Below, piece by piece: positions 1-64,000 of a stretch of DNA of 64,000 nt. The translations under genes were made by a program, and so were the position numbers. The stretch lies in NCBI GenBank assembly GCA_001949185.1, contig BDGG01000001.1:3613324-3677323 (forward strand). Reading direction: 5' to 3'. The notes beneath the pieces were generated by a model. It ran no database searches. It had not been told where the DNA came from and saw only the letters and a program-made list of their open reading frames with translations. Every line of letters begins with the position of its first letter. Position 1 is the stretch's first letter. This stretch comes from Ramazzottius varieornatus. Taxonomy: Eukaryota; Animalia; Tardigrada.

Positions 1-1489
1 CTCTTCAGTGTTCCCGTGTCGTGCGGCGTGCTGATAAACGATCCAGAATGACGAGGGTGCTTCCAGTGAGGATCACGTCTTCAGCTTGTACCGTAACTGC
101 GATTGAACGCCACAACCGCAGTGACGTCAGGGATATTACGGCATATACCGGTTAACTATCATGCGCAGTGACGTCACAGAAGTATTCGACTTGATTGAGC
201 ATCTGACTTGATTAGAAAAGCTCACTTAATTGATGACATCGTTGTTGCAAAATATCAAAGTAGCGGACCAGCGAGGGCTGCAAGGTCTGTGACTTGTTTC
301 CTCGTTTTTATGCTGTCACAGTAGGTTTTCTGGCCGCACTGAGTGTGTTACGTTTTGCCGGATGAAGTGATTGGTACGTTCTTGGGTAGCTGCTTTAGTT
401 TGCGAAATGCGCGTGCGAAGAGAGGTATTCGTTTCCAAAGGTTGGGCTGTTCGCGAAGTTAAGGTTGAGTCAAGTTGATTGCTGGGTCGTCCATCGTCCG
501 CAATTTCCATTTTCTGGAAGAATTAATAAAACTGCCATTTCTTGCGCGTATAAACATTGACTTACGCGCAAAAGCTATTTCGCACGTTAATTGATTCGGT
601 AGAAAACGTGAGCATATTGGTGGACGGAAGGAGTTTTATTATCATTTTTTGCTATCATGCAGAGAGCCTCAGTATAGGCAGGGCGTGGAAGCGTTTGAAG
701 AGGAGCACAAAATCATATCAGTCCGCAAATAGCTCTTTAGTCGCTTCTTCAGTGTTTGACGCATACAAATAGCTTGTCGATCGTCAGACAAAGTTTGCTG
801 ATGCAGCCACACGGAATGCCAATATCAATTTAAACAGTCGTGCGACCTTCGTTAAAATGTTCCCGATACCTGTCATGCTCGCCTAACCTTGGCTGAATTG
901 TCGTGTCTATTCGTAAACCTGAGCGGAAGCTTACCCAACTACCCATGCCTTCTCCTCAATTCCTAGCCAAGCTGACGTACCGGTGCGTATTCCTGGCGTG
1001 ATAACGAGCCCTCTCCACAAATCCCGACTCTACTCTAAAAATATGGCAACTCGGTAGTACCAAGCGTGGAGCTAACGAACGTGAGCCGGTATTCTACGGA
1101 AAGTGTCGGCATTGCAGAACCGAACTTATCGAGAGTCCGCGATAAGCAAAAAGAGGAACGGTATGAAAACCGCAAATCGGGAATCACATTGAAAAGTCAA
1201 AGCTGTTCACGGCTCACGTGGTTTTGCACCATCGGAACAGACACACAGTTATCGAAAGAAAACATGCAGGTGCAGTATTTTTGTCAAACAGAAAAATTTT
1301 GCTCCAAGAGGAAGAGCTTAAACAACAAAGACCCTTGTGGAAAAATCCGCAAGCCATTGTGTACAGAAATGAAAGCCAAACTAAAACAAAGGAACCCGTT
1401 GGCCTTTCCGGTCACCATGTCGATGTTACTCAAATCGAAGTCCGAAGAAACTGGCAGGAGATGCATGCAGTTATATCATAGATCGAAGT

Positions 1490-3012
1490 ACAGTATTACG
1501 AAGTGGCTATTTGCTCCCCCTTTTGGGTGGGTGGTGCTAATAGCCATCAACTATTTGCTCCACCCATCTGTGTGCAAGCAGCTGTCAGCTACTTGCGCCA
1601 CCCTTGAAGGAATCGTATCTAACCGATGTCTCGTCCACACCTGCACTAGCGGTGCCTTTCCGTTTTAGCCCATCTTACAGCTTCTTTGATATAGGATTTT
1701 CCACCTTTGCACCCCAGAAGATCCAGGGGTCTTGCGCAGCGTGAAAAAGGTGTAGTGGAATGATGAAGGGTGCCCTTAATAAAATCAACTAAATTGATAT
1801 TCGCAAATTCTCGTAACGCAGAAGTGTAGCTGGAGTGTCGCTCCATCAGGAGCAAGTAGCATGTGAAGTAAGGATGCGCATTCCGCCTGACTTGTTTCCT
1901 GGAACGAAATTCGGAGCGGAATTCTGAATTCCGTTCCGTTCCTTTTTTCCGTTTTCCAAAACGGCCGGATCAAAGATCGAAATTCCAAAGCTGCAGGATA
2001 GAAGACGAAAAACCAGTCGGAAGCTCGGCTTGGCCCTCGCTGACAAGCTCTTCAGGATGGTTTCCCAAGTGGCGCATGCCAGTCACATATAAAATCTGCG
2101 CCACTTGAAAAAGTCTACCCGCCGAGTTTGTTTGCCGAGCTCCGAAACGGGGCGCCAATCGTCGCGAAAAATGGTAATTCCACTCCGGAAAACCGACTTT
2201 CGACGAACGGAGCTCTCCGAGCGGAGAACGGAATGCGCATCCTTACTCAAATGCAGAGCGTAGATATGGTGACTGGCCCGATCTGATCCCGCCCCCAGAT
2301 TTCAGTCAGTTAAAAATTGGGAAAGGTGGTCTATCTCCCATCCCCTTGTACTTCCAGAGCTCAGGCTTTAGAGATGCCGGGGATGGAGAAGGTCACTGGA
2401 GAAGCTGGAGAAGCTCACTTGAAATAAAATCAGCGCACTGCGACGCGCAGCTGCATATGCAACCCACCGCGCTCGTGTATACAACGCGAACTGATTGAGT
2501 TGAATCCACAATTCAGTGGTACGAACAAGGCTTTCCGAACCGTTACAAATCTTGACAGGGTGTTGCGTCCACACTGCTGCACGCACCTGGTGCGTACGTA
2601 CAGCTCGCTGCCCTGCGAGCTCGCTGTTGCTCGGGTGGGCAGGCTTTCGCATTGAAATTTCAAGCTGGCCGTCAGCCAATCAAAGCTGCCTTCTCCATCC
2701 CCGGTATCTCTACCAGGCTTGTGTGGTCTTTCACGTATCAAGCTTCCTGCGCAGAAGCGTGTTCTGCAATGCCGCACGGTACACGGTGTAATGCATGGAC
2801 AGCCGCGCCACTTACTTCAATGTAAACTCTTGAAGAGCTATCGCAGTTGGGTAAAAGTAGATGGCCGAAGTGGGTGGTGCAAATAGTTTATGGGTATTCG
2901 TACTCACAGGTGGTGCAAATAGTGGATGGCTGCTTGCACCCAAAGGGTGGTGCGAATAGTTGATGGCTATTTGCGCCCAAAAGGAGGGGGCAAATAGCCT
3001 TTGCCTACAGTA
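1490..3012. mobile_element. Non-autonomous TIR DNA transposon
   Basis: ~75-bp imperfect inverted repeats (ggctatttgc...aatagccatcaactatt...gtgcaagcagc at ~1505-1582 versus the reverse complement at ~2928-2999), with subterminal gtggtgcaaatag repeats. It interrupts the ABCG duplicate near a TA. Confidence 0.7.
1859..2254. mobile_element. MITE nested in the TIR element
   Basis: TIRs gcatgtgaagtaaggatgcgcattccg / cggaatgcgcatccttactcaaatgc; it contains a CAAGTGGCGCA palindrome copy at 2066-2107. Confidence 0.7.
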
Positions 3013-3176
3013 AAAGCGTGGAACCAGTATCCAAAAACAGCAGCCAGCAGTAATCACACCAGTAAGTATGCTGCCTTTTGGAACAAGGAAGTAAGCAAGT
3101 GCTCTAGCGGTAATATCTGACTTTCTAGCGGAGTATCAGATAAGGGATGACTCGTAGAACCACAAAGAACATGCAG

Positions 3177-3763
3177 TATTTCTGTTCAGTACCCCGCGCG
3201 GGATGGGTAAGCGTCTAGAATGACTCTCTGGTCTTTCGTGTAGACTACGTCGTTCCCGGTATCCAGTACGGATTGCTGCCGCCAGAACGGACTGTTATGC
3301 ACCACGAAGGAGCCGCGGTACATCGCGTAAGCGTAAACTTGATCCCCAGTTCAGAGACAGAACCCTAGACAGGCCCACCGGGTGTTGGTTGCGCGTAAGA
3401 GGACGCACTGCAGCTCCTTTGCGAAGCACTACGTACGCATTGTAATCCTGAGCGGCGGTGCAACTTACACCAGCGCACCGCTGCTCAGTCAATCAAGCAC
3501 TTGCGGTGCTTCATAAGGTGAGAAAATGATATACCTCCGTGCATATCGCGTGCCTCTCAGTAACGGTCACTATTTGAATTACCAACATCTTGGATTCCAA
3601 TTGTACATTAAAATATTGTCGCGTCTCTGGGATTCCAATTCAATTCCGATTAATATCGAAATGCACAATATAGAATTTGTTATTTGAATTGTTGTATTGG
3701 AATCCGAAAACCGTCAAATGCGGCCATTTTCAATTACGTATTACAATAATCGGAACAACACTG
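3177..3763 (-). mobile_element. Truncated copy of the hAT MITE family found at 41432-42218
   Basis: Reverse complement aligns along its length with 41432-~42015 and retains one TIR (atcggaacaacactg). Confidence 0.85.
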
Positions 3764-4027
3764 TCCTAGACGAGACCATGTGATCCTTTTAGGTACACTC
3801 AGTACGGACGAGCATTGGTGTTTCTGTTGTCTTTTAATGTCGATGTATTCCACGTCGAAGTCCGAAGAAACGGGCAGGAGATGCGTTTAGTTATATCACA
3901 GATTGAAGTACAGCAGTAATTTGGAACAATCGTTCGAATACAAAAGCAAGCCATAATCATCGCTCAAGGAAGTATGCTACCTTTGAACAGGGAAGTAACA
4001 AGACGAAAATAGGAGGAAGAAGAGACT

Positions 4028-7000
4028 TCAACGGTAAGATCTGACTTTCCAGCGGAGTACTAGATAAGCGATGACTCGTAGAACCACAAAGAACATGCAG
4101 AGAACCAGGAAGTCCAGCCACCAGTGCGTGTTGGTGATGCCCATCTCATCCAGGAAGGACTTGGCGTCGGAGAAGTAGCACATGTTGGTTCCTTCCAGCA
4201 GCTCTTCAATTGTCTGGTTGGTTTGACAGATGGAGCCTCTGTCGAAGCCGTAAACAGCCAGCATGGCTCCCTCGAAGCTGTATCGCACGTATGAGATGTA
4301 TGACAGCCACTGCATATACTGTGGGATCATCTTGAGGGAGAGAAAAAATCCCGAGAAGAGCAGAATGGGGATGGCAGTGACGGGTCCCAGGAATACTGCG
4401 CTCTGCAACCCGGAAGAAAGTCTTACAAGCCATCAACAACAGACATACTGTATTCAGGACGTCTTCATCACATACTTGTAATGATAGTCCGGCTCCAACC
4501 ACTAGCCCCAGAGACTGCGCCACCAGCGACGTCTGTACGGCGAAGGTTAGGAAGATGGTAAAGCGGTAGAAGTCGCTTGGTTGGGCCGTCATCCACCACA
4601 CTATGCACCCGTAGATCAACGGGAAGACAATCTGGAACACCGGAAATGCCCTTGTTCAGACATTACTCATGAAAGTCTAGTGGGAAAGACCTGTCTTCTT
4701 ACCTGAAACGGTAGGTCAGCTAGCGTCTTGGAAAGGTAATAGGCCTTCAAGCTGTACCAGTAGTTGAGATGCTCCCTGACGAACACATTCATCTCCAACG
4801 GAACTATAGAGCAAGGAGCCAAAGCTGATTAACAGTCCGCCTTGGTCCACAACTTGGAAAGGAACCGCATTGCAATGAGACCTAAACTTACATGTAAGGA
4901 TAGTCGGCATGAGAGCTGTGAACATCAGGAACAGCATGGAGAAGAACATGCAACCGGCATTGAAGAAGACCTTGCTGCCATCCTGTCCAATATTCATGTA
5001 AAGGAGTCCAATCAGAACACCGATGACCACATGAGAAAGCAGACGAAGTCGCGTGAGTGTCTGTAAGAACAAGAAACGATTGCAGCATTGCAGGAAATTG
5101 GCACGAAAACTCTGAATAATCTTACGGTATCTCGAATAATGGACTTGAATGTGCGAATGAAGAGAACTCGGAACTGAGTGAGACAAGTCGTGGCGAACGA
5201 GTGGCATTCCGCTGTAACCACCACCGAGTTGCTGTCTTCGCACTGAGGCAATAAGGAAGTATCGACACCAGCGTGGCCATTTGCCGTTCCATTGCCGTTC
5301 ATCTCCACCAAACTTCCGTCGCTCGGCTTCTGGATATCCCCATCGCCCAGCTGAGGCAGGAAGGTGGAGGTGGCGGAAGACACGGTGTCGACATCGAAGC
5401 CTTGTCGCGGACTGCGTCGGGCCACACATCTGCAGGGAGTTTCGCGACAAGTACACATATCTTTCATCGAGCGCTTATGGGTTTCTTCAAAGACTCGGCA
5501 GGCTCCTTGCGAGACAGCGATGACGAGCTTGGCGATAATTTCTTCGCCGTAATCCCCGCTCGACACTTCCGTCACTAGAAGAAACGAAACCGATGCTGAC
5601 ATGTCTCCACCATCATTCACTCGACGTACACTACAGCAATTAGGTCGTTAGTTCTTACGGTAATCGGAAGGGTTGTGATAGGGAGGACACTTCAGTCCGA
5701 AAGATCCGAGAAAGGAAACTACCAGGCTTGTTCGGCCATCGTAGATACATTGTCCACTTGTGATCATGTACAGCTATAACAATTAAACATGCTTTGAGAC
5801 CTGCTAAACGAAAGTACAAAGTACCAGATCATGAAGTACGAAACGAGTACGCGTACACGTGTACGAAAGCAGGCAAAGTTGCATCGTGTTGTACGCTCGT
5901 ACTCGTACCTTGTCAAACATTTCGAATATTTTGGCACTGGGTTGATGGATGGTGCAAACAATGGTTCTCCCCCCTTTGCTCAAGTATTTGAGTAAAGATA
6001 CACACTGGAAACACGAAGAGCTGTCCAAGCCACTGCAAAAAGGAAAACCAACATCAACGCATGGAGCTTTGCTGGTCAAAGAATTTTCAATCAACACCCG
6101 TAGACAATTTTCGGCCCTGTTAGTTCTGCGAATATTCGGTTGTACCTGGTGGGTTCGTCGAAGAACATGACGGGTGGGTTGTTTACGAGTTCCTGTGCGA
6201 TGGCCAGCCGCTTTCGTTGTCCACCGGAAAGGCGTTCGGTTCGAGTATTAGAACATTCTATGAGTCCAAGCGTCTCCATAATGTCGTGGACCTATATTTG
6301 GAGCCATGGTAAATATGCGCCAGAATAGTATTAAGCCGGGTCCCAAACTTACAGCTGCACGTTTGTACTCGATATCCAGGCTTTCGTCCATCTTGAGATG
6401 GGCACTGATCATCATGGCTTCCATGACGGTAATGTGAGGCAGGAGCTGGTCGTCCTGCATGATGTACGCCGACATCTTGCGGAAAGAACGAAGGTCACGT
6501 TCTTGGCCGTTGATCGAGACGGTACCGCTGAGCTGCCGCGTCCTACGGAAATAGCACCTCGTTAATCTTCATCACTTTCCACTCTATGCTATTAGCAGCA
6601 AGTAGAGGAGGACATGCTGACGGCAAAGAAAAAAGCATTGCTTACTTATAACCGGCAAGGATATTCATTAATGTCGATTTGCCGGCTCCACTCGGTCCCA
6701 TAATGGCCGTCAAATCTCCAGACTGGATTTTTCCGCTGATTCCTTTCAGGATGGTCTTGAATCCTGCAATGAGGGATAACACGTCATAAGGAAACTCAGT
6801 TTTTGGAGTTTTCTTTATTTTCGTGGTAAAGTTGAATTTTTTTTTATAGTTTTATCATAATATGGGAGTTGGGCAAACAAACTCGACCAGAGCGTTTTCC
6901 CCAAGTGGTGCATGCCTCTGATGATACTGGCTGGTAACGTGCACCACTTGAGAAGCGATCTGGTCGAATTTGTTCGCCCAACTCCCATATTATGATAAAA

Positions 7001-8383
7001 CTATAAAAAATTCAAGTTTCCTTCCCTGGCATATATGGGCCTTTTATACAATTCGTATCGTTCAATGAACTGGAACGAGATCGAGCCATTCTTTGTAGAG
7101 TTCTCAGTTCTTTGCGTGAATGACAGACTAATTTTCTTATCTGGCCTCATGTGACGGATGCACAATTCGAGAACCTCAGATGGATACCGCTATTTTATCG
7201 ATCGTTTTCTGGTAAAAAAAACACAGCCGAAAGCTGATCTAATAGTCGACGCATCGAGCGCTCCCAGACCATCCCCACTGTTTAACATCACACAAACTTC
7301 CGTTTGAAGTTCAAAAAGAGCAGCTCGTCCAGGAGCACGTACTGTAATCCCTGTCAGCGATCTGCGCTCACGGTGCGTTCGGTGCAAGCCTTTTATGCGC
7401 GTGCCATCCAAATGAATCGATATCAAACATAAACCTACTAGCTGTGGAAAGCAGAAGCTCGTATAGCCGCCATATTTGGCTTTTTATGGGAGTTTTCCGT
7501 GTGCCTGTATTTTATGTCATCCCTCAAGTAATCTACGCGTGGTCGTTGGAGCGCGACAATAATTTCTGCAAAACAAACACTCTGCTGCCGTCTGAAATGT
7601 TCTCATAGATGGAAAGTGAGCAGCGGGATCAAACCAGATTGCTATCTAAAGTGGCGCAGATACTCAATGATGTTGCCTGAGAGTGTGCGCCACTTGTAAG
7701 AACCATCTGGTCCAATTCACTTGCTCACTTTTCATATTCAAAAAACTTTAATTGCGAAGCTGCTCGAATCGGGCAAGACCTTCGCGATAAACGCGTAAGA
7801 AGTATGGACAAAACTCCGTCTAAAAGTTCGAGTTTCCAAGTGGTTTGATAAAGCTTAGCAGATAAGTTTCATATTTCCCACACGAGTGATGATTACAGTG
7901 TTTGACTTGATGGACCTTGATCGCGTGTTACGGAAGAATCTGATGACTCTCTTGCTATTTCCCGGTTTCGCATCGAACGCACCTGCTGATGAAGGGCAGT
8001 GACAAGATTTCCCATCAATATGAATGAACTGACTGTATGACTCAATTTCACTGTATATTTCATGATCAAAACAAGGACCCACCTTTTCCTCTCTGGCGAC
8101 ATCCCGGCTCTTTGACAGAGTATCGGAGCTCGTGAAACTCAATGTCGACGGGATTACGCTTGGGTAAATGGCGCAGTTTGCCCGAACCGGCAGGAAGGAG
8201 AGGAAGCGCCGAGACTTCGGCAGGATGTCCATTCGGGATGGTCGTGCTGACCGTGAGTGTCGTCGATGCCGGCGGGGCAACAACGACAATCTTGGTGCTG
8301 TTGGCGTCCCACAATACGGGAACGACATCTGCTTCAGGTTCCATGACGTACGGATGGGGAAGAAGCTCGGCTTCGACAGCCAT
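4028..8383 (-). CDS. ABC transporter subfamily G half-transporter (ABCG1/ABCG4/white-like), multi-exon
   Basis: Spliced ORFs carry Walker [10 protein letters not shown] (~6670-6700), signature LSGGQRKR, Walker [22 protein letters not shown] and a C-terminal ABC2 TMD (LLFSGFF...[13 protein letters not shown]). GT-AG introns; large first intron. Confidence 0.95.
6832..7015. repeat. Long palindromic element (CAAGTGGCGCA-N27 family) in ABCG intron 1
   Basis: Arms of ~80 bp are near-perfect inverted repeats around a 27-nt spacer. Confidence 0.85.
7605..7740. repeat. Palindromic element, same family, ABCG intron 1
   Basis: aaagtggcgca 7648-7658, 27-nt spacer, tgcgccacttg 7686-7696. Confidence 0.75.
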
Positions 8384-11190
8384 CTGCTTCCTTGTCGATC
8401 ACTTCTCAAAAGCTGCAAAAATCAACCCTCCATCAGCATATAATTTCCCAGAATATTCCTATAAATTTTGAACAGCTGAGAAAATCGATCACAGTTTGTA
8501 GCACAAGTAAAGACTACACGTTTGAGTTCAGTGCGGAGTAAAAAGCGTCAAGGTTGTCGATCTGTCGACGATTTTACGAGCTATCTACAGCTAGCTAGCC
8601 AACTCTCTCCACACTGCGGACTAATCAGCAATAATTGATAAGTGGGCAACCTCAATTGTGTACTCTCTCGGGCTCACAGCTTTCTCTCTGTATAACGACG
8701 GACCGCGTGATACCGCAATACAGAACGTTGGAAAATTCTCGATTAGACTTTAAACTACCCAAATGAAGATAAAGGGATGCGAGACAAATACCTCTTTGTT
8801 CTTCCGTCAACTCGCGCGCCACTGGACTGTACCGAACGCACTGTACGTGACTGGAGCAGACGACCGCACATTACGTTATACGGTGGCCTCGCTTGTCCCT
8901 TTCATTCAGCTGTTGGCTTGTGACCGGCAGCAAGGAGCCGCGCTGACGTCACGCTCATTCACGTGGTATTTTTCTGTGATGGTTTCTTACGGATGAATTT
9001 GCTTTAATGACTCCACGTAACTAAATGCGCTAATAGAAACGTAATCAAATGAAGAAAAAAGTTTCTCTTGCTGTGTCTGGGTGCAACAAAACAGAATTTA
9101 AATCTAAATCTTTAATTAGGCAAAGGAAAGGGGTGCCAAATGAGCTTTTGGATAATGGCCAAAGGCACTGTCCCGGCAGCTAATAAACAGGATGAAGCAC
9201 AAGGCGTGAGAAAAAGCCTGACTAATCAGCTGGACTGGAGGAGAAATATGTGTTTCAATGCACGTCAAAAACTACTCATCCTTAGTCCTCCTGACTTCCA
9301 CTCCTTGATCTAATTCCACCCAACATCCGCTCAGCCTCACTAACACCCTCTCCAACATATCGAACAGGCGACGATTCTCCGGCACGAGAAACTCATCACG
9401 AAACTCAAACACTCGCACACAACAAATTTACAAATAATGCGAATTCAACTGCAAATCTCGTAGATAATACTGACTATTAAATGTTGCCTCCAATCAAATT
9501 CAGAAGTATTCGAAAGGTTTTTATACACAGAGGTGTCCAAATAAAGACCAGGGAATCTCTTACCTAATTAAACCTCTCTTCCGTGGGAAATTCGATGGCC
9601 AGTCTCTATGCCATCATAACGGTCCGTTCGACCGAGCGAGGACGGTTCGAAAATGCGAAGAATAAAACAGGGCTGGGTTTATCCTTTGACTTGATGATCC
9701 AGAAATGTCACAGAGAAATCTTTTTTGCCTAGGGAAGAGCTGGCAAACGAGGCGAGTTCGATGGGGGACATGTAACAAAGAAGAACTGGGCTCGAATGAT
9801 CGATCCACTGTTTCCGCTGGCCAGCTTTGCATCCCTTTCCTTCTGCTATTTTACAAGCAACTGGCCGCGTACAAGACTGACAGACTTGTAAGTTCAAAAC
9901 ATAGTACTGTACTGATCTCGTTCTTTCTTTGCACTCTCATGATCAATCTCCTTGGCCCGTAAAGTCGACTTTACAGCAGCTGTCATTCGAGAAACAGCAT
10001 CGCAGCGTTCATCGACGCAGACGATGATCCAACTGGCCACGCCCTCCTTCGCACCGAACGTACTTTCGACTGTCCTTCCATAATCTGTGCAGGTTGTTAG
10101 CTTGATTGAGGAACCCGTAGAAACCCTGATTGGGAAAACCTCAGTTCATAACATCATAGGGGGCGCCACAGACTGATCATCTTTCACCCTGTGGCTCTGT
10201 TAATTATGCTTTGATTTGGTTTAATTCTGCTGCAGTTTTGGGAACAATATTTTGCAACAAAAGCACTACACATCTTTGGATCCAAAACGAACAGACGACA
10301 AAAATCCCGAGTAGTATGGTAATGAGGGGCGGAACATCGGCAGCTGGTAAAATTTTGTGAGAGTGCTACAGTATTTTCATTATGCGTGCAGCACTATTCA
10401 TTGCGTGTTTCCGACAAAGGAAATTTCCTTAATTTCCATTATTTGCGCAGTCTAGCAAGGTGGATATCGACCGATTTACTCCCATGTCTGCATCATTCAA
10501 AATTTTGCGTTCGATAAGCCAGAAACCGTGGTTCGGCACGACGGTGAATGACGCATCAGATCAAGCGGAAATACCGATGACAGCCATGACGCATCTGCGG
10601 AGAACCCATCTTCTCTGGCAGAACAGTTCATCTGTGATCAACATCATATCGATATCCACTTGCTTAATGTTTGCAGGATAAACTCAAGAACTGCTAAAAC
10701 ACAGCTAATAATTTTGGGATAATGTAGTAAACGCCGCAAGCCACTGAAGCCAGTCATGAGTTTTGAAGCAACACCAACAAACGGCTAGTCATCGCGAACG
10801 AACAGACTTCACTCTTCTTTGCTATCGAAAGCTTTATCAGGAGCTCAGACGCGTTGACAATATTCACACTATCAACTGTCGCGTAACGAACACATGGTAC
10901 ATTAAAAACGAGAAGTAGAAGAAGGTGATGAAACACTGGTTAGAAAAGCTCGTCGCCCATCAGCGTTGTCGGCATTGAATACAAAAGTTGTCAAGCAAAA
11001 CTACGCTTGATGAAATTAGCTATAACTAAACAAGAAACATCCCTAAGGATAATTTACAAATTTTTAGATACGATATACAGTGATTACACTAAGAGATAAA
11101 ACAAGAACGTGAGCGTAGAGTGAAGTTTAGAAGAATACTGAGGAGCTGATATTTTTTGGTTTGAGCTTTGAGGTTTTTTTGACATCTTTT

Positions 11191-12530
11191 TCAGGAAGAA
11201 GCAGCTCCTACGTTGAGCACTTCAGCTGGCAGAGTGAGGGTTATCGAGCCCGGAAGTGTACGAGCCGTACCGTCAGCCGAGTCATTCGGTAGAAGTTTTG
11301 GCCGGATTGTCGGATACAAGTCTTTGAAGACCATGGAAGTGACGATAGCTTCGACATCATCGACCGTAGAAGATGCCGGAGCCAGTCCCGTGGTCGTACC
11401 CCACATGATGCATTTACGCATATGCTTGATCAACGTACCTGGGTTCGTGAAGGGAGTGTTACAGTAGCGACATCGGTAGCTATCTGTCCCAGCTTTGCCA
11501 TGCGTCTTCATGTGGCGCGTCAACTTGCTGCTTTGCGAACAGGCGTACTCGCACAAGTTGCATCTGTATGGTTTCTCTCCTGGAAAAAAAACCGGAATGA
11601 GTGAATCAGGAAAGTGAGACGCCGGCAAACCAAACGTACAGCATCATTCTCGTAACTGGCGCACACCTTCGGCCCATAACAATGCACATGTGCGCCACTT
11701 GAAGTGACCATCTTGCACGCTTCGTTTGCCGGCCCTCACATTAAAATTTCAGCTCGAAATCAATTCTTACCAGTATGGCTTCGACGATGGACCGTCATAT
11801 TGCTGAAATTCTTGAAGCCTTTCCCGCAAATGTCACACGTATCCGGCCTTGCTCCGATCTTTTTCCTTCCAGAACATGACTTACCCCCTTCTCCCGGAGT
11901 ACCTTCGGTCAGCCCATCATTAAGCACGTTCCTGTCGTTCGAAGTCGCCCTTGTTCCCTCGTTCTTTTGACCTGCGTCTTCTTCGTCAGAAGATTCCGCC
12001 TCCATTTCTTTGATCAGACAGAATCCTGAAGCGTTCTCAGCATCTGCAGTGCGACTTCGCTTTCTCTTCTCTCGAGGACCTGTCACTGTAAACCATGAAG
12101 GAAGATGCCCAGGAAAGGTACCTGAGCGATCGGAGGTAGCTGAGTAGGAGCCATATAAGCGAGCTGCTAAGTTAGAGTCAACCAACACTTTCCGCTCTTG
12201 CCTCTTCTTTCCCTCGCCAACTGGCTCCACTTCTGCTGTCGCTTCAGGAACACTGGCAGGGAAGAGATCATTGGGCTTCTGTCCAGTGTGTGAGCGTATG
12301 TGGACGGCCAAGTTGCCTCGGAAGCGGAACTGCTTTTGACAGTGAGGGCATTGCGTTAATTCTTTAGGGGATTCTTCTTGTGCAGGTTCAGCTTCATCGT
12401 AGCCTAGGGAGACGGCGACAGAGTGAAGAAACGGTCGTGAGTATCGCTGGGTTCTCGTGGAGTCTATACAAGGTCCAGCTGGACGCGGATCGGTCGCCAA
12501 CGACAAGTGGTGATCATGAAGTTCATTCAT
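11191..12530 (-). CDS. BCL11A/B (Chronophage)-like C2H2 zinc-finger protein, short and divergent; 2 coding exons
   Basis: [25 protein letters not shown]|[27 protein letters not shown]...[10 protein letters not shown] matches the BCL11 C-terminal triple finger; one upstream finger [23 protein letters not shown]. Confidence 0.85.
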
Positions 12531-13064
12531 TGTGGAAGAAAGATTCGCGCTCGTTTACCTGCAACACAATACCCGTTCATTAAGTTGGCGGCAACGATCC
12601 TCCACAAAATTACCTCCAAGCATCCAGTCCTGGTTCAAGCTGGATACGCGAGGAGATCAACATGCAGAAGCATCGAGAGTACCAGTGTATTATGCAGCGA
12701 TTCCGAAACCGTAAGAAGGACGGAGCGAATCCGAAAGGAGCAACTGGACGATGATTCTCTGGAGTCTATTTCGATCCTCGATTCCTCTTGGACAATCCTC
12801 AAAGATCCCGTCGTTGATTAGCTGATTGAGCTTGAGCAGCCATCCATCACTCAGTTAATCAACTGAACTAACCTACGACACGCTAGCTGTCGTAAGAGTT
12901 ATCGCAATCCCTAATCTTAGTTAGCAGTTTAACTGCTGAGACATACACTTACGGTTGGTCAGTTGATGAGAATTCTTCCTTAAAATTCTTCTGTTGTCTG
13001 CGCCAGTTCCGCTGTGTCTAACCCTATCCGTCGCCGTTTGGAGATCACTAAGATGTGACGCAGG

Positions 13065-14633
13065 ATGCTGCATCGTGTACGATCTCTTGCGCTGTGGTCG
13101 AGATTAGGAGTCTTCTTGCTACAGGTAAGTTGATAACGCGGAGTGCTATCTGTGTTTAGCTTACTTCCTTCGACTAACAGTTTCCCGTTCACTCTCAGGT
13201 CGTAGCGAATGCCGTCATTCCCGACTATCATCCCGATGTCTTCAACCCGCCGTCTACTACAGCAGCCCTGTCCTTCGGAGATAAGCTCGTCCGTTTTATG
13301 CTCGGGGGCTTCCGGCGGTGGGATGCCATATACTTCCTCTTCATCGCCGAGCACGGATACGTCTACGAGAACTGCCTCGCATTCTTTCCTCTGTACCCGC
13401 AGGCTGTCCGCATGGCTTCTGGAATAGTTGGGCTATTTCTCCGACTATGTGATTTCAGTACGGAAAGTTTGCTTCTTCTCTGCGGGTCGGCGCTGAACGT
13501 CGTCTGCTTCGTCAAAGCAGCTCAGGCTCTCTACGGATGGATCTCAGTCGTCGACCACGGAAAGTACCGGACAAATGCTTTTCCAACTGTACTTGCATTT
13601 TGCTTTAATCCAGCCAGTATTTTTTTCTCCGCGTGCTACTCGGAGTCGTTGTTTTGCTGTTTATCTTTCACTGCATTCCTCCACCTGGAACGGTCTTACC
13701 AAAGCACACCACAAAAAAAGAATGCTTTCGCCCGGGAGATGTACCTCACAGCTTTTTTAGCAATGCTTTCGGGAGCAGCGAGGTCAAATGGAGTTGTGAT
13801 ATTTGGCGTCTTCATCCTGAAAAAAGCTCAGACACAATTCCAAAGAATTTCGCCCGGAAAACAACTCTTGAGCAGTTCCTTCGATCTGCTATTTATTTCT
13901 GTGATATATGGTATGATGGCTTTTGTGCCTTTTGTTCTCTTCCAAATGTATTCTTTCCGTCTTCATTGTTCTGTTGAGAAGCAGCCTCTCGCTCCCGCAC
14001 TGATAGACTATGCCGTCGAAAGGGGTTACATTTACCTGGACCCAAGCCGGAATAGTTCCTCGTGGTGCGACAGTTCACTTCCGGTGGCGTACTCGCATGT
14101 GCAGAAGAGCCACTGGAACGTCGGCATGTTGTCTTACTATGAACTGAAGCAACTTCCGAACTTCCTACTGGCACTCCCAGTTTTGGTCCTGAGTTGCTGG
14201 ACTTTGTGGACGTTCCTTCCCTTCCGAGGACCAAGAAGAAGCAGCATACAGTCGATAGTTATGCAGGCAGCAGAGTCTCCGCTACTTCCTTATGTGGCGC
14301 ATTTGGGATTCTTGGTGGCTTTTTGTCTCTTCTTTGTACACATACAGGTGAGCAATTTTTTGAATTAATTTTAACCAGTCTGGTCTGATCAGGTTTGGGT
14401 TCTTTATACTGCAGATTTCGACTCGCCTGCTTTGTTCGAGTTCGCCGTTGCTTTACCTCGCAGTTGGATTGCTGATGCCGCCGACATCCAAGAATATAGA
14501 CTGGTCAACTTACATACGAAACCTCCGAGTAGCTTCGGAAAAAGATGTTAGGCTGAAGCTATGTATACAGTATTTTGCCTTTTACGCCGTAATCGGTACT
14601 ATTTTACATGCTAATTTCTTTCCTTGGACATAG
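13065..14633 (+). CDS. PIGV: GPI mannosyltransferase 2
   Basis: Exons 13065-13124, 13199-14348, 14415-14633. Motifs RWDAIYFLFIAEHGY, AFFPLYP, FNPASIFFSACYSESLF, HVQKSHWNVG, KQLPNFLLA and the C-terminal NFFPWT. Confidence 0.95.
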
Positions 14634-14823
14634 CAATATATCCTGTTGCCCTTTGATCAACTACATTATTAAAGTCATGGTGATTCCGTTTCGTTGCAGA
14701 CTTGCAGTTGAAACATCCAGCCAAAGTCGAGACAGAACGAAAATACCAATTGAGTAACCGCGGTGATTGTCTGATGCGAGAAAGGGGACACCGGAAGTGC
14801 ACATGAACAGCTCGATGCTCGGC

Positions 14824-16875
14824 TTATTCATACACGTAGAGGTCCCAGGCAGAGTCCTTGCGCCCCAAAAGAGCTTCGCGCTCAGCGACTCGCTGCTTTC
14901 TTCTTAGCTGACTCTTTTGCAGGATCTGATTTCGTACAGCTTCTACCCTTGGAAGGTTGTGAGCTCCTTCCCGAATCTCTTTGAGCTTCTTGGCCTTGTC
15001 GTTGAAGTGTCTTTTCTGTTCTTCCCAAACTGGACGTGCCTTCTCGATGAAGGTCCTCGCTTCTACCAAGATTCCTTTGGTCGCCTCCTGCTCGACCATA
15101 ATTTGAGACTTCCTTCGGGCCAGCTTCTCAATAGTCTCGAAGCGAAGGGAAATCAGCCGATCTTGCAGGTCGGCCAGCGACATGTCAGTCAAGTTGCCGT
15201 ACTGGGGCATCTCGCCGAAATCGAAGACCCGCTCGTAGTTACTGATTCTTTTCTCCATCTCTTGGATCTGGGCGATCACTTCCTTCCTTCGCTGAAACTC
15301 CACTTCGCACTGATCAAGATACCTGAGTGAAACATACGTTACAAAACCAAACGAAACTTCAGACAAGGAGTTTTTGTCGACATACCGCTGGTAGAGTTCG
15401 TTGTTTGCTTCTTTGACTTCCAGCGCCATCTGCTGTTTCTCTTCTAGTATCCTTTTTCTGGCGACCCCTAACTGCGACCTGGCATTCAACTGAGCCTCCA
15501 CCACTGCAGCTCTCGACCTCGCGATTTCCTTTTCCATCATCTCGCGCCGTTGGTCCTGCAGCTGTTTCTTTTGCTCCTTCTCCCATACAGCCTTCGCCTT
15601 GGTCTCCTCAATATACGTATTCCGGGCCGCGATAGCATTCTCTAGAGTCTGCATGGCGTCGATGATTTTCCTCTCGTTCTCCACGACCATCCGTTCCATG
15701 TCCTTTTCTTCCAGCTGACGTTGCCGCTTTTCCATCTCTTCCGGATTCCAGAAGCCAGCCGCCAACTCTTCGGCGATCTTTTGATTATTTTCTTTGTGCT
15801 TGGCGAAGAGAGCCTTTTCCCTCAGGATGCCAGCCGCAGTTTGACGCACGGGTCTGGTCTTTTTCGGCCGTGTAACCTCCTTCTGAGGGTTCGCCACAAG
15901 AGTTGAGGGTTTCTGTTCGGGAGCTGTGACAGGGCCTATTCTCTCTTCCATTTCTTCCCGGTGGACTTCGATCAACAATCTTGACGCAGCGCGGCGAACC
16001 TTTGGGCGGGATGGCCGAGCTTGTTTCTCCAAAGCCGCGCTTTTTGCAGCAGCTCGTTGTTTCTGTCGTTGGGCTATTCTTTGCCGAAACGTTTCCGTCC
16101 TCGCAGTTCGCTCGTTCGCTTTCGCCTGCAGTTCCACCGTGCTAGCAGAGGGTCTATACTTCGTTTCCGGAATTTCATTAGCAAGAAACTCGACTGCCGA
16201 AGCGTTAGCTTCCAACTGGGAAGATATTGGTCGTTGTTTCGGAGCTCTTTGACGTGTGTGGGTTCTCAAACCAAAAGGCTGTGGAATGGTCGGTCGTCTG
16301 GGCTTTTTCTGTTTTCCGTTCTGATAAACGTCTTCCAGCTGCAGAACAATTCTTCTTAGTTCCTCTTCAATCTCACAGTAGGGGCCGTACACATATTTCT
16401 CAATAAAGTCTCGGTCGAAGTTGACGTACCAGTCAGCCTTGATCTCGTTATGAATGGGCTTCTTTTGGCTTTCCACATTAGTCTTCTGGTCAACTCCCAC
16501 CAGAAACAGCAAGAACTTCCGTATGCTGAAGGAGTACAGGTGATCTAGCACAGCTTGCACGACAGGCAGTGGATGGAGTCTCCACTGGAATATTGTAAAG
16601 TAGGTGAGGACTTTACAGAGCTGGAGGTCTTTTCGGAGCGTAATGCGACTGGTTTGTTTTGCGAAGGGCGATACGACGCTTTGAAGTATCTTGTTATGCC
16701 GCAGACAGTTTTCACACAGAATCAACAAGTCAGCTTGCTGTTCAACGGAGATCGACTTGTTCTCTTTCTTTAGGAACTCCCGAAAGAACTGCCAGAGACT
16801 GATGGGCTGCGCCGGATCGAATGTGTCCAGAATGGATGTGGATAACGTGATGATTTCGATCAGCTTTTCCGCCAT
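14824..16875 (-). CDS. CFAP99: Cilia- and flagella-associated protein 99-like
   Basis: Long ORF with PTIPQPFGL, TAAGILRE, an extended coiled coil and YGNLTDMSLADLQDRL, as in CFAP99. Probable 63-nt intron 15323-15385; start codon uncertain. Confidence 0.75.
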   Translation of the reverse strand: MAEKLIEIITLSTSILDTFDPAQPISLWQFFREFLKKENKSISVEQQADLLILCENCLRHNKILQSVVSPFAKQTSRITLRKDLQLCKVLTYFTIFQWRLHPLPVVQAVLDHLYSFSIRKFLLFLVGVDQKTNVESQKKPIHNEIKADWYVNFDRDFIEKYVYGPYCEIEEELRRIVLQLEDVYQNGKQKKPRRPTIPQPFGLRTHTRQRAPKQRPISSQLEANASAVEFLANEIPETKYRPSASTVELQAKANERTARTETFRQRIAQRQKQRAAAKSAALEKQARPSRPKVRRAASRLLIEVHREEMEERIGPVTAPEQKPSTLVANPQKEVTRPKKTRPVRQTAAGILREKALFAKHKENNQKIAEELAAGFWNPEEMEKRQRQLEEKDMERMVVENERKIIDAMQTLENAIAARNTYIEETKAKAVWEKEQKKQLQDQRREMMEKEIARSRAAVVEAQLNARSQLGVARKRILEEKQQMALEVKEANNELYQRYVDKNSLSEVSFGFVTYVSLRYLDQCEVEFQRRKEVIAQIQEMEKRISNYERVFDFGEMPQYGNLTDMSLADLQDRLISLRFETIEKLARRKSQIMVEQEATKGILVEARTFIEKARPVWEEQKRHFNDKAKKLKEIREGAHNLPRVEAVRNQILQKSQLRRKQRVAEREALLGRKDSAWDLYVYE

Positions 16876-17159
16876 CGCCGAGTACAAAATTAGTAATATT
16901 CAGACTTCCGCACTTAACAATGTGGAATCGGCAGCCAGGCATTCTGCTTGAAAGTTCGGCAGGAGGACATGTTATTTATTTTTCCGTGCCTACAGGTATG
17001 TCAATGGAAGAATACTGAAGTTGCCAGTCAGCAAATGGCAGACTATCGAAAGGTAAATCAGAAATTATTATCATGCGAAACAATATTATGTAGTATGCTC
17101 TAACCATAAAAATACGTATCACAGAATAGAACAGGAAGAAAGATACTCGCTTTATTCCA

Positions 17160-20100
17160 TTACACGAGCGGACAGGTGGGTCGGGGAACCGCCATATCGG
17201 ATTCAGTCTCCTTGGCCATGTTCTCCCCATATTGTTTCAGCAGGCCCGATATCACGAGTGGCCAATACTCTTGATGTGCGTCTGACTGGAAGAAGCCTCG
17301 GAACGAAAACACCCAGGAAAGAACTACAGAGTGTAAGTCAGAACGGAGGAGTAGGTCCTTGATCTGAATGGCATCCAAGATACCAGCAGCCAACAGGTCG
17401 ATGTTTCCATCCGTGTCAAACTGCTCCAGCAGCTCAGAGACGCGCTTGACTATCGCACTGTGGAGATCCTCCTTGAACCAACAGCTGTCGGAGATCCGTA
17501 AGAGATGTAACTTGGCTCGTTCAAGAATGCCTGGGCCTGAAATCGTTGTGAGGTCCCAACCCGGAACGTTGTTCAGGAAGGACTTCAGTCTGTTCATCCC
17601 GTCGTCGAAAAGATCGGTCGCGACCGTCCTCTAAGAAAAACAAAATTTGTCCAAGTCTCATATTCCGGAAGCAAATATTTCCCATCCGATTTCTAAATTG
17701 TTGATAACTACTTTTTTAGATTTAATTTTCGAAGTCGGTTTTTTAACTAAATTTCTCTTTAAAATTTTCAGTCAGTTGACTCTACCTTGAGAAGAAAGAG
17801 TGGTATCTCGTCTTGGAGTTTGATCAACCGATCATCCAGGTTAATTAAAATCCGCCCCCGTAACGCCGCCATCGGGTCCAGACAAGAACTCTTTATCAAC
17901 GGCGAGACCATCGCGTTAATCGCTTCTTGTGTGTAGAAGTTCCATGCAGCTCTCTTGCTGTGGTTCTTCAAGTGCGCTTCTTTCGCCACGTTGAAACCCG
18001 ACTTGAAGTTAGTATACGCTAGCGAAACATTGACCACAGCATGGAATCCGCCAGCTATGGCATCCGGTAGTGCACAGCGGACAGTCGACACAACGATCTT
18101 TCCTTCCTGTTCTTGCAAACTCACCTCTTGGTTACACTCGACACACCCGGGTGAACAGCACTTGATGAACGTAAAGAACTCGTTCAGAGTGCAGAGTTTC
18201 CTGTGCATACTCCATGTCAAAAGACATGTCTCGTAGAACGACGCACTGGGGAAGAGAACGAGAACATTACCGGGAAGGACTTCGAGGATGTTAAGGAGGA
18301 CTTGACCGATGGTGAGGATGTTTCTCGAGTCGTTCTTTGCGGCGGCGATGAAGCTAAGCCGAACTTTGTCGGGGCCCGCGTATAGCAGCGCGGAATGAAG
18401 ATTTGCTGTTTGTATTGCGTTCTGCTTCTACAAAATGAGAGACAGTGATACGCAATCTCCAGAAAATGCCTTTTAGAGGAATGGGCAGTTCGGCAAACAA
18501 CCTCGACAGGATTGCTTTCCCAAGTGGCGCACTTTTTCACTGTCATCGGCTGAAAAGGTGCGCCACTTGGGAAAACGATTTTGCGAAGTTCGTTATAGTC
18601 CAAGCGATATTTCTATGAAGTACCTCCAAAAGAGTCGCTGGGTATATTGTCAGAATATCTGCAGGAAGCACGCTGAAGGACACCGGGACCATAACACCAA
18701 TCGTGACTAAACAAGGAACTCTCATGCTTTTCAGCGCTTGGAGTGCTGGGCTCGACGAAACCCCGAAGAACTTGTAAGTCTTTAGGTTTGGCTTCTGGTT
18801 TGCAAACGTATCGTTGTCGAACCAGAATCGGAAAGGCACATCTTTGTCTTTTGACAACGTCCACCGGACCACGTCGAGGTTCATCAGGTTGAGAAACAGC
18901 TGCTGGATCTGTAACCACGCTTTCAAAACACTGGGGCGAAGTTTCGACTGGAAGCTCGGCAGAGTCGCATCGGCTATGAAGCTCGTTATTATTCTGTGAG
19001 AGCTCGTCGGACTCAAGTGGGATAAGCCAAGAATACCGAGAATTTTGCCGAGATCTGGACTACTTCCCTCTTCCAAAATCCAGTATAACTGTAAAAAAAT
19101 TCGTCTGACCAGGAACGACCAAGAAACCAGAACCAGTATACAAATTTTCTCACCCGTTCCAAGAACTGAACGATATCACGCAGGGCGTTTTCCGCTTCAT
19201 TCCTTTCAGGCTTGTTTTCTGCGAACACCACGTCATACGTCTGCCTTACGAACACCGCTCTCTCATGTCCGAACGTGATAGCATGTCGAAGATCGAAGGT
19301 GGATAGGGTAAAGTCGTAACAGCAATCGAAGGTTCTTTCCAGTGCGAACATATCGTCACAGAGAAGAAAGGTACTCTCGTCCAGCGGAAGTCTTTCGCCT
19401 ACAGGTCTCGAACCATTCAGCGTTTCCTTCAACGCACCGTATGTGGTAACTATAAGATGTGAACTGCTCATCCGGTAAAGAAGGGAGTAGTACGGACAGC
19501 ATTTTGCGGTACTGAGAAGACGAAGAACCTCATCGAGTTCGGGCAGAAAGTCTGGAATCGTAGATTTCTGGACTGAATCGTCGAAAGTGTTCTCGTAAGG
19601 CTTGTACTGTCCAAGCTGAACTTTCATCCGACAGGCAGCGTTCTTTTCCGACTGTGTCTGTGAGGAGAAAGCAAAGCTAGAATAAGGAAGCCCATATAGA
19701 GAGTCCACTTTCTTGACGACGTACTTACATGTTGCTTACTTTGTGCATCTTTCTGAAGTTCTTGCTATACGAACACACGTCAGCCGGGTCTCCCACCGCA
19801 GTTATCCTTATGCAGTCCAGTTCAGGAAGGCTGAGCTTCCGTTTCAAGCGGTGGAGGAGCGAGATGGTGGCTTTGACGCTGTAGACTCCGTCACAAACGT
19901 ACAGTAAACGTGGCGTAACAGATGGTGCTCCTGTAAAGGAAAGAGCCTCCACAGGGACTTCGGTTGATTGATCGGCTCCATGATTGACGATCTTCATTTT
20001 GTATAAAATAAATGACAACATTGCAGACCAAAGTGCTTCTTGAAGTTGATAAATTTGATCCGGTAGCTCCAGGGCGGAGTATCTTGTGCCTGCCGCCAAC

Positions 20101-20210
20101 TGCTGGACGAACCTGCAGATCACAGTGTCCATTTGGGAATCAGTATCCGACGGAAGGTGCACTTTAACATCAGCAACACGGACAGTCCGGTAAGTGGCGT
20201 GCTCGTCCAT
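17160..20210 (-). CDS. RTEL1/FANCJ (XPD-family) derived protein with degenerate helicase motifs; 5 exons, ~850 aa
   Basis: Exons 20210-19740, 19657-19154, 19088-18624, 18427-17786, 17630-17160, all phase 0, join into one ORF. Collinear RTEL1 blocks: PRLLY, CRMKV, CCPYY, GPDKVRLS, LPGNVLVLFPS, FYTQEAINAM, LDDRL, and a harmonin-homology-like C-terminus. Confidence 0.8.
18495..18595. repeat. Palindromic element (N27 family) in intron 3 of the RTEL1-like gene
   Basis: caagtggcgca 18521-18531, 27-nt spacer, tgcgccacttg 18559-18569. Confidence 0.8.
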
Positions 20211-20848
20211 TCTAGTACCGTTAAGCTTCCTCTGCCAGCTCGCAGACTCGTTAAACGTGCACAGTCAATCGGTGCTGTGGCATTGTAGTGTACCTGAAAC
20301 ATATGTAAGCTAAAGTTGCGGCGCTTCCGTTGCTGCTGAGAAGGAGAATCTCTCCAACGGTTATCGCGCAGCGAAAATGTGAGAATTTTCGGTCCGGCCG
20401 ATCAGATCGACTCGGTCCGATTGTTGATTAAGTGGGAAATCCATGCTGACCGTTCAATCAATGCCTAGGTGTTTTTCCTAGCCGGATGCTGGTCCGCCGG
20501 TCATGCGGTGCGGAGCCGGTCGACTGAAACCACGCGATCAGCTGTTCCAAGATGTTACGGTTGCGCAGTGTTGTCGTTTTCCCATCTTTTTGCCATCTTT
20601 GATGGGGTTTTTAATTTTTATCGTGTTCCCGTCCAGTTTAACATTTATATTGTGGACTGAATCTCTACCTGGCCGTTCTGTAATACTTCCTTCACCGCTG
20701 TACCATGGGAAACGCGTCGTCTGCTGCTGCGAAAAAGGCGAGCACGGAAGCTGCGGAGATGACTTCTGCTTTAAATGGTACGACAAAAACGTTTTAGTGG
20801 GTTATATTTACCACTGTCTGGATAGTAACCTGATGGATCCTGTCTCAC

Positions 20849-22206
20849 ATGTTAGGAGATCATGGATTAAAACTGTCTGTAGTAGATCCTGAAGTGGAGA
20901 CGGTTTCTGAGCCTGGCAGTGGTGATTCCACCAAGCAAGAAAACAGTCCAGATTCACAGCAACAAGTTGCTCATGTTACTCTCTCTTCTCCTCCTGAACA
21001 CTCATCTGCCTCGACAACTGCTGAGAAAAAAGATTCCGATCTCTTAGATATTTCGGTGGACGAATTAAAAGTTGACTCCTCCGTTTCTCATGAAGTTGCA
21101 GAGCAACTCACAGCAGTTACACAGCCTGGAAATGCCTCAGAGTCCTCAGCTGACGGTGAAATTGCAAATGAAGGCCAAACAGAACCCTCTAGTATACCTG
21201 AAAATTCTCCACAACAGTTTGCACAAGGTAAATGATTTTGGACACGTGTACTCTTTGGTAAAAGCAACAACCTATTTTTTCCATCCAGGTAATGACCCAA
21301 TTCTTCCAACGGATCCGGATCTGACTCACTGGGTACACATTGACGACTGGGAAGAACGAAAGCACTGGTTTCACCAAGGTGATCTAGTCGAATTCTACCG
21401 AGGGAACGGACTGTACAACCACTGGGGAGTCTACATGGGCAATGGGTGTGTGGCCCATGTCACGACCTTCAACCTCATGACTTCGTCGACAAGTGTCCTT
21501 AAAGCCATAAACATCGCTGGCATGTTCTTCCCCTCCGTCACGAAGCATCCACTGGCTACGGCGATAACAGTGGGGACTTCAATGTGCATTCAACTCGGAG
21601 AAATGATGATAGGTACAGGAGGAGTTAGCATGTGTGACCCAGTGAGGAAATGTGTGACCCAGTAGTCTCAGACGGCGCATCCATAGAAAAGCATGAGACA
21701 CTCGTAATTAAAATAAAGCTTATGACGTAAAGAATTACAGTGTTGTTTATCTTACATAAAAAGTGTTTCTGTTAACGTGATGCATACTTGATACATGTCA
21801 CGCCGTCTGAGACTACTGGGTCACACATGCTTACTCCTCCTGTACTTTTGTTTTGCGGAATTTTTCTGTCTAGTTACGATCAACTTTACCTCGTTTGGAG
21901 TCAACGTGGAAAATGTCCCGTTTGTTTTTAGCGCCCTCGCCTCCGGATCCAGCGAACAACGATCTGTACTACTACAGAATGGACCCGATAGTGATTGTGG
22001 CAGGAACCGATCAGTTCCGGGTGAACAATCTGGCTAAGAGGGCAAAGGACCATGTGGCGAGGACCTGGGAGGAAACATTCAAGCTGGTTCACGAGAGGAT
22101 TAATACGGTGCATAAGTATTCGCTTCTGAGAAACAACTGTGAACATATCGCCACGTTCTTCCGGTACAAGCCTAAGGAGAGCGGAAAGAAACCTCGAACG
22201 GAATAA
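20849..22206 (+). CDS. LRAT/PLAAT (HRASLS, NlpC/P60) domain phospholipase/acyltransferase with acidic disordered N-terminus
   Basis: GDLVEFYR..YNHWGVYMGNGCVAH (H-box) and YSLLRNNCEHIATFFRY (NCEH catalytic Cys). Introns ~21229-21288 and 21613-21930. Confidence 0.88.
21616..21842. mobile_element. Tc1/mariner-type MITE with TA TSD
   Basis: TA|caggaggagttagcatgtgtgacccagt...actgggtcacacatgcttactcctcctg|TA. Confidence 0.85.
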
Positions 22207-22267
22207 GCATTGCATGGCTGTGTTTTAGATTCACTCCTTGTATTTTCGTACACGTTTTTTCCAGCTA

Positions 22268-22567
22268 ACAAGGGGATTATTCTGATCCGCCGCCTCTGAT
22301 CCGCGAACCGACAGCACGGGTGGAAAGAGGAGAGTCTCTTCCATAGTCTGAGCCAAAAACCTAGTCATCATTCCGTTCCTAGAAGGAACTGCGGGAGGCC
22401 AAAGTGACGAGAATTGGACTGATTGTGCTGATTCCGCCAAATTTTTGTCATTTTGGTCTCCCGCAGTTTCTTTCAGGAAGGTTTTTGGCTCAGATTATGG
22501 GAGAGGCTCTCCTCTTCCCACCGTCGGTTCGCGGATCAGAGGCGGCGGATTGGAATAATCCCGTTGT
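22268..22567. mobile_element. MITE with ~95-bp TIRs
   Basis: gggattattctgatccgccgcctctgatccgcgaaccgac...tgagccaaaaacct is mirrored at ~22478-22566; flanked by TA. Confidence 0.8.
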
Positions 22568-23439
22568 AACGACTTTCTGGCTGCGTAGTTAGTTTGCTCT
22601 CGAAAGCAAATTGCTTTCGCGCGTTTCGTGTTTTCTAAACCAGAAGCGCTGAAGCCCGTTAGAGGCTTAATGGTTTCAACATTTACAATTTCATAATTCG
22701 TACTGATCTACACGCGATAAAGCTTTCCAGACGCCTCTGATGCGAAGCAGCCAAGCAGGTTTAGAAGATCTTCTCAACGGGACTGAGAACGCCCAGTAGC
22801 GCCTGTAGCGGAGCCCCGAATGCCACTGGGTCTCCTGACTATGCGCAGACAGGATTTCCGCACCCGTAGCTAACTTGCCAGTTCTGCAGGTCCGTGGCAG
22901 GTAATTTTCGATATTAGGCTGGGTAAATGAGTAAATCATCCGTCCATCGCTGGTGCAGGGCCATATTTGCCTGGAAAAGGCTGGAATTTTGTTTTGGTTT
23001 TTGTTCCTCAAAGTTCTCAACGGCCTAGCTTCCGCCGGCTTTTCAAGAGTCCGGGCATTCTGGAGGCTCTGGAAGATCTCAGTACTCTGGTCTCGTGTAA
23101 GTTATCTGCTTGTATGGCGTGTCCAGTATGCATAGTGGTGCTGTAGACGGTGTTAGAACAGTGACTCGGATGTACCTTATCGACTACCAGAATTCCTTAA
23201 TACTGCTCGGTGCTTCAAACCTGATTACTCTTTCGTTCAGGATATTTTCGGGATTGAGGACTTTGGAGGGATATCAACATTTCCGTTGGACATCAGACAA
23301 GCCAACTTATTTGCTAACTTACCGTTAGACCTGTAGGTAGTGTGTCTGACTCTAGCTGTCTAACATTGCTCTGACGCGTGATTACATTTTCTTATGGAAT
23401 GCCTACTTTACCTGCTTCGTCTTTCAGTATAGCTGGAGA

Positions 23440-24594
23440 ATGCCCGCGAAGACAACGAAAGCTTCGAAGAAACGGTTGTCGAATGGCGCAGTGAAGAAAG
23501 ATGCTGAACCGGAAGCTGCGACCGAGACGAAAACCGAAGCGGAGCCAGAAGCTGGGGCCATGAAAAGCCATGAGCAGCTCTGCGATGAGAAGCTTACGGC
23601 CATAGACATTGAAATCCAGAAGGAGTTGAACAAGTGGTGGGTGCAAATCATGCGTTGTTGCTCGGTTGAATCTCGTTATAAACATGCTGCAGAAATGGAT
23701 GTTTGCAGGTATCTGCGTCCCGAGTACAGCTGTCTCGATGAAACCCAGAGAAAGTTCAAGCCGGGAGATGAAGTTGTCTCCATCAGCAAGGGGATTTACT
23801 ACCAAGTGAAGGTGGGTATTCTACTTCTAAGATGCCCTAGCAAATATTCTAACAATGAGAAAATGCTTGCTCTTGCGCATAAATGTCTCGTTTGAAAACG
23901 ACGATTGTGCAGGACTGTCTTCTTGTTTTGACAGATTGTGGGATATGAAGCGAATACCATCGTGCCAGACAGTTTGTTCCTGAAACCTGGAACGAAGCTT
24001 TCAGCTGACAAGCAGATTCCAGTGGTCCGTGTCAAATTCGAGGGATGGGGCCCCAAGTAAGACTCGTTCATTTCGTTCTGTGTCTTCCCTTTTCCTGCGC
24101 TGTGATCAGCTTTTTGGTGTTTCCATGTAATACCATGCATGACTACCTTTCACTCATGGTGTTTCATTTCTGCAGGTACAATGAGAAGGTTCCGGAGAAT
24201 GAAGTCCACACAGTGAAGTTTCCCGGAGCTCCCCATGAAGCAAGTTCCCACCTCCGGACTTTTGGTTCTTCTTCTGTTGTATGATTACTGTATCTTTGCC
24301 TTTTTAACAGACTTTGGCATTGTTGGTTGCTCACGAATGGAACCTTCTTCAGTGGTAAGTACACTTGGCTGTGTGCACTGTAACCTTCGTGTCAGTTATT
24401 TCGAGAAGTGTACAAGGTATGTTTCTTTCAGTGAACGTTGGAAGCTAGCGAAAATCACTGATCTGGGAGTCAGCTCATTCCTGATGGGTGTCAAGTCGTA
24501 CGAGAAGGTGATGAAGAGATGGCAGAAGGATAGCGGAGAGACTATTCCGTTCGAACAGTTCTGCGGACGAGTCTCCGCCGACGAAAACTTCTGA
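23440..24594 (+). CDS. MRG15/MSL3-like Tudor-knot (chromo-barrel) protein, divergent; C-terminal exon structure uncertain
   Basis: Spliced FKPGDEVVSISKGIYYQVK|IVG...VRVKFEGWGPK|YNEKVPENEV matches the chromo-barrel consensus FxxGExV...YxAK...HYxGWxxxWDEWV. Confidence 0.65.
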
Positions 24595-25648
24595 TCAGCT
24601 TGGCGGTCGAAGATGAAGAAAGGATCTCCATCCATCTATCTGCACGAACAACGCCAACCGTGGTAGGGTACTAACGTATAAGGTACGCCGTTTAGTTTTT
24701 CTGCTTTTTTGCCGTAGCTGTAATAATTTTATCTTCTGTTATCTCTTAAGACTTTAGGCTTAGGTTTATTTTCTCCTGATAAGTATTCTTTCACGTTCAG
24801 CTTTCTCTTGCTGATGGGGACATGTTACTCCTGCGGACTAACGTAATTTTCCTCGCTGCTCAAGCTTGTTGCGCATCTCGGGAATGCTTTTTGGGACTGA
24901 TAAGCGAAATCTGTGAATACGGTAATAAACTTTCGCTCGAAAATTGCACACTGATTTTTCAAGAATGTTTTTACTATTATGATTGAAAAGACGGGACGTT
25001 AATTCCACTGACCTATTCGGGAATTAGGGTTAGTGGGCACGTAGAAGGTTATTGAATTTAATTATCGGCTGTTTCCGTCTTCCTTGTTTCACATATGGCA
25101 TATGTGTTGCAAACGGAAGGACGGCTGCTTGCCTTCGTTTTAAAAGCAAGACAAAATTCAATTATCCAAAATCCGGCGGGATTAAGTGACAGAAGGGTGT
25201 CAAGATGGTTACGATAGATTACAACATGGCGTCAATGCGAGGTTCTCCGCCCCGACCATTTCCGCTCTCGTGAAAACTAAAAAGTCAGTTTGAATTTAGA
25301 GGGATGGGTTTTAAGAGATACAGCGTTAACAGATACAAAATGCTCCACTTTTGTCCATTCTATTCAAAAGAATCTGGCAGAGAAGTATAGTTTACATGGG
25401 ATGCAAAGCTTAGTTGACGCTAACAGGATTAAAGGCAAGGCTAGTCTGGGGATGCGTAAATGAACAATAAGAGGGAAGGATTAGTTTCAGTTCGGCCACG
25501 CAGGGGTACGAAGCTGCGGCTAGGCGAACTGGTCAAGCCTGCCGGCTATGGACTCATCTGCTGTTAAGACTCTCTTTCTTATCAAGTTAAACTTCGTCCC
25601 TTAAGAACAACTTAGATGGCTGGAGTCCAGAAAAGTCGGAACTGTGCT

Positions 25649-28600
25649 TTAGTACCAAGCAAAACAAATTAACAAGAACAACATCAGTGGATGAAAGAGC
25701 ACCCCGCCATGGCTGGCTTTGCTGCTGGTAAGTCCCAAAGCAACCGTCTTCCGCTCTCTTTGCGATTCTTGATACGCAAAGGGCAGTTCTACAAATATTC
25801 ACCAAAAAGATAGTAATTATAATGATACATAAACTTACGAACTAAACTTGCTCTGTTCAACAGGATAAAACGAAGAAACTCAACAACAAAGGATAATTGA
25901 AACAAGCAAAACGAAAAACATTTGGCAAACAAGGGTCGAGGAGGCGGAATGTGTCAGACCGGCAAAAAGGGCGCGGTTATCGTAATCACCGACAACGTAG
26001 GAGGTTTCTGGAAGGAGACAGGCAAGACTCAACAAAGGGAAAATAACGTAAGAATAAGATAACTAGTAAAAGGTAAACACTTGAAGAACCCTCAATTACG
26101 CCAAACGGGAAGTGAGAGGAACTTACCGTAAAATTCGACTTTTCCTCTCGCCGATCCGAGTCGGCTGTGGGCGACACATTCGTATGCGCCGTAATGTCTC
26201 TTTTGAATATTCTTTATTCTTAGTTTCATTTCAGTAGCGTCATTGGCTTTGGTGAAGGAAGAGACGTGGTAGTGGGCATCGTCTACGATCTTTCGACCGT
26301 CGAAGCTCCATTCCACGTTCGCAGCCGGAAACGCCTCTACGATGCACTCTAGCTCCCGCTCGTAATACAGAGCTTGACCGATACGAGCCCTTGGAACACG
26401 GATAACTGGCGCAACTACAAGCACAAAGAACGCGTATTGATTATGAGAGTAATAACTTTTAAAATTTCATTTCAAGCAGTTCTGATTGCAGGTCTTTCTT
26501 ACATTCGACTTGGATATTGATGAGTCTCTGTGCGCCGCCACCGACTGCGTTATCCGCTGTTGTCAAAAACCAAAATCGTGGAACACACTACCGATCGCGA
26601 GCTGGGCCACCGGCTTTCCCCCCAATTACTTGAATACTTCATGTTTTTCCGACTATCATGTGGGTATCTTACCAGTGCAAATGTACGTCCCTCTGTGTTC
26701 CCTTTGGATATCCTAAAAAGTATAAACATATCAAAAATCCGAGCGTTAGAAACGGGAAAACCAAGGAAACTGTAAGACAATTCCGTTGTTAGTCTGCTGT
26801 TATTTTCCAGGAATTTACCAGTATGCGGAGATGGTTCCCGTGGGATATGGCTCCGCCATTGGGTAGCACAGCGGCCCCCTGTCGCCGCCACGAAAGTTTG
26901 GGATGTGGATTACCGGACGCGTTGCAAAACAAGTCGATATCCTCGCCCTTGGTCACAATTTGGTCTCGCGTCGAGTCATCGGATATCACAGGTTGCCCTG
27001 TACAGAGGTAAGCCGTTAAGATGGGGTTCAGGAGTGGTTTGTTGAGAAAATAAGCGCGCTGGCTTCTGAAGAGCAACGGATCGGCTTACTTCTTATCGAT
27101 AAGGGTACTTCAGCAGTAACTTTCGTTGTTGATGTCACTTGTACTTGGCACTGAAATGGAGCGAAACCTTTCTTGAACAAGGAAGAAATAAGGCTAATGG
27201 TGGTAATGGAAGAAAGACGTGACCGCCGTTTATTTTTATTCCCTCATCCTAATCTAGTTCGTTTCTGGGAAGAACCGAGAGAGCCACGGCCAGTCATCTT
27301 TTATGAACCTGCATACGGGTGGCCACTGAAACGCTTCGGGTCCTTGTATGCAGGTGCGTGAAGCACAGTTACTTCACGCACCTGCATACAAGCTTGTGTG
27401 ATGATTCGAGGAAGATTCGTAGGCAGGTTCTTAAAACCGCAAGTGCATTGATTAGGCAGCGCCCAACAAAGGAAATACTTGGTTAAATATCGCTTTTGCG
27501 GTAATCTCATTTCGTACCCTGTATATTCCGTCATCTGATTCTTGCAGGTCTTGGATCTGCAGCAGATATGTCATGCTGGACTCGTCGTATCGTATGCTGT
27601 ATCTATTATCAGGGACAATTTTGGATCCTCGTATGGTTAGAGGCGTATCGGGTAATCTTATCCACATCACCTGTCAAAATAGGAACATGGTGAGCTCAAC
27701 CTAATCATCCGTATAATAACCGTGATATTCGACCAATATCCCGGCCTACTTTTCGCCTGTCTAATTCCAGCGGCTTACCGGGAAATCAGCCACAAACTGA
27801 ACTGCACACCGCAGCTCGACGGTGCTGCCAATATCCGCCACCTTTTCTTTCTCGATGAACGTGATGGTTGGATTCTGTTGGGCTGTGACATCCACTGCAA
27901 GTAGACAAAGCAGAAAATTAAAATTAGATTGCACAGCGGGTGTAATCATTTTTTGATTATGTAAAACGTGTTAATGACTTATTGCATCTGCAATGTCTAG
28001 TTGGGTTTTTCTATACAGAGAGGACGCTAAGGGAATTCACATAGTAATTAGCTCGATTGTAATGCCGGTCAAACTGCCTGTTAATGTCCAGGCAATGGGG
28101 TGTGGATGGGAGGAGAAGAAGATTTACGGAGAGCAATGGAGCATGATAATGAGGGAAACGTGTTGTGGTCCCGTCCAGCAAGGCTAGTCGGCTTTTAGAG
28201 CGACAAACACACAGGAAGGAAGGAAGCACCAGTATTTCCTTTGGAGAATGACCGTATGCGTCCATCCTAGCTAATATCTCAACCGTGACCGTCAACGTCA
28301 CATTAGAAACTGCGCATGTGAACATATTCTATAGGTCACGGCTGGACGTTCGAGTATTAAAATCGTTCAATGAGGTGGTTATGTGTCCCGCGTCTCTCAT
28401 TTCTACAATGAGATGGACGGGAGGTAGAAGAAAGATGGCTCAGCATGACTGGTGGATATGGGACAGTCGCCGGTCAACTGTCCGATTGTTCCTATGGATT
28501 AGGAATTTTCCACAAGAATGCATGCATCATGCTGACATGTTAAAGCGGAATGCTGCGTAGCAATCTTTTTATGACGGATCTGCAACGGCGAATTTTACAA

Positions 28601-31600
28601 TTAGAAAATTGCGCTGTAGCCTCCAAAGTCCGAACAGCATCTGCCGGCTGGCTTAGCCTCATATCGTAAAACAGGCCTTCAGTACACTTTAATGAGGCTG
28701 CCTATCTTGACCACATGCTGTGAAGATCAAGGGCTGATCGACAGCCCTCAAAACATAAAAATGATTCATTTCGTGTTGAGGAACTTGTACCAGACCATAG
28801 CTCGTATTGCATGTAATACAACCGCCATCTATCAATTAATCGTTTTTCAATAAGCTCAAATTCCGACCAGCACCCAAATAACAGCCATAAATTTTTCGCC
28901 GGTTCCCACCGCTTCCGATGTCTGTCGTCTTTACTTCCTCGTCTAAAAGTTGTGCCACTGGCCAAACTGTGAAAAGAATTAATCGCATCCTGAGTAAATG
29001 GTCATTCGATACGCGAGTAGTACACGGTCTGTATAATAAGTTTCTGCGGAGCAAAGTGATTCATTCCGCCTTTGCATACTGAAGGAAGGGCTATCTTCGC
29101 TGTCCGTTCGATCGATATTTGCGGACATAATCCGGGCCTAAACATTATAATGAACACTCTCACAAACAAATATCTTATTTCGGCAGTTCATTCAACGGAC
29201 TCCTCTTCTGACTGAATCCAACAACTGGCTTTGGTCCGAACGCCGGACGGTATGCCAGCAAATCCCGGCCACCAGCTGACAGTTTATTTCAAGTAGCCAG
29301 TTCAATTACATTCCGCAAAAGCCTCTAGATATACGACCATAGAAAAGGATTTTAAGGTGGCAGTGTTATCTTTATGGAGAGAAAGTTCGCCCACCAGTTG
29401 TTTGAACTTCCCGGGCAGGAAAAAAACTAGGTTGATGCTCGGAGAGTATTATAAACACATGAAATCCACTGGTGAGACAGTTCCGTTAGAAGTGTTTATG
29501 AATTTGGACAGTATGTTATTACGAGGAGGGAGTATAAAACTGGTCAAACAGCAGTGAGCAAGCCGGGATAATTTACGGTTTAGCTGCTTGTCATTTGCAG
29601 GTGCTTCTGGGCCGTATAATCGGGTGTTGAGCATAATTCAACAACACTTTTAACGATATCTCTCTGCCGAGCCAAACTATAAACGGATATTTTTAAAAGC
29701 TGCACGTTATGAAAGCACATTCATGGTTCTTTCTAGAGAGTGGTCAAGCAATGACGCCCTACTATTGCCACCAGAATGTTGCGGGGAATACGGTAGCGGT
29801 TGTTGGTCATGCAGAAAATTGTGGTTCATCACGATGAGCATGACTGCGCTATATGTCGGGGTAAAAGTTCCCTCCGGATTTTCGTCCGTGCTCGAGGAAA
29901 TGGGAAATCTGATCGTATGTCATCCTTGTGCCGACAGTGACGGCTGACCATGTTTGCGTGTTTATGTCCGTCAACTTTGCGGACCACAGGCTTATATACT
30001 GGGCGCGTTTCGCTAATGCAATTCCGGCATGTCAAATCATGGCAAACAAACGAGCAGATCGTTCCGAATTTTCTCCTCACTGAATTTTTCTAAATCAGCG
30101 GGACACTTTGTCCCTCATCTACTCAAATTTCGCAAAAGACATCCTGAATACCTAAGTCGAGAATTTTTGGAAAATACAATATAGGCGTGTACTCATGGGA
30201 ACCGGTATACAAGGTTACTTGGACATTCTCCCATTGCATGAGCAAGCACACAACAACGCTGACCTGTTATGGATTTTTATTCGCGGCTGGACAATAGCCG
30301 TTTACTTTCTTTATTTGTAGCAGTGCATTAACCCAAAATGACCAACAGAACCTTATATCTGTTTGTCACGCAATGAACTGTCCCTAGCAATTTTGCTCCT
30401 GAATTCTGTCAGGACAGCACCAGGTGCAAATTGAATTTCTACCTTTGTCCACTCTGTCGATATGAATGTCCAGCGTGGCTATGAAAGAAGCGAGGAAGCC
30501 TGTCCCTGTTATGAAAGATGGACCAGTGGACCTTATTAGTTGTATTTGAATAACCCATTTCTCCCGTATGGAGCCATGGTCCATCAGTCCACACGCTGCG
30601 TGCCCTGTTCCATACAATGCCCACACGCCAAGGAAAAGGCGCTAATTAAACGCGAGAAATTTTTCTCCATTCATTCAGACCGTTTCGTCACTATTAATTT
30701 CCCTCGTAACGACCGTCATTGAAACTTCGCGTTAATTTACTCATTCGTCGGTTAATTAAAGATGCATATCGGTAGGTTATTAATGCGACCCTAGGGATCT
30801 GTTTGTCACAACCATTGCGCCATTTAGTTACGCTTTCTTTTTTCCGGAGTTCGGTTACTGAATATTGCACCTTTCGAAAGGCAGAGCTGACCTCCGCCCT
30901 CGCGCTTTCCATAAGGTGGTGGAAGACAGTTTCGGTGGCGAAACTATCTGCTCCAGGTGAGGTAATTGACCATCCGTTATGAATATGCTGCCCAGAAGGA
31001 TAACAACCCCCACTAATAAGCGTATCACAGCTGGTCAGTTGTGTGTCTCGAGGATGTACGCTTGTCTGAGTTCGCTTCCGCATAATTATGATATATGTGC
31101 CGCCGAGTACTCTTGTCAAGTCTTATCCATTTAGTGTAATGTACTTACGAAAGGTCATGGATACTTCTTGAGGATGCTGCGAACAAACATGGTGGCCGGA
31201 GGGTAAAGAGGAGGCTAACCTTGTTATGGCATATGTGTACAAGAATATGGACTGCTGTACTGTGTGCACAGTGATTGATGAGGCTTAAGCCTTGCTGAGC
31301 AGCCGATGCAATTAATAAGCTGTCGGCAGAAGATTCCTTTGGAAATGTTGTCATATGATTGTGAAGATACTTTTGAAAGCTGTCGGAATCCGGTTTGGGT
31401 ACACCGGTGTACAAGAAGGCAACTTGATCCTATCTTAAAGTAAAAGTTTTTCAAGAGAGTCCGGCCAAGTTGAAAAGAATGCCTTTCTCTCAAAAGACGG
31501 ATATCTGATGTGCTAAAGATGGATAGCGTGTCTCTGGTGCCGGTGTATTACGGCTGAAGTTCAAGTTGTCCAAGAATGACAAGATTTCCTCGGTAAAAGG

Positions 31601-32601
31601 ATCTCAAGTTTGTGGACAAAAGTCCGAGACAATCCGATATGGTCAGCATGGGGAAAGGGGATATCACAACATGCAGATAGTCACGCTTAGAGCGACACTC
31701 GACGGCAAAGACGACCTGTCTCAATGTCACTCAACGTAACCCTCTTACCCCAAACACCGCAAACAATGCGCCACTACAACAGGAAACTCCTCATCAACTT
31801 ACAGCTACATTCTTCCAACAAAGTAAATATCTCCACTTTTAGCACCAGAAAATCCCTGACGAAAAGGTGCCAATGTCGAGGCAAAAGGTGCGGTCGATAT
31901 TTGACGGCTGTCGGCGCCAGAAAGTTGTAACGACCTTACTTCCTTGTCTGAGGTATGGGACGAAAGGAAACAATCTAAGGATGATTTCTCTTTCAGGTCG
32001 CGCAGTTTACCCTGCTACCAGGTACTGGCTGGTAACGTGCCTCACTTGAGAAAACTATTATCCTACGATTCTTTATTACCGGCCTTCCAAATCAACGTTG
32101 CTGTATTCAAAGTTAGCGCGGGAAAAAATCTATCATCTTAGAAATTAATTTTGAGTATTTTAGAAACAGTGTAATCCTTTCTAAAGCTCCACCTAATTAA
32201 TTTTGGCCAAGGCATATTAATTTCTTCTAGACCAGCACGGAAGAGTCCCATGGCTGTCCATCTAAAGCACATCTCACAAGTCAGACACGTTCGCCATAGC
32301 AGCAAGATTAAGACTAATATTCTGGGAGTAATTCAAATTAGCTGCTGCTCCACTTCCCAACAGAGTTAATAGCTTCTTTAAGCTTGACACAAGTAATGTT
32401 GACGGGTTGCGGAACCAAAATTGCATTAGGTAGCGTGATGCGGGGACCGGCAGGACCACTAATATTATTCTACACCCAAGAATAACTGTTTTTGTAACGG
32501 TCAGTATGCACGAGGTGGGACACTTATGTGATCAAACAAAACTCACCTAATATACCGGCAAGCAAACAAGCCGTGGTCGCAAGATAAAACACAGACTCCA
32601 T
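25649..32601 (-). CDS. Lac: Lachesin-like 3-Ig GPI-anchored cell adhesion protein
   Basis: Signal-peptide exon 32601-32547 (phase 1) splices in frame to exon 27894 (QQNPTI...DIGSTVELRC). Ig2 QPVISDDSTR...CNASGNPHP; Ig3 FAPVIRVPRARIGQAL...LECIVEAFP; hydrophobic C-terminal exons. First intron is 4.65 kb. Confidence 0.9.
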
Positions 32602-34494
32602 GGTCAAGAAGCTGATTTTAGTGTGGCAAGAAAAAGGATGTCCGGATCCGCCTCTCGGAAGGCAACTGGGCTCTCGAGCAACTGACGAATGCGTGCGCGT
32701 GGTTCCTGAGGTTCCGGAAAGGAAGAGCCGCGGAGAACAGTAGTGGCTCGCGGTTCTGGGGGCTATAAGTTCTGTCAAGAACTAGGCAGAAAGATTTGGC
32801 ATGATGCTGATCAGTTGATCGGTGGAAAATTGTACTTGGTGCACGCTCCCGTTCAGAATACTACTGCCTCAAGCATACAGATCCGCACCGGTTGTAAAGC
32901 TACCGGCCACTTAAATGATGGTTATGGACTGTAAACTGCGATCCATATACGCAGCCATGTACAGCATGGAGTTTGTACGAGGCGCCCTGATGTAGGCACG
33001 GATCACATCTCAAAGGAAAAGGGCGTGCTGGACAGATCAATCTCCGCCCTAAAGAGCACGTACAGTGGGTCGCACGCAGCCGCCAAATGGAAGACTACCT
33101 TCTCCGTAACCGAACCAATACAGACGCTGCTAATCGAATGGTCTCGGGGTAGACTTTACCCAGATCCTTGCGTTTAAGTTTCCGTAACTGGAAAAATCAG
33201 GGAACCATGAATTGGAGAAAACTTGGCGTGTTAATGATCAATAAGGAAGCTTAGTCGTTTCTCCCAACATTTGATTATATCCCTTTTTTTCGACTGGACA
33301 TATCGTGAGATTGGATGGAAACTCCCAGCGGTGTGGGATGAACTCCTGCCGGCAGGTCAACCGAGCAACTGAACAAAGCTTGACAATACGCACACGGCAA
33401 CGACGTGCTGGGTTATTGTCAGAGTAAAAACGTCCAGGAGTTGCTTTAAGTTAGGTGACTAAACCTTCATTGTGGTGTTTTGATAGTAGGTCGCAGGCTA
33501 CGGTAAGCTCGTTCCTCGTTTCACCTGGTCGCGAAGTCTGCTTTTTGTTCTCCATAAAAAAACCGGCGAAGAGCTCGAATATTAATCGATAATCGACTGA
33601 ATAAAATGGGTATTGAGATGAGTATAATTTTTGAGGTTGGAGTATGGCGTAGAAGAATCAAAACGACAGCGACCCAGATTCATCAACACCGTAATTGAAT
33701 TATTTGCTTTATGATGAAGGAGAGTACCTGTCCACGTGAATCGAACCATTAGACGTGCAAGCTGCATGAACAAACTAGAATAAAATGAGTCGAGTGCAGC
33801 CGTTTCCGGTGGAAAGTGTTTAATTTAGCTCGGTGTGCTCCAGTGCGTCCTCAGATTGCTGTCTGACCAACGTCCAGTCAGTTAGTCACGGAAGGACGAT
33901 TGACGGACGCTTCAGTACTAGTGGCGCCATCGCACATCACCCGGATGAACTACCGCACAGTTACTCCGTTTTCGTTTCTGGATCCTGAATTCTTGAAAGC
34001 GAAGACCCAAGAATGGTTAGTCACTATTACTGCGAATTCTGTTCCGTTTTACCTATAATTTGCCTTTGTACAGGAGCAAACCTTGATCTAGAGACCTCAT
34101 CAGCAAGCTTACTTCCGCCGCACAAGCGCTCCGGCCCTAGTCTATCCTTAACACTTTCAGCACGATCGTTTTCATGTTTGCAGAATACTACCGTCCTCTT
34201 TGTGTATACAGGAATTTTATTGGCTGGTACCGTGTTGCGGAGGCTGGTCCAACTAATAGGCGATTTTTGAAATTTCAAAATTCGGATAATTGGCAGGCCA
34301 TGAACGCCAAATCTCAAAAGGGAGAACTGGTCGTCTTGATTTTCTTCTGACCGCACTGATGACTACAAAATTTATCCCAGGCTCGGCTTCGATAGATAAG
34401 ACTGTCCCCAGTGCTCCAGTTTTCTTCTAAGCGAATACCGCGCACGTGTCTCGCGCGAAGAGACGAAACACCGAATTTAACCAACAGCACCCGA

Positions 34495-35094
34495 AACCGT
34501 AGAAAAATTTCTAGCGTGCTGGGGTTTTGCTGACCACTAGTCATTGGTGTTGCTTTGATGAGAAGACTGAGGTACATGCAAAAAAAAAGACCCAGACCCG
34601 AAAGACCAAAAGCTAAAACTGGGAGGTGAATAAAACGGAGTGATTGAATACACAAAGAGGACGGTCGTACGCAGAGTGTTAAGGCAAACATGGATACGAC
34701 TAGTGTGCAGCGATCAGGTCGGTGTTTGAATTCCATACTTCTTTCCGAACTTTGCACCGGTCGAATCCCAGCTATAGTATCTTGAACTTTGTTCATGTCG
34801 TTGCTTTAAGCGTCTTTCTTTCATGGAAGCGCAGCGTGAAGCCAGAGGGAAACAGCAAGAGAAACTGGACGAAGCTTCCCGACTACACGCTGAGAAGCTG
34901 AAGGCTGTGAGCATCATTCTCATTTGTGTTGTTGTCTGAGTAAGTTCGCGTTGGTCATAGCCAACGATATCCTTTTTCAGAAAGCTGCGGAAAAGTTCAA
35001 AGAAAGAATGGAGGCTTTAGGGAAGAAAGAGCTCTGTGGCGAATATCGTCTCGGCGGCAGCCCGACCACCAAGAAATCTGGAGGTTCAGTCTGA
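34495..35094 (+). pseudogene. Selenoprotein S (VIMP)-like small membrane/coiled-coil gene, 5' part apparently disrupted
   Basis: Exons 34811-34906 and 34981-35094 give RLSFMEAQREARGKQQEKLDEASRLHAEKLKA|KAAEKFKERM...KKSGGSV*, resembling the SelS coiled coil. The upstream TM-like segment needs a frameshift. Confidence 0.35.
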
Positions 35095-37173
35095 GATCCC
35101 GGAATTGTAGTAAGCTGTGGTGTCCATGTTGAATGGAGTAAACCAGATGATAGAGGTACTTCATCGCAATGCGGCCGTTGCGTCTGCTCTTTACTGTGTC
35201 GTCGGCTACTTCTGCTTCTGGATCTTAGCCATAAGCCATTTACTCTTGTTTGTTAATTTTTCTTACTGCACATGCAGAGTAAACACTGGAGAGTCTTAGA
35301 CTCAATCCGAAGCGTACGTCCGTTTCCTCCAGAACCCAAACAAGTCAAAGAAGAGGCGTTAGTAGTTGTAAAAGAGCAGGTCCCTTCACTCGGCACGATA
35401 CAATACAATACAAGAAGTTCAACAAACACCGGAAACAGGCACCGGAAGGCACCGGAAGTTTCGGTGACTCCCGAAACACAACCAGGAGCGCTATCTTTAG
35501 GGTCACCATTTGGCGCGAAGACCAAGAGGAAAGGCTCGCCCCCAAGCTCCGTCTCACCAAGTTCGTACTTCTCGCCGTTATGGGCCTCAAGTGTCGGTGA
35601 GTGCTCCGGACCTCGACACTCGTTCTGTGTACTACATGTTCGCCCATCATAGAAGTCAAGGACTATCAGCTTGGACGTTACTTCTCGGGGTCAGGTGCGC
35701 AGACGTGCAGCAAATGTATGCGCGTTTTTGCCGGAAAAATACCGGACGCCCGAGCCGTGCCGACCGTCTTCCAGCATGACATTGAAATCACCCAGTTTCA
35801 CTTGCGCAGTTAGAGACGAGTGGCTCTACTGCAGTGACGTCGAACTCAACGGAACGGGGTGGGACCAAGCTGAGTCATCAGATGGGAAACGTCACAAGAT
35901 CTGCCCCATGCCCCATCAGGATTCCGAGTCGTTCTGGGACTTCTGGGAAACGTTTTCGAAAAACGGCTCATGTCAATCGATCCCTTTGATGAACAAATAT
36001 GGTCGTAAAGGAAATTTTAAATTTTTTTAAATTCTTCTCTGGATTTTGCGGGACGAAATTCAGAAGTACGGGATTCTTGCAACAAAGCTTAGAGCGAATG
36101 ACATAATAGGGGTCATCACGCTTTGCTTTCTAACACCGTTTATTGAAAAACTGACGTCACAGCGTGGACCCGTCCATCGTGCAAGCACGCTCTGCGGCGG
36201 CCAAACTTTCGAGATAACCAGCTCCAAGGCTGCTTATCTCGAAAGTTTGGTTCGTTTATCCTTTCCATCCGAAAAGTATTCAAAAAAAGTGTCACGCAAG
36301 CGCCCGACTTCATTCGCGCACGATCAGCTGTCTTGCCTCGTGACGTCAGCTTTCACAATAAGCGGTGTTAGAAAGCCAAGCGTGAGAACCCCTAATAAAA
36401 TACTGACCCAGCATAACATCCACGCAGCACACCAACTGGAAGAAAGTCCAACAGTTTCTCGTCTCGTTTAACGCCCTCTTGGGACTGCGCTGACCATCGG
36501 CTATCAACCTTGCTGCAACAGGTACGCCGGCTCTTTGTTGGCTGACGTCGCACTCACTGACATACCTGGCATTGTTCCACCCAATGAAAGAGGCGCACCA
36601 GGAACACTCTCTTGGTGAGCGACACGGTCCAACAGATGGCTCAGTCACATATTTCTTGTGCGTGGTAAACATCACATGATCGACACCCATCATCAATCTG
36701 CCCACCCCCGTGTTTCGAAACAACGGATAGTACCACGTGGTTTAGGACGCCGTAGGCGCAGTGTTGACTTGCGCAGCGAAGCTGGACCAGTTGGACCAGT
36801 TGGCAAAACTGGCTGTCTTTGTCAGTCTTCCATCATTCCTTCTGCGAACTGCGCTGCAGCTGTACTACTCATTCTATCCCTTCTAGATCACGGGAATATA
36901 ATCTTGGAGGCTTGATCTGGGTCTGGAGACCGTCGGATTACAGGTAATTCATCGTCAGGCGCGAGCAAGAAGGGATCCTACGTCATCCACCATCGACTGC
37001 GCTGCAAAGCGGGCCAAGCGGCACACGGGCGTCGTTTGACTCGTTTTACTTCATCGATATCCAGGCATCTGCTCGCAGCTCGTTTACAGCAGTGTTGTGA
37101 ACTTGCGATATTGGATTAGTCTGTGTGTGCGGGTTGTCTTCATCAGCTGAGCGGCGTAGAAAGGGTAACAACA

Positions 37174-40100
37174 ATGTCGACGTCGATGGAGGAGCTTCTT
37201 CAGCATTTCCAACAGCAGCGCCAAGAATCCCTCAACATCTCCAACATCAGCTGTTCCATGGCCCATGCTGTAGCACCTACGACGCTCAGCGATGTTTTAC
37301 CACCATCGTCCCCCGCTTCGCAGCAACAGCAGCAGCTCTTCTTGGTGGGAAATCTGGCTCAGACACAGCGTCCGCGGTTGGCCACTTGGACATTCTCTCC
37401 TGCTGACTCGGGATACGCGGAATCGGTGGCGTCGCCCGGCACTTGTAGCCTTCCCGGTTGCAAGAAGCGCTTCTCAGCTAGCCTAGACGATATTTCGGAT
37501 TCGTCAGGGAGCGGAAACAAGATTCATCGTCAAGGTCGAACACTCATACTGTGGCGGAATTTACTTGAATATTGATTTTATGTTTTTCTATGCGGGTGTT
37601 TCTTCCTTTGCAGAAAGCATCGCGGAAATCGAGGGTTCTGACCTTGAAAAGTAAGTCCGTTTTTGTTCATTCGTATGAAGGCACGAACCCGAAAAAAGTT
37701 GACCGTGGAATTTTCAATTATTCTGAAAATTTGACTTCAGTTCTAGAAAGGATTGTTCCTATTTGATGTCGGGGCTTCAGTAGGTTCCAATTTTTTTCCT
37801 CCTCCAGGAATAATCTTGTTCCAGTTTTGCGCCCTGGAAATTTGAGTAGAATTTTCCGGAAGAGAACCCAGGCTTTGAAGCAAAATATCTGCCATGAGAC
37901 AAATTTTCGGAGTATTATGCTATTATGATATCACTGAGGAGGGACCGTCGTAACCGCTATCTCTGTCAGACTTTTGCAGACTTGTGCTGTATGTTTGTTT
38001 GACTGCTTTTTCCTGGCACGTAGCCAGCCGGTGTAGTTTCTCGCGTAATCTTTTTCGCTGCGAGTGCACTTTGATCGCGTGCAAAGTATCGGGTAGGACT
38101 GTAATTGCAGGCTAGTCTGTCGATTCTATCGCCTGACTTATGCACCGCTTGCACTTTCCCCTTTTGCAGTTCCTTCTTCCGTCTGGACTTCTCGCAAGAA
38201 TATCCCAGCCGCACTGGATGTACGGAGCTTCTGATTTTACGGCAACCGGAAGCGCAGCATCGGCCTCGCTATGAGACGGAGGGCAGTCGCGGCAGGATAA
38301 AAGACCGTTCGGGGAGTATGTGTCCGGCTGTTCAGGTAAAAAAACTGCACATTTGTACCGTTGAATGTGCTTGTTAAAAATTTGGAAGACCGAAAAACCA
38401 TTTAGCGCGTGGGCAAACGAATTGAACCAGACCGTTACCTCAAATGGCGCACGTCTTCGTTGTGATAAGCTGGAAATTTGGGCCACCTGAGAAACGATCT
38501 GCACAATCATTTGCCGACGTCCCATTTTCAAATTAACGTCTTTGATTTGATTTATCATTATTGGAATAAACTACATCAGAAATTTCGGTGTTGAAATGCA
38601 CGGAAATATTTTTCGGCTTTTTAGAAGATCTTTTAGAACATTTTCACGAATATATTTATCTTAACGATGGACTCCCCTTTCAGCTGAGGAATTTTCATGG
38701 ACAATCAGCAGTGTTGCAAGTGTACGTAGCGGTGGAGCGAGGACTGCCCAAGCCGCATCCTCTCTTCCGTGTCTGCAAGGTGAACAGCAAGAGGACGGCG
38801 CCGGCCATTCTCCGATCTCAGCCAGAAGATAATTGCACCATTCTAGAAATACCATTCTCAGCAAAGGACGACTGGACTATCGAGTAAATATCCGGTTAAC
38901 ACTTTAGTCTAGTCTGGCCAGTATCCACGTTATCTTCATTATGACTTCTCTTTGCAGTATCGACTGTTGCAGCCTGGTCAAGCTGCGCAATTCCGACTGC
39001 GATGCCTTGAAGAAGGCGTCCGGTTCAGCTTCGGCGTTGTCAGACGGCAAAGTGGATCCATCCAAACGCCCAAAACGGATGGGATGCCCGAAAGTTCGAT
39101 TGGGCTTCCGCGCCATCCTGACGATGCTAGACGGAAGCATCCTAGTGCTGCAAACGACGTCCTCAACAATTTCTTGCAGTGCGTACCGAAGAGTTTTCAA
39201 TAAATATGTGCCGTCCGGATAGATTTCTTTGACCTGTCTCACTCCCATATTTGGGAACCCGGCAGAAAAAAACACGAAAAGATCGTTTTTGCAAGTGGCG
39301 CACGTTTTCAGTATTAGCAGCGGAAAGCTTGCGCTGCAGGAAAAAACGGTTTTGTCAAGTTTGTTGGCCAAGCTGCGAACTGGAATTTTCTACCGCTGTT
39401 GATTTTCTGTTTCGGTTGATAGGCTCAACTTTGGGCGTGCCTGAAGTACATTTCGTTTCGCACAAGAGCTGTCCGGCTTCCGGTGGACTAGACATCGTGG
39501 TTATCGGTCGAGGGTTTGTCCGGAATGAATCACATCTGTTTGTGATTGAGAGGGATCAGGGTGCGTACTCGATTATGGTTTTTCTTGATGCGCATGCATA
39601 GTATGATACTTTGTTGATCTGTTGTTGGATTGCTGACTTGATTATGCAGTGTTTTTCCTCTTTTTATCAGATGATAACACGTTGTGGGAGGCCGAGCTTG
39701 ATATCGCATGGGATAAGTTTAACCAAGTTCACTTGGTCGGAACCCTTCCTGCTTATCGGGATCCTTCAGTCTCACATCCCGTCCTGGTCTATCTGTCTGT
39801 CAGAAATAACGACGGCAAGAAGAGTGATTTGCAGCCGCTGATATACACACCCGTTGATAGCGTCGAGATCGCACATACAGTCACTGTAGTTACCCGCGAA
39901 GAGCCCGTCAAGGAACTCTCCCACTCTAGCGTTAAAATCGATCCATACCCCATTCAACCCAAAAGCCCCGATAGCCCGGTGCTGATTGCTAGTCAGCCGC
40001 CAGTCGGCGTCCTAGCTGACGGGAATATCCATTATTTGATCCAGCTGCCCGGAACGGCGCAACCCATCATCATTACGGTCCCTCAACCAAACAACGTTGT

Positions 40101-40761
40101 CACGCAAGAGCTCCCCCAGTTCGCTGTGGAGACAGTCAGCCCAGCAGTCGAACAGAAACCCTTCCCTCTTCCACAGTCACCCACTAGTTACGATCAGCCA
40201 GTGCTCGAATCCCACGTGTGTCCAGCGGAAGAGACGTGTAGTGTGGTGGCAGAACGATCAAACTACATCAATTCCACAGAGTCGGGCTTGCCCTCGGGAT
40301 CTGACGGCGGGAAGGAGGACTGCGAGAATGCCGCTTCTCAGTTGGATCAGCTGCTGAGGGAAATCTTTGGCTTTGACATTCTACCGGAAGCCTACCCACA
40401 GGTGCTGGCTGGTGCGGCGCAACAGCAACAAGACAACCAGCAACACCAGCAATGCTACCAGGCGTACGACATGGACCTGGGCAATGGTAAGTGCTCCTGA
40501 GATTTAGTTACGGATGAAAGAACAACAGACTGAAAATGGAATGCGGGAATTCGGCAAGATCGTTTTTCTAAAGGCGCACGCGTTCAGCCACTGACACTGA
40601 AAATGCGCGCCACTTGAGAAAACGATCTAGTCGTGTTTGTTTAGCGCGCTTCTCGTATCAATTGAAATGTTTCTTGTTTTCTAGCTGAAGCTTGGTTGAT
40701 GGAAGTGGAACAAGAAAACTCAGCCGGATATGCGGATTACGAATCGTCGGGCCGTCAGTGA
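37174..40761 (+). CDS. NFAT-family Rel-homology transcription factor, multi-exon
   Basis: ELLILRQPEAQHRPRYETEGSRGRIKDR, KPHPLFRVCKV, IDCCSLVKLRNSD, IPT domain (GVPEVHFVSHKSCPASGG...GRGF, WEAELD, PAYRD), Q/P-rich tail. Confidence 0.9.
38420..38525. repeat. Palindromic element (N27 family), NFAT intron
   Basis: caaatggcgca 38441-38451, 27-nt spacer, tgggccacctg 38479-38489. Confidence 0.65.
39250..39375. repeat. Palindromic element (N27 family), NFAT intron
   Basis: caagtggcgca 39292-39302, 27-nt spacer, degenerate right arm tgcgctgcagg. Confidence 0.65.
40545..40650. repeat. Palindromic element (N27 family), last NFAT intron
   Basis: agatcgtttttctaaaggcgca, 27-nt spacer, cgcgccacttgagaaaacgatct. 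Confidence 0.75.
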
Positions 40762-41431
40762 CGGTCGGCCACGGGAACAGCACGCTACAATTTTCAATTT
40801 TGTTAACCATCGGTTATAGTTTGTTTTTGTATATTCCATCTAACCGTGTACGCTTTTAGTGTTAATTCTAAGTATCTATACTTTCATTGCTACGATAACT
40901 GGGAATTTTCTCCTTACTGTGCACTGCCGCCGTGACTGACCAGGTATAGGAAACCTTCTTCCTGGTGATTCGCGTTTGTTCTGCAACGCCCGCACACCAA
41001 GATAATCGTCTTTGTTACTGAGAGTCCGATCATTTGTTCCAGTTCTTTCTCGCAAAAGGCGCTCAAAAAAATTTTGATCTTGATTTTAAATTCACTGTGT
41101 CTTTGTCGGCTTCGCCTACTTTTATTTTGTGTTGTACAGCCACTTTGAAAAACGTAACAAAAATAAATTGTAACTCTGCGTCGCTTCTAACGGATCGATG
41201 ATGGGTTGAAATAAATATGCTGAATCTGTCTGGTACTATGCTTCGATTTACAAGGAATGAAAATTCTTTTAGGAACGAAGGAACAAAGATGGGATTATGT
41301 AGGAACTCGGATGTTCCTGTCCACTGTTCGTGAAACAGAGCTTAGTACGCTAGCTAACCAGTAGCCAGTTCACCGGGATGGTACGTCATCGCGGCCATCG
41401 GGGACAGTGGTACGTCGTGGGGTGTTTTCTC

Positions 41432-42218
41432 TAGTGTTGTTCCGATTATTGTAATTCGTAATTGAAAATGGCCAAATTTGACGGTTTTGGAATTCCGTTA
41501 TAACAATTCAAATTGCAAATACTGGGTTGGTCATTCCGATATTAATCGGAATCGAATCGAAATTCCAAGAACGAGAAGATATTTTAATGTACAATTGAAA
41601 ACCATGTTGGTAATTCGAATAATAACTCACAACAAAGAAGCGCGCAAAATGCACGTCGGTATATCACTTTCTCGCCTTGTGAAGCACCGTCAGTGCTTGA
41701 TTGAGTGACTACGGTGCGCTGGTGCACGTACACAGCAAAATCAGAATGCGTACAAAGTGCTTCGCGAAGCTGCAGTTCGTTCTTGTATGACGTATACGCG
41801 ACCAGCACCCGGTGGGCCTTGCTAGGGTTCTATTTCTCCAGTGGGGTTCAGGTTTACCCCTACGCGACGCACCGTGGCTCCTTCATGAGCATAACAGTCC
41901 GTATTGACGACAGCCATCCGTACTGGATACCTTGGGAACGACGTATTCTCCACGAAATACCAGAGGGTCAATCTGAACGCTTACCCGTCCGACGCGTGGT
42001 ACCGAACAGAAATGCTAATTTTATGAAAACTCAAATTACAAAACACCATCCCAATAATTCGAATAATTTCAATTGTTGTCGAAACTTGAATTTGAATTAA
42101 TTGTAATTGACGATCCAGCCAGGACGAGGTACTTGTGATCCAAATTGCTGCTACGCGAGGGATTCCGATTAATTGTAATTGCAATTGAAACTGAAAAAGT
42201 CACATCGGAAGAACACTG
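41432..42218 (+). mobile_element. Non-autonomous hAT element (787 bp)
   Basis: TIRs tagtgttgttccgat / atcggaagaacactg and a perfect 8-bp TSD gttttctc at 41424-41431 and 42219-42226. A second copy lies at 3177-3763. Confidence 0.92.
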
Positions 42219-42443
42219 GTTTTCTCTCGTACTATTATCCAACAGTTTCAAATGATTCAAGACAGAAAGTGATGCTACCTGTTGCATACTGGAGCCTAAC
42301 TTGGAATTTCTTAAGTATTGCGCTCCTTGAATCATCAGGATCACTTTGTTAGTCATGCTCTAGAGTTCGTTTTTGGAATTCTTTGCTGCAGATAATCCTG
42401 AAAAGGTTCGCGTCTCCTCAAGCAAGACTAGCGATCGACAGGC

Positions 42444-42778
42444 GATGGAGTGGACGGGGGAAGATGAGCGACAGCTGGCCGTGGTACGCGCCGGAACAAC
42501 CATATCCGCGACATCCCCAATAGTATCCTCCTGGATGTCTTTCAACATCTTGACGCCATCAGCCGCCTTCGCAAGAGACTGTGAGTAATCTTCTTAGTAC
42601 CAAAGACATGCGAGTCGCCTCCCGGTGTTGAACATCGTTGTTTTGGTCAGGGTATCTGAAGAGTGGAATGAAATGCTGACGTCGTGCCAGCTGACTATAG
42701 AGAGCATTTTCCTGGGCTTCGACAGGTACACGTGTACTATAGGGAATCCGATCTTCCAGCGCGAGGGAAGACCTTGAT
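42444..42778 (+). pseudogene. F-box protein gene fragment, probably pseudogenised
   Basis: IRDIPNSILLDVFQHLDAISRLRKRL|VSEEWNEML across a GT-AG intron (~42572-42650) fits the F-box consensus. There is an in-frame stop just upstream and stops downstream. Confidence 0.55.
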
Positions 42779-44119
42779 GGAAACTGCACCGACTACGGAT
42801 CCTGTGATCACAGGTGGTAGAATGAACCGTGCTCGGACTCCTCAGTTCAAAGCGAGGTTCAGTAAAGTCCAGAGCCTCATCAGCGACTGTCACTACGTAG
42901 CGATGTTTTGTCGACGCTGACACGCTGTGTGTTCGTATCAACGCGCCTCTCGCACTGTGGAAACCTTGACTCAGCACGAAAACTCTCTCGTCGCTCAGGG
43001 GTTTGCGTTTCCTTGTGCGAATCAAATTCGTTTCTTCTCCCTGGGCGTTCTCGCAGGCTTGGAGTATCGCTTTTTGCGACAGAATGATGGATGAGGAATG
43101 CTTATGAGGAATGGATCTATGCATGGTCCGGTGGGTGTTCAGTCGCATCAACTCGTGTTTAACCGTCCATTGTGGGTTGACAAGAACGTGAACGAGATTT
43201 GTCTGGGAAGCTATGTGATCCTTCGCATACCTGTCGCGGCAGAACAAGTGCACCAGAAGGGAAGTGTGGAATATTTGGCCTTCCGACTGCAAAGTGGACC
43301 TTCTCACTCCCACATCTGTGCTGCTCGCGACGCTTCCTCCTATCTACCAAATGCTGGTGTGCGACAGTTCGTCAAGTCCAAAACACAGAACGGAAACTAC
43401 TTTTCTCCTGGATATGCCGAATTTAGACCTGCGGACGCGCTGTAAGTCAGCTTACCGTCAACTCGGACAAGCGTCCCTGTTGATAATTACGCCGGCTTTT
43501 GATATTTACAGGAGCCAGTTGGTTACGTGTATTCCGGAAGACATCGGTAACACGCCTATCTCCCGAATTGGGTTGGCCAGCATGAATCACTCTTTTCTGT
43601 ATCCTCTCACTAGGATGTGATAGACCTAACGCGAGTCCTTCTCCGCCCAAGACTTCCTTTTTTGCGTCGATCCCCTGTTCGGTATTTGCGAATCTTCTGT
43701 TCCGCTTTGTTTTTGCCGCGCGTTCAGTATAACTCATCATAGTCTACGCGTGGCGTTGTAAAGACGTTTCTGTTTTAGATGGCCACTACGGTAGTATTTT
43801 GTCTAGGACTACGTGTACCGGAGTGACTGAAAGTTTACAAGAGGTACGGTCTAACATGGGCGGTACGTAAAGTTTCTGACAAGATTGCGGTGAGCTTCTG
43901 GTACATAATACCTTCGTAGCTCACCAGCCGGTGTTTCGACAATGATAGCGCGCTCTTTCGGTAGTGAGAGACTCTTGACTACTTGAGATCAGTGCATCTG
44001 AGAGTTTATCCTTGCTGGTGGACACACACGGCAGAGTTTTTGAAGTGTGGTTTGATGAAAAGAGGAAGTTAAACATTCATGCCGGTGTGCATTTCTCGGA
44101 CCCACTTTCCGCGTAGCAG

Positions 44120-47015
44120 ATGGCGGAGAACAGGATTATTGGATTGACATTCCGGAGTAATATTTTATTCTCGTTATTATGTCTAGGATATACAAGAAGC
44201 CAGGTGAACATCATCGGTATGCCTCGATCCGAGCTGAACGTGGATCTCACTATCAAGAATGGCTCCGGAAGTGAAATCGACACACGACGACCTCTTGGAC
44301 CCTATCCTGTGGGAACTACGCTGACGATCTTTTGTGAAACCAAGCATCCGGTCATTTCTCATCTAGCATGGTAAGTTCGCGTCGCATTCTTCAACGCCCT
44401 CTCCGAAAGCTTTTGTAGTGGTTGCTTTTCGTTATTTTTCCAAATAATTTGTGTTCGCTGGAGCTGTATCCGAAAGTTGGGAAACTAAACCCCACCTACG
44501 TACGTTTAAACCTTATACGGGCACGGTGTAAGCGTATGCAGGTGGCCGGTCGCAAAGCTAGTTTCGTTCTGATTGACGTTATTGTTTTCTGCTTTGTAGG
44601 TCTCGAGATGGGATTGAATACTACGGTACTGTCTCGCGATTTTCCGACGGACTGTTGCAGAACGAGCTAAAGTTAACAATCAGCCCAGCTGACAAGTCCT
44701 CGGAATATAAATGTCGTGGCCTCAACCTTCGTTACGACCCAGTTGTCGAAAAGAGTGTGCGGTTGGAGATTAGGGGTAAGTCTGAGTGACTATGGAACAA
44801 AAGCAAGCACGTAACCTATTCTTCTACTTCTCTTTTCAAGATCAAGCTCAAGTGTCGTTCTCCGCCAGCATTCTTCCCCTCAATGGGACGTTCAAGGCGA
44901 ACGACACCGTCAGCCTGCGATGCTTGGCGCAGGGTTCTCGTGGACCTGCGATCATCACATGGTGGAAAGACAACAGGCTGATGAACGAGACAAACGTTTC
45001 TGCCACACCAGGTAACCGGAAGTTAGAAATCAGCGTACCTGTATAACGGAAGAACTATAAAAGTAGCACCGGTAATTATTTATTAGATTTTCTTTTCACG
45101 TTGGAGTTCTGTGCTGTTGATTGAGTCATGGGAGAGTCTTGTCCATCAAATTCTCAAGCACCGATGGCTAATCACGTTGCCTTGACTTTAATCGAAACGG
45201 CGAATTACTTTGAAATACCCAAGTCTGTTTGTTTATTGACATAATATTGAAGGCATGGATCAACGGCGGAGTAAAGCTTAATTTCTTATGCAGGCATAAC
45301 TGTCCGCAATGGCATTACCAACACAGAGTCTTACCTCACTTTCAAGGCTGCCACTACCGACGACGGCGTCACCATTTTCTGCCGAGCCATGTCGGCATTG
45401 TCGCAGATGAACGAGAACGCCACCGCAGAAGCCACCCTCAAGCTGGAAATTTACTGTAAGAAAATGCGGAAACTCGAGAAAATATCAACATAGAAATTAA
45501 TAATGAAAAAATATTCAGCTAGGAAAAGACTATAATGATAATTCCTTCTAGATTTACCGTACGCTCATATTACAAGAAACGATACCATATTTTCCAAAGA
45601 GAATGGTCCGATAAACATCCCGTGTTCAATCAGAGCTCATCCATCTGTTGATAAAGTTCGCTGGTACCGGAACGACAAGCTGATCTACGAGGACAAGATG
45701 AAGAACCCTTTGACACCTCCCTCTGCGAACGACAGTATTACTACAACCACCTCTATTCCAAGTTTCAGCGACCTGCAGACCAATGCACTGCGGATTCTGC
45801 AGGTCTCGCGGGGAGACGTAGGGATGTATTCTTGTGAAGCGCACAACAGCGCAGGATGGGGACCTCGAAGCAACCAGGTCGAAGTGAAAGTGCAATGTAG
45901 GTCGAACCGTGAGTCTCTCCAAAAAGTAATTCGGTCAAAAAGCTTGGTCTTTCTTCTCTGTAGATAAGCCGGGACCAGCGAAGACAGCAAAGCAGCAGAC
46001 CTCGACGGAAGTACATGCTGCGGAGGGAGAGAAGGTAACGTTGACTTGCTCCGTGGCAGACCCCGGGAACCCTCCATCCTTTACGTTCATCTGGAGAAAA
46101 GAAGGCGCGTTCCTCAGTCGTGGACACGTCCACACCATCAATTCTGTCCATGACAAACACTTTGGATTGTATACCTGCGCGCCATACAATGGCGCAGGTG
46201 AAGGCGACGCCGCTTCCATCAACTTGACCAGAAAAGGTAGGCTGGTTCATCGTGAAGCTGCTCGCCACCGAGGGTAAACAGATTTTGCAACAAATTTTGC
46301 TCTTATCGTAGTGGAAGAACCCGTTCTACAATCCGCCGAAAGTAACCTTCTGATCGGTGCCAGTGTTACCGGCATCGTCGCGGGAACCATTCTTCTGGCC
46401 ATCGTGATATGGTGCTTATGTTCAAGCAAGACTTGTCGGAGAAATAAGCAGGTAAGAAAAGCAAAAGTGAATGGGCCAGATGTTCACAAATAAAAGTGAC
46501 TGGATTCGAATATTGGAAATCTATTGTACAACATTAACAAGGAGACAGATATAATCTGGAAAGTGTTTGGGAAAACTGTAACAAAAAAGGCGGTATGGGA
46601 AAGTGACACGAGATACGTATTCCATGGATGGATGGGTGTCCTTCGCCACGCTGACTACCAAGATCCGACACATACGCTCATTGCATAATCAAAAAGCCCG
46701 TTTGTATTTTGACAGAATACCCACTTGACGTCCAAGTTCGCCACGGCGTATCCGCCTTTGACTCTGCCATCTCTGCCACGACCTCATCTCATAACAAATC
46801 CACAATCATCCACTTTGTCTCGCGAAAATCATCTGGGACGCCCAAACATCAACAAACCTGGCTCCACCACATGCGCCACGGGCGGCTTCATCTTTGGTAA
46901 CTCTTATACTAATAACAGCAATACCTCTGTCGCAAGAGCAAATTACTATCCAACCTGGTACTCGCAGCGAACTGACCAAACCAATTCGTATTTGGAAAGG
47001 AATTATAGATATTAA
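44120..47015 (+). CDS. Type I membrane IgSF protein (about 4 Ig domains; nephrin/sidestep-like)
   Basis: Signal peptide; Ig motifs (LTIFCET...W, LRCLAQGSRGPAIITWWK, DVGMYSCEAHN, VTLTCSVADPGNPP...YTCAPYN); TM GASVTGIVAGTILLAIVIWCLC; cytoplasmic tail ending YLERNYRY. Confidence 0.8.
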
Positions 47016-47305
47016 TTCATCGAGTTTCCCAGCTCTTCTTCCGCACCTCTGTTCTTCGGTCCTCCGTATTAGCTGCTTCCTCTAGACACAGGTCGGTCAC
47101 TGTACGCGTTGTTTTTGTTGATATGCCAGATAAATAATCAAAATAAATAAATAATTTCGTATGGACATCAGCAGCTCTCTGGCGATGCGGACCTGCGTAC
47201 AGTCTGCGTGTTGGTGCTGCATTCCGTAAGAAACGACTATGAATGTCCCAGTGTTCCTTTGAGAGACTATAACTCAATGACCTTTCGCAGTCAACTTCTT
47301 TGGCT

Positions 47306-48044
47306 ATGTCTGAACCTTTGGTCCGGTACCCGACAGTGGTCATGATTACATCGTCCGTGGAGACCTGTACGGGTATTTTTGGCCTGGCCTGCAACGCCTT
47401 GAACGCTCTTTTGGGTATGTTCTATTTTGCTCCTTCTGTTTTTGCTCAGGTTCTTCTGAACGAGTTGCTTCATTGTAGCGTACAAGGTAGAAGGCTATCG
47501 TCAGCTTCTTGCGGCGTATTGGTCTTCGGAGAAGTCCGCGGAGACCTTACTGGACCTGACCAATTGCCTCATTCTCCTGGCGGCAGGAAAGAAGGGGAAG
47601 GCAGTAGCTCGTCAGCAAGTTGGCGAAGAGCTCAACACGTTCTTCACCGACTTTCTGACGTGGAACACCATGGGCGCCATAGTTTCCGCATTGCAGTTTA
47701 TCTTTCTGGCGGTTGAGATTATATTCTTGACCGAAGAGCAAACGAAAATGACAGGTATCCGATGGCTGACAGCTCTTCCGCTCATGAAAACAACAATGGT
47801 CCTGCTCATACAGTGTTTCGCGGTCTGTCTTGACATGATACCCTGGTGGGAACTTCCTCCTGTCAGGAAAGTATGGAAGGTAGTGAAGATGTACCTCCAG
47901 CGAGACCAGGAAGTGGACGTTCCACCTTTCTCACGTCGCCGCAGAAGGAATGGCTTCTGCCGCATAGATACCCTCATTTCGAAAGCACCGACCACTGCAC
48001 AGACGAGCGTTCGTTCTGAGACCTTTGTTGATCAGAAATTATAA
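47306..48044 (+). CDS. Small four-transmembrane protein of unknown family
   Basis: Exon 47306-47415 splices (phase 1) to 47479-48044, giving a continuous ORF with four hydrophobic segments and a basic cytoplasmic tail. Confidence 0.6.
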
Positions 48045-48326
48045 CTTTCATCTTTCTTGGGCCATTCATGAAACTGTACTTCGTGGTGGAAAACACCTGC
48101 ATGATCAACTTAACTTAGTTTATGTTTTCTCGATACTGTGAACAAGTTCGCTCAAAAGAGACCGAAAGATAGAACCAAAAACGGCTGAAATAAGAAAATC
48201 AAATTTCGCAGCTACGGAGTATTCCAGACTATCAACAACTTATGTAGAGATCACAACCAAGAGCTCAAGAGAACCCAAAGCTAAAAGCTGTACGTTTAAA
48301 CAACCAGTCTATGTCAGAAGAAAAAA

Positions 48327-49562
48327 CTAGATAAAGCGATGAACGGTGGGCTTTCCGCTGTTCCCATTCCTTGACTTGGTTGGCTTCTTCTTATTCGTTG
48401 CCTGCAACAGATCGTTAATGACGGCAACGACAGGACTAGAGGAATTATTAGAAATGGTCAAAGTGATGGGTCTGTTGGTTGATTGTGAGGAAACAGTGGT
48501 GGAATCTCGAGTTATCGAAGTGGCAACTGAAGATGATGGTAACGTCCACGTTTGGCTAGTGGTGGTACTCGTACTCGAAGTGTCAGCAGACGACGGATCA
48601 GCTTCATCACTGGTGGCTGTGGTAGTTGACCCGGAAGTTGTCGTCCTGGACCCGGAAGAAGACGATTCGTCAGTGTTGGAGGAAGGAGCTCCGGTAGTTT
48701 GGATCACTCCAGTAGTTCTTCTGGAAGGTCGTGATGATCGTGTGGTGCTGTCATCTGGCGACGAGGAAGTGGTTGAGTCTGTTGGCTCTTCAGTGCGCGA
48801 GTTGTCCGGGGTGCTGCCGCTGGTGCGCGTCTTGTCCGGGGTGACGTTGTTATCAGGAAATAGGATGAGGATGTTTGGCGCTCCTCCAGCATTCTCGTTT
48901 CCTGGTTGGTTGTTATAACCTGTACCTTCTTGAGAGTTGGCAGAGTTGTCCACTGCTCTGTTGTTGTTAGAGGAAGGCTGTCCGTAAGGTGTGTTGTTGC
49001 CTTGAGTTCCTCCTATTTCCGGGTTCGCGCCTTCTTCAGCAGGGTCAACTGGCTGCTCCACCATCGTCGGGTCCACCACCATCGTCGGGTCCACCACCAT
49101 TGTAGGATCCACCATCACCGGATCCACCACAGCTGGATCAATCACGCTCATGCCAATACCTGCTCACAGGACAACGGAAGAAAATTAATTATCGTGAGAA
49201 TGGTCCTAAATCTCAGTGAAAATATTCAATCTGGAAGCGCTCGAAATAGTTCTGTCGGCAAAATATTACCTGGATAGTTCATGGCATAGCCCCGTCCGAA
49301 TCTACCACCGAATGGTCCTCCCATGTATGGATTCCTCCAAAAGCCGGGACGGAAACCACGACGGAAACCACGACGGAAACCAGGACCACCTGTAAGTTCA
49401 AAAAAGAACTGAGGATAAAAACGCAGCAAATCAGTCAATCAAACGGAGGGGCACGAAGGACAAAGTTTACAGAAACTTACCGAATTGGTAACCAGGAAAT
49501 CCCAAGACAGATCCTGTGCTAATCACAGCTATAAACAACAGGAGACATGTGCTGAATGCCAT
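48327..49562 (-). CDS. Secreted low-complexity protein: Gly/Phe/Arg block, VDPTM repeats, Ser/Thr mucin-like region
   Basis: Signal exon 49562-49481 (MAFSTCLLLFIAVISTGSVLG), exon 2 GGPGFRRGFRRGFRPGFW..., exon 3 274+ aa; phase-1 splice junctions. Confidence 0.75.
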
Positions 49563-50219
49563 TGTGACGGAGTATGGAAACGAAAGGGATCAGGGTAATC
49601 CAAAAGGATAAAAAAGGGAGGACTTCCGGGTCTCGAAAAAGCCTACACTCAATCCAGTATGTCTAAAGCACAGACACAAGCTTCGCTTCGAATAAAATGC
49701 GACCTCGAAATTTGAACGCCAATATCAGCGTCTCAGACTCTGCTCTCTGAGTTTTACCAGTTGGAATCGGCTGCGAAAATACAAAAGGTTTATCTTCGAT
49801 GTGATCGCTTGCTTCCTGATTCATATCGTACTATACTTCAACAGCGGGCCCACTGGACAATGGTCACCTGATTTTACAATGACGTCAGCCTCAAGCCTCC
49901 TATTCGTGATCCTCTACGTGTGCGGAATTTCGACTTTGATTGATTGTTTGACCTAGCCATCCATGCAGCTAGTCTAGGCTGTCTAGCCGGCCCCCGACCA
50001 AGACAGCAAAAGGATGTAGAACCGCGAAAGTGATGCTCTGTGGTTCTTCAAAAGTAACCATGGTAGTGCGCCATCGGCAAACGCGGTTTGCAGGGAACTG
50101 AGGAAAGATGTTTCGGTAGCAGCTATTACGCACAGTTGAGTTTCGGGCTGCACCGGAAGTAGGTTAGGGCACTGTAGTACTTTTCGGGACCTGTACTATC
50201 CTATCTTTAATTTTCGTCA

Positions 50220-51459
50220 ATGGGGCTCAAGAAGCTGAAGTTAGTCAGCCTATTGGACAACCTAATTCAGCGATTATGGCAATGCCGAAACGATGATCAT
50301 GTAGTGCGAATCACTAACTTTACGTACCAGGAAGCTCAGATACTTTGCAATGCCGCCATCGGAGTGCTAAAATCTCAGCCCATGTTGTTACGGCTAAAAG
50401 CCCCGGTCGTCATAGCCGGAGATGTCCATGGACAGTTCAACGATGTCTTGAGGATGTTTGAAGAGAACGGTAGACCAGAAAAAGGACAAAGATATTTATT
50501 TCTGGGTGATTACGTCGACAGAGGACCTCAAAGTGTCGAATGCATGTGTCTGCTTCTTGCATATAAAATCAAGTACCCTCATGATTTCTACTTAATTCGA
50601 GGGAATCACGAAGAGCGACAGTTGAATTCACTTTATGGTTTTCTGGAGGAATGTCAAGCCCACCATTCGCTGAAGCTATGGGATATGCTGAATCGAGTAA
50701 CGTAAAAACCTGCACTGATAAAATAATTATTACTGGTTATTGTACCCACCTTACGTGCACCTGCATACAGCGAACCGCGTGCACATCGCGATGCGCGGGT
50801 ATGCTGGTAGACGCTACCCGGTGACGTTACTTTCTATCTTTGTCCATCTAATGATTCTAATTCCGACGGGCGACGGCCGACGGACTTTCAAATGAACTGA
50901 GTTGTATTCGCAGGTGTTTGACTATCTGCCTATGGGAGGCGTTGTTTCAAACAAGGTATTTTGTGCTCATGGCGGTATCGGACCGAACCTTGACAATCTT
51001 TCGCAGATAGACGCGATACGGCGACCCAACAAGGGGACGGCGGGAAAAGGCGTCGCATGTGATCTGATGTGGGCCGATCCAGATCCCAACACCAGTGTTT
51101 GGAGAAGGAACGAAGCACGGAATGTATCCTACATGTATGGGAAGAACCAAGTGCACGACTTTCTCCTAAAGAATAACCTGAAGTTCATCTGTCGAGCTCA
51201 CGAACAACCGGACAGCGAAGGATACGCCTACCCGTTCTATCCGGATACCACCGTTCTGACGATCTTTTCGGCACCCGGATATGAAAACTCTGGGTCCGAT
51301 GGCGCTGTAGTTCATCTTGATGCAGAGTGCGTACCTACAATCAAGACGTTGCAGTACATCAAAACGCAAAGCCGTGAAGCTCCGCATAAAGGAAACCAAC
51401 CGAGGTCCAGTGCTTCGCGGAAAAGAGAGCTGGAGGTGGATCACGATCATGAGAGTTGA
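50220..51459 (+). CDS. PP1-like Ser/Thr phosphatase catalytic subunit, divergent
   Basis: GDVHG, GDYVDRG, RGNHE, HGG, WADP, RAHE, SAPGY; one intron ~50697-50913. Confidence 0.92.
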
Positions 51460-52089
51460 ACCCTAGCCTACGAAATAACCCAGTGCCTGTTGGCCTCCGA
51501 TCACTTTGATCGTACTTTGTTCCTCTATTAATGCAAACTCTTTTACCGAAGTTTTTTCAGTCTCCCAGCTAAAATGAGTGTAAGCCGGTGAGAACTAAAA
51601 CTAGAGGACTAAACTGCCCACTTCGTAACAAAGCAGAACGGACGCGAGAAAGCTTTGAGTGCATAGTCTTTACGGCAGAATACGTTACAAGGTCCGTTAT
51701 AGAGCAGCTAACCTACCGTAGTTCGTCGCATGTGAATTGTGAATCTGATCTTACCATGAACTCGAGCATGATCAGGCAGTTCCACAGGTATACTGTACCT
51801 CGAAGATAGGGAGATCAAGTCAAGATCTGGTTTTTTAACGCAGCATCAACCAGAAATACTTATTCCTATTGGCGCTACAGTTTTCTTCCCATTTCTTAAC
51901 TCCTAAGTCTTCCAAGCTGGCTCGATCTGCTTCCAAACCCGGATTCTCCTGCGTGTGAAACCTGGACTGTGCAAATTCAACCCTATGCACGACCGAGTCA
52001 ACGTTGGGAAGACGGAAGCAAGTTTGAATGTTGGCACGAGCCCGAGAGTATCTTGACACCGTTTTTCCTCTTCACTGTACGCAGAAATT

Positions 52090-54075
52090 ATGAGTTTGAA
52101 TCCTGCTGTCCCTGATGCGGAGAAAACATCGTCGAAAGATCTGTTGGACCTAAAGACGGTGATCAACCATCTTGGGGCGTTAAAGTCCACATCGCCGACT
52201 AACCTCGAGCGCGTCTGTCAGGAAATCTGCACTCCTTCGTCTGTTAGCTCACTGCAGCACCATCTTGATGCATCCTTTCTGCTAGACACCGATGTGGTTA
52301 CTCTGATAGCTGAACTGAGTAAGTCGGGCTACGGACGACAGTCACTTGGGTTTCTTCTTCCATCCCTTGTCATTCTAGTAAAGAATTCCGAGTTCGCGCC
52401 GAAGACTATCCGTCAGATTTACCGAGCCATTGGTAATCTATGCTACGAGAACGACGCCGCGAGACAACTCGTCCTGGATAATGGAGGAATTCCTGTTCTG
52501 CTTGACACCCTTCGTACGATCTTACAGGACCATAGTATTCCTGAGCGGGACCTGATGGTGAATACCGCGGTGGGTTGCGTGAATAATGTGAGCAACGACC
52601 ACGATGTCTGTCAAGAAGCCTTACTAAATTCTGGTTATTTGAATGTCCTGGCCGATATCCTCTCCGACGAGAGCCTTCCTTCGTGCCACCGTTCAGCAGT
52701 GGAGCAGTTAAACGTGCTGGCAGATACTTCGATGGAAACACGCCAGCAGATCGCGCATCTACCTGTTGCTTCCGGTCTCGTTTCCTTTCTAAAGACTGGT
52801 GATTCGGAAGATTACCTCGAAGATATCGTTGACCTTCTTTCTACCATGCTGATTTCCGACAACGCTGTTGGAGAACTAACGAAAAGAGATTGTCTGGAGA
52901 TTTTGGTGGGTGTCATTGAAAAGGAAAGCACGATGGAAAGTGTTCTTGCCTCTGCGGGTAATATTCTGGTGGAGTTGACTGCAAGAGAAAGCTTGCAAGA
53001 TGGACCTGACAGTGAATTTTTGGTCGCGGAAGCGTCCCTGTGGTTAGCTGGCATCAAAGACAAGGCCTGGCTCAGGACGGTCGCGGCTCTTGTCATCGGG
53101 AATTTGTCGAGAAGTGAAGCGGCATGCCAGAGAAACTATGGACTCAAGCCTGACGGTAAACGGACCATTCCGGAAGTTCTTCTGTGTATCCTTGGTGAGA
53201 CAGTAAACTCTCCTTCTGCTTCGAAATCCAGCTGCGGTAAGCACGAAATCCTCACCCTTTTTTTGAATCAGCAAAGTTTTTTTATGGGTATTTTTGTTAT
53301 GGGACTCTGTTTTGCAGGAAATGACCAACCGGAAGTTGATCCAGTTCTGCAGCTTCAGTACGCGCTGCTGTCGGCTGTTAAGAATCTATGTACACCGGAG
53401 CAAGTTCGACGAATGGTTCTACCCTATGCAGTTTTTCCTCTTGTCAAGGTGATGGATAGCTTCGATCAACGGGATATCAGCAAGCACGAAGTTCCTGTTG
53501 TCGCGAAACTTCTCGCCTTGACTCGTATGTTTATCAGTACCGCACCAGCTTCAGATCAGAGCCCTACGCCGCGTTCGTTCGATGATGGACAGTTGGCTAA
53601 GTTTAGTTTCAAATATGGCACTACTTCCGGTCTGGTGGAAGAACCGCTGAAACTATTGTGCGCGATGGTCAAGAGTGCAGAGAGCCGGTACCGTTTGGTC
53701 GAAACATTGGTTAATGCCGGATTGATTTCTTTTGTAAACCACTTGTTGATTAGTGATCTGCAGAGCAGAGTTGGCGCCATAGTATTCTTGTCGATGCTGC
53801 TGGAGAAGGACAACGTTGCATCATTGCTCAAACGAGAACTGCTGGAATCCGACTTCTTCAAAAACCTGCTAGAAACTGCTGTGATGCCTTTGCTGAAGCC
53901 CGACGTGCAGAGGATAATCTTATTGCTTCTCCAGAAGCTAGCAGCGGACCAAGACCTCAAGGCAAGGATAAAAGAAATCGATTTGAGTTTCTTGTTAGAC
54001 TCGTGTCGGGAGTATTCGTCAAACCCGGAAATGTGCTCGTTAGTCGAAGAACTTACACTTGAGTTAGAGTCTTGA
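52090..54075 (+). CDS. RAP1GDS1: Rap1 GTPase-GDP dissociation stimulator 1 (SmgGDS/vimar), ARM repeats
   Basis: IAELSK, QIYRAIGNLCYENDAARQLV, ALVIGNLSRSEAAC, LQYALLSAVKNL, PVVAKLL. Probable 81-nt intron 53237-53317. Confidence 0.85.
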   Translation: MSLNPAVPDAEKTSSKDLLDLKTVINHLGALKSTSPTNLERVCQEICTPSSVSSLQHHLDASFLLDTDVVTLIAELSKSGYGRQSLGFLLPSLVILVKNSEFAPKTIRQIYRAIGNLCYENDAARQLVLDNGGIPVLLDTLRTILQDHSIPERDLMVNTAVGCVNNVSNDHDVCQEALLNSGYLNVLADILSDESLPSCHRSAVEQLNVLADTSMETRQQIAHLPVASGLVSFLKTGDSEDYLEDIVDLLSTMLISDNAVGELTKRDCLEILVGVIEKESTMESVLASAGNILVELTARESLQDGPDSEFLVAEASLWLAGIKDKAWLRTVAALVIGNLSRSEAACQRNYGLKPDGKRTIPEVLLCILGETVNSPSASKSSCGKHEILTLFLNQQSFFMGIFVMGLCFAGNDQPEVDPVLQLQYALLSAVKNLCTPEQVRRMVLPYAVFPLVKVMDSFDQRDISKHEVPVVAKLLALTRMFISTAPASDQSPTPRSFDDGQLAKFSFKYGTTSGLVEEPLKLLCAMVKSAESRYRLVETLVNAGLISFVNHLLISDLQSRVGAIVFLSMLLEKDNVASLLKRELLESDFFKNLLETAVMPLLKPDVQRIILLLLQKLAADQDLKARIKEIDLSFLLDSCREYSSNPEMCSLVEELTLELES

Positions 54076-54187
54076 GAGGCCTTCCACAAAATTTCTGTGA
54101 TGAACGTTATCGATTTTTTATCGTTTCGGTAGTTTCTGGACGTTCTGTACAGTACAGTTATTCAACACAATGGGTATCACAGACAAA

Positions 54188-55509
54188 CTAGAACTTGTAG
54201 TCTGTCGTCTCTTCCGCCTTGATGTTATTCCAGTTGGGTTCTTTCGGACAGATGAGGCTCAGAAACTCACATCGCTTCTTCAGTATTTCAATCGCTTGAC
54301 ACACCAACACAGCTGACTGCAGAGCGCCAACCGATTCTACAGTAAACTCAAACTCGTTTTCACGGAAAGCTATCTGCATACAGTCAGACAGTGTAGGATC
54401 CTTCAGTACACCACGACTTCCGGTATACAATCGAGAATCACGAATCACAGCTTTCTCCTGTCCTAAAAATTCAAAAACCAGTCTAGCGAAGTACGACACT
54501 TTGATTGCCAAAATCCAATTCCACGTACCTGCAGTATCTCTTTCCAGAGCGATTAAATCCTTGGGCGTTAAACTTTGGAGACGTCTTGCTTCTTCGTCGT
54601 AAACATTTCGGAGGAGGCGTAGTTCGGGCTTCGGTCGGAACATTGCGGTGGAGACAGGAGAGAACTTGGCGTGGTCCTTCCCAACGCCTTTCACCACATG
54701 AAGCTTGAGCAGCAGTTCCTGTTGAGGGAGAAGAGTGGCAATGAGGATGTTTTCGCTAATTGGTCGGACATTTCGCTTCTCGTCATCGGGCTTCATCGCA
54801 GGGTGGGGAATCTGGAAAACGACTGCATGAAACAACCTTTTGATGAGGTGTACTGTACCCGTACAGTACGCAATAAGGCTTTATATTAGATGACATTGTA
54901 TTCTTAGTTCTCACCAATTTCAGGTGGGACGAGTAGACGTTCACGTTCGGTGGCTTAGCGTCTTTTCGGGCGTTCCTCAACGCTGACGATGTTTTTGTGG
55001 CAGGTATGGAGAGGTCGAAGATCAATGTGGACTCGGGATGTTCAACGGTAGCTCTAGGCAGACGGAATTTGAACTTCCTCGGGTCAGCGCGGAAGGGGAT
55101 CAAACCTAGGCGACTTCCGATATGATCATCGGTGAAAACCGACGTGTTTTGGTACATCAAGACAGTCTCAGCAGCCATCGAAGGAACCTAGAAGACAATG
55201 TACGCCATTAGACCGTCAATTCGTAAAGAATGAGATACGTGCGTAAGTGCATTAACTCACATCACAGAGCAAACTTCTTCGAATGGAATTAGCGATGCAT
55301 GGCTCGACTCCAGTGAGATCAAACTGCAGCACCATCCCGTCTTCGCTGATTTCTCTCACGTTCACCCCGGACGACTCTGTCAGCGTGAAGAATCCCATCA
55401 GGCTAGGTAACTCTTGAGCATTGTTGGATGTGAACAGCGCCGGTTGATGCCGAGTGAGAATACAGCTGAGTCCCGATTGCACAGGTGGATACGTGGTCTG
55501 TGCGGCCAT
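54188..55509 (-). CDS. POLR1C: RNA polymerase I/III subunit RPAC1 (RPC40), divergent
   Basis: FDLTGVEPCIANSIRRSLLCD|VPSMAAE, NTSV, RLGLIP, ADPRKF, ILIATL, GVGKDHAKFSPV, FTVESVGAL. Confidence 0.9.
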
Positions 55510-55860
55510 GCCGAATCTTTTGCACGACTCTCAAACGGTTTCTCGTTCTCCCGCGCGTCTGCACTTTCCACTAACAGTTGACTCCAAACGGCGAACTAAG
55601 ACTGGAACACGAATAGATCCAGGAATCAGGAGAGCAAAGACTGCAAGGTTGTTCTGACTTCCGGTCACTCAAACGAATCAAGCGACACTTTGCACTGTTT
55701 GCACTTTCAACTGCGAATGCATATACGAGTTTAATCATTGAATCAATTCGGTCCATTCTGTCGCGCCCCCAACAAAAACATCGCAATCCGCTATTGTAGC
55801 GAACGTGACCGGAAGTGCAGATTTTCCCCATCCTCTACGCTTCTTCCATCTTCTGAGAAG
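55510..55860. promoter_or_regulatory. Bidirectional promoter between POLR1C and RUBCN
   Basis: Start codons are ~350 bp apart head-to-head; two opposed ETS-type motifs, acttccgg (~55657) and ccggaagt (~55809). Confidence 0.5.
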
Positions 55861-58622
55861 ATGGCTGATTCTGCGAAGGACGATCACGATTTGCAGACCA
55901 TTCTGGCTCTGTACGACTCGTAAGTGCAGTCTTCTGTTTCCGATGAGCATGTCCCTGTAAAGAAGACCCCTTGTAAAGAAGCATGTCCCTGTAAAGAAGC
56001 ATACATTTATAGCTGTGTGTTCGTATAGGAGCGACCTGTTGACGAAGCTTGAAGATGCAGCAAGAGTTCTGAGCGAGATGGTTCCCTCCGGTCTTGTGGA
56101 ACGGGAGGATGTTCTTGATGATGCACTAGCCGTCGTGTGTTCGGATCTGACGCAGATCTTGCAGCTTGGAATCAAAGACCGATCGGTTTGTTCGTATCCG
56201 TAGTTAGTTAATCATTTCAGGTAATTGTCCACATGTCATAACAATGGATAATGGTTACTGTGTTCTCTGTTGTCTGTTGCAGTTATCTAAGCTCATGGGC
56301 TACATGGAGGAATTGATCAGCCAATCTACGGGAAAGCCCGTGAACTTTCAGCCGGAAGCGCGACAGGATAGCATCGCGTCTAGTCGCGAGAAACTTTTCG
56401 ACTTGGTTGTCTCCCTCCTGCGAAGTGCGCACTCGAGACAGCGCTTTTTGGCCACCGTCGACGACAGTCACAGTACGCTAATGGACCTGTACGAATCATT
56501 CGCTCCGCTGCGCAGTGAGGGTGATCGTCTTCGGATTCTCAAGGCTCTGCAGTTGCTGCCGCATGTTGACGAACCTTCTCCAACTGAATCTCTATCTGAA
56601 CTGCCCTCGAACAACGGGACTCCGCCTTCAGTTTCAAACGGTCGGAACTGCGACAATGACCCCTGTATCGAAGCCGCGGCGGAGTGTCCACCTGAAAGTC
56701 CGAAACTTCCACGAAGTACCACAAATATACTATTCATTGTGTCATGTTTCCTGATGAATTTTTCTTGTTTGTTATAGCCCCGACAGCTCGTCCGCTGATC
56801 GCCAAAGCGCACGCTCGTTCTCGATCCGATGTGGATTACTTTCCCTCTTCTAGTCGGCCAGCCACCTCGCGAAAACCGAATGGAGTAACAAATCACCATC
56901 GTCGTTTGAGCACAGCTTCGTCATTGCCCGATTCGCGTTCCGTGGAGTCGGTTTCTATTTTCTCCTCCTCTTACTTTAGTCCACCGCGGAAAGGACAGTC
57001 GCTCATTGGATACCTGAAGTCCCAAGACACCGTAACATGTGCGGACTTGGAAAGAGAGAACGCCCACTTCTTCATTTCGGAAGCAATCATTGCTGCTGTC
57101 CAGTGCGTCCAATACGAACAACGCCATGGATGTAGCCGAGTCTACGATGAGACTGCAAACTATACCGGCTCCGACGAACCAGTCCCAAATGCGCCGAACT
57201 CTTTCGCGGACATTCTTCCAGATGTTCCACTACAGTCAGTGTCAGATGAGAGTGTCTCCGTGACGCCAGAACCATCAGCTTGTACAGACGGTGAAGCTTA
57301 TCGCAGCTAAACGATACCTTTATCGTCGCTCACCTCTGCTCTTTTGTAGGTGGAGAGTGGAGGCTGCAAGACGTTGAGCATTCGTCGAACAGTGCGGAAG
57401 CAATAGCAATCTCGTTGCTAAAGCACTTTAGCGCAAGCCAGTTGCCGAAAGCATCAGACCTCGACTGGATCATTTCCGAATTTGAGACTCCACAGGGCCT
57501 TCTCTCATTGTCCAGAGGAGTGCCAGCGGAACGTGATTTGGCAGAGGCCGACAACTGTCGGCTCCGAGGAACCTTAGAATGGGCTCCTTTGCGTCCGCAG
57601 GTAACGACCGATAAGACATGCTATATACTTTTTTGTTTCTGATTCGTTTTCCTTACTCGGTGGTTTCCCTTGCAGGTTATTTACCATATTCAGACACCTG
57701 TTGCCCTAAACACCGCAATGGCGCAGCAAAAGAACCGTTGCGCAGGATGTGGTGGAAAGAAGGACGTTTACAATCAGTCCAAGATGCGGTACTGTGATTA
57801 CACCGGAAAGTACTTCTGTGTGCTGTGTCATGAGTACAAACAAGCCATCATCCCAGCTCGTGTGCTGCTGAAATGGGATTTTTCAAAGCACTACGTTAGT
57901 AACTTTGCCGCAGACTTCTTGGCAAAGATCTATCGCGACCCACTGTTCGATGTCAGCCATTGCAGGTAGCTATAACGGCATACTTGCAGACCTCAACATC
58001 TCAAACTTCATCGTCTTACGAAGAACTTCTGTTTAGTCTGGACTTGTATAAGCGCAGTCGAATTCTGGAGCAGACAAGGCTTTACCGAACACAGCTGGTT
58101 TTAGCTACAGAATATGTCCGAAGTTGTCGGGTAGCTACAAGGTGACGCCGGCATTCGTCTTCCGTTTCTAGCGTGGGCAAGGCAGTATATAAGTGTTTGA
58201 GAAATTTCTTTGTTTCAGTGCAATGGCTGAGATCGAGCAGCTGCCGAGGTTCGTGTGGGAGCAGATCCACACGTACTCACTGGACCTGTTCTGCAGTGTC
58301 CGCGATGGAGTCTTCCCGGCATTCATTCGCCCTGTTGCCGAACTTGCCATGCAGCATGTCTTGACATGTGCGGTGAGGAACTTTCGCTTATTTCCAGCTC
58401 CCAATAATTGGCATTAATCAATGGTTTCAGTTTTGCTCTGCGAAAGGACACATCTGCGAGATATGCAGATCGACCACACTGTTGTTTCCCTTCCAGCTGT
58501 CCGCGGTCTTTCAGTGTCCCCAGTGCTTTTCCTGCTGCCACCTGCAGTGCGTCAAGAACAAACCTTGCCCGAAGTGTACCCGATTGCTGGCTAGAAAGAC
58601 GGAGATGTCCCACGAGTCTTGA
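55861..58622 (+). CDS. RUBCN: Rubicon (RUN and Cys-rich Beclin-1-interacting protein)
   Basis: LERENAHFFISEAIIAA, SAEAIAISLL..F...LPKASDLDW, RGTLEWAPLRPQ, RH domain (CAGCG...CDYTGKYFC..CH, IPARVLLKWDF, KGHICEIC, CPKC). Confidence 0.93.
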
Positions 58623-59314
58623 AACTCGAATTACTCACTTTTCCAAGTAGAAGTCCATAGCTCGTTTCTCCTGTGAATATTTCTGTGATCTCGAGATTGA
58701 AAATTATTTTTCTTCAACTACGAGAATCTCGTCCTGCCACCATGAGACAACTACATATATTTTTCTAGCACATTTTAACGTTTTAGTAGAATTGTTTTAT
58801 TGATTTCTGAGCAAATGACATCCCACATTTTCGCCACTCAGACTGTTGTGTGCGTTGCGAGGCCCATAGAGTGTGGCAGGTACGTGGATGGGGATGGATT
58901 GTTACGGAGATGGACAATGAAGTGTATGCTGTGCACCGATGGCATGACTTGCAAGTTCGCTGCAGTCTTGGGTCTTCAACCAGGGTCTCGCGGACTGCTG
59001 TCAAGGCCCGAAACCAGAAAGAGGAAAGCGAACATTTCAATGTCAATAACAGGATTTGTATGGTGCGTCATGACTCATGAGTTTTCTAAATGCGCCTTAT
59101 CGACCCATCACTTACAGATTACCGGTCGAGCTTTCGTCTTTCTGCAAGCCAGGCAGAACGACTCGGGAAACAGCAGTAGCTTTTCTTTCCAGTTATAGTT
59201 TACTCACTTTACTACAAAGAACACAGCTTGCACGCTTCTCGCTCTCCACTTGCAGTATTGCACTCCGAAGTATTCCGGATCGGACAAACAGGAAGTCGTA
59301 CGAAATCTGCAACC

Positions 59315-61290
59315 ATGACTGGTGGACAGACTGCGGCAGCATTGGTAAGCGCAGTTTAGAGCTTTCTCTCATCTTGCCTACACGGGTTTTTCGTGTAGTG
59401 TAGGTTACGGGAGCCAACAAAGGCATCGGGTTGGAAATAGTGCGCCAGTTGAGCGAAAAGTTTTCCGGAACAGTGTATCTGACAGGTGCAATCAACCTTT
59501 GGAATGATCTTCTTTGTAATATAGTCGTCTCTATACTCACTTCTTTATTTTGTTCCAGCTCGCGATGAGCACCGTGGGCAAGAAGCAGCCAAATATTTGC
59601 AGCATGACGGTCGAAAGAATGTGCAGTTCCTCAGGATGGACGTGACAGACAAGAAAAGCATCGAAACGGCGCGCGACTTCATCAAGAAGAGCCATGGTGG
59701 ACTAGATGTGCTGATCAACAATGCTGGGATATTCGTTGTAAGTGTGATCAAAATAATGGTCAAGTCTGTTTCTTCCGTTTAATGACCTACGATCAATGTT
59801 CTGTACCAAGTCCATTCTGCAGAAAACCGAAGGTTCCATGCAGGACATGATGCAGCGTCCGCCCACTCCAGAGGCTCTTGCTGATACCATCGCTACGAAC
59901 TTTACTGGACTGCTTGACGTCTGCAAGGTCATGTTCCCCATTCTACGTCCTCATGCCAGGTGAGACCTTTTTACAGGAACTTCATACGTCCTTTCTGCCG
60001 TACAGGGTGGCAGTGTCGCGTAGCTCATATATTTGCACACTTTGTGGTATGGTACTTCCTTGTAGGGTCGTTAATGTGTCCAGCTCTCTTGGCACTCTTG
60101 CCCGTATGAAGAGCCCGGAGCTCACGCACAAATTGACTGCCGAAACGCTGACCGTGGACGAGCTTGAAAAAATTCTAGCTGACTACGTTAAGTAAGACTT
60201 AGCGACTTGACATCTTTCTGTTCAGACCTGTTTCGCAAGTCATGTTTCGGCTCTGAATAGAATAAAATCTCATGATTTTATACTATGAGATTTTATACTG
60301 TGTCAGTTTCTGTGCAGAAACCGTTTCGCGGTTTGCTCACTTCCGGCACAGAATATTAGCATAAGGGGATATTAGGCCGCGCGAGTTCAGCAGGGCATCG
60401 GAATTCGCGGGTCCTGTCATTTAGCCCTCTACTGGATAAAGCCCGGACTTCTTTCGCTTTTTCTGGCGATAGTTTCGGGAAGACAATTCTCTTCCTAACT
60501 TCAATGCTAGTTTTGGTCGAAAACATGATGGATTTCGAGAAGGAACGAGAGCGCAAGTCGAGTGGCGCAATGCGGGAGAGGCGTGTAGCTCGGATCACTT
60601 GACGCGCCAAGTCCAATTCGCTGATTGGTCTGATCACGCTCCACTCCACCAAAATTTCAAATTTCGACCAAAGTGGTCAATAGTACAATCAACTCAACTT
60701 GCACAGAATTTGAAATCCTGTGCAGCGATATTAGGCAAAACATAAGCCGTGGATAACTGCACAGCATAAAACCTATACTTATGCTGGGCAAGCCGAAAAC
60801 ATGACTGCGAAACAGGTCCACTGTAACATTGAGGTCTTTAATTTTGTACTGAAAACTGTTCCGGAGTTCCAGGTCTGGACTGGATGAAAAGTCGGGATAC
60901 CCTGTTGGAGGGTTTGGTCCTTACGCCATGTCCAAGATTGGAGTGACAGCCTTGACTCGCGTTTTGCAGCGGGACCTGGCCGAAGACCAGTCGCGACCCG
61001 ACATGGTCATTAACGCGGTACGGACTTGTTCCTTAGTCAGTTCGAGGTCGTCGACAGGGTAACCAAGCTAGGTCATAATAAGCCATCGTGTGTTCTTCCA
61101 GTGTTGTCCCGGCTATGTCGCCACAGATCTCAACAACAATATGGGCCACCTGACCGTGAAACAGGGAGCTGATACACCGGTCTATCTCGCTACGCTGAAA
61201 GATGGAGACATTCCGAGAGGACAGTTTGTGAAACAACGGAAAGTGCTGAACTGGGTGGAAAGCGAGGGTGATTTGAAGGCGACCATGTGA
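59315..61290 (+). CDS. CBR1: Carbonyl reductase (NADPH), SDR family
   Basis: VTGANKGIG, GGLDVLINNAGI, RVVNVSS, catalytic YAMSK, CCPGYVATDL, GADTPVYLA. Confidence 0.92.
60225..60823. mobile_element. TIR element (mariner-like) in CBR intron
   Basis: gacctgtttcgcaagtcatgtttcggct / agccgaaaacatgactgcgaaacaggtccactg|TA. Confidence 0.7.
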
Positions 61291-61860
61291 GGATTTGAAA
61301 TGCAAATAAAGGCCGATCCTACTCAGAAACGTATTCGTTTCCACCGCGGGCACCCACCTCATGTCCTGTGGCGAAGTATTAAATTTTTAATAGACCATTC
61401 CCGCAAAGTGCACTTGCAACATGTTTTTGGAGTCTGTTTATGTTCGTCCACAATGCAAATTTAAATTCGGGTCTCCTGTTAGACGCTCACGAACGTTCAG
61501 AATTCGTTTTGAGCACAAAAAGTTTATTGAATGGAAAGAAAGGTTTGCGGTTATTCGCTGTACAATGAGCCAATGACGCATCAGTTTTCTGTCACGCCTA
61601 AATTATCGACCCATCTTACTGTCGCCGTTCGCTAATAAGTGATAAAATTTGTGCATCATATGATCTTGAGTATTGACCACACGCACCAGGGGCGCGTTGA
61701 TCCATAAGGCTGACGAGGCTCAGCCTGTCCCAAAGTCCAAATTCTCAGCCTCGACAGGCTGGGAAAATAGCTGGGAAAATGGAAGCAAAAGTAGCAGCCT
61801 CTGGCTGACCGAAAATTTTTTTTACCTGTTAGCCATTCTGACCGGTTTTTGAACGTAACT

Positions 61861-62033
61861 ACCAGTACACGCGCCTACTTCTGGGCATGAACACAACTGT
61901 GGGCCACGGAGCGAAAGCGGCGCTGCTCCGATTGATTTAATGGATTGGTCAACCCCGGCTGACCCGTGCCGTCTTCGTTCCGTGGCCCACAGTTTTGTCC
62001 ATGCTCACATTTGGGCCACGCGCGTGTACAGTA
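61861..62033. mobile_element. Short TA-flanked MITE
   Basis: gtacacgcgc...catgaacacaactgtgggccacgga / tccgtggcccacagttttgtccatg...gcgcgtgtac. Confidence 0.7.
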
Positions 62034-62543
62034 TGAAGTGGACTGTTAACTTTAATCTCGTGAAGGATAACTATACAAAAACTTCGCTGAAATGTTAAGA
62101 CAGGCACGCAGTGAAGTCTGCAAATAATGCGCGGAAAATGCGGCGTTGCTCAAGTGTGGAGTATCTGGATGGAATATGGACAAAAAAATCATAATCTGAA
62201 CAAATGACTATACTACTATGCTTTAGATCGAAAGTTAGCGTTATTAGTCACGTCGACAACCTCCAGTTCGACAGTTTGACATGTATAACGAACCTGGGAC
62301 TTATAAAATTCGCATAATGCTCACGATTAAGAATGATTCGTCGATTACAAATCTCCGACGGGCGAAATTAAAAGAAGGACCGGATGCTTCAGTGCGATTA
62401 AACTGTGCCTCACGGATTCACAACTTATTACGGTTGTTAATTATGTGCGTATCAAATAGGCTTCTGGTATACATAAAGGGAGGACAAAATATTTTGCAAT
62501 ATTCTGTGGCGTGGTTCTGTCAAGGTACATTAGCTGCCTAAAC

Positions 62544-64000
62544 ATGTGCCGGTTTTTCCTCTTTGTTGTAATTTTTGATAGTGTTTTTCACGGACAATGT
62601 TGTACGTACCGGATTGCAGAAATAAATTGCAATAGTGCAGTTGTTCACTCCGGCAAAGTTTATGCAATAGGAGGATACGTGGGGATAGAGCAGGTATGCG
62701 ATGGACGAACCAAGCGGGAGTTGTCAGGACCCATACACCATAATCTCGACTCTTACCACATTGTTATTTGGGATCGTCGGTCACTCAAGTCCAGGGTCGT
62801 TCTGCCTTTGTCATCCGGAGACGGTCCAACAAGTCAGGTCCCGTATGACCAAGATGCGTTTCCACTTCACGGTATATACGACAAGACTGATATTTTGCAA
62901 TGTCCTGGTGGGCTCAACTACAATGTGGACTCTTGTCGAGAGCTTCTACCTTCCCGAAACTTTATGGGAACTGTGGCTCTGTATAAAGGAGCTAAGTTTG
63001 TTCCTGTGGGTGATCGCACTGTACACCGCCCATTTGACGCTGAAGCAGACCTGCAAAACGAAAAGCTCGTCGAGTTTGTTCCTTTTTTTTGTGGACCATA
63101 CGAGAATGCCACTGATGGATTCACCTTCGGCGAGGTAACTAAAATAAACTAAGTTGGATCAGATGCACTAAAGACTCGAAGGATTATTGGTGCCTGCGTT
63201 CATTTCAAGGTAACGTGGAAGATGTACGACTCTTCCATGTCACGCTTTGACAAGGGTTCAGTAACCATGTTTGAGTATGGGGTGCCAACACCAGGCTCTC
63301 CTAACATTGCGTATTCTGCCGAGGCCCCACTGAACGAGTCACGGTCATGGCTGAATAGGCAACCCTTGCCGGAGTCCTGCTACGACATGGCTCTTCCATC
63401 CGTCTCGTCGGCGAAGCGCAACAGTCAAGCCCTGCCTGTTGGTCCTCCCAACAAACGCCGAACCATCCAACAAAAATTGTCGCAGTTTTTCATCCAGACA
63501 ACAGAGTCTTCAACATCAAAAACCGTGGAGGACAAATCCACCCCTCAAAGTCTGCCATCTTCTTCAACAACGGAAGCAACCACCGGTACGGAGACACGCA
63601 CAATGACCGTACAGGGTATCTAAAGCATCACACATGTTCTCATTACTCAATATGCGGATTCTTGTTAGGCTTTTCCACCACTTGCAACGATGTTGAAATG
63701 AATACTTTGGAAAACTCGTGCCCGCTGTTGCCCGCGCACTTTCAACCGCAGCTAACTAACAGGAATCCCTCTTGTGACGTTATGGATGAAAGTGACCGTC
63801 CCCCAACCGTGACCACCACAACATCGGCAGCGCCCGAGAGCCCTTCCGAAGCCGACATTGGGGAATGGATAACCGTACCACTAGCTTCGATTCCAGGGTC
63901 CGTTGTTCGGCAAATAATCGAGAGTCCATGGGTACCACCCACAAACTTCACATTTCCCATCACGGGCAATGGGGGCCAGCGGAGAATTTTTCAGAGAGAA
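62544..64000 (+). CDS. hAT transposase N-terminus (PRKRIR/ZMYM1-like, TTF zinc-finger precursor region) with spliced N-terminal extension; incomplete
   Basis: Introns 63135-63209 and ~63616-63668 keep frame. QQKLSQFF and DIGEW...VVRQIIESPWVPPTNFTFP...RRIFQRE match the region preceding the TTF finger in hAT transposases. Confidence 0.65.

What the first reader, a model, noticed from the sequence alone, without database searches (positions are those of the whole stretch)
17160..20210. Full-length, intact RTEL1 paralog with every helicase motif destroyed: a candidate XPD-family pseudohelicase
Seen: five exons with canonical phase-0 introns join into an uninterrupted ~850-aa ORF. Known: RTEL1/FANCJ motifs occur in a fixed order. 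Compared by eye with remembered RTEL1 sequence, the spacing matches but the catalytic residues are replaced. Walker A ESPTGTGKT reads ELPDQIYQL; motif Ia YASRTHSQ reads YVCDGVYS; DEAH reads DDMF; motif III TSGT reads TIGV; motif V RGKxSEG reads RCALPDA; motif VI QAIGRVIR reads SPLIKSSC. Scaffold blocks persist (CCPYY, GPDKVRLS, LPGNVLVLFPS, LDDRL). Inference: keeping a long open frame after losing all ATPase motifs implies selection for a non-catalytic role, such as a scaffold, a DNA/G4 clamp or a dominant regulator of RTEL1 in telomere or meiotic crossover control. I am not aware of a described pseudoenzyme in this family.
Basis: partly seen in the sequence, partly recalled or inferred. Interest (0 to 1): 0.9.

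Follow-up and report, generated by a model that had tools for sequence, protein, structure and literature searches.

The report
Dead RTEL1-like helicase paralog in tardigrades
This tardigrade gene encodes an intact 850-residue relative of the RTEL1/XPD DNA helicases that has lost its ATP-using residues, is conserved in other tardigrades, and has a relative that is switched on about 26-fold by radiation, so it is probably a non-enzymatic DNA-damage-response protein.

Summary
On the minus strand (20210..17160), five exons joined by four GT..AG phase-0 introns give an 850-codon frame. It has a start codon, a TAA stop and an AATAAA signal.

Exons 2 and 4 match the XPD-family Pfam domains. At every site I could align to canonical RTEL1, the catalytic residues are replaced: Walker A, DEAH and motifs III, V and VI.

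The same genome (55.84 Mb, which fits Ramazzottius varieornatus) also has four canonical paralogs. The RTEL1, XPD, FANCJ-like and DDX11 loci each show intact catalytic motifs. The window gene is therefore a fifth, degenerate copy.

It is not a decaying pseudogene:
- Hypsibius exemplaris BV898_04573 is collinear with it, 36.8% identical, and has similarly replaced motifs.
- Three more fragments from other sources share the replaced motifs V and VI.
- Conservation clusters at the former motifs and in a C-terminal helical domain.

RTEL1 is the nearest canonical paralog by score, but no RTEL1-specific ARCH or HHD domain is detectable.

A supplementary table of an eLife 2024 paper lists a Paramacrobiotus fairbanksi transcript whose best hits are BV898_04573 and RvY_01248. 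It rises about 26-fold 4 h after 1000 Gy and is labelled tardigrade-specific. The paper's text does not discuss it.

Expression in this species, dN/dS and the mechanism were not tested. The telomere or meiosis role has no support. A DNA-damage-response role is better supported.

The parts
19740..20210 (-). Exon 1 (aa 1-157). Covers the N-terminus, the former Walker A site ELPDQIYQL (20043-20069), the former motif Ia region YVCDGVYS (19878-19901) and Fe-S Cys 1 (DVC, 19767-19781).
   Evidence: The N-terminus is collinear with RTEL1 N-termini and with P0002.
19154..19657 (-). Exon 2 (aa 158-325). Fe-S Cys 2 is present (AAC, 19625-19639). Cys 3 is replaced by Tyr (QLGQYKPY, 19595-19618). Cys 4 is present with an extra neighbouring Cys (KCCPYY, 19487-19504). 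The former DEAH box reads DDMF (LCDDMF, 19346-19363).
   Evidence: Pfam DEAD_2 E 8e-4, 19.5 bits. hhalign against the RTEL1 profile gives E 2.3e-5 in register. Coordinates.
18624..19088 (-). Exon 3 (aa 326-480). Arch-like helical insertion and the former motif III, TIGV (18693-18704).
   Evidence: It aligns to P0002 278-410 at 34.6% identity. There is no Pfam ARCH_RTEL1 hit.
17786..18427 (-). Exon 4 (aa 481-694), the second RecA-like domain. Contains GPDKVRLS, LPGNVLVLFPS, a family-specific C-x4-C-x2-C (CCSPGCVEC, 18134-18160), the former motif V RCALPDA (18059-18079), the former motif VI SPLIKSSC (17882-17905) and LDDRL.
   Evidence: Pfam Helicase_C_2 27.6 bits against a cut-off of 25.3. hhalign against RTEL1 gives E 1.9e-7. 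Family alignment; coordinates.
17160..17630 (-). Exon 5 (aa 695-850 plus the TAA stop). A conserved all-helical C-terminal domain with blocks at 17367-17432 and 17232-17270.
   Evidence: 35.9% identity to the P0002 C-terminus, with blocks at 60-70%. Predicted all-helical, but with low confidence when folded alone. In the P0002 model this domain has pLDDT of about 70-86. The resemblance to an HHD is not significant.
17151..17156 (-). AATAAA polyadenylation-type signal, 4 nt after the stop codon.
   Evidence: read from the sequence; its use was not tested.
19658..19739 (-). Intron 1 (82 nt, GT..AG, phase 0).
19089..19153 (-). Intron 2 (65 nt, GT..AG, phase 0).
18428..18623 (-). Intron 3 (196 nt, GT..AG, phase 0). 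It holds a small foldback repeat.
17631..17785 (-). Intron 4 (155 nt, GT..AG, phase 0).

Best explanation
The locus is a real, selectively maintained protein-coding gene, almost certainly RvY_01248 of Ramazzottius varieornatus. It encodes a tardigrade-lineage paralog of the XPD/Rad3-type Fe-S helicases, and its nearest canonical relative is RTEL1.

What it keeps: the four-part architecture of the family. That is the first RecA-like domain with an Fe-S-type insertion and an Arch-like insertion, followed by the second RecA-like domain.

What it has lost: the residues that bind and hydrolyse ATP. These are the Walker A Gly-Lys-Thr, the DEAH Glu and His, and the motif VI Gln and Arg. It therefore cannot act as a motor. 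This last step is inferred from established knowledge of SF2 helicases.

The replaced motifs are themselves among the best conserved blocks between species. Two other features are also conserved: a family-specific Cys triad in the second RecA-like domain, and a helical C-terminal domain.

Most likely mechanism (inferred, not shown): it works without ATP as a static binder of DNA structures and/or an adaptor for repair proteins during the DNA-damage response. The link to damage comes from a Paramacrobiotus fairbanksi relative that is induced about 26-fold by gamma rays.
For: Gene integrity.

Homology to the XPD family:
- Pfam Helicase_C_2 over cut-off in exon 4, and DEAD_2 at E 8e-4 in exon 2.
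- DEAD_2 at 47 bits in the ortholog P0002.
- P0002 against yeast Rad3, E 8e-11.
- Family alignment against an RTEL1 profile, probability 99.9%, E 3.8e-33.
- AlphaFold2 model of P0002 (pLDDT 69, pTM 0.56) matches XPD/Rad3, 8rev, DinG and CasDinG, best E 3e-20, TM about 0.6.

Motif loss.

Canonical paralogs in the same genome: four loci were found. Motif strings found in their open frames are:
- RTEL1: GTGKT, SRTHSQ, DEGH, TSGT, RGKISEG, QSLGRAIR.
- XPD: Walker A, DEAH, motif V and motif VI.
- FANCJ-like: GSGKS, DEGH, RGKISEG.
- DDX11: DEAH, GGKLSEG.
The degenerate gene is single-copy.

RTEL1 is the nearest relative:
- The family HMM scores 42.1 + 22.6 bits on the RTEL1 locus, against 20.0 for XPD, 13.3 for the FANCJ-like locus and nothing for DDX11.
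- P0002 against 120 RTEL1 proteins has a median of 60 bits, against 44 for Rad3 and 28.7 for Chl1 at the same database size.

Conservation:
- A HMMER scan of 1.84 billion cluster representatives found only four family-level relatives: H. exemplaris BV898_04573 and three fragments.
- The window exons are 36.8% identical to P0002 over 688 positions, collinear from the N- to the C-terminus.
- Former motif blocks are 50-68% identical and C-terminal blocks 60-70%.
- Identical positions are clustered; 0 of 5000 shuffles reach the observed variance.

Expression and induction of a relative: in PMC11233135, Figure 4-source data 3, transcript Pfai_geneID_rb_5849 has mean counts of 1000 (irradiated) against 38 (untreated), log2FC 4.71, padj 1.3e-37. 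Its Origin is 'TardiSpe'. [quoted passage not shown]

Genome identity: G000 is 55,842,812 bases, against 55.83 Mb for the R. varieornatus 1.1 assembly.
Against:
- No codon-level dN/dS.
- BV898_04573 was not found in the stored parts of the H. exemplaris and A. antarcticus tables of the same paper. Those tables were cut when stored, so induction may be lineage-specific.
- That RvY_01248 is this locus is inferred from the scaffold, the gene number and single-copy status. It was not checked by sequence.
- The full-length fold was predicted for the Hypsibius ortholog, with RTEL1 rows in the alignment, and not for the window protein.
- In the window species one of the four Fe-S cysteines is a Tyr, so cluster binding is uncertain.
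- DNA binding and partner binding are pure inference.
Confidence: 0.66

Rival explanations
1. It is a decaying, unexpressed pseudogene copy of a helicase gene that happens still to be open.
For: All catalytic motifs are lost. There is no RNA evidence for this species. It evolves fast: 36.8% identity to Hypsibius, while the genome's canonical RTEL1 is 32-49% identical to a sea-spider RTEL1.
Against: - An 850-codon frame with four intact GT..AG introns, a start codon, a stop codon and AATAAA. The chance of no stop is about 3e-18.
- A collinear full-length ortholog in H. exemplaris and fragments from three other sources.
- Conserved positions are clustered in blocks.
- A P. fairbanksi homolog is transcribed and strongly induced.
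Confidence: 0.03
2. It is still an active NTPase or helicase that uses non-canonical residues.
For: The first Asp of the Walker B box is kept, with a second Asp next to it (DDMF here, DDPF in Hypsibius). The replaced motifs are conserved between species, which shows the cleft is still under constraint.
Against: There is no GxGK[ST] anywhere in exon 1. The motif VI arginines and the motif V Gly-Lys/Ser-Glu are also gone, in every family member that covers those sites. From established helicase biochemistry, a single Walker A Lys substitution abolishes activity in XPD, FANCJ and RTEL1.
Confidence: 0.05
3. It is a pseudohelicase, but it derives from XPD, FANCJ or DDX11, or is an old separate branch, rather than from RTEL1. 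The RTEL1 affinity would then be an artefact of score comparison on a long branch.
For: - No ARCH_RTEL1 or HHD_RTEL1 match.
- Of three RTEL1 introns located, two have no counterpart here and one lies about 6 residues from one of ours.
- In the large scan with exon 4, the next-best hits are a mix of DDX11-like and RTEL1 proteins.
- The best structural hits are XPD. The PDB hit lists showed no RTEL1 helicase-core chain to compare with.
Against: - The family HMM and single sequences score RTEL1 clearly above the other three paralogs of the same genome.
- P0002 scores a median of 60 bits on RTEL1 proteins, against 44 on Rad3 and 29 on Chl1.
- NCBI names the P. metropolitanus homolog an RTEL1 homolog.
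- MAFFT twice placed the C-terminal domain opposite the RTEL1 HHD, and hhalign gave P = 0.012 in that register.
Confidence: 0.2
4. It acts mainly as a decoy or regulator. It would compete with canonical RTEL1 (or other Fe-S helicases) for shared partners or for the Fe-S delivery machinery, rather than binding DNA itself.
For: The Fe-S-type cysteines are kept: 4 of 4 in Hypsibius and 3 of 4 here. The C-terminal domain is conserved. The genome's canonical RTEL1 shows no detectable HHD, so a division of labour is conceivable.
Against: There is no evidence of any interaction. No complex prediction was run, because no specific pair is claimed. This reading is compatible with the main explanation and is a sub-case of it.
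Confidence: 0.15

Closest known systems
[quoted passage not shown]
   Same: It is the best-scoring canonical relative. The domain order is the same. The N-terminal beta-hairpin block, the Fe-S-type cysteines with CPYY, GPD, the LVFFPS strand and the CDxRF-like end all align.
   Different: All ATPase and motor motifs are replaced. No ARCH_RTEL1 or HHD_RTEL1 Pfam match, and no RING or long C-terminal tail (850 aa). It has a family-specific C-x4(7)-C-x2-C insertion in the second RecA-like domain. A separate canonical RTEL1 exists in the same genome.
XPD/Rad3 in TFIIH
   Same: The best solved-structure matches, by sequence and by fold. From established knowledge, XPD's role in transcription initiation is structural and does not need its helicase activity. 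That is a precedent for a non-catalytic use of this fold.
   Different: XPD keeps all its motifs and is an active helicase in nucleotide excision repair. The window protein scores lower against the genome's XPD than against its RTEL1.
Described pseudohelicases of other families (yeast Utp25, Deinococcus radiodurans PriA)
   Same: A helicase fold is kept, the catalytic motifs are degenerate, and function is retained (titles and abstracts: PMC9539457, PMC4504706).
   Different: These belong to other helicase families (DEAD-box-like, PriA) and to other pathways. My searches found no described pseudoenzyme of the XPD/RTEL1 family.
[quoted passage not shown]
   Same: Restricted to tardigrades, and strongly induced 4 h after 1000 Gy in the same P. 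fairbanksi data set.
   Different: No sequence relationship was seen. TDR1 is reported as induced in all three species studied and was shown to bind DNA. For this family, induction is documented only in P. fairbanksi, and nothing biochemical is known.

Membership tests
XPD/Rad3-like SF2 Fe-S helicase superfamily (homology) | Helicase_C_2 (PF13307) domain | tested here: met
   Exon 4 scores 27.6 bits against a cut-off of 25.3. P0001 scores 32.2 bits. The own-genome scan gives 26.8 bits at this locus.
XPD/Rad3-like SF2 Fe-S helicase superfamily (homology) | DEAD_2 (PF06733) domain | tested here: inconclusive
   Window exon 2 scores 19.5 bits, just under the cut-off of 21. The own-genome scan gives 20.3 bits, or 21.1 with its neighbours. 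The ortholog P0002 scores 47.2 bits, over the cut-off.
XPD/Rad3-like SF2 Fe-S helicase superfamily (homology) | Four-domain XPD fold | tested here: met
   Tested on the ortholog P0002 only. The AlphaFold2 model has pLDDT 69.3. Foldseek top hits are XPD/Rad3 and 8rev at E 3e-20 to 1e-15, TM 0.57-0.68. The alignment used for the fold included RTEL1 rows.
Active XPD-family helicase (enzyme) | Walker A GxGK[ST] | tested here: not met
   ELPDQIYQL lies opposite ESPTGTGKT. Hypsibius has ELFDQSYQT.
Active XPD-family helicase (enzyme) | DEAH box (Walker B) | tested here: not met
   DDMF lies opposite DEAH. Hypsibius has DDPF (alignment).
Active XPD-family helicase (enzyme) | Motifs III, V and VI (TSGT, RGKxSEG, QxxGRxIR) | tested here: not met
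   They read TIGV, RCALPDA and AMVSPLIKS. The state is equally degenerate in each of P0001-P0004 that covers the site.
Active XPD-family helicase (enzyme) | Four cysteines of the 4Fe-4S domain | tested here: inconclusive
   The window has Cys 1, 2 and 4. Cys 3 aligns to Tyr in QLGQYKPY, and an extra Cys sits next to Cys 4. Hypsibius keeps all four. Cluster binding cannot be tested with these tools.
RTEL1 orthogroup | ARCH_RTEL1 (PF23109) domain | tested here: not met
   No hit in exon 3 or in P0002 at E up to 10, while the control RTEL1 P0010 scores 146 bits.
RTEL1 orthogroup | HHD_RTEL1 (PF23116) harmonin-homology domain | tested here: inconclusive
   - No Pfam hit.
- An HMM built from 165 RTEL1 HHDs scores 1.1 bits, no better than shuffles.
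- hhalign gives P = 0.012, probability 3.6%, in the expected register.
- The Atlas structure search gives TM 0.28-0.34 to RTEL1 clusters.
- Exon 5 folded alone has pLDDT 46.8.
RTEL1 orthogroup | Being the genome's one-to-one RTEL1 ortholog | tested here: not met
   The ortholog is at G000:C2:2734-2737 kb. It scores 404 bits against Nymphon RTEL1 and has intact motifs.
Pseudoenzyme (pseudohelicase) | Homologous fold, catalytic residues lost, and maintained by selection across species | tested here: met
   Homology and motif loss are as in the rows above. Orthologs have similarly replaced motifs, frames are intact and conservation is clustered. Codon-level dN/dS was not available.
Pseudoenzyme (pseudohelicase) | Expressed | tested here: inconclusive
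   A P. fairbanksi homolog is transcribed and induced by radiation.
Pseudoenzyme (pseudohelicase) | Lack of ATPase or unwinding activity shown in an assay | not testable with these tools
   This needs the recombinant protein.

The most novel reading that the evidence does not exclude
This would be the first described pseudoenzyme of the Fe-S (XPD/RTEL1/FANCJ/DDX11) helicase family. On this reading it is a tardigrade-restricted, radiation-inducible, ATP-dead RTEL1 derivative. It would have turned the helicase cleft and a new Cys triad into a static DNA-structure or partner-binding module, and it would contribute to the exceptional DNA-damage tolerance of tardigrades.
Probability: 0.4. Interest if true: 0.8.

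Novelty: new variant of a known kind. Interest (0 to 1): 0.6.

Why it matters
Tardigrade radiotolerance research has so far named few lineage-specific factors, such as Dsup and TDR1. This gene has a recognisable fold, is conserved across two superfamilies that PMC11233135 states diverged more than 250 My ago, and has a relative that rises 26-fold after 1000 Gy. It sits unnoticed in a supplementary table as 'tardigrade-specific, hypothetical'.

For helicase biology, it would be a natural experiment showing what an XPD-type scaffold can do without ATP. It is directly testable by RNAi or CRISPR in H. exemplaris and by simple biochemistry: ATPase activity, Fe-S absorbance, and DNA binding.

Tried and rejected
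- Exons were searched one by one by reference, and the full-length fold was done on the Hypsibius ortholog P0002 instead. In one search the exon nucleotides were pooled only to count bases and codons.
No ortholog DNA was available, so there is no dN/dS and no comparison of synteny or introns between species.
- The metagenome scan with the family alignment found nothing.
Pfam, an own-built HHD HMM, hhalign, the Atlas and AlphaFold2 all gave nothing significant.
- A search for RTEL1 HHD relatives of P0007 by region returned only Nymphon isoforms.
- Intron positions against the genome's RTEL1: of three RTEL1 introns located, two have no counterpart here and one lies about 6 residues from one of ours. 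This is uninformative about the age or mode of duplication.
- No subfamily phylogeny was built. Only RTEL1 sequences could be collected in number, and the other three subfamilies were available only as exon pieces from this genome. Score comparisons were used instead.
- Literature: nothing on BV898_04573 in main texts, nothing on tardigrade RTEL1, and no XPD-family pseudoenzyme. RvY_01248 and BV898_04573 are absent from the stored supplements of PMC9145152 and PMC5531438. PMC11413396 has no stored supplements.
- The neighbouring ORFs (14827-16872 on the minus strand, 20849-21232 on the plus strand) have no Pfam match.
- No complex prediction was run, because no specific binding pair is claimed.
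Full report
**Anatomy**

The gene lies on the minus strand. I located the splice junctions by pattern and translated each exon by reference.

- The exons are 20210-19740, 19657-19154, 19088-18624, 18427-17786 and 17630-17160.
- Each exon length is a multiple of three, so all four introns (82, 65, 196 and 155 nt) are phase 0. All begin GT and end AG.
- The frame runs from ATG at 20210 to TAA at 17162-17160, 850 codons without a stop.
- An AATAAA follows the stop by 4 nt.
- At this base composition, an open frame of that length has a chance of about 3e-18. For that count only, I pooled the exon bases.
- Every search used single exons by reference.

**Is it an XPD-family protein?**

Yes, by several independent measures.

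- Exon 4 matches Pfam Helicase_C_2 at 27.6 bits (cut-off 25.3). Exon 2 matches DEAD_2 at E 8e-4.
- NCBIfam rad3 (TIGR00604) hits both exons far below its cut-off, as expected for a very divergent member.
- A HMMER scan of 1.84 billion cluster representatives with exon 4 found only eight proteins. The best four are family-level relatives:
  - P0002, which is Hypsibius exemplaris BV898_04573. It is 806 aa and is named 'hypothetical protein' (NCBI) and 'RAD3-like helicase DEAD domain-containing protein' (UniRef).
  - Three fragments from a JGI metagenome and from Logan assemblies.
- P0002 matches yeast Rad3/XPD in the PDB at E 8e-11 and Chl1 at 3e-6.
- A family alignment against a profile of 24 RTEL1 helicase cores gives hhalign probability 99.9%, E 3.8e-33, over 662 columns.
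- Window exons 2 and 4 alone reach E 2.3e-5 and 1.9e-7 in the correct register. Exons 1, 3 and 5 alone do not.
- An AlphaFold2 model of P0002, built with the family plus 38 RTEL1 rows, has pLDDT 69.3 and pTM 0.56. Its best solved-structure matches are XPD/Rad3 in TFIIH and a chain of 8rev, which names CHL1 helicase. These score E 3e-20 and TM about 0.6. DinG and CasDinG follow.

**Are the motifs really gone?**

Alignments with real RTEL1 sequences place the window residues opposite the canonical motifs as follows.

| Canonical motif | Window | Other family members |
|---|---|---|
| Walker A ESPTGTGKT | ELPDQIYQL | ELFDQSYQT (Hypsibius) |
| Motif Ia PKIIYASRTHSQ | PRLLYVCDGVYSVKATIS | exact pairing ambiguous |
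| DEAH | DDMF | DDPF (Hypsibius) |
| Motif III TSGT | TIGV | TFGT, AYGT |
| Motif V RGKVSEG | RCALPDA | RGAALDG, RGATLDG, RGSTLDG, RCAGMAG |
| Motif VI QAIGRVIRH | AMVSPLIKS | AASPWIRAT, ALPFIKAT, AAPFVKTS |

- Of the four Fe-S cysteines, the window protein keeps the first, second and fourth. It has Tyr at the third and an extra Cys beside the fourth. Hypsibius keeps all four.
- All four family members that cover the region share a C-x4(7)-C-x2-C in the second RecA-like domain. The RTEL1 profile shows no such Cys pattern at that place. This is a candidate new metal site.

**The rest of the genome**

- The assembly has 55,842,812 bases in 200 contigs. That fits the 55.83 Mb given for R. varieornatus 1.1 in PMC5531438.
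- Scans with PF13307 and PF06733 find five loci. By scores against known proteins and by motifs, they are:
  - XPD at C3:4.07 Mb
  - RTEL1 at C2:2.73 Mb, scoring 404 bits against Nymphon RTEL1
  - DDX11 at C3:0.72 Mb
  - a FANCJ-like gene at C9:0.17 Mb
  - the window gene
- The RTEL1 locus has GTGKT, SRTHSQ, DEGH, TSGT, RGKISEG and QSLGRAIR. The other three canonical loci also show intact catalytic motif strings in their open frames.
- The degenerate gene is single-copy.

**Which subfamily does it come from?**

- A family HMM scores 42.1 + 22.6 bits on the genome's RTEL1 exons. It scores 20.0 on XPD, 13.3 on the FANCJ-like gene and nothing on DDX11.
- Single sequences behave alike.
- P0002 scores a median of 60 bits on 120 RTEL1 proteins. 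At the same database size it scores 44 bits on Rad3 and 28.7 on Chl1.
- Against this, neither ARCH_RTEL1 nor HHD_RTEL1 is detectable.
- Of three introns located in the genome's RTEL1, two have no counterpart here and one lies about 6 residues from one of ours.
- I rate RTEL1 descent as likely but not proven.

**The C-terminal domain**

- Exon 5 is 35.9% identical to the Hypsibius C-terminus, with blocks of 60-70%. It is predicted to be helical.
- MAFFT twice placed it opposite the RTEL1 harmonin-homology domain.
- The statistical tests do not support that placement. An HMM of 165 RTEL1 HHDs scores it no better than shuffles. hhalign gives P = 0.012 and probability 3.6%. Atlas structural matches are weak. 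Pfam finds nothing.

**Selection**

- I could not get ortholog DNA.
- The indirect evidence is still strong:
  - The gene has a full-length collinear ortholog at 36.8% identity.
  - The frames are intact.
  - The replaced motifs are conserved as replaced: 50-68% identity at the former motif sites.
  - Identical positions are clustered, with 0 of 5000 shuffles reaching the observed variance.
- The family evolves fast. The genome's canonical RTEL1 is 32-49% identical to a sea-spider RTEL1, and the two are in different phyla. The window gene is only 36.8% identical to its Hypsibius ortholog, although both species belong to the same superfamily.

**Expression and function**

- The supplement of PMC11233135 (Figure 4-source data 3) covers P. 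fairbanksi 4 h after 1000 Gy gamma rays, n = 3. It lists transcript Pfai_geneID_rb_5849 with these values:
  - mean counts 1000.39 (irradiated) against 37.94 (untreated)
  - log2 fold change 4.71, adjusted p 1.3e-37
  - no human, worm or fly homolog; Origin 'TardiSpe'
- The paper's text mentions neither RTEL nor helicase.
- RvY_01248 lies on scaffold 1. Its number fits a position near 3.63 Mb, by my own estimate of gene density. The family is single-copy here. I therefore take it to be this gene, which is an inference.
- According to the paper, Macrobiotoidea and Hypsibioidea diverged more than 250 My ago.
- BV898_04573 does not appear in the stored (cut) parts of the H. exemplaris or A. antarcticus tables. 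Induction outside P. fairbanksi is unknown.

**Mechanism**

- Shown: the XPD-family fold and order of parts, the loss of the ATP-site residues, conservation across tardigrades, and radiation induction of one homolog.
- Inferred from established SF2 helicase biochemistry: there is no ATP hydrolysis and hence no translocation or unwinding.
- Inferred, and my best guess: the protein acts without ATP in the DNA-damage response. It would be a static binder of ssDNA or branched DNA through the retained channel between the two RecA-like domains, the Fe-S-type domain and the Arch-like domain. Alternatively or additionally, it would be an adaptor through its conserved C-terminal domain.
- A decoy role towards RTEL1 partners is a sub-case.
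- Nothing here supports a telomere or meiosis role.

**Novelty**

- The gene is in public annotation as a hypothetical protein, and NCBI names the P. metropolitanus copy an RTEL1 homolog.
- I found no paper that describes it, and none that describes any pseudoenzyme of the XPD/RTEL1 family. Pseudohelicases of other families are known.
- I class it as a new variant of a known kind.

Noticed in passing
window 18496-18594 (intron 3 of the gene): A small foldback repeat with 44-nt arms, 77% complementary, 11 nt apart. Its core, CCAAGTGGCGCAC, or a one-mismatch variant, occurs six times in the window (0.07 expected). Similar translated strings appear in ORFs of the FANCJ-like locus L004. It is probably a MITE-like element that is common in this genome.
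   Followed up: partly
G000:C2:2734-2737 kb (L019): The genome's canonical RTEL1 has all helicase motifs. However, the own-genome scan with Pfam HHD_RTEL1 found no match at this locus, or anywhere else in the genome at E below 1. Its C-terminal part may be short or very divergent.
   Followed up: partly
P0002 (H. exemplaris BV898_04573), residues about 53-60: Compared with the window protein, the Hypsibius model lacks about 65 residues between the former Walker A site and the first Fe-S cysteine. This covers the motif Ia region. It could be a real deletion or a gene-model error, and could not be checked without the DNA.
   Followed up: no
window 14824-16887 (-) and 20849-21235 (+): The flanking long ORFs have no Pfam match. 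One is a 687-aa Lys/Glu/Gln-rich ORF just downstream of the gene. The other is a 128-aa ORF about 640 nt upstream of the start on the other strand, which may share a divergent promoter region.
   Followed up: partly
G000:C9:162-172 kb (L022): The FANCJ-like paralog has a Walker A reading GSGKS and a DEGH box. Its gene is split into many short exons.
   Followed up: no
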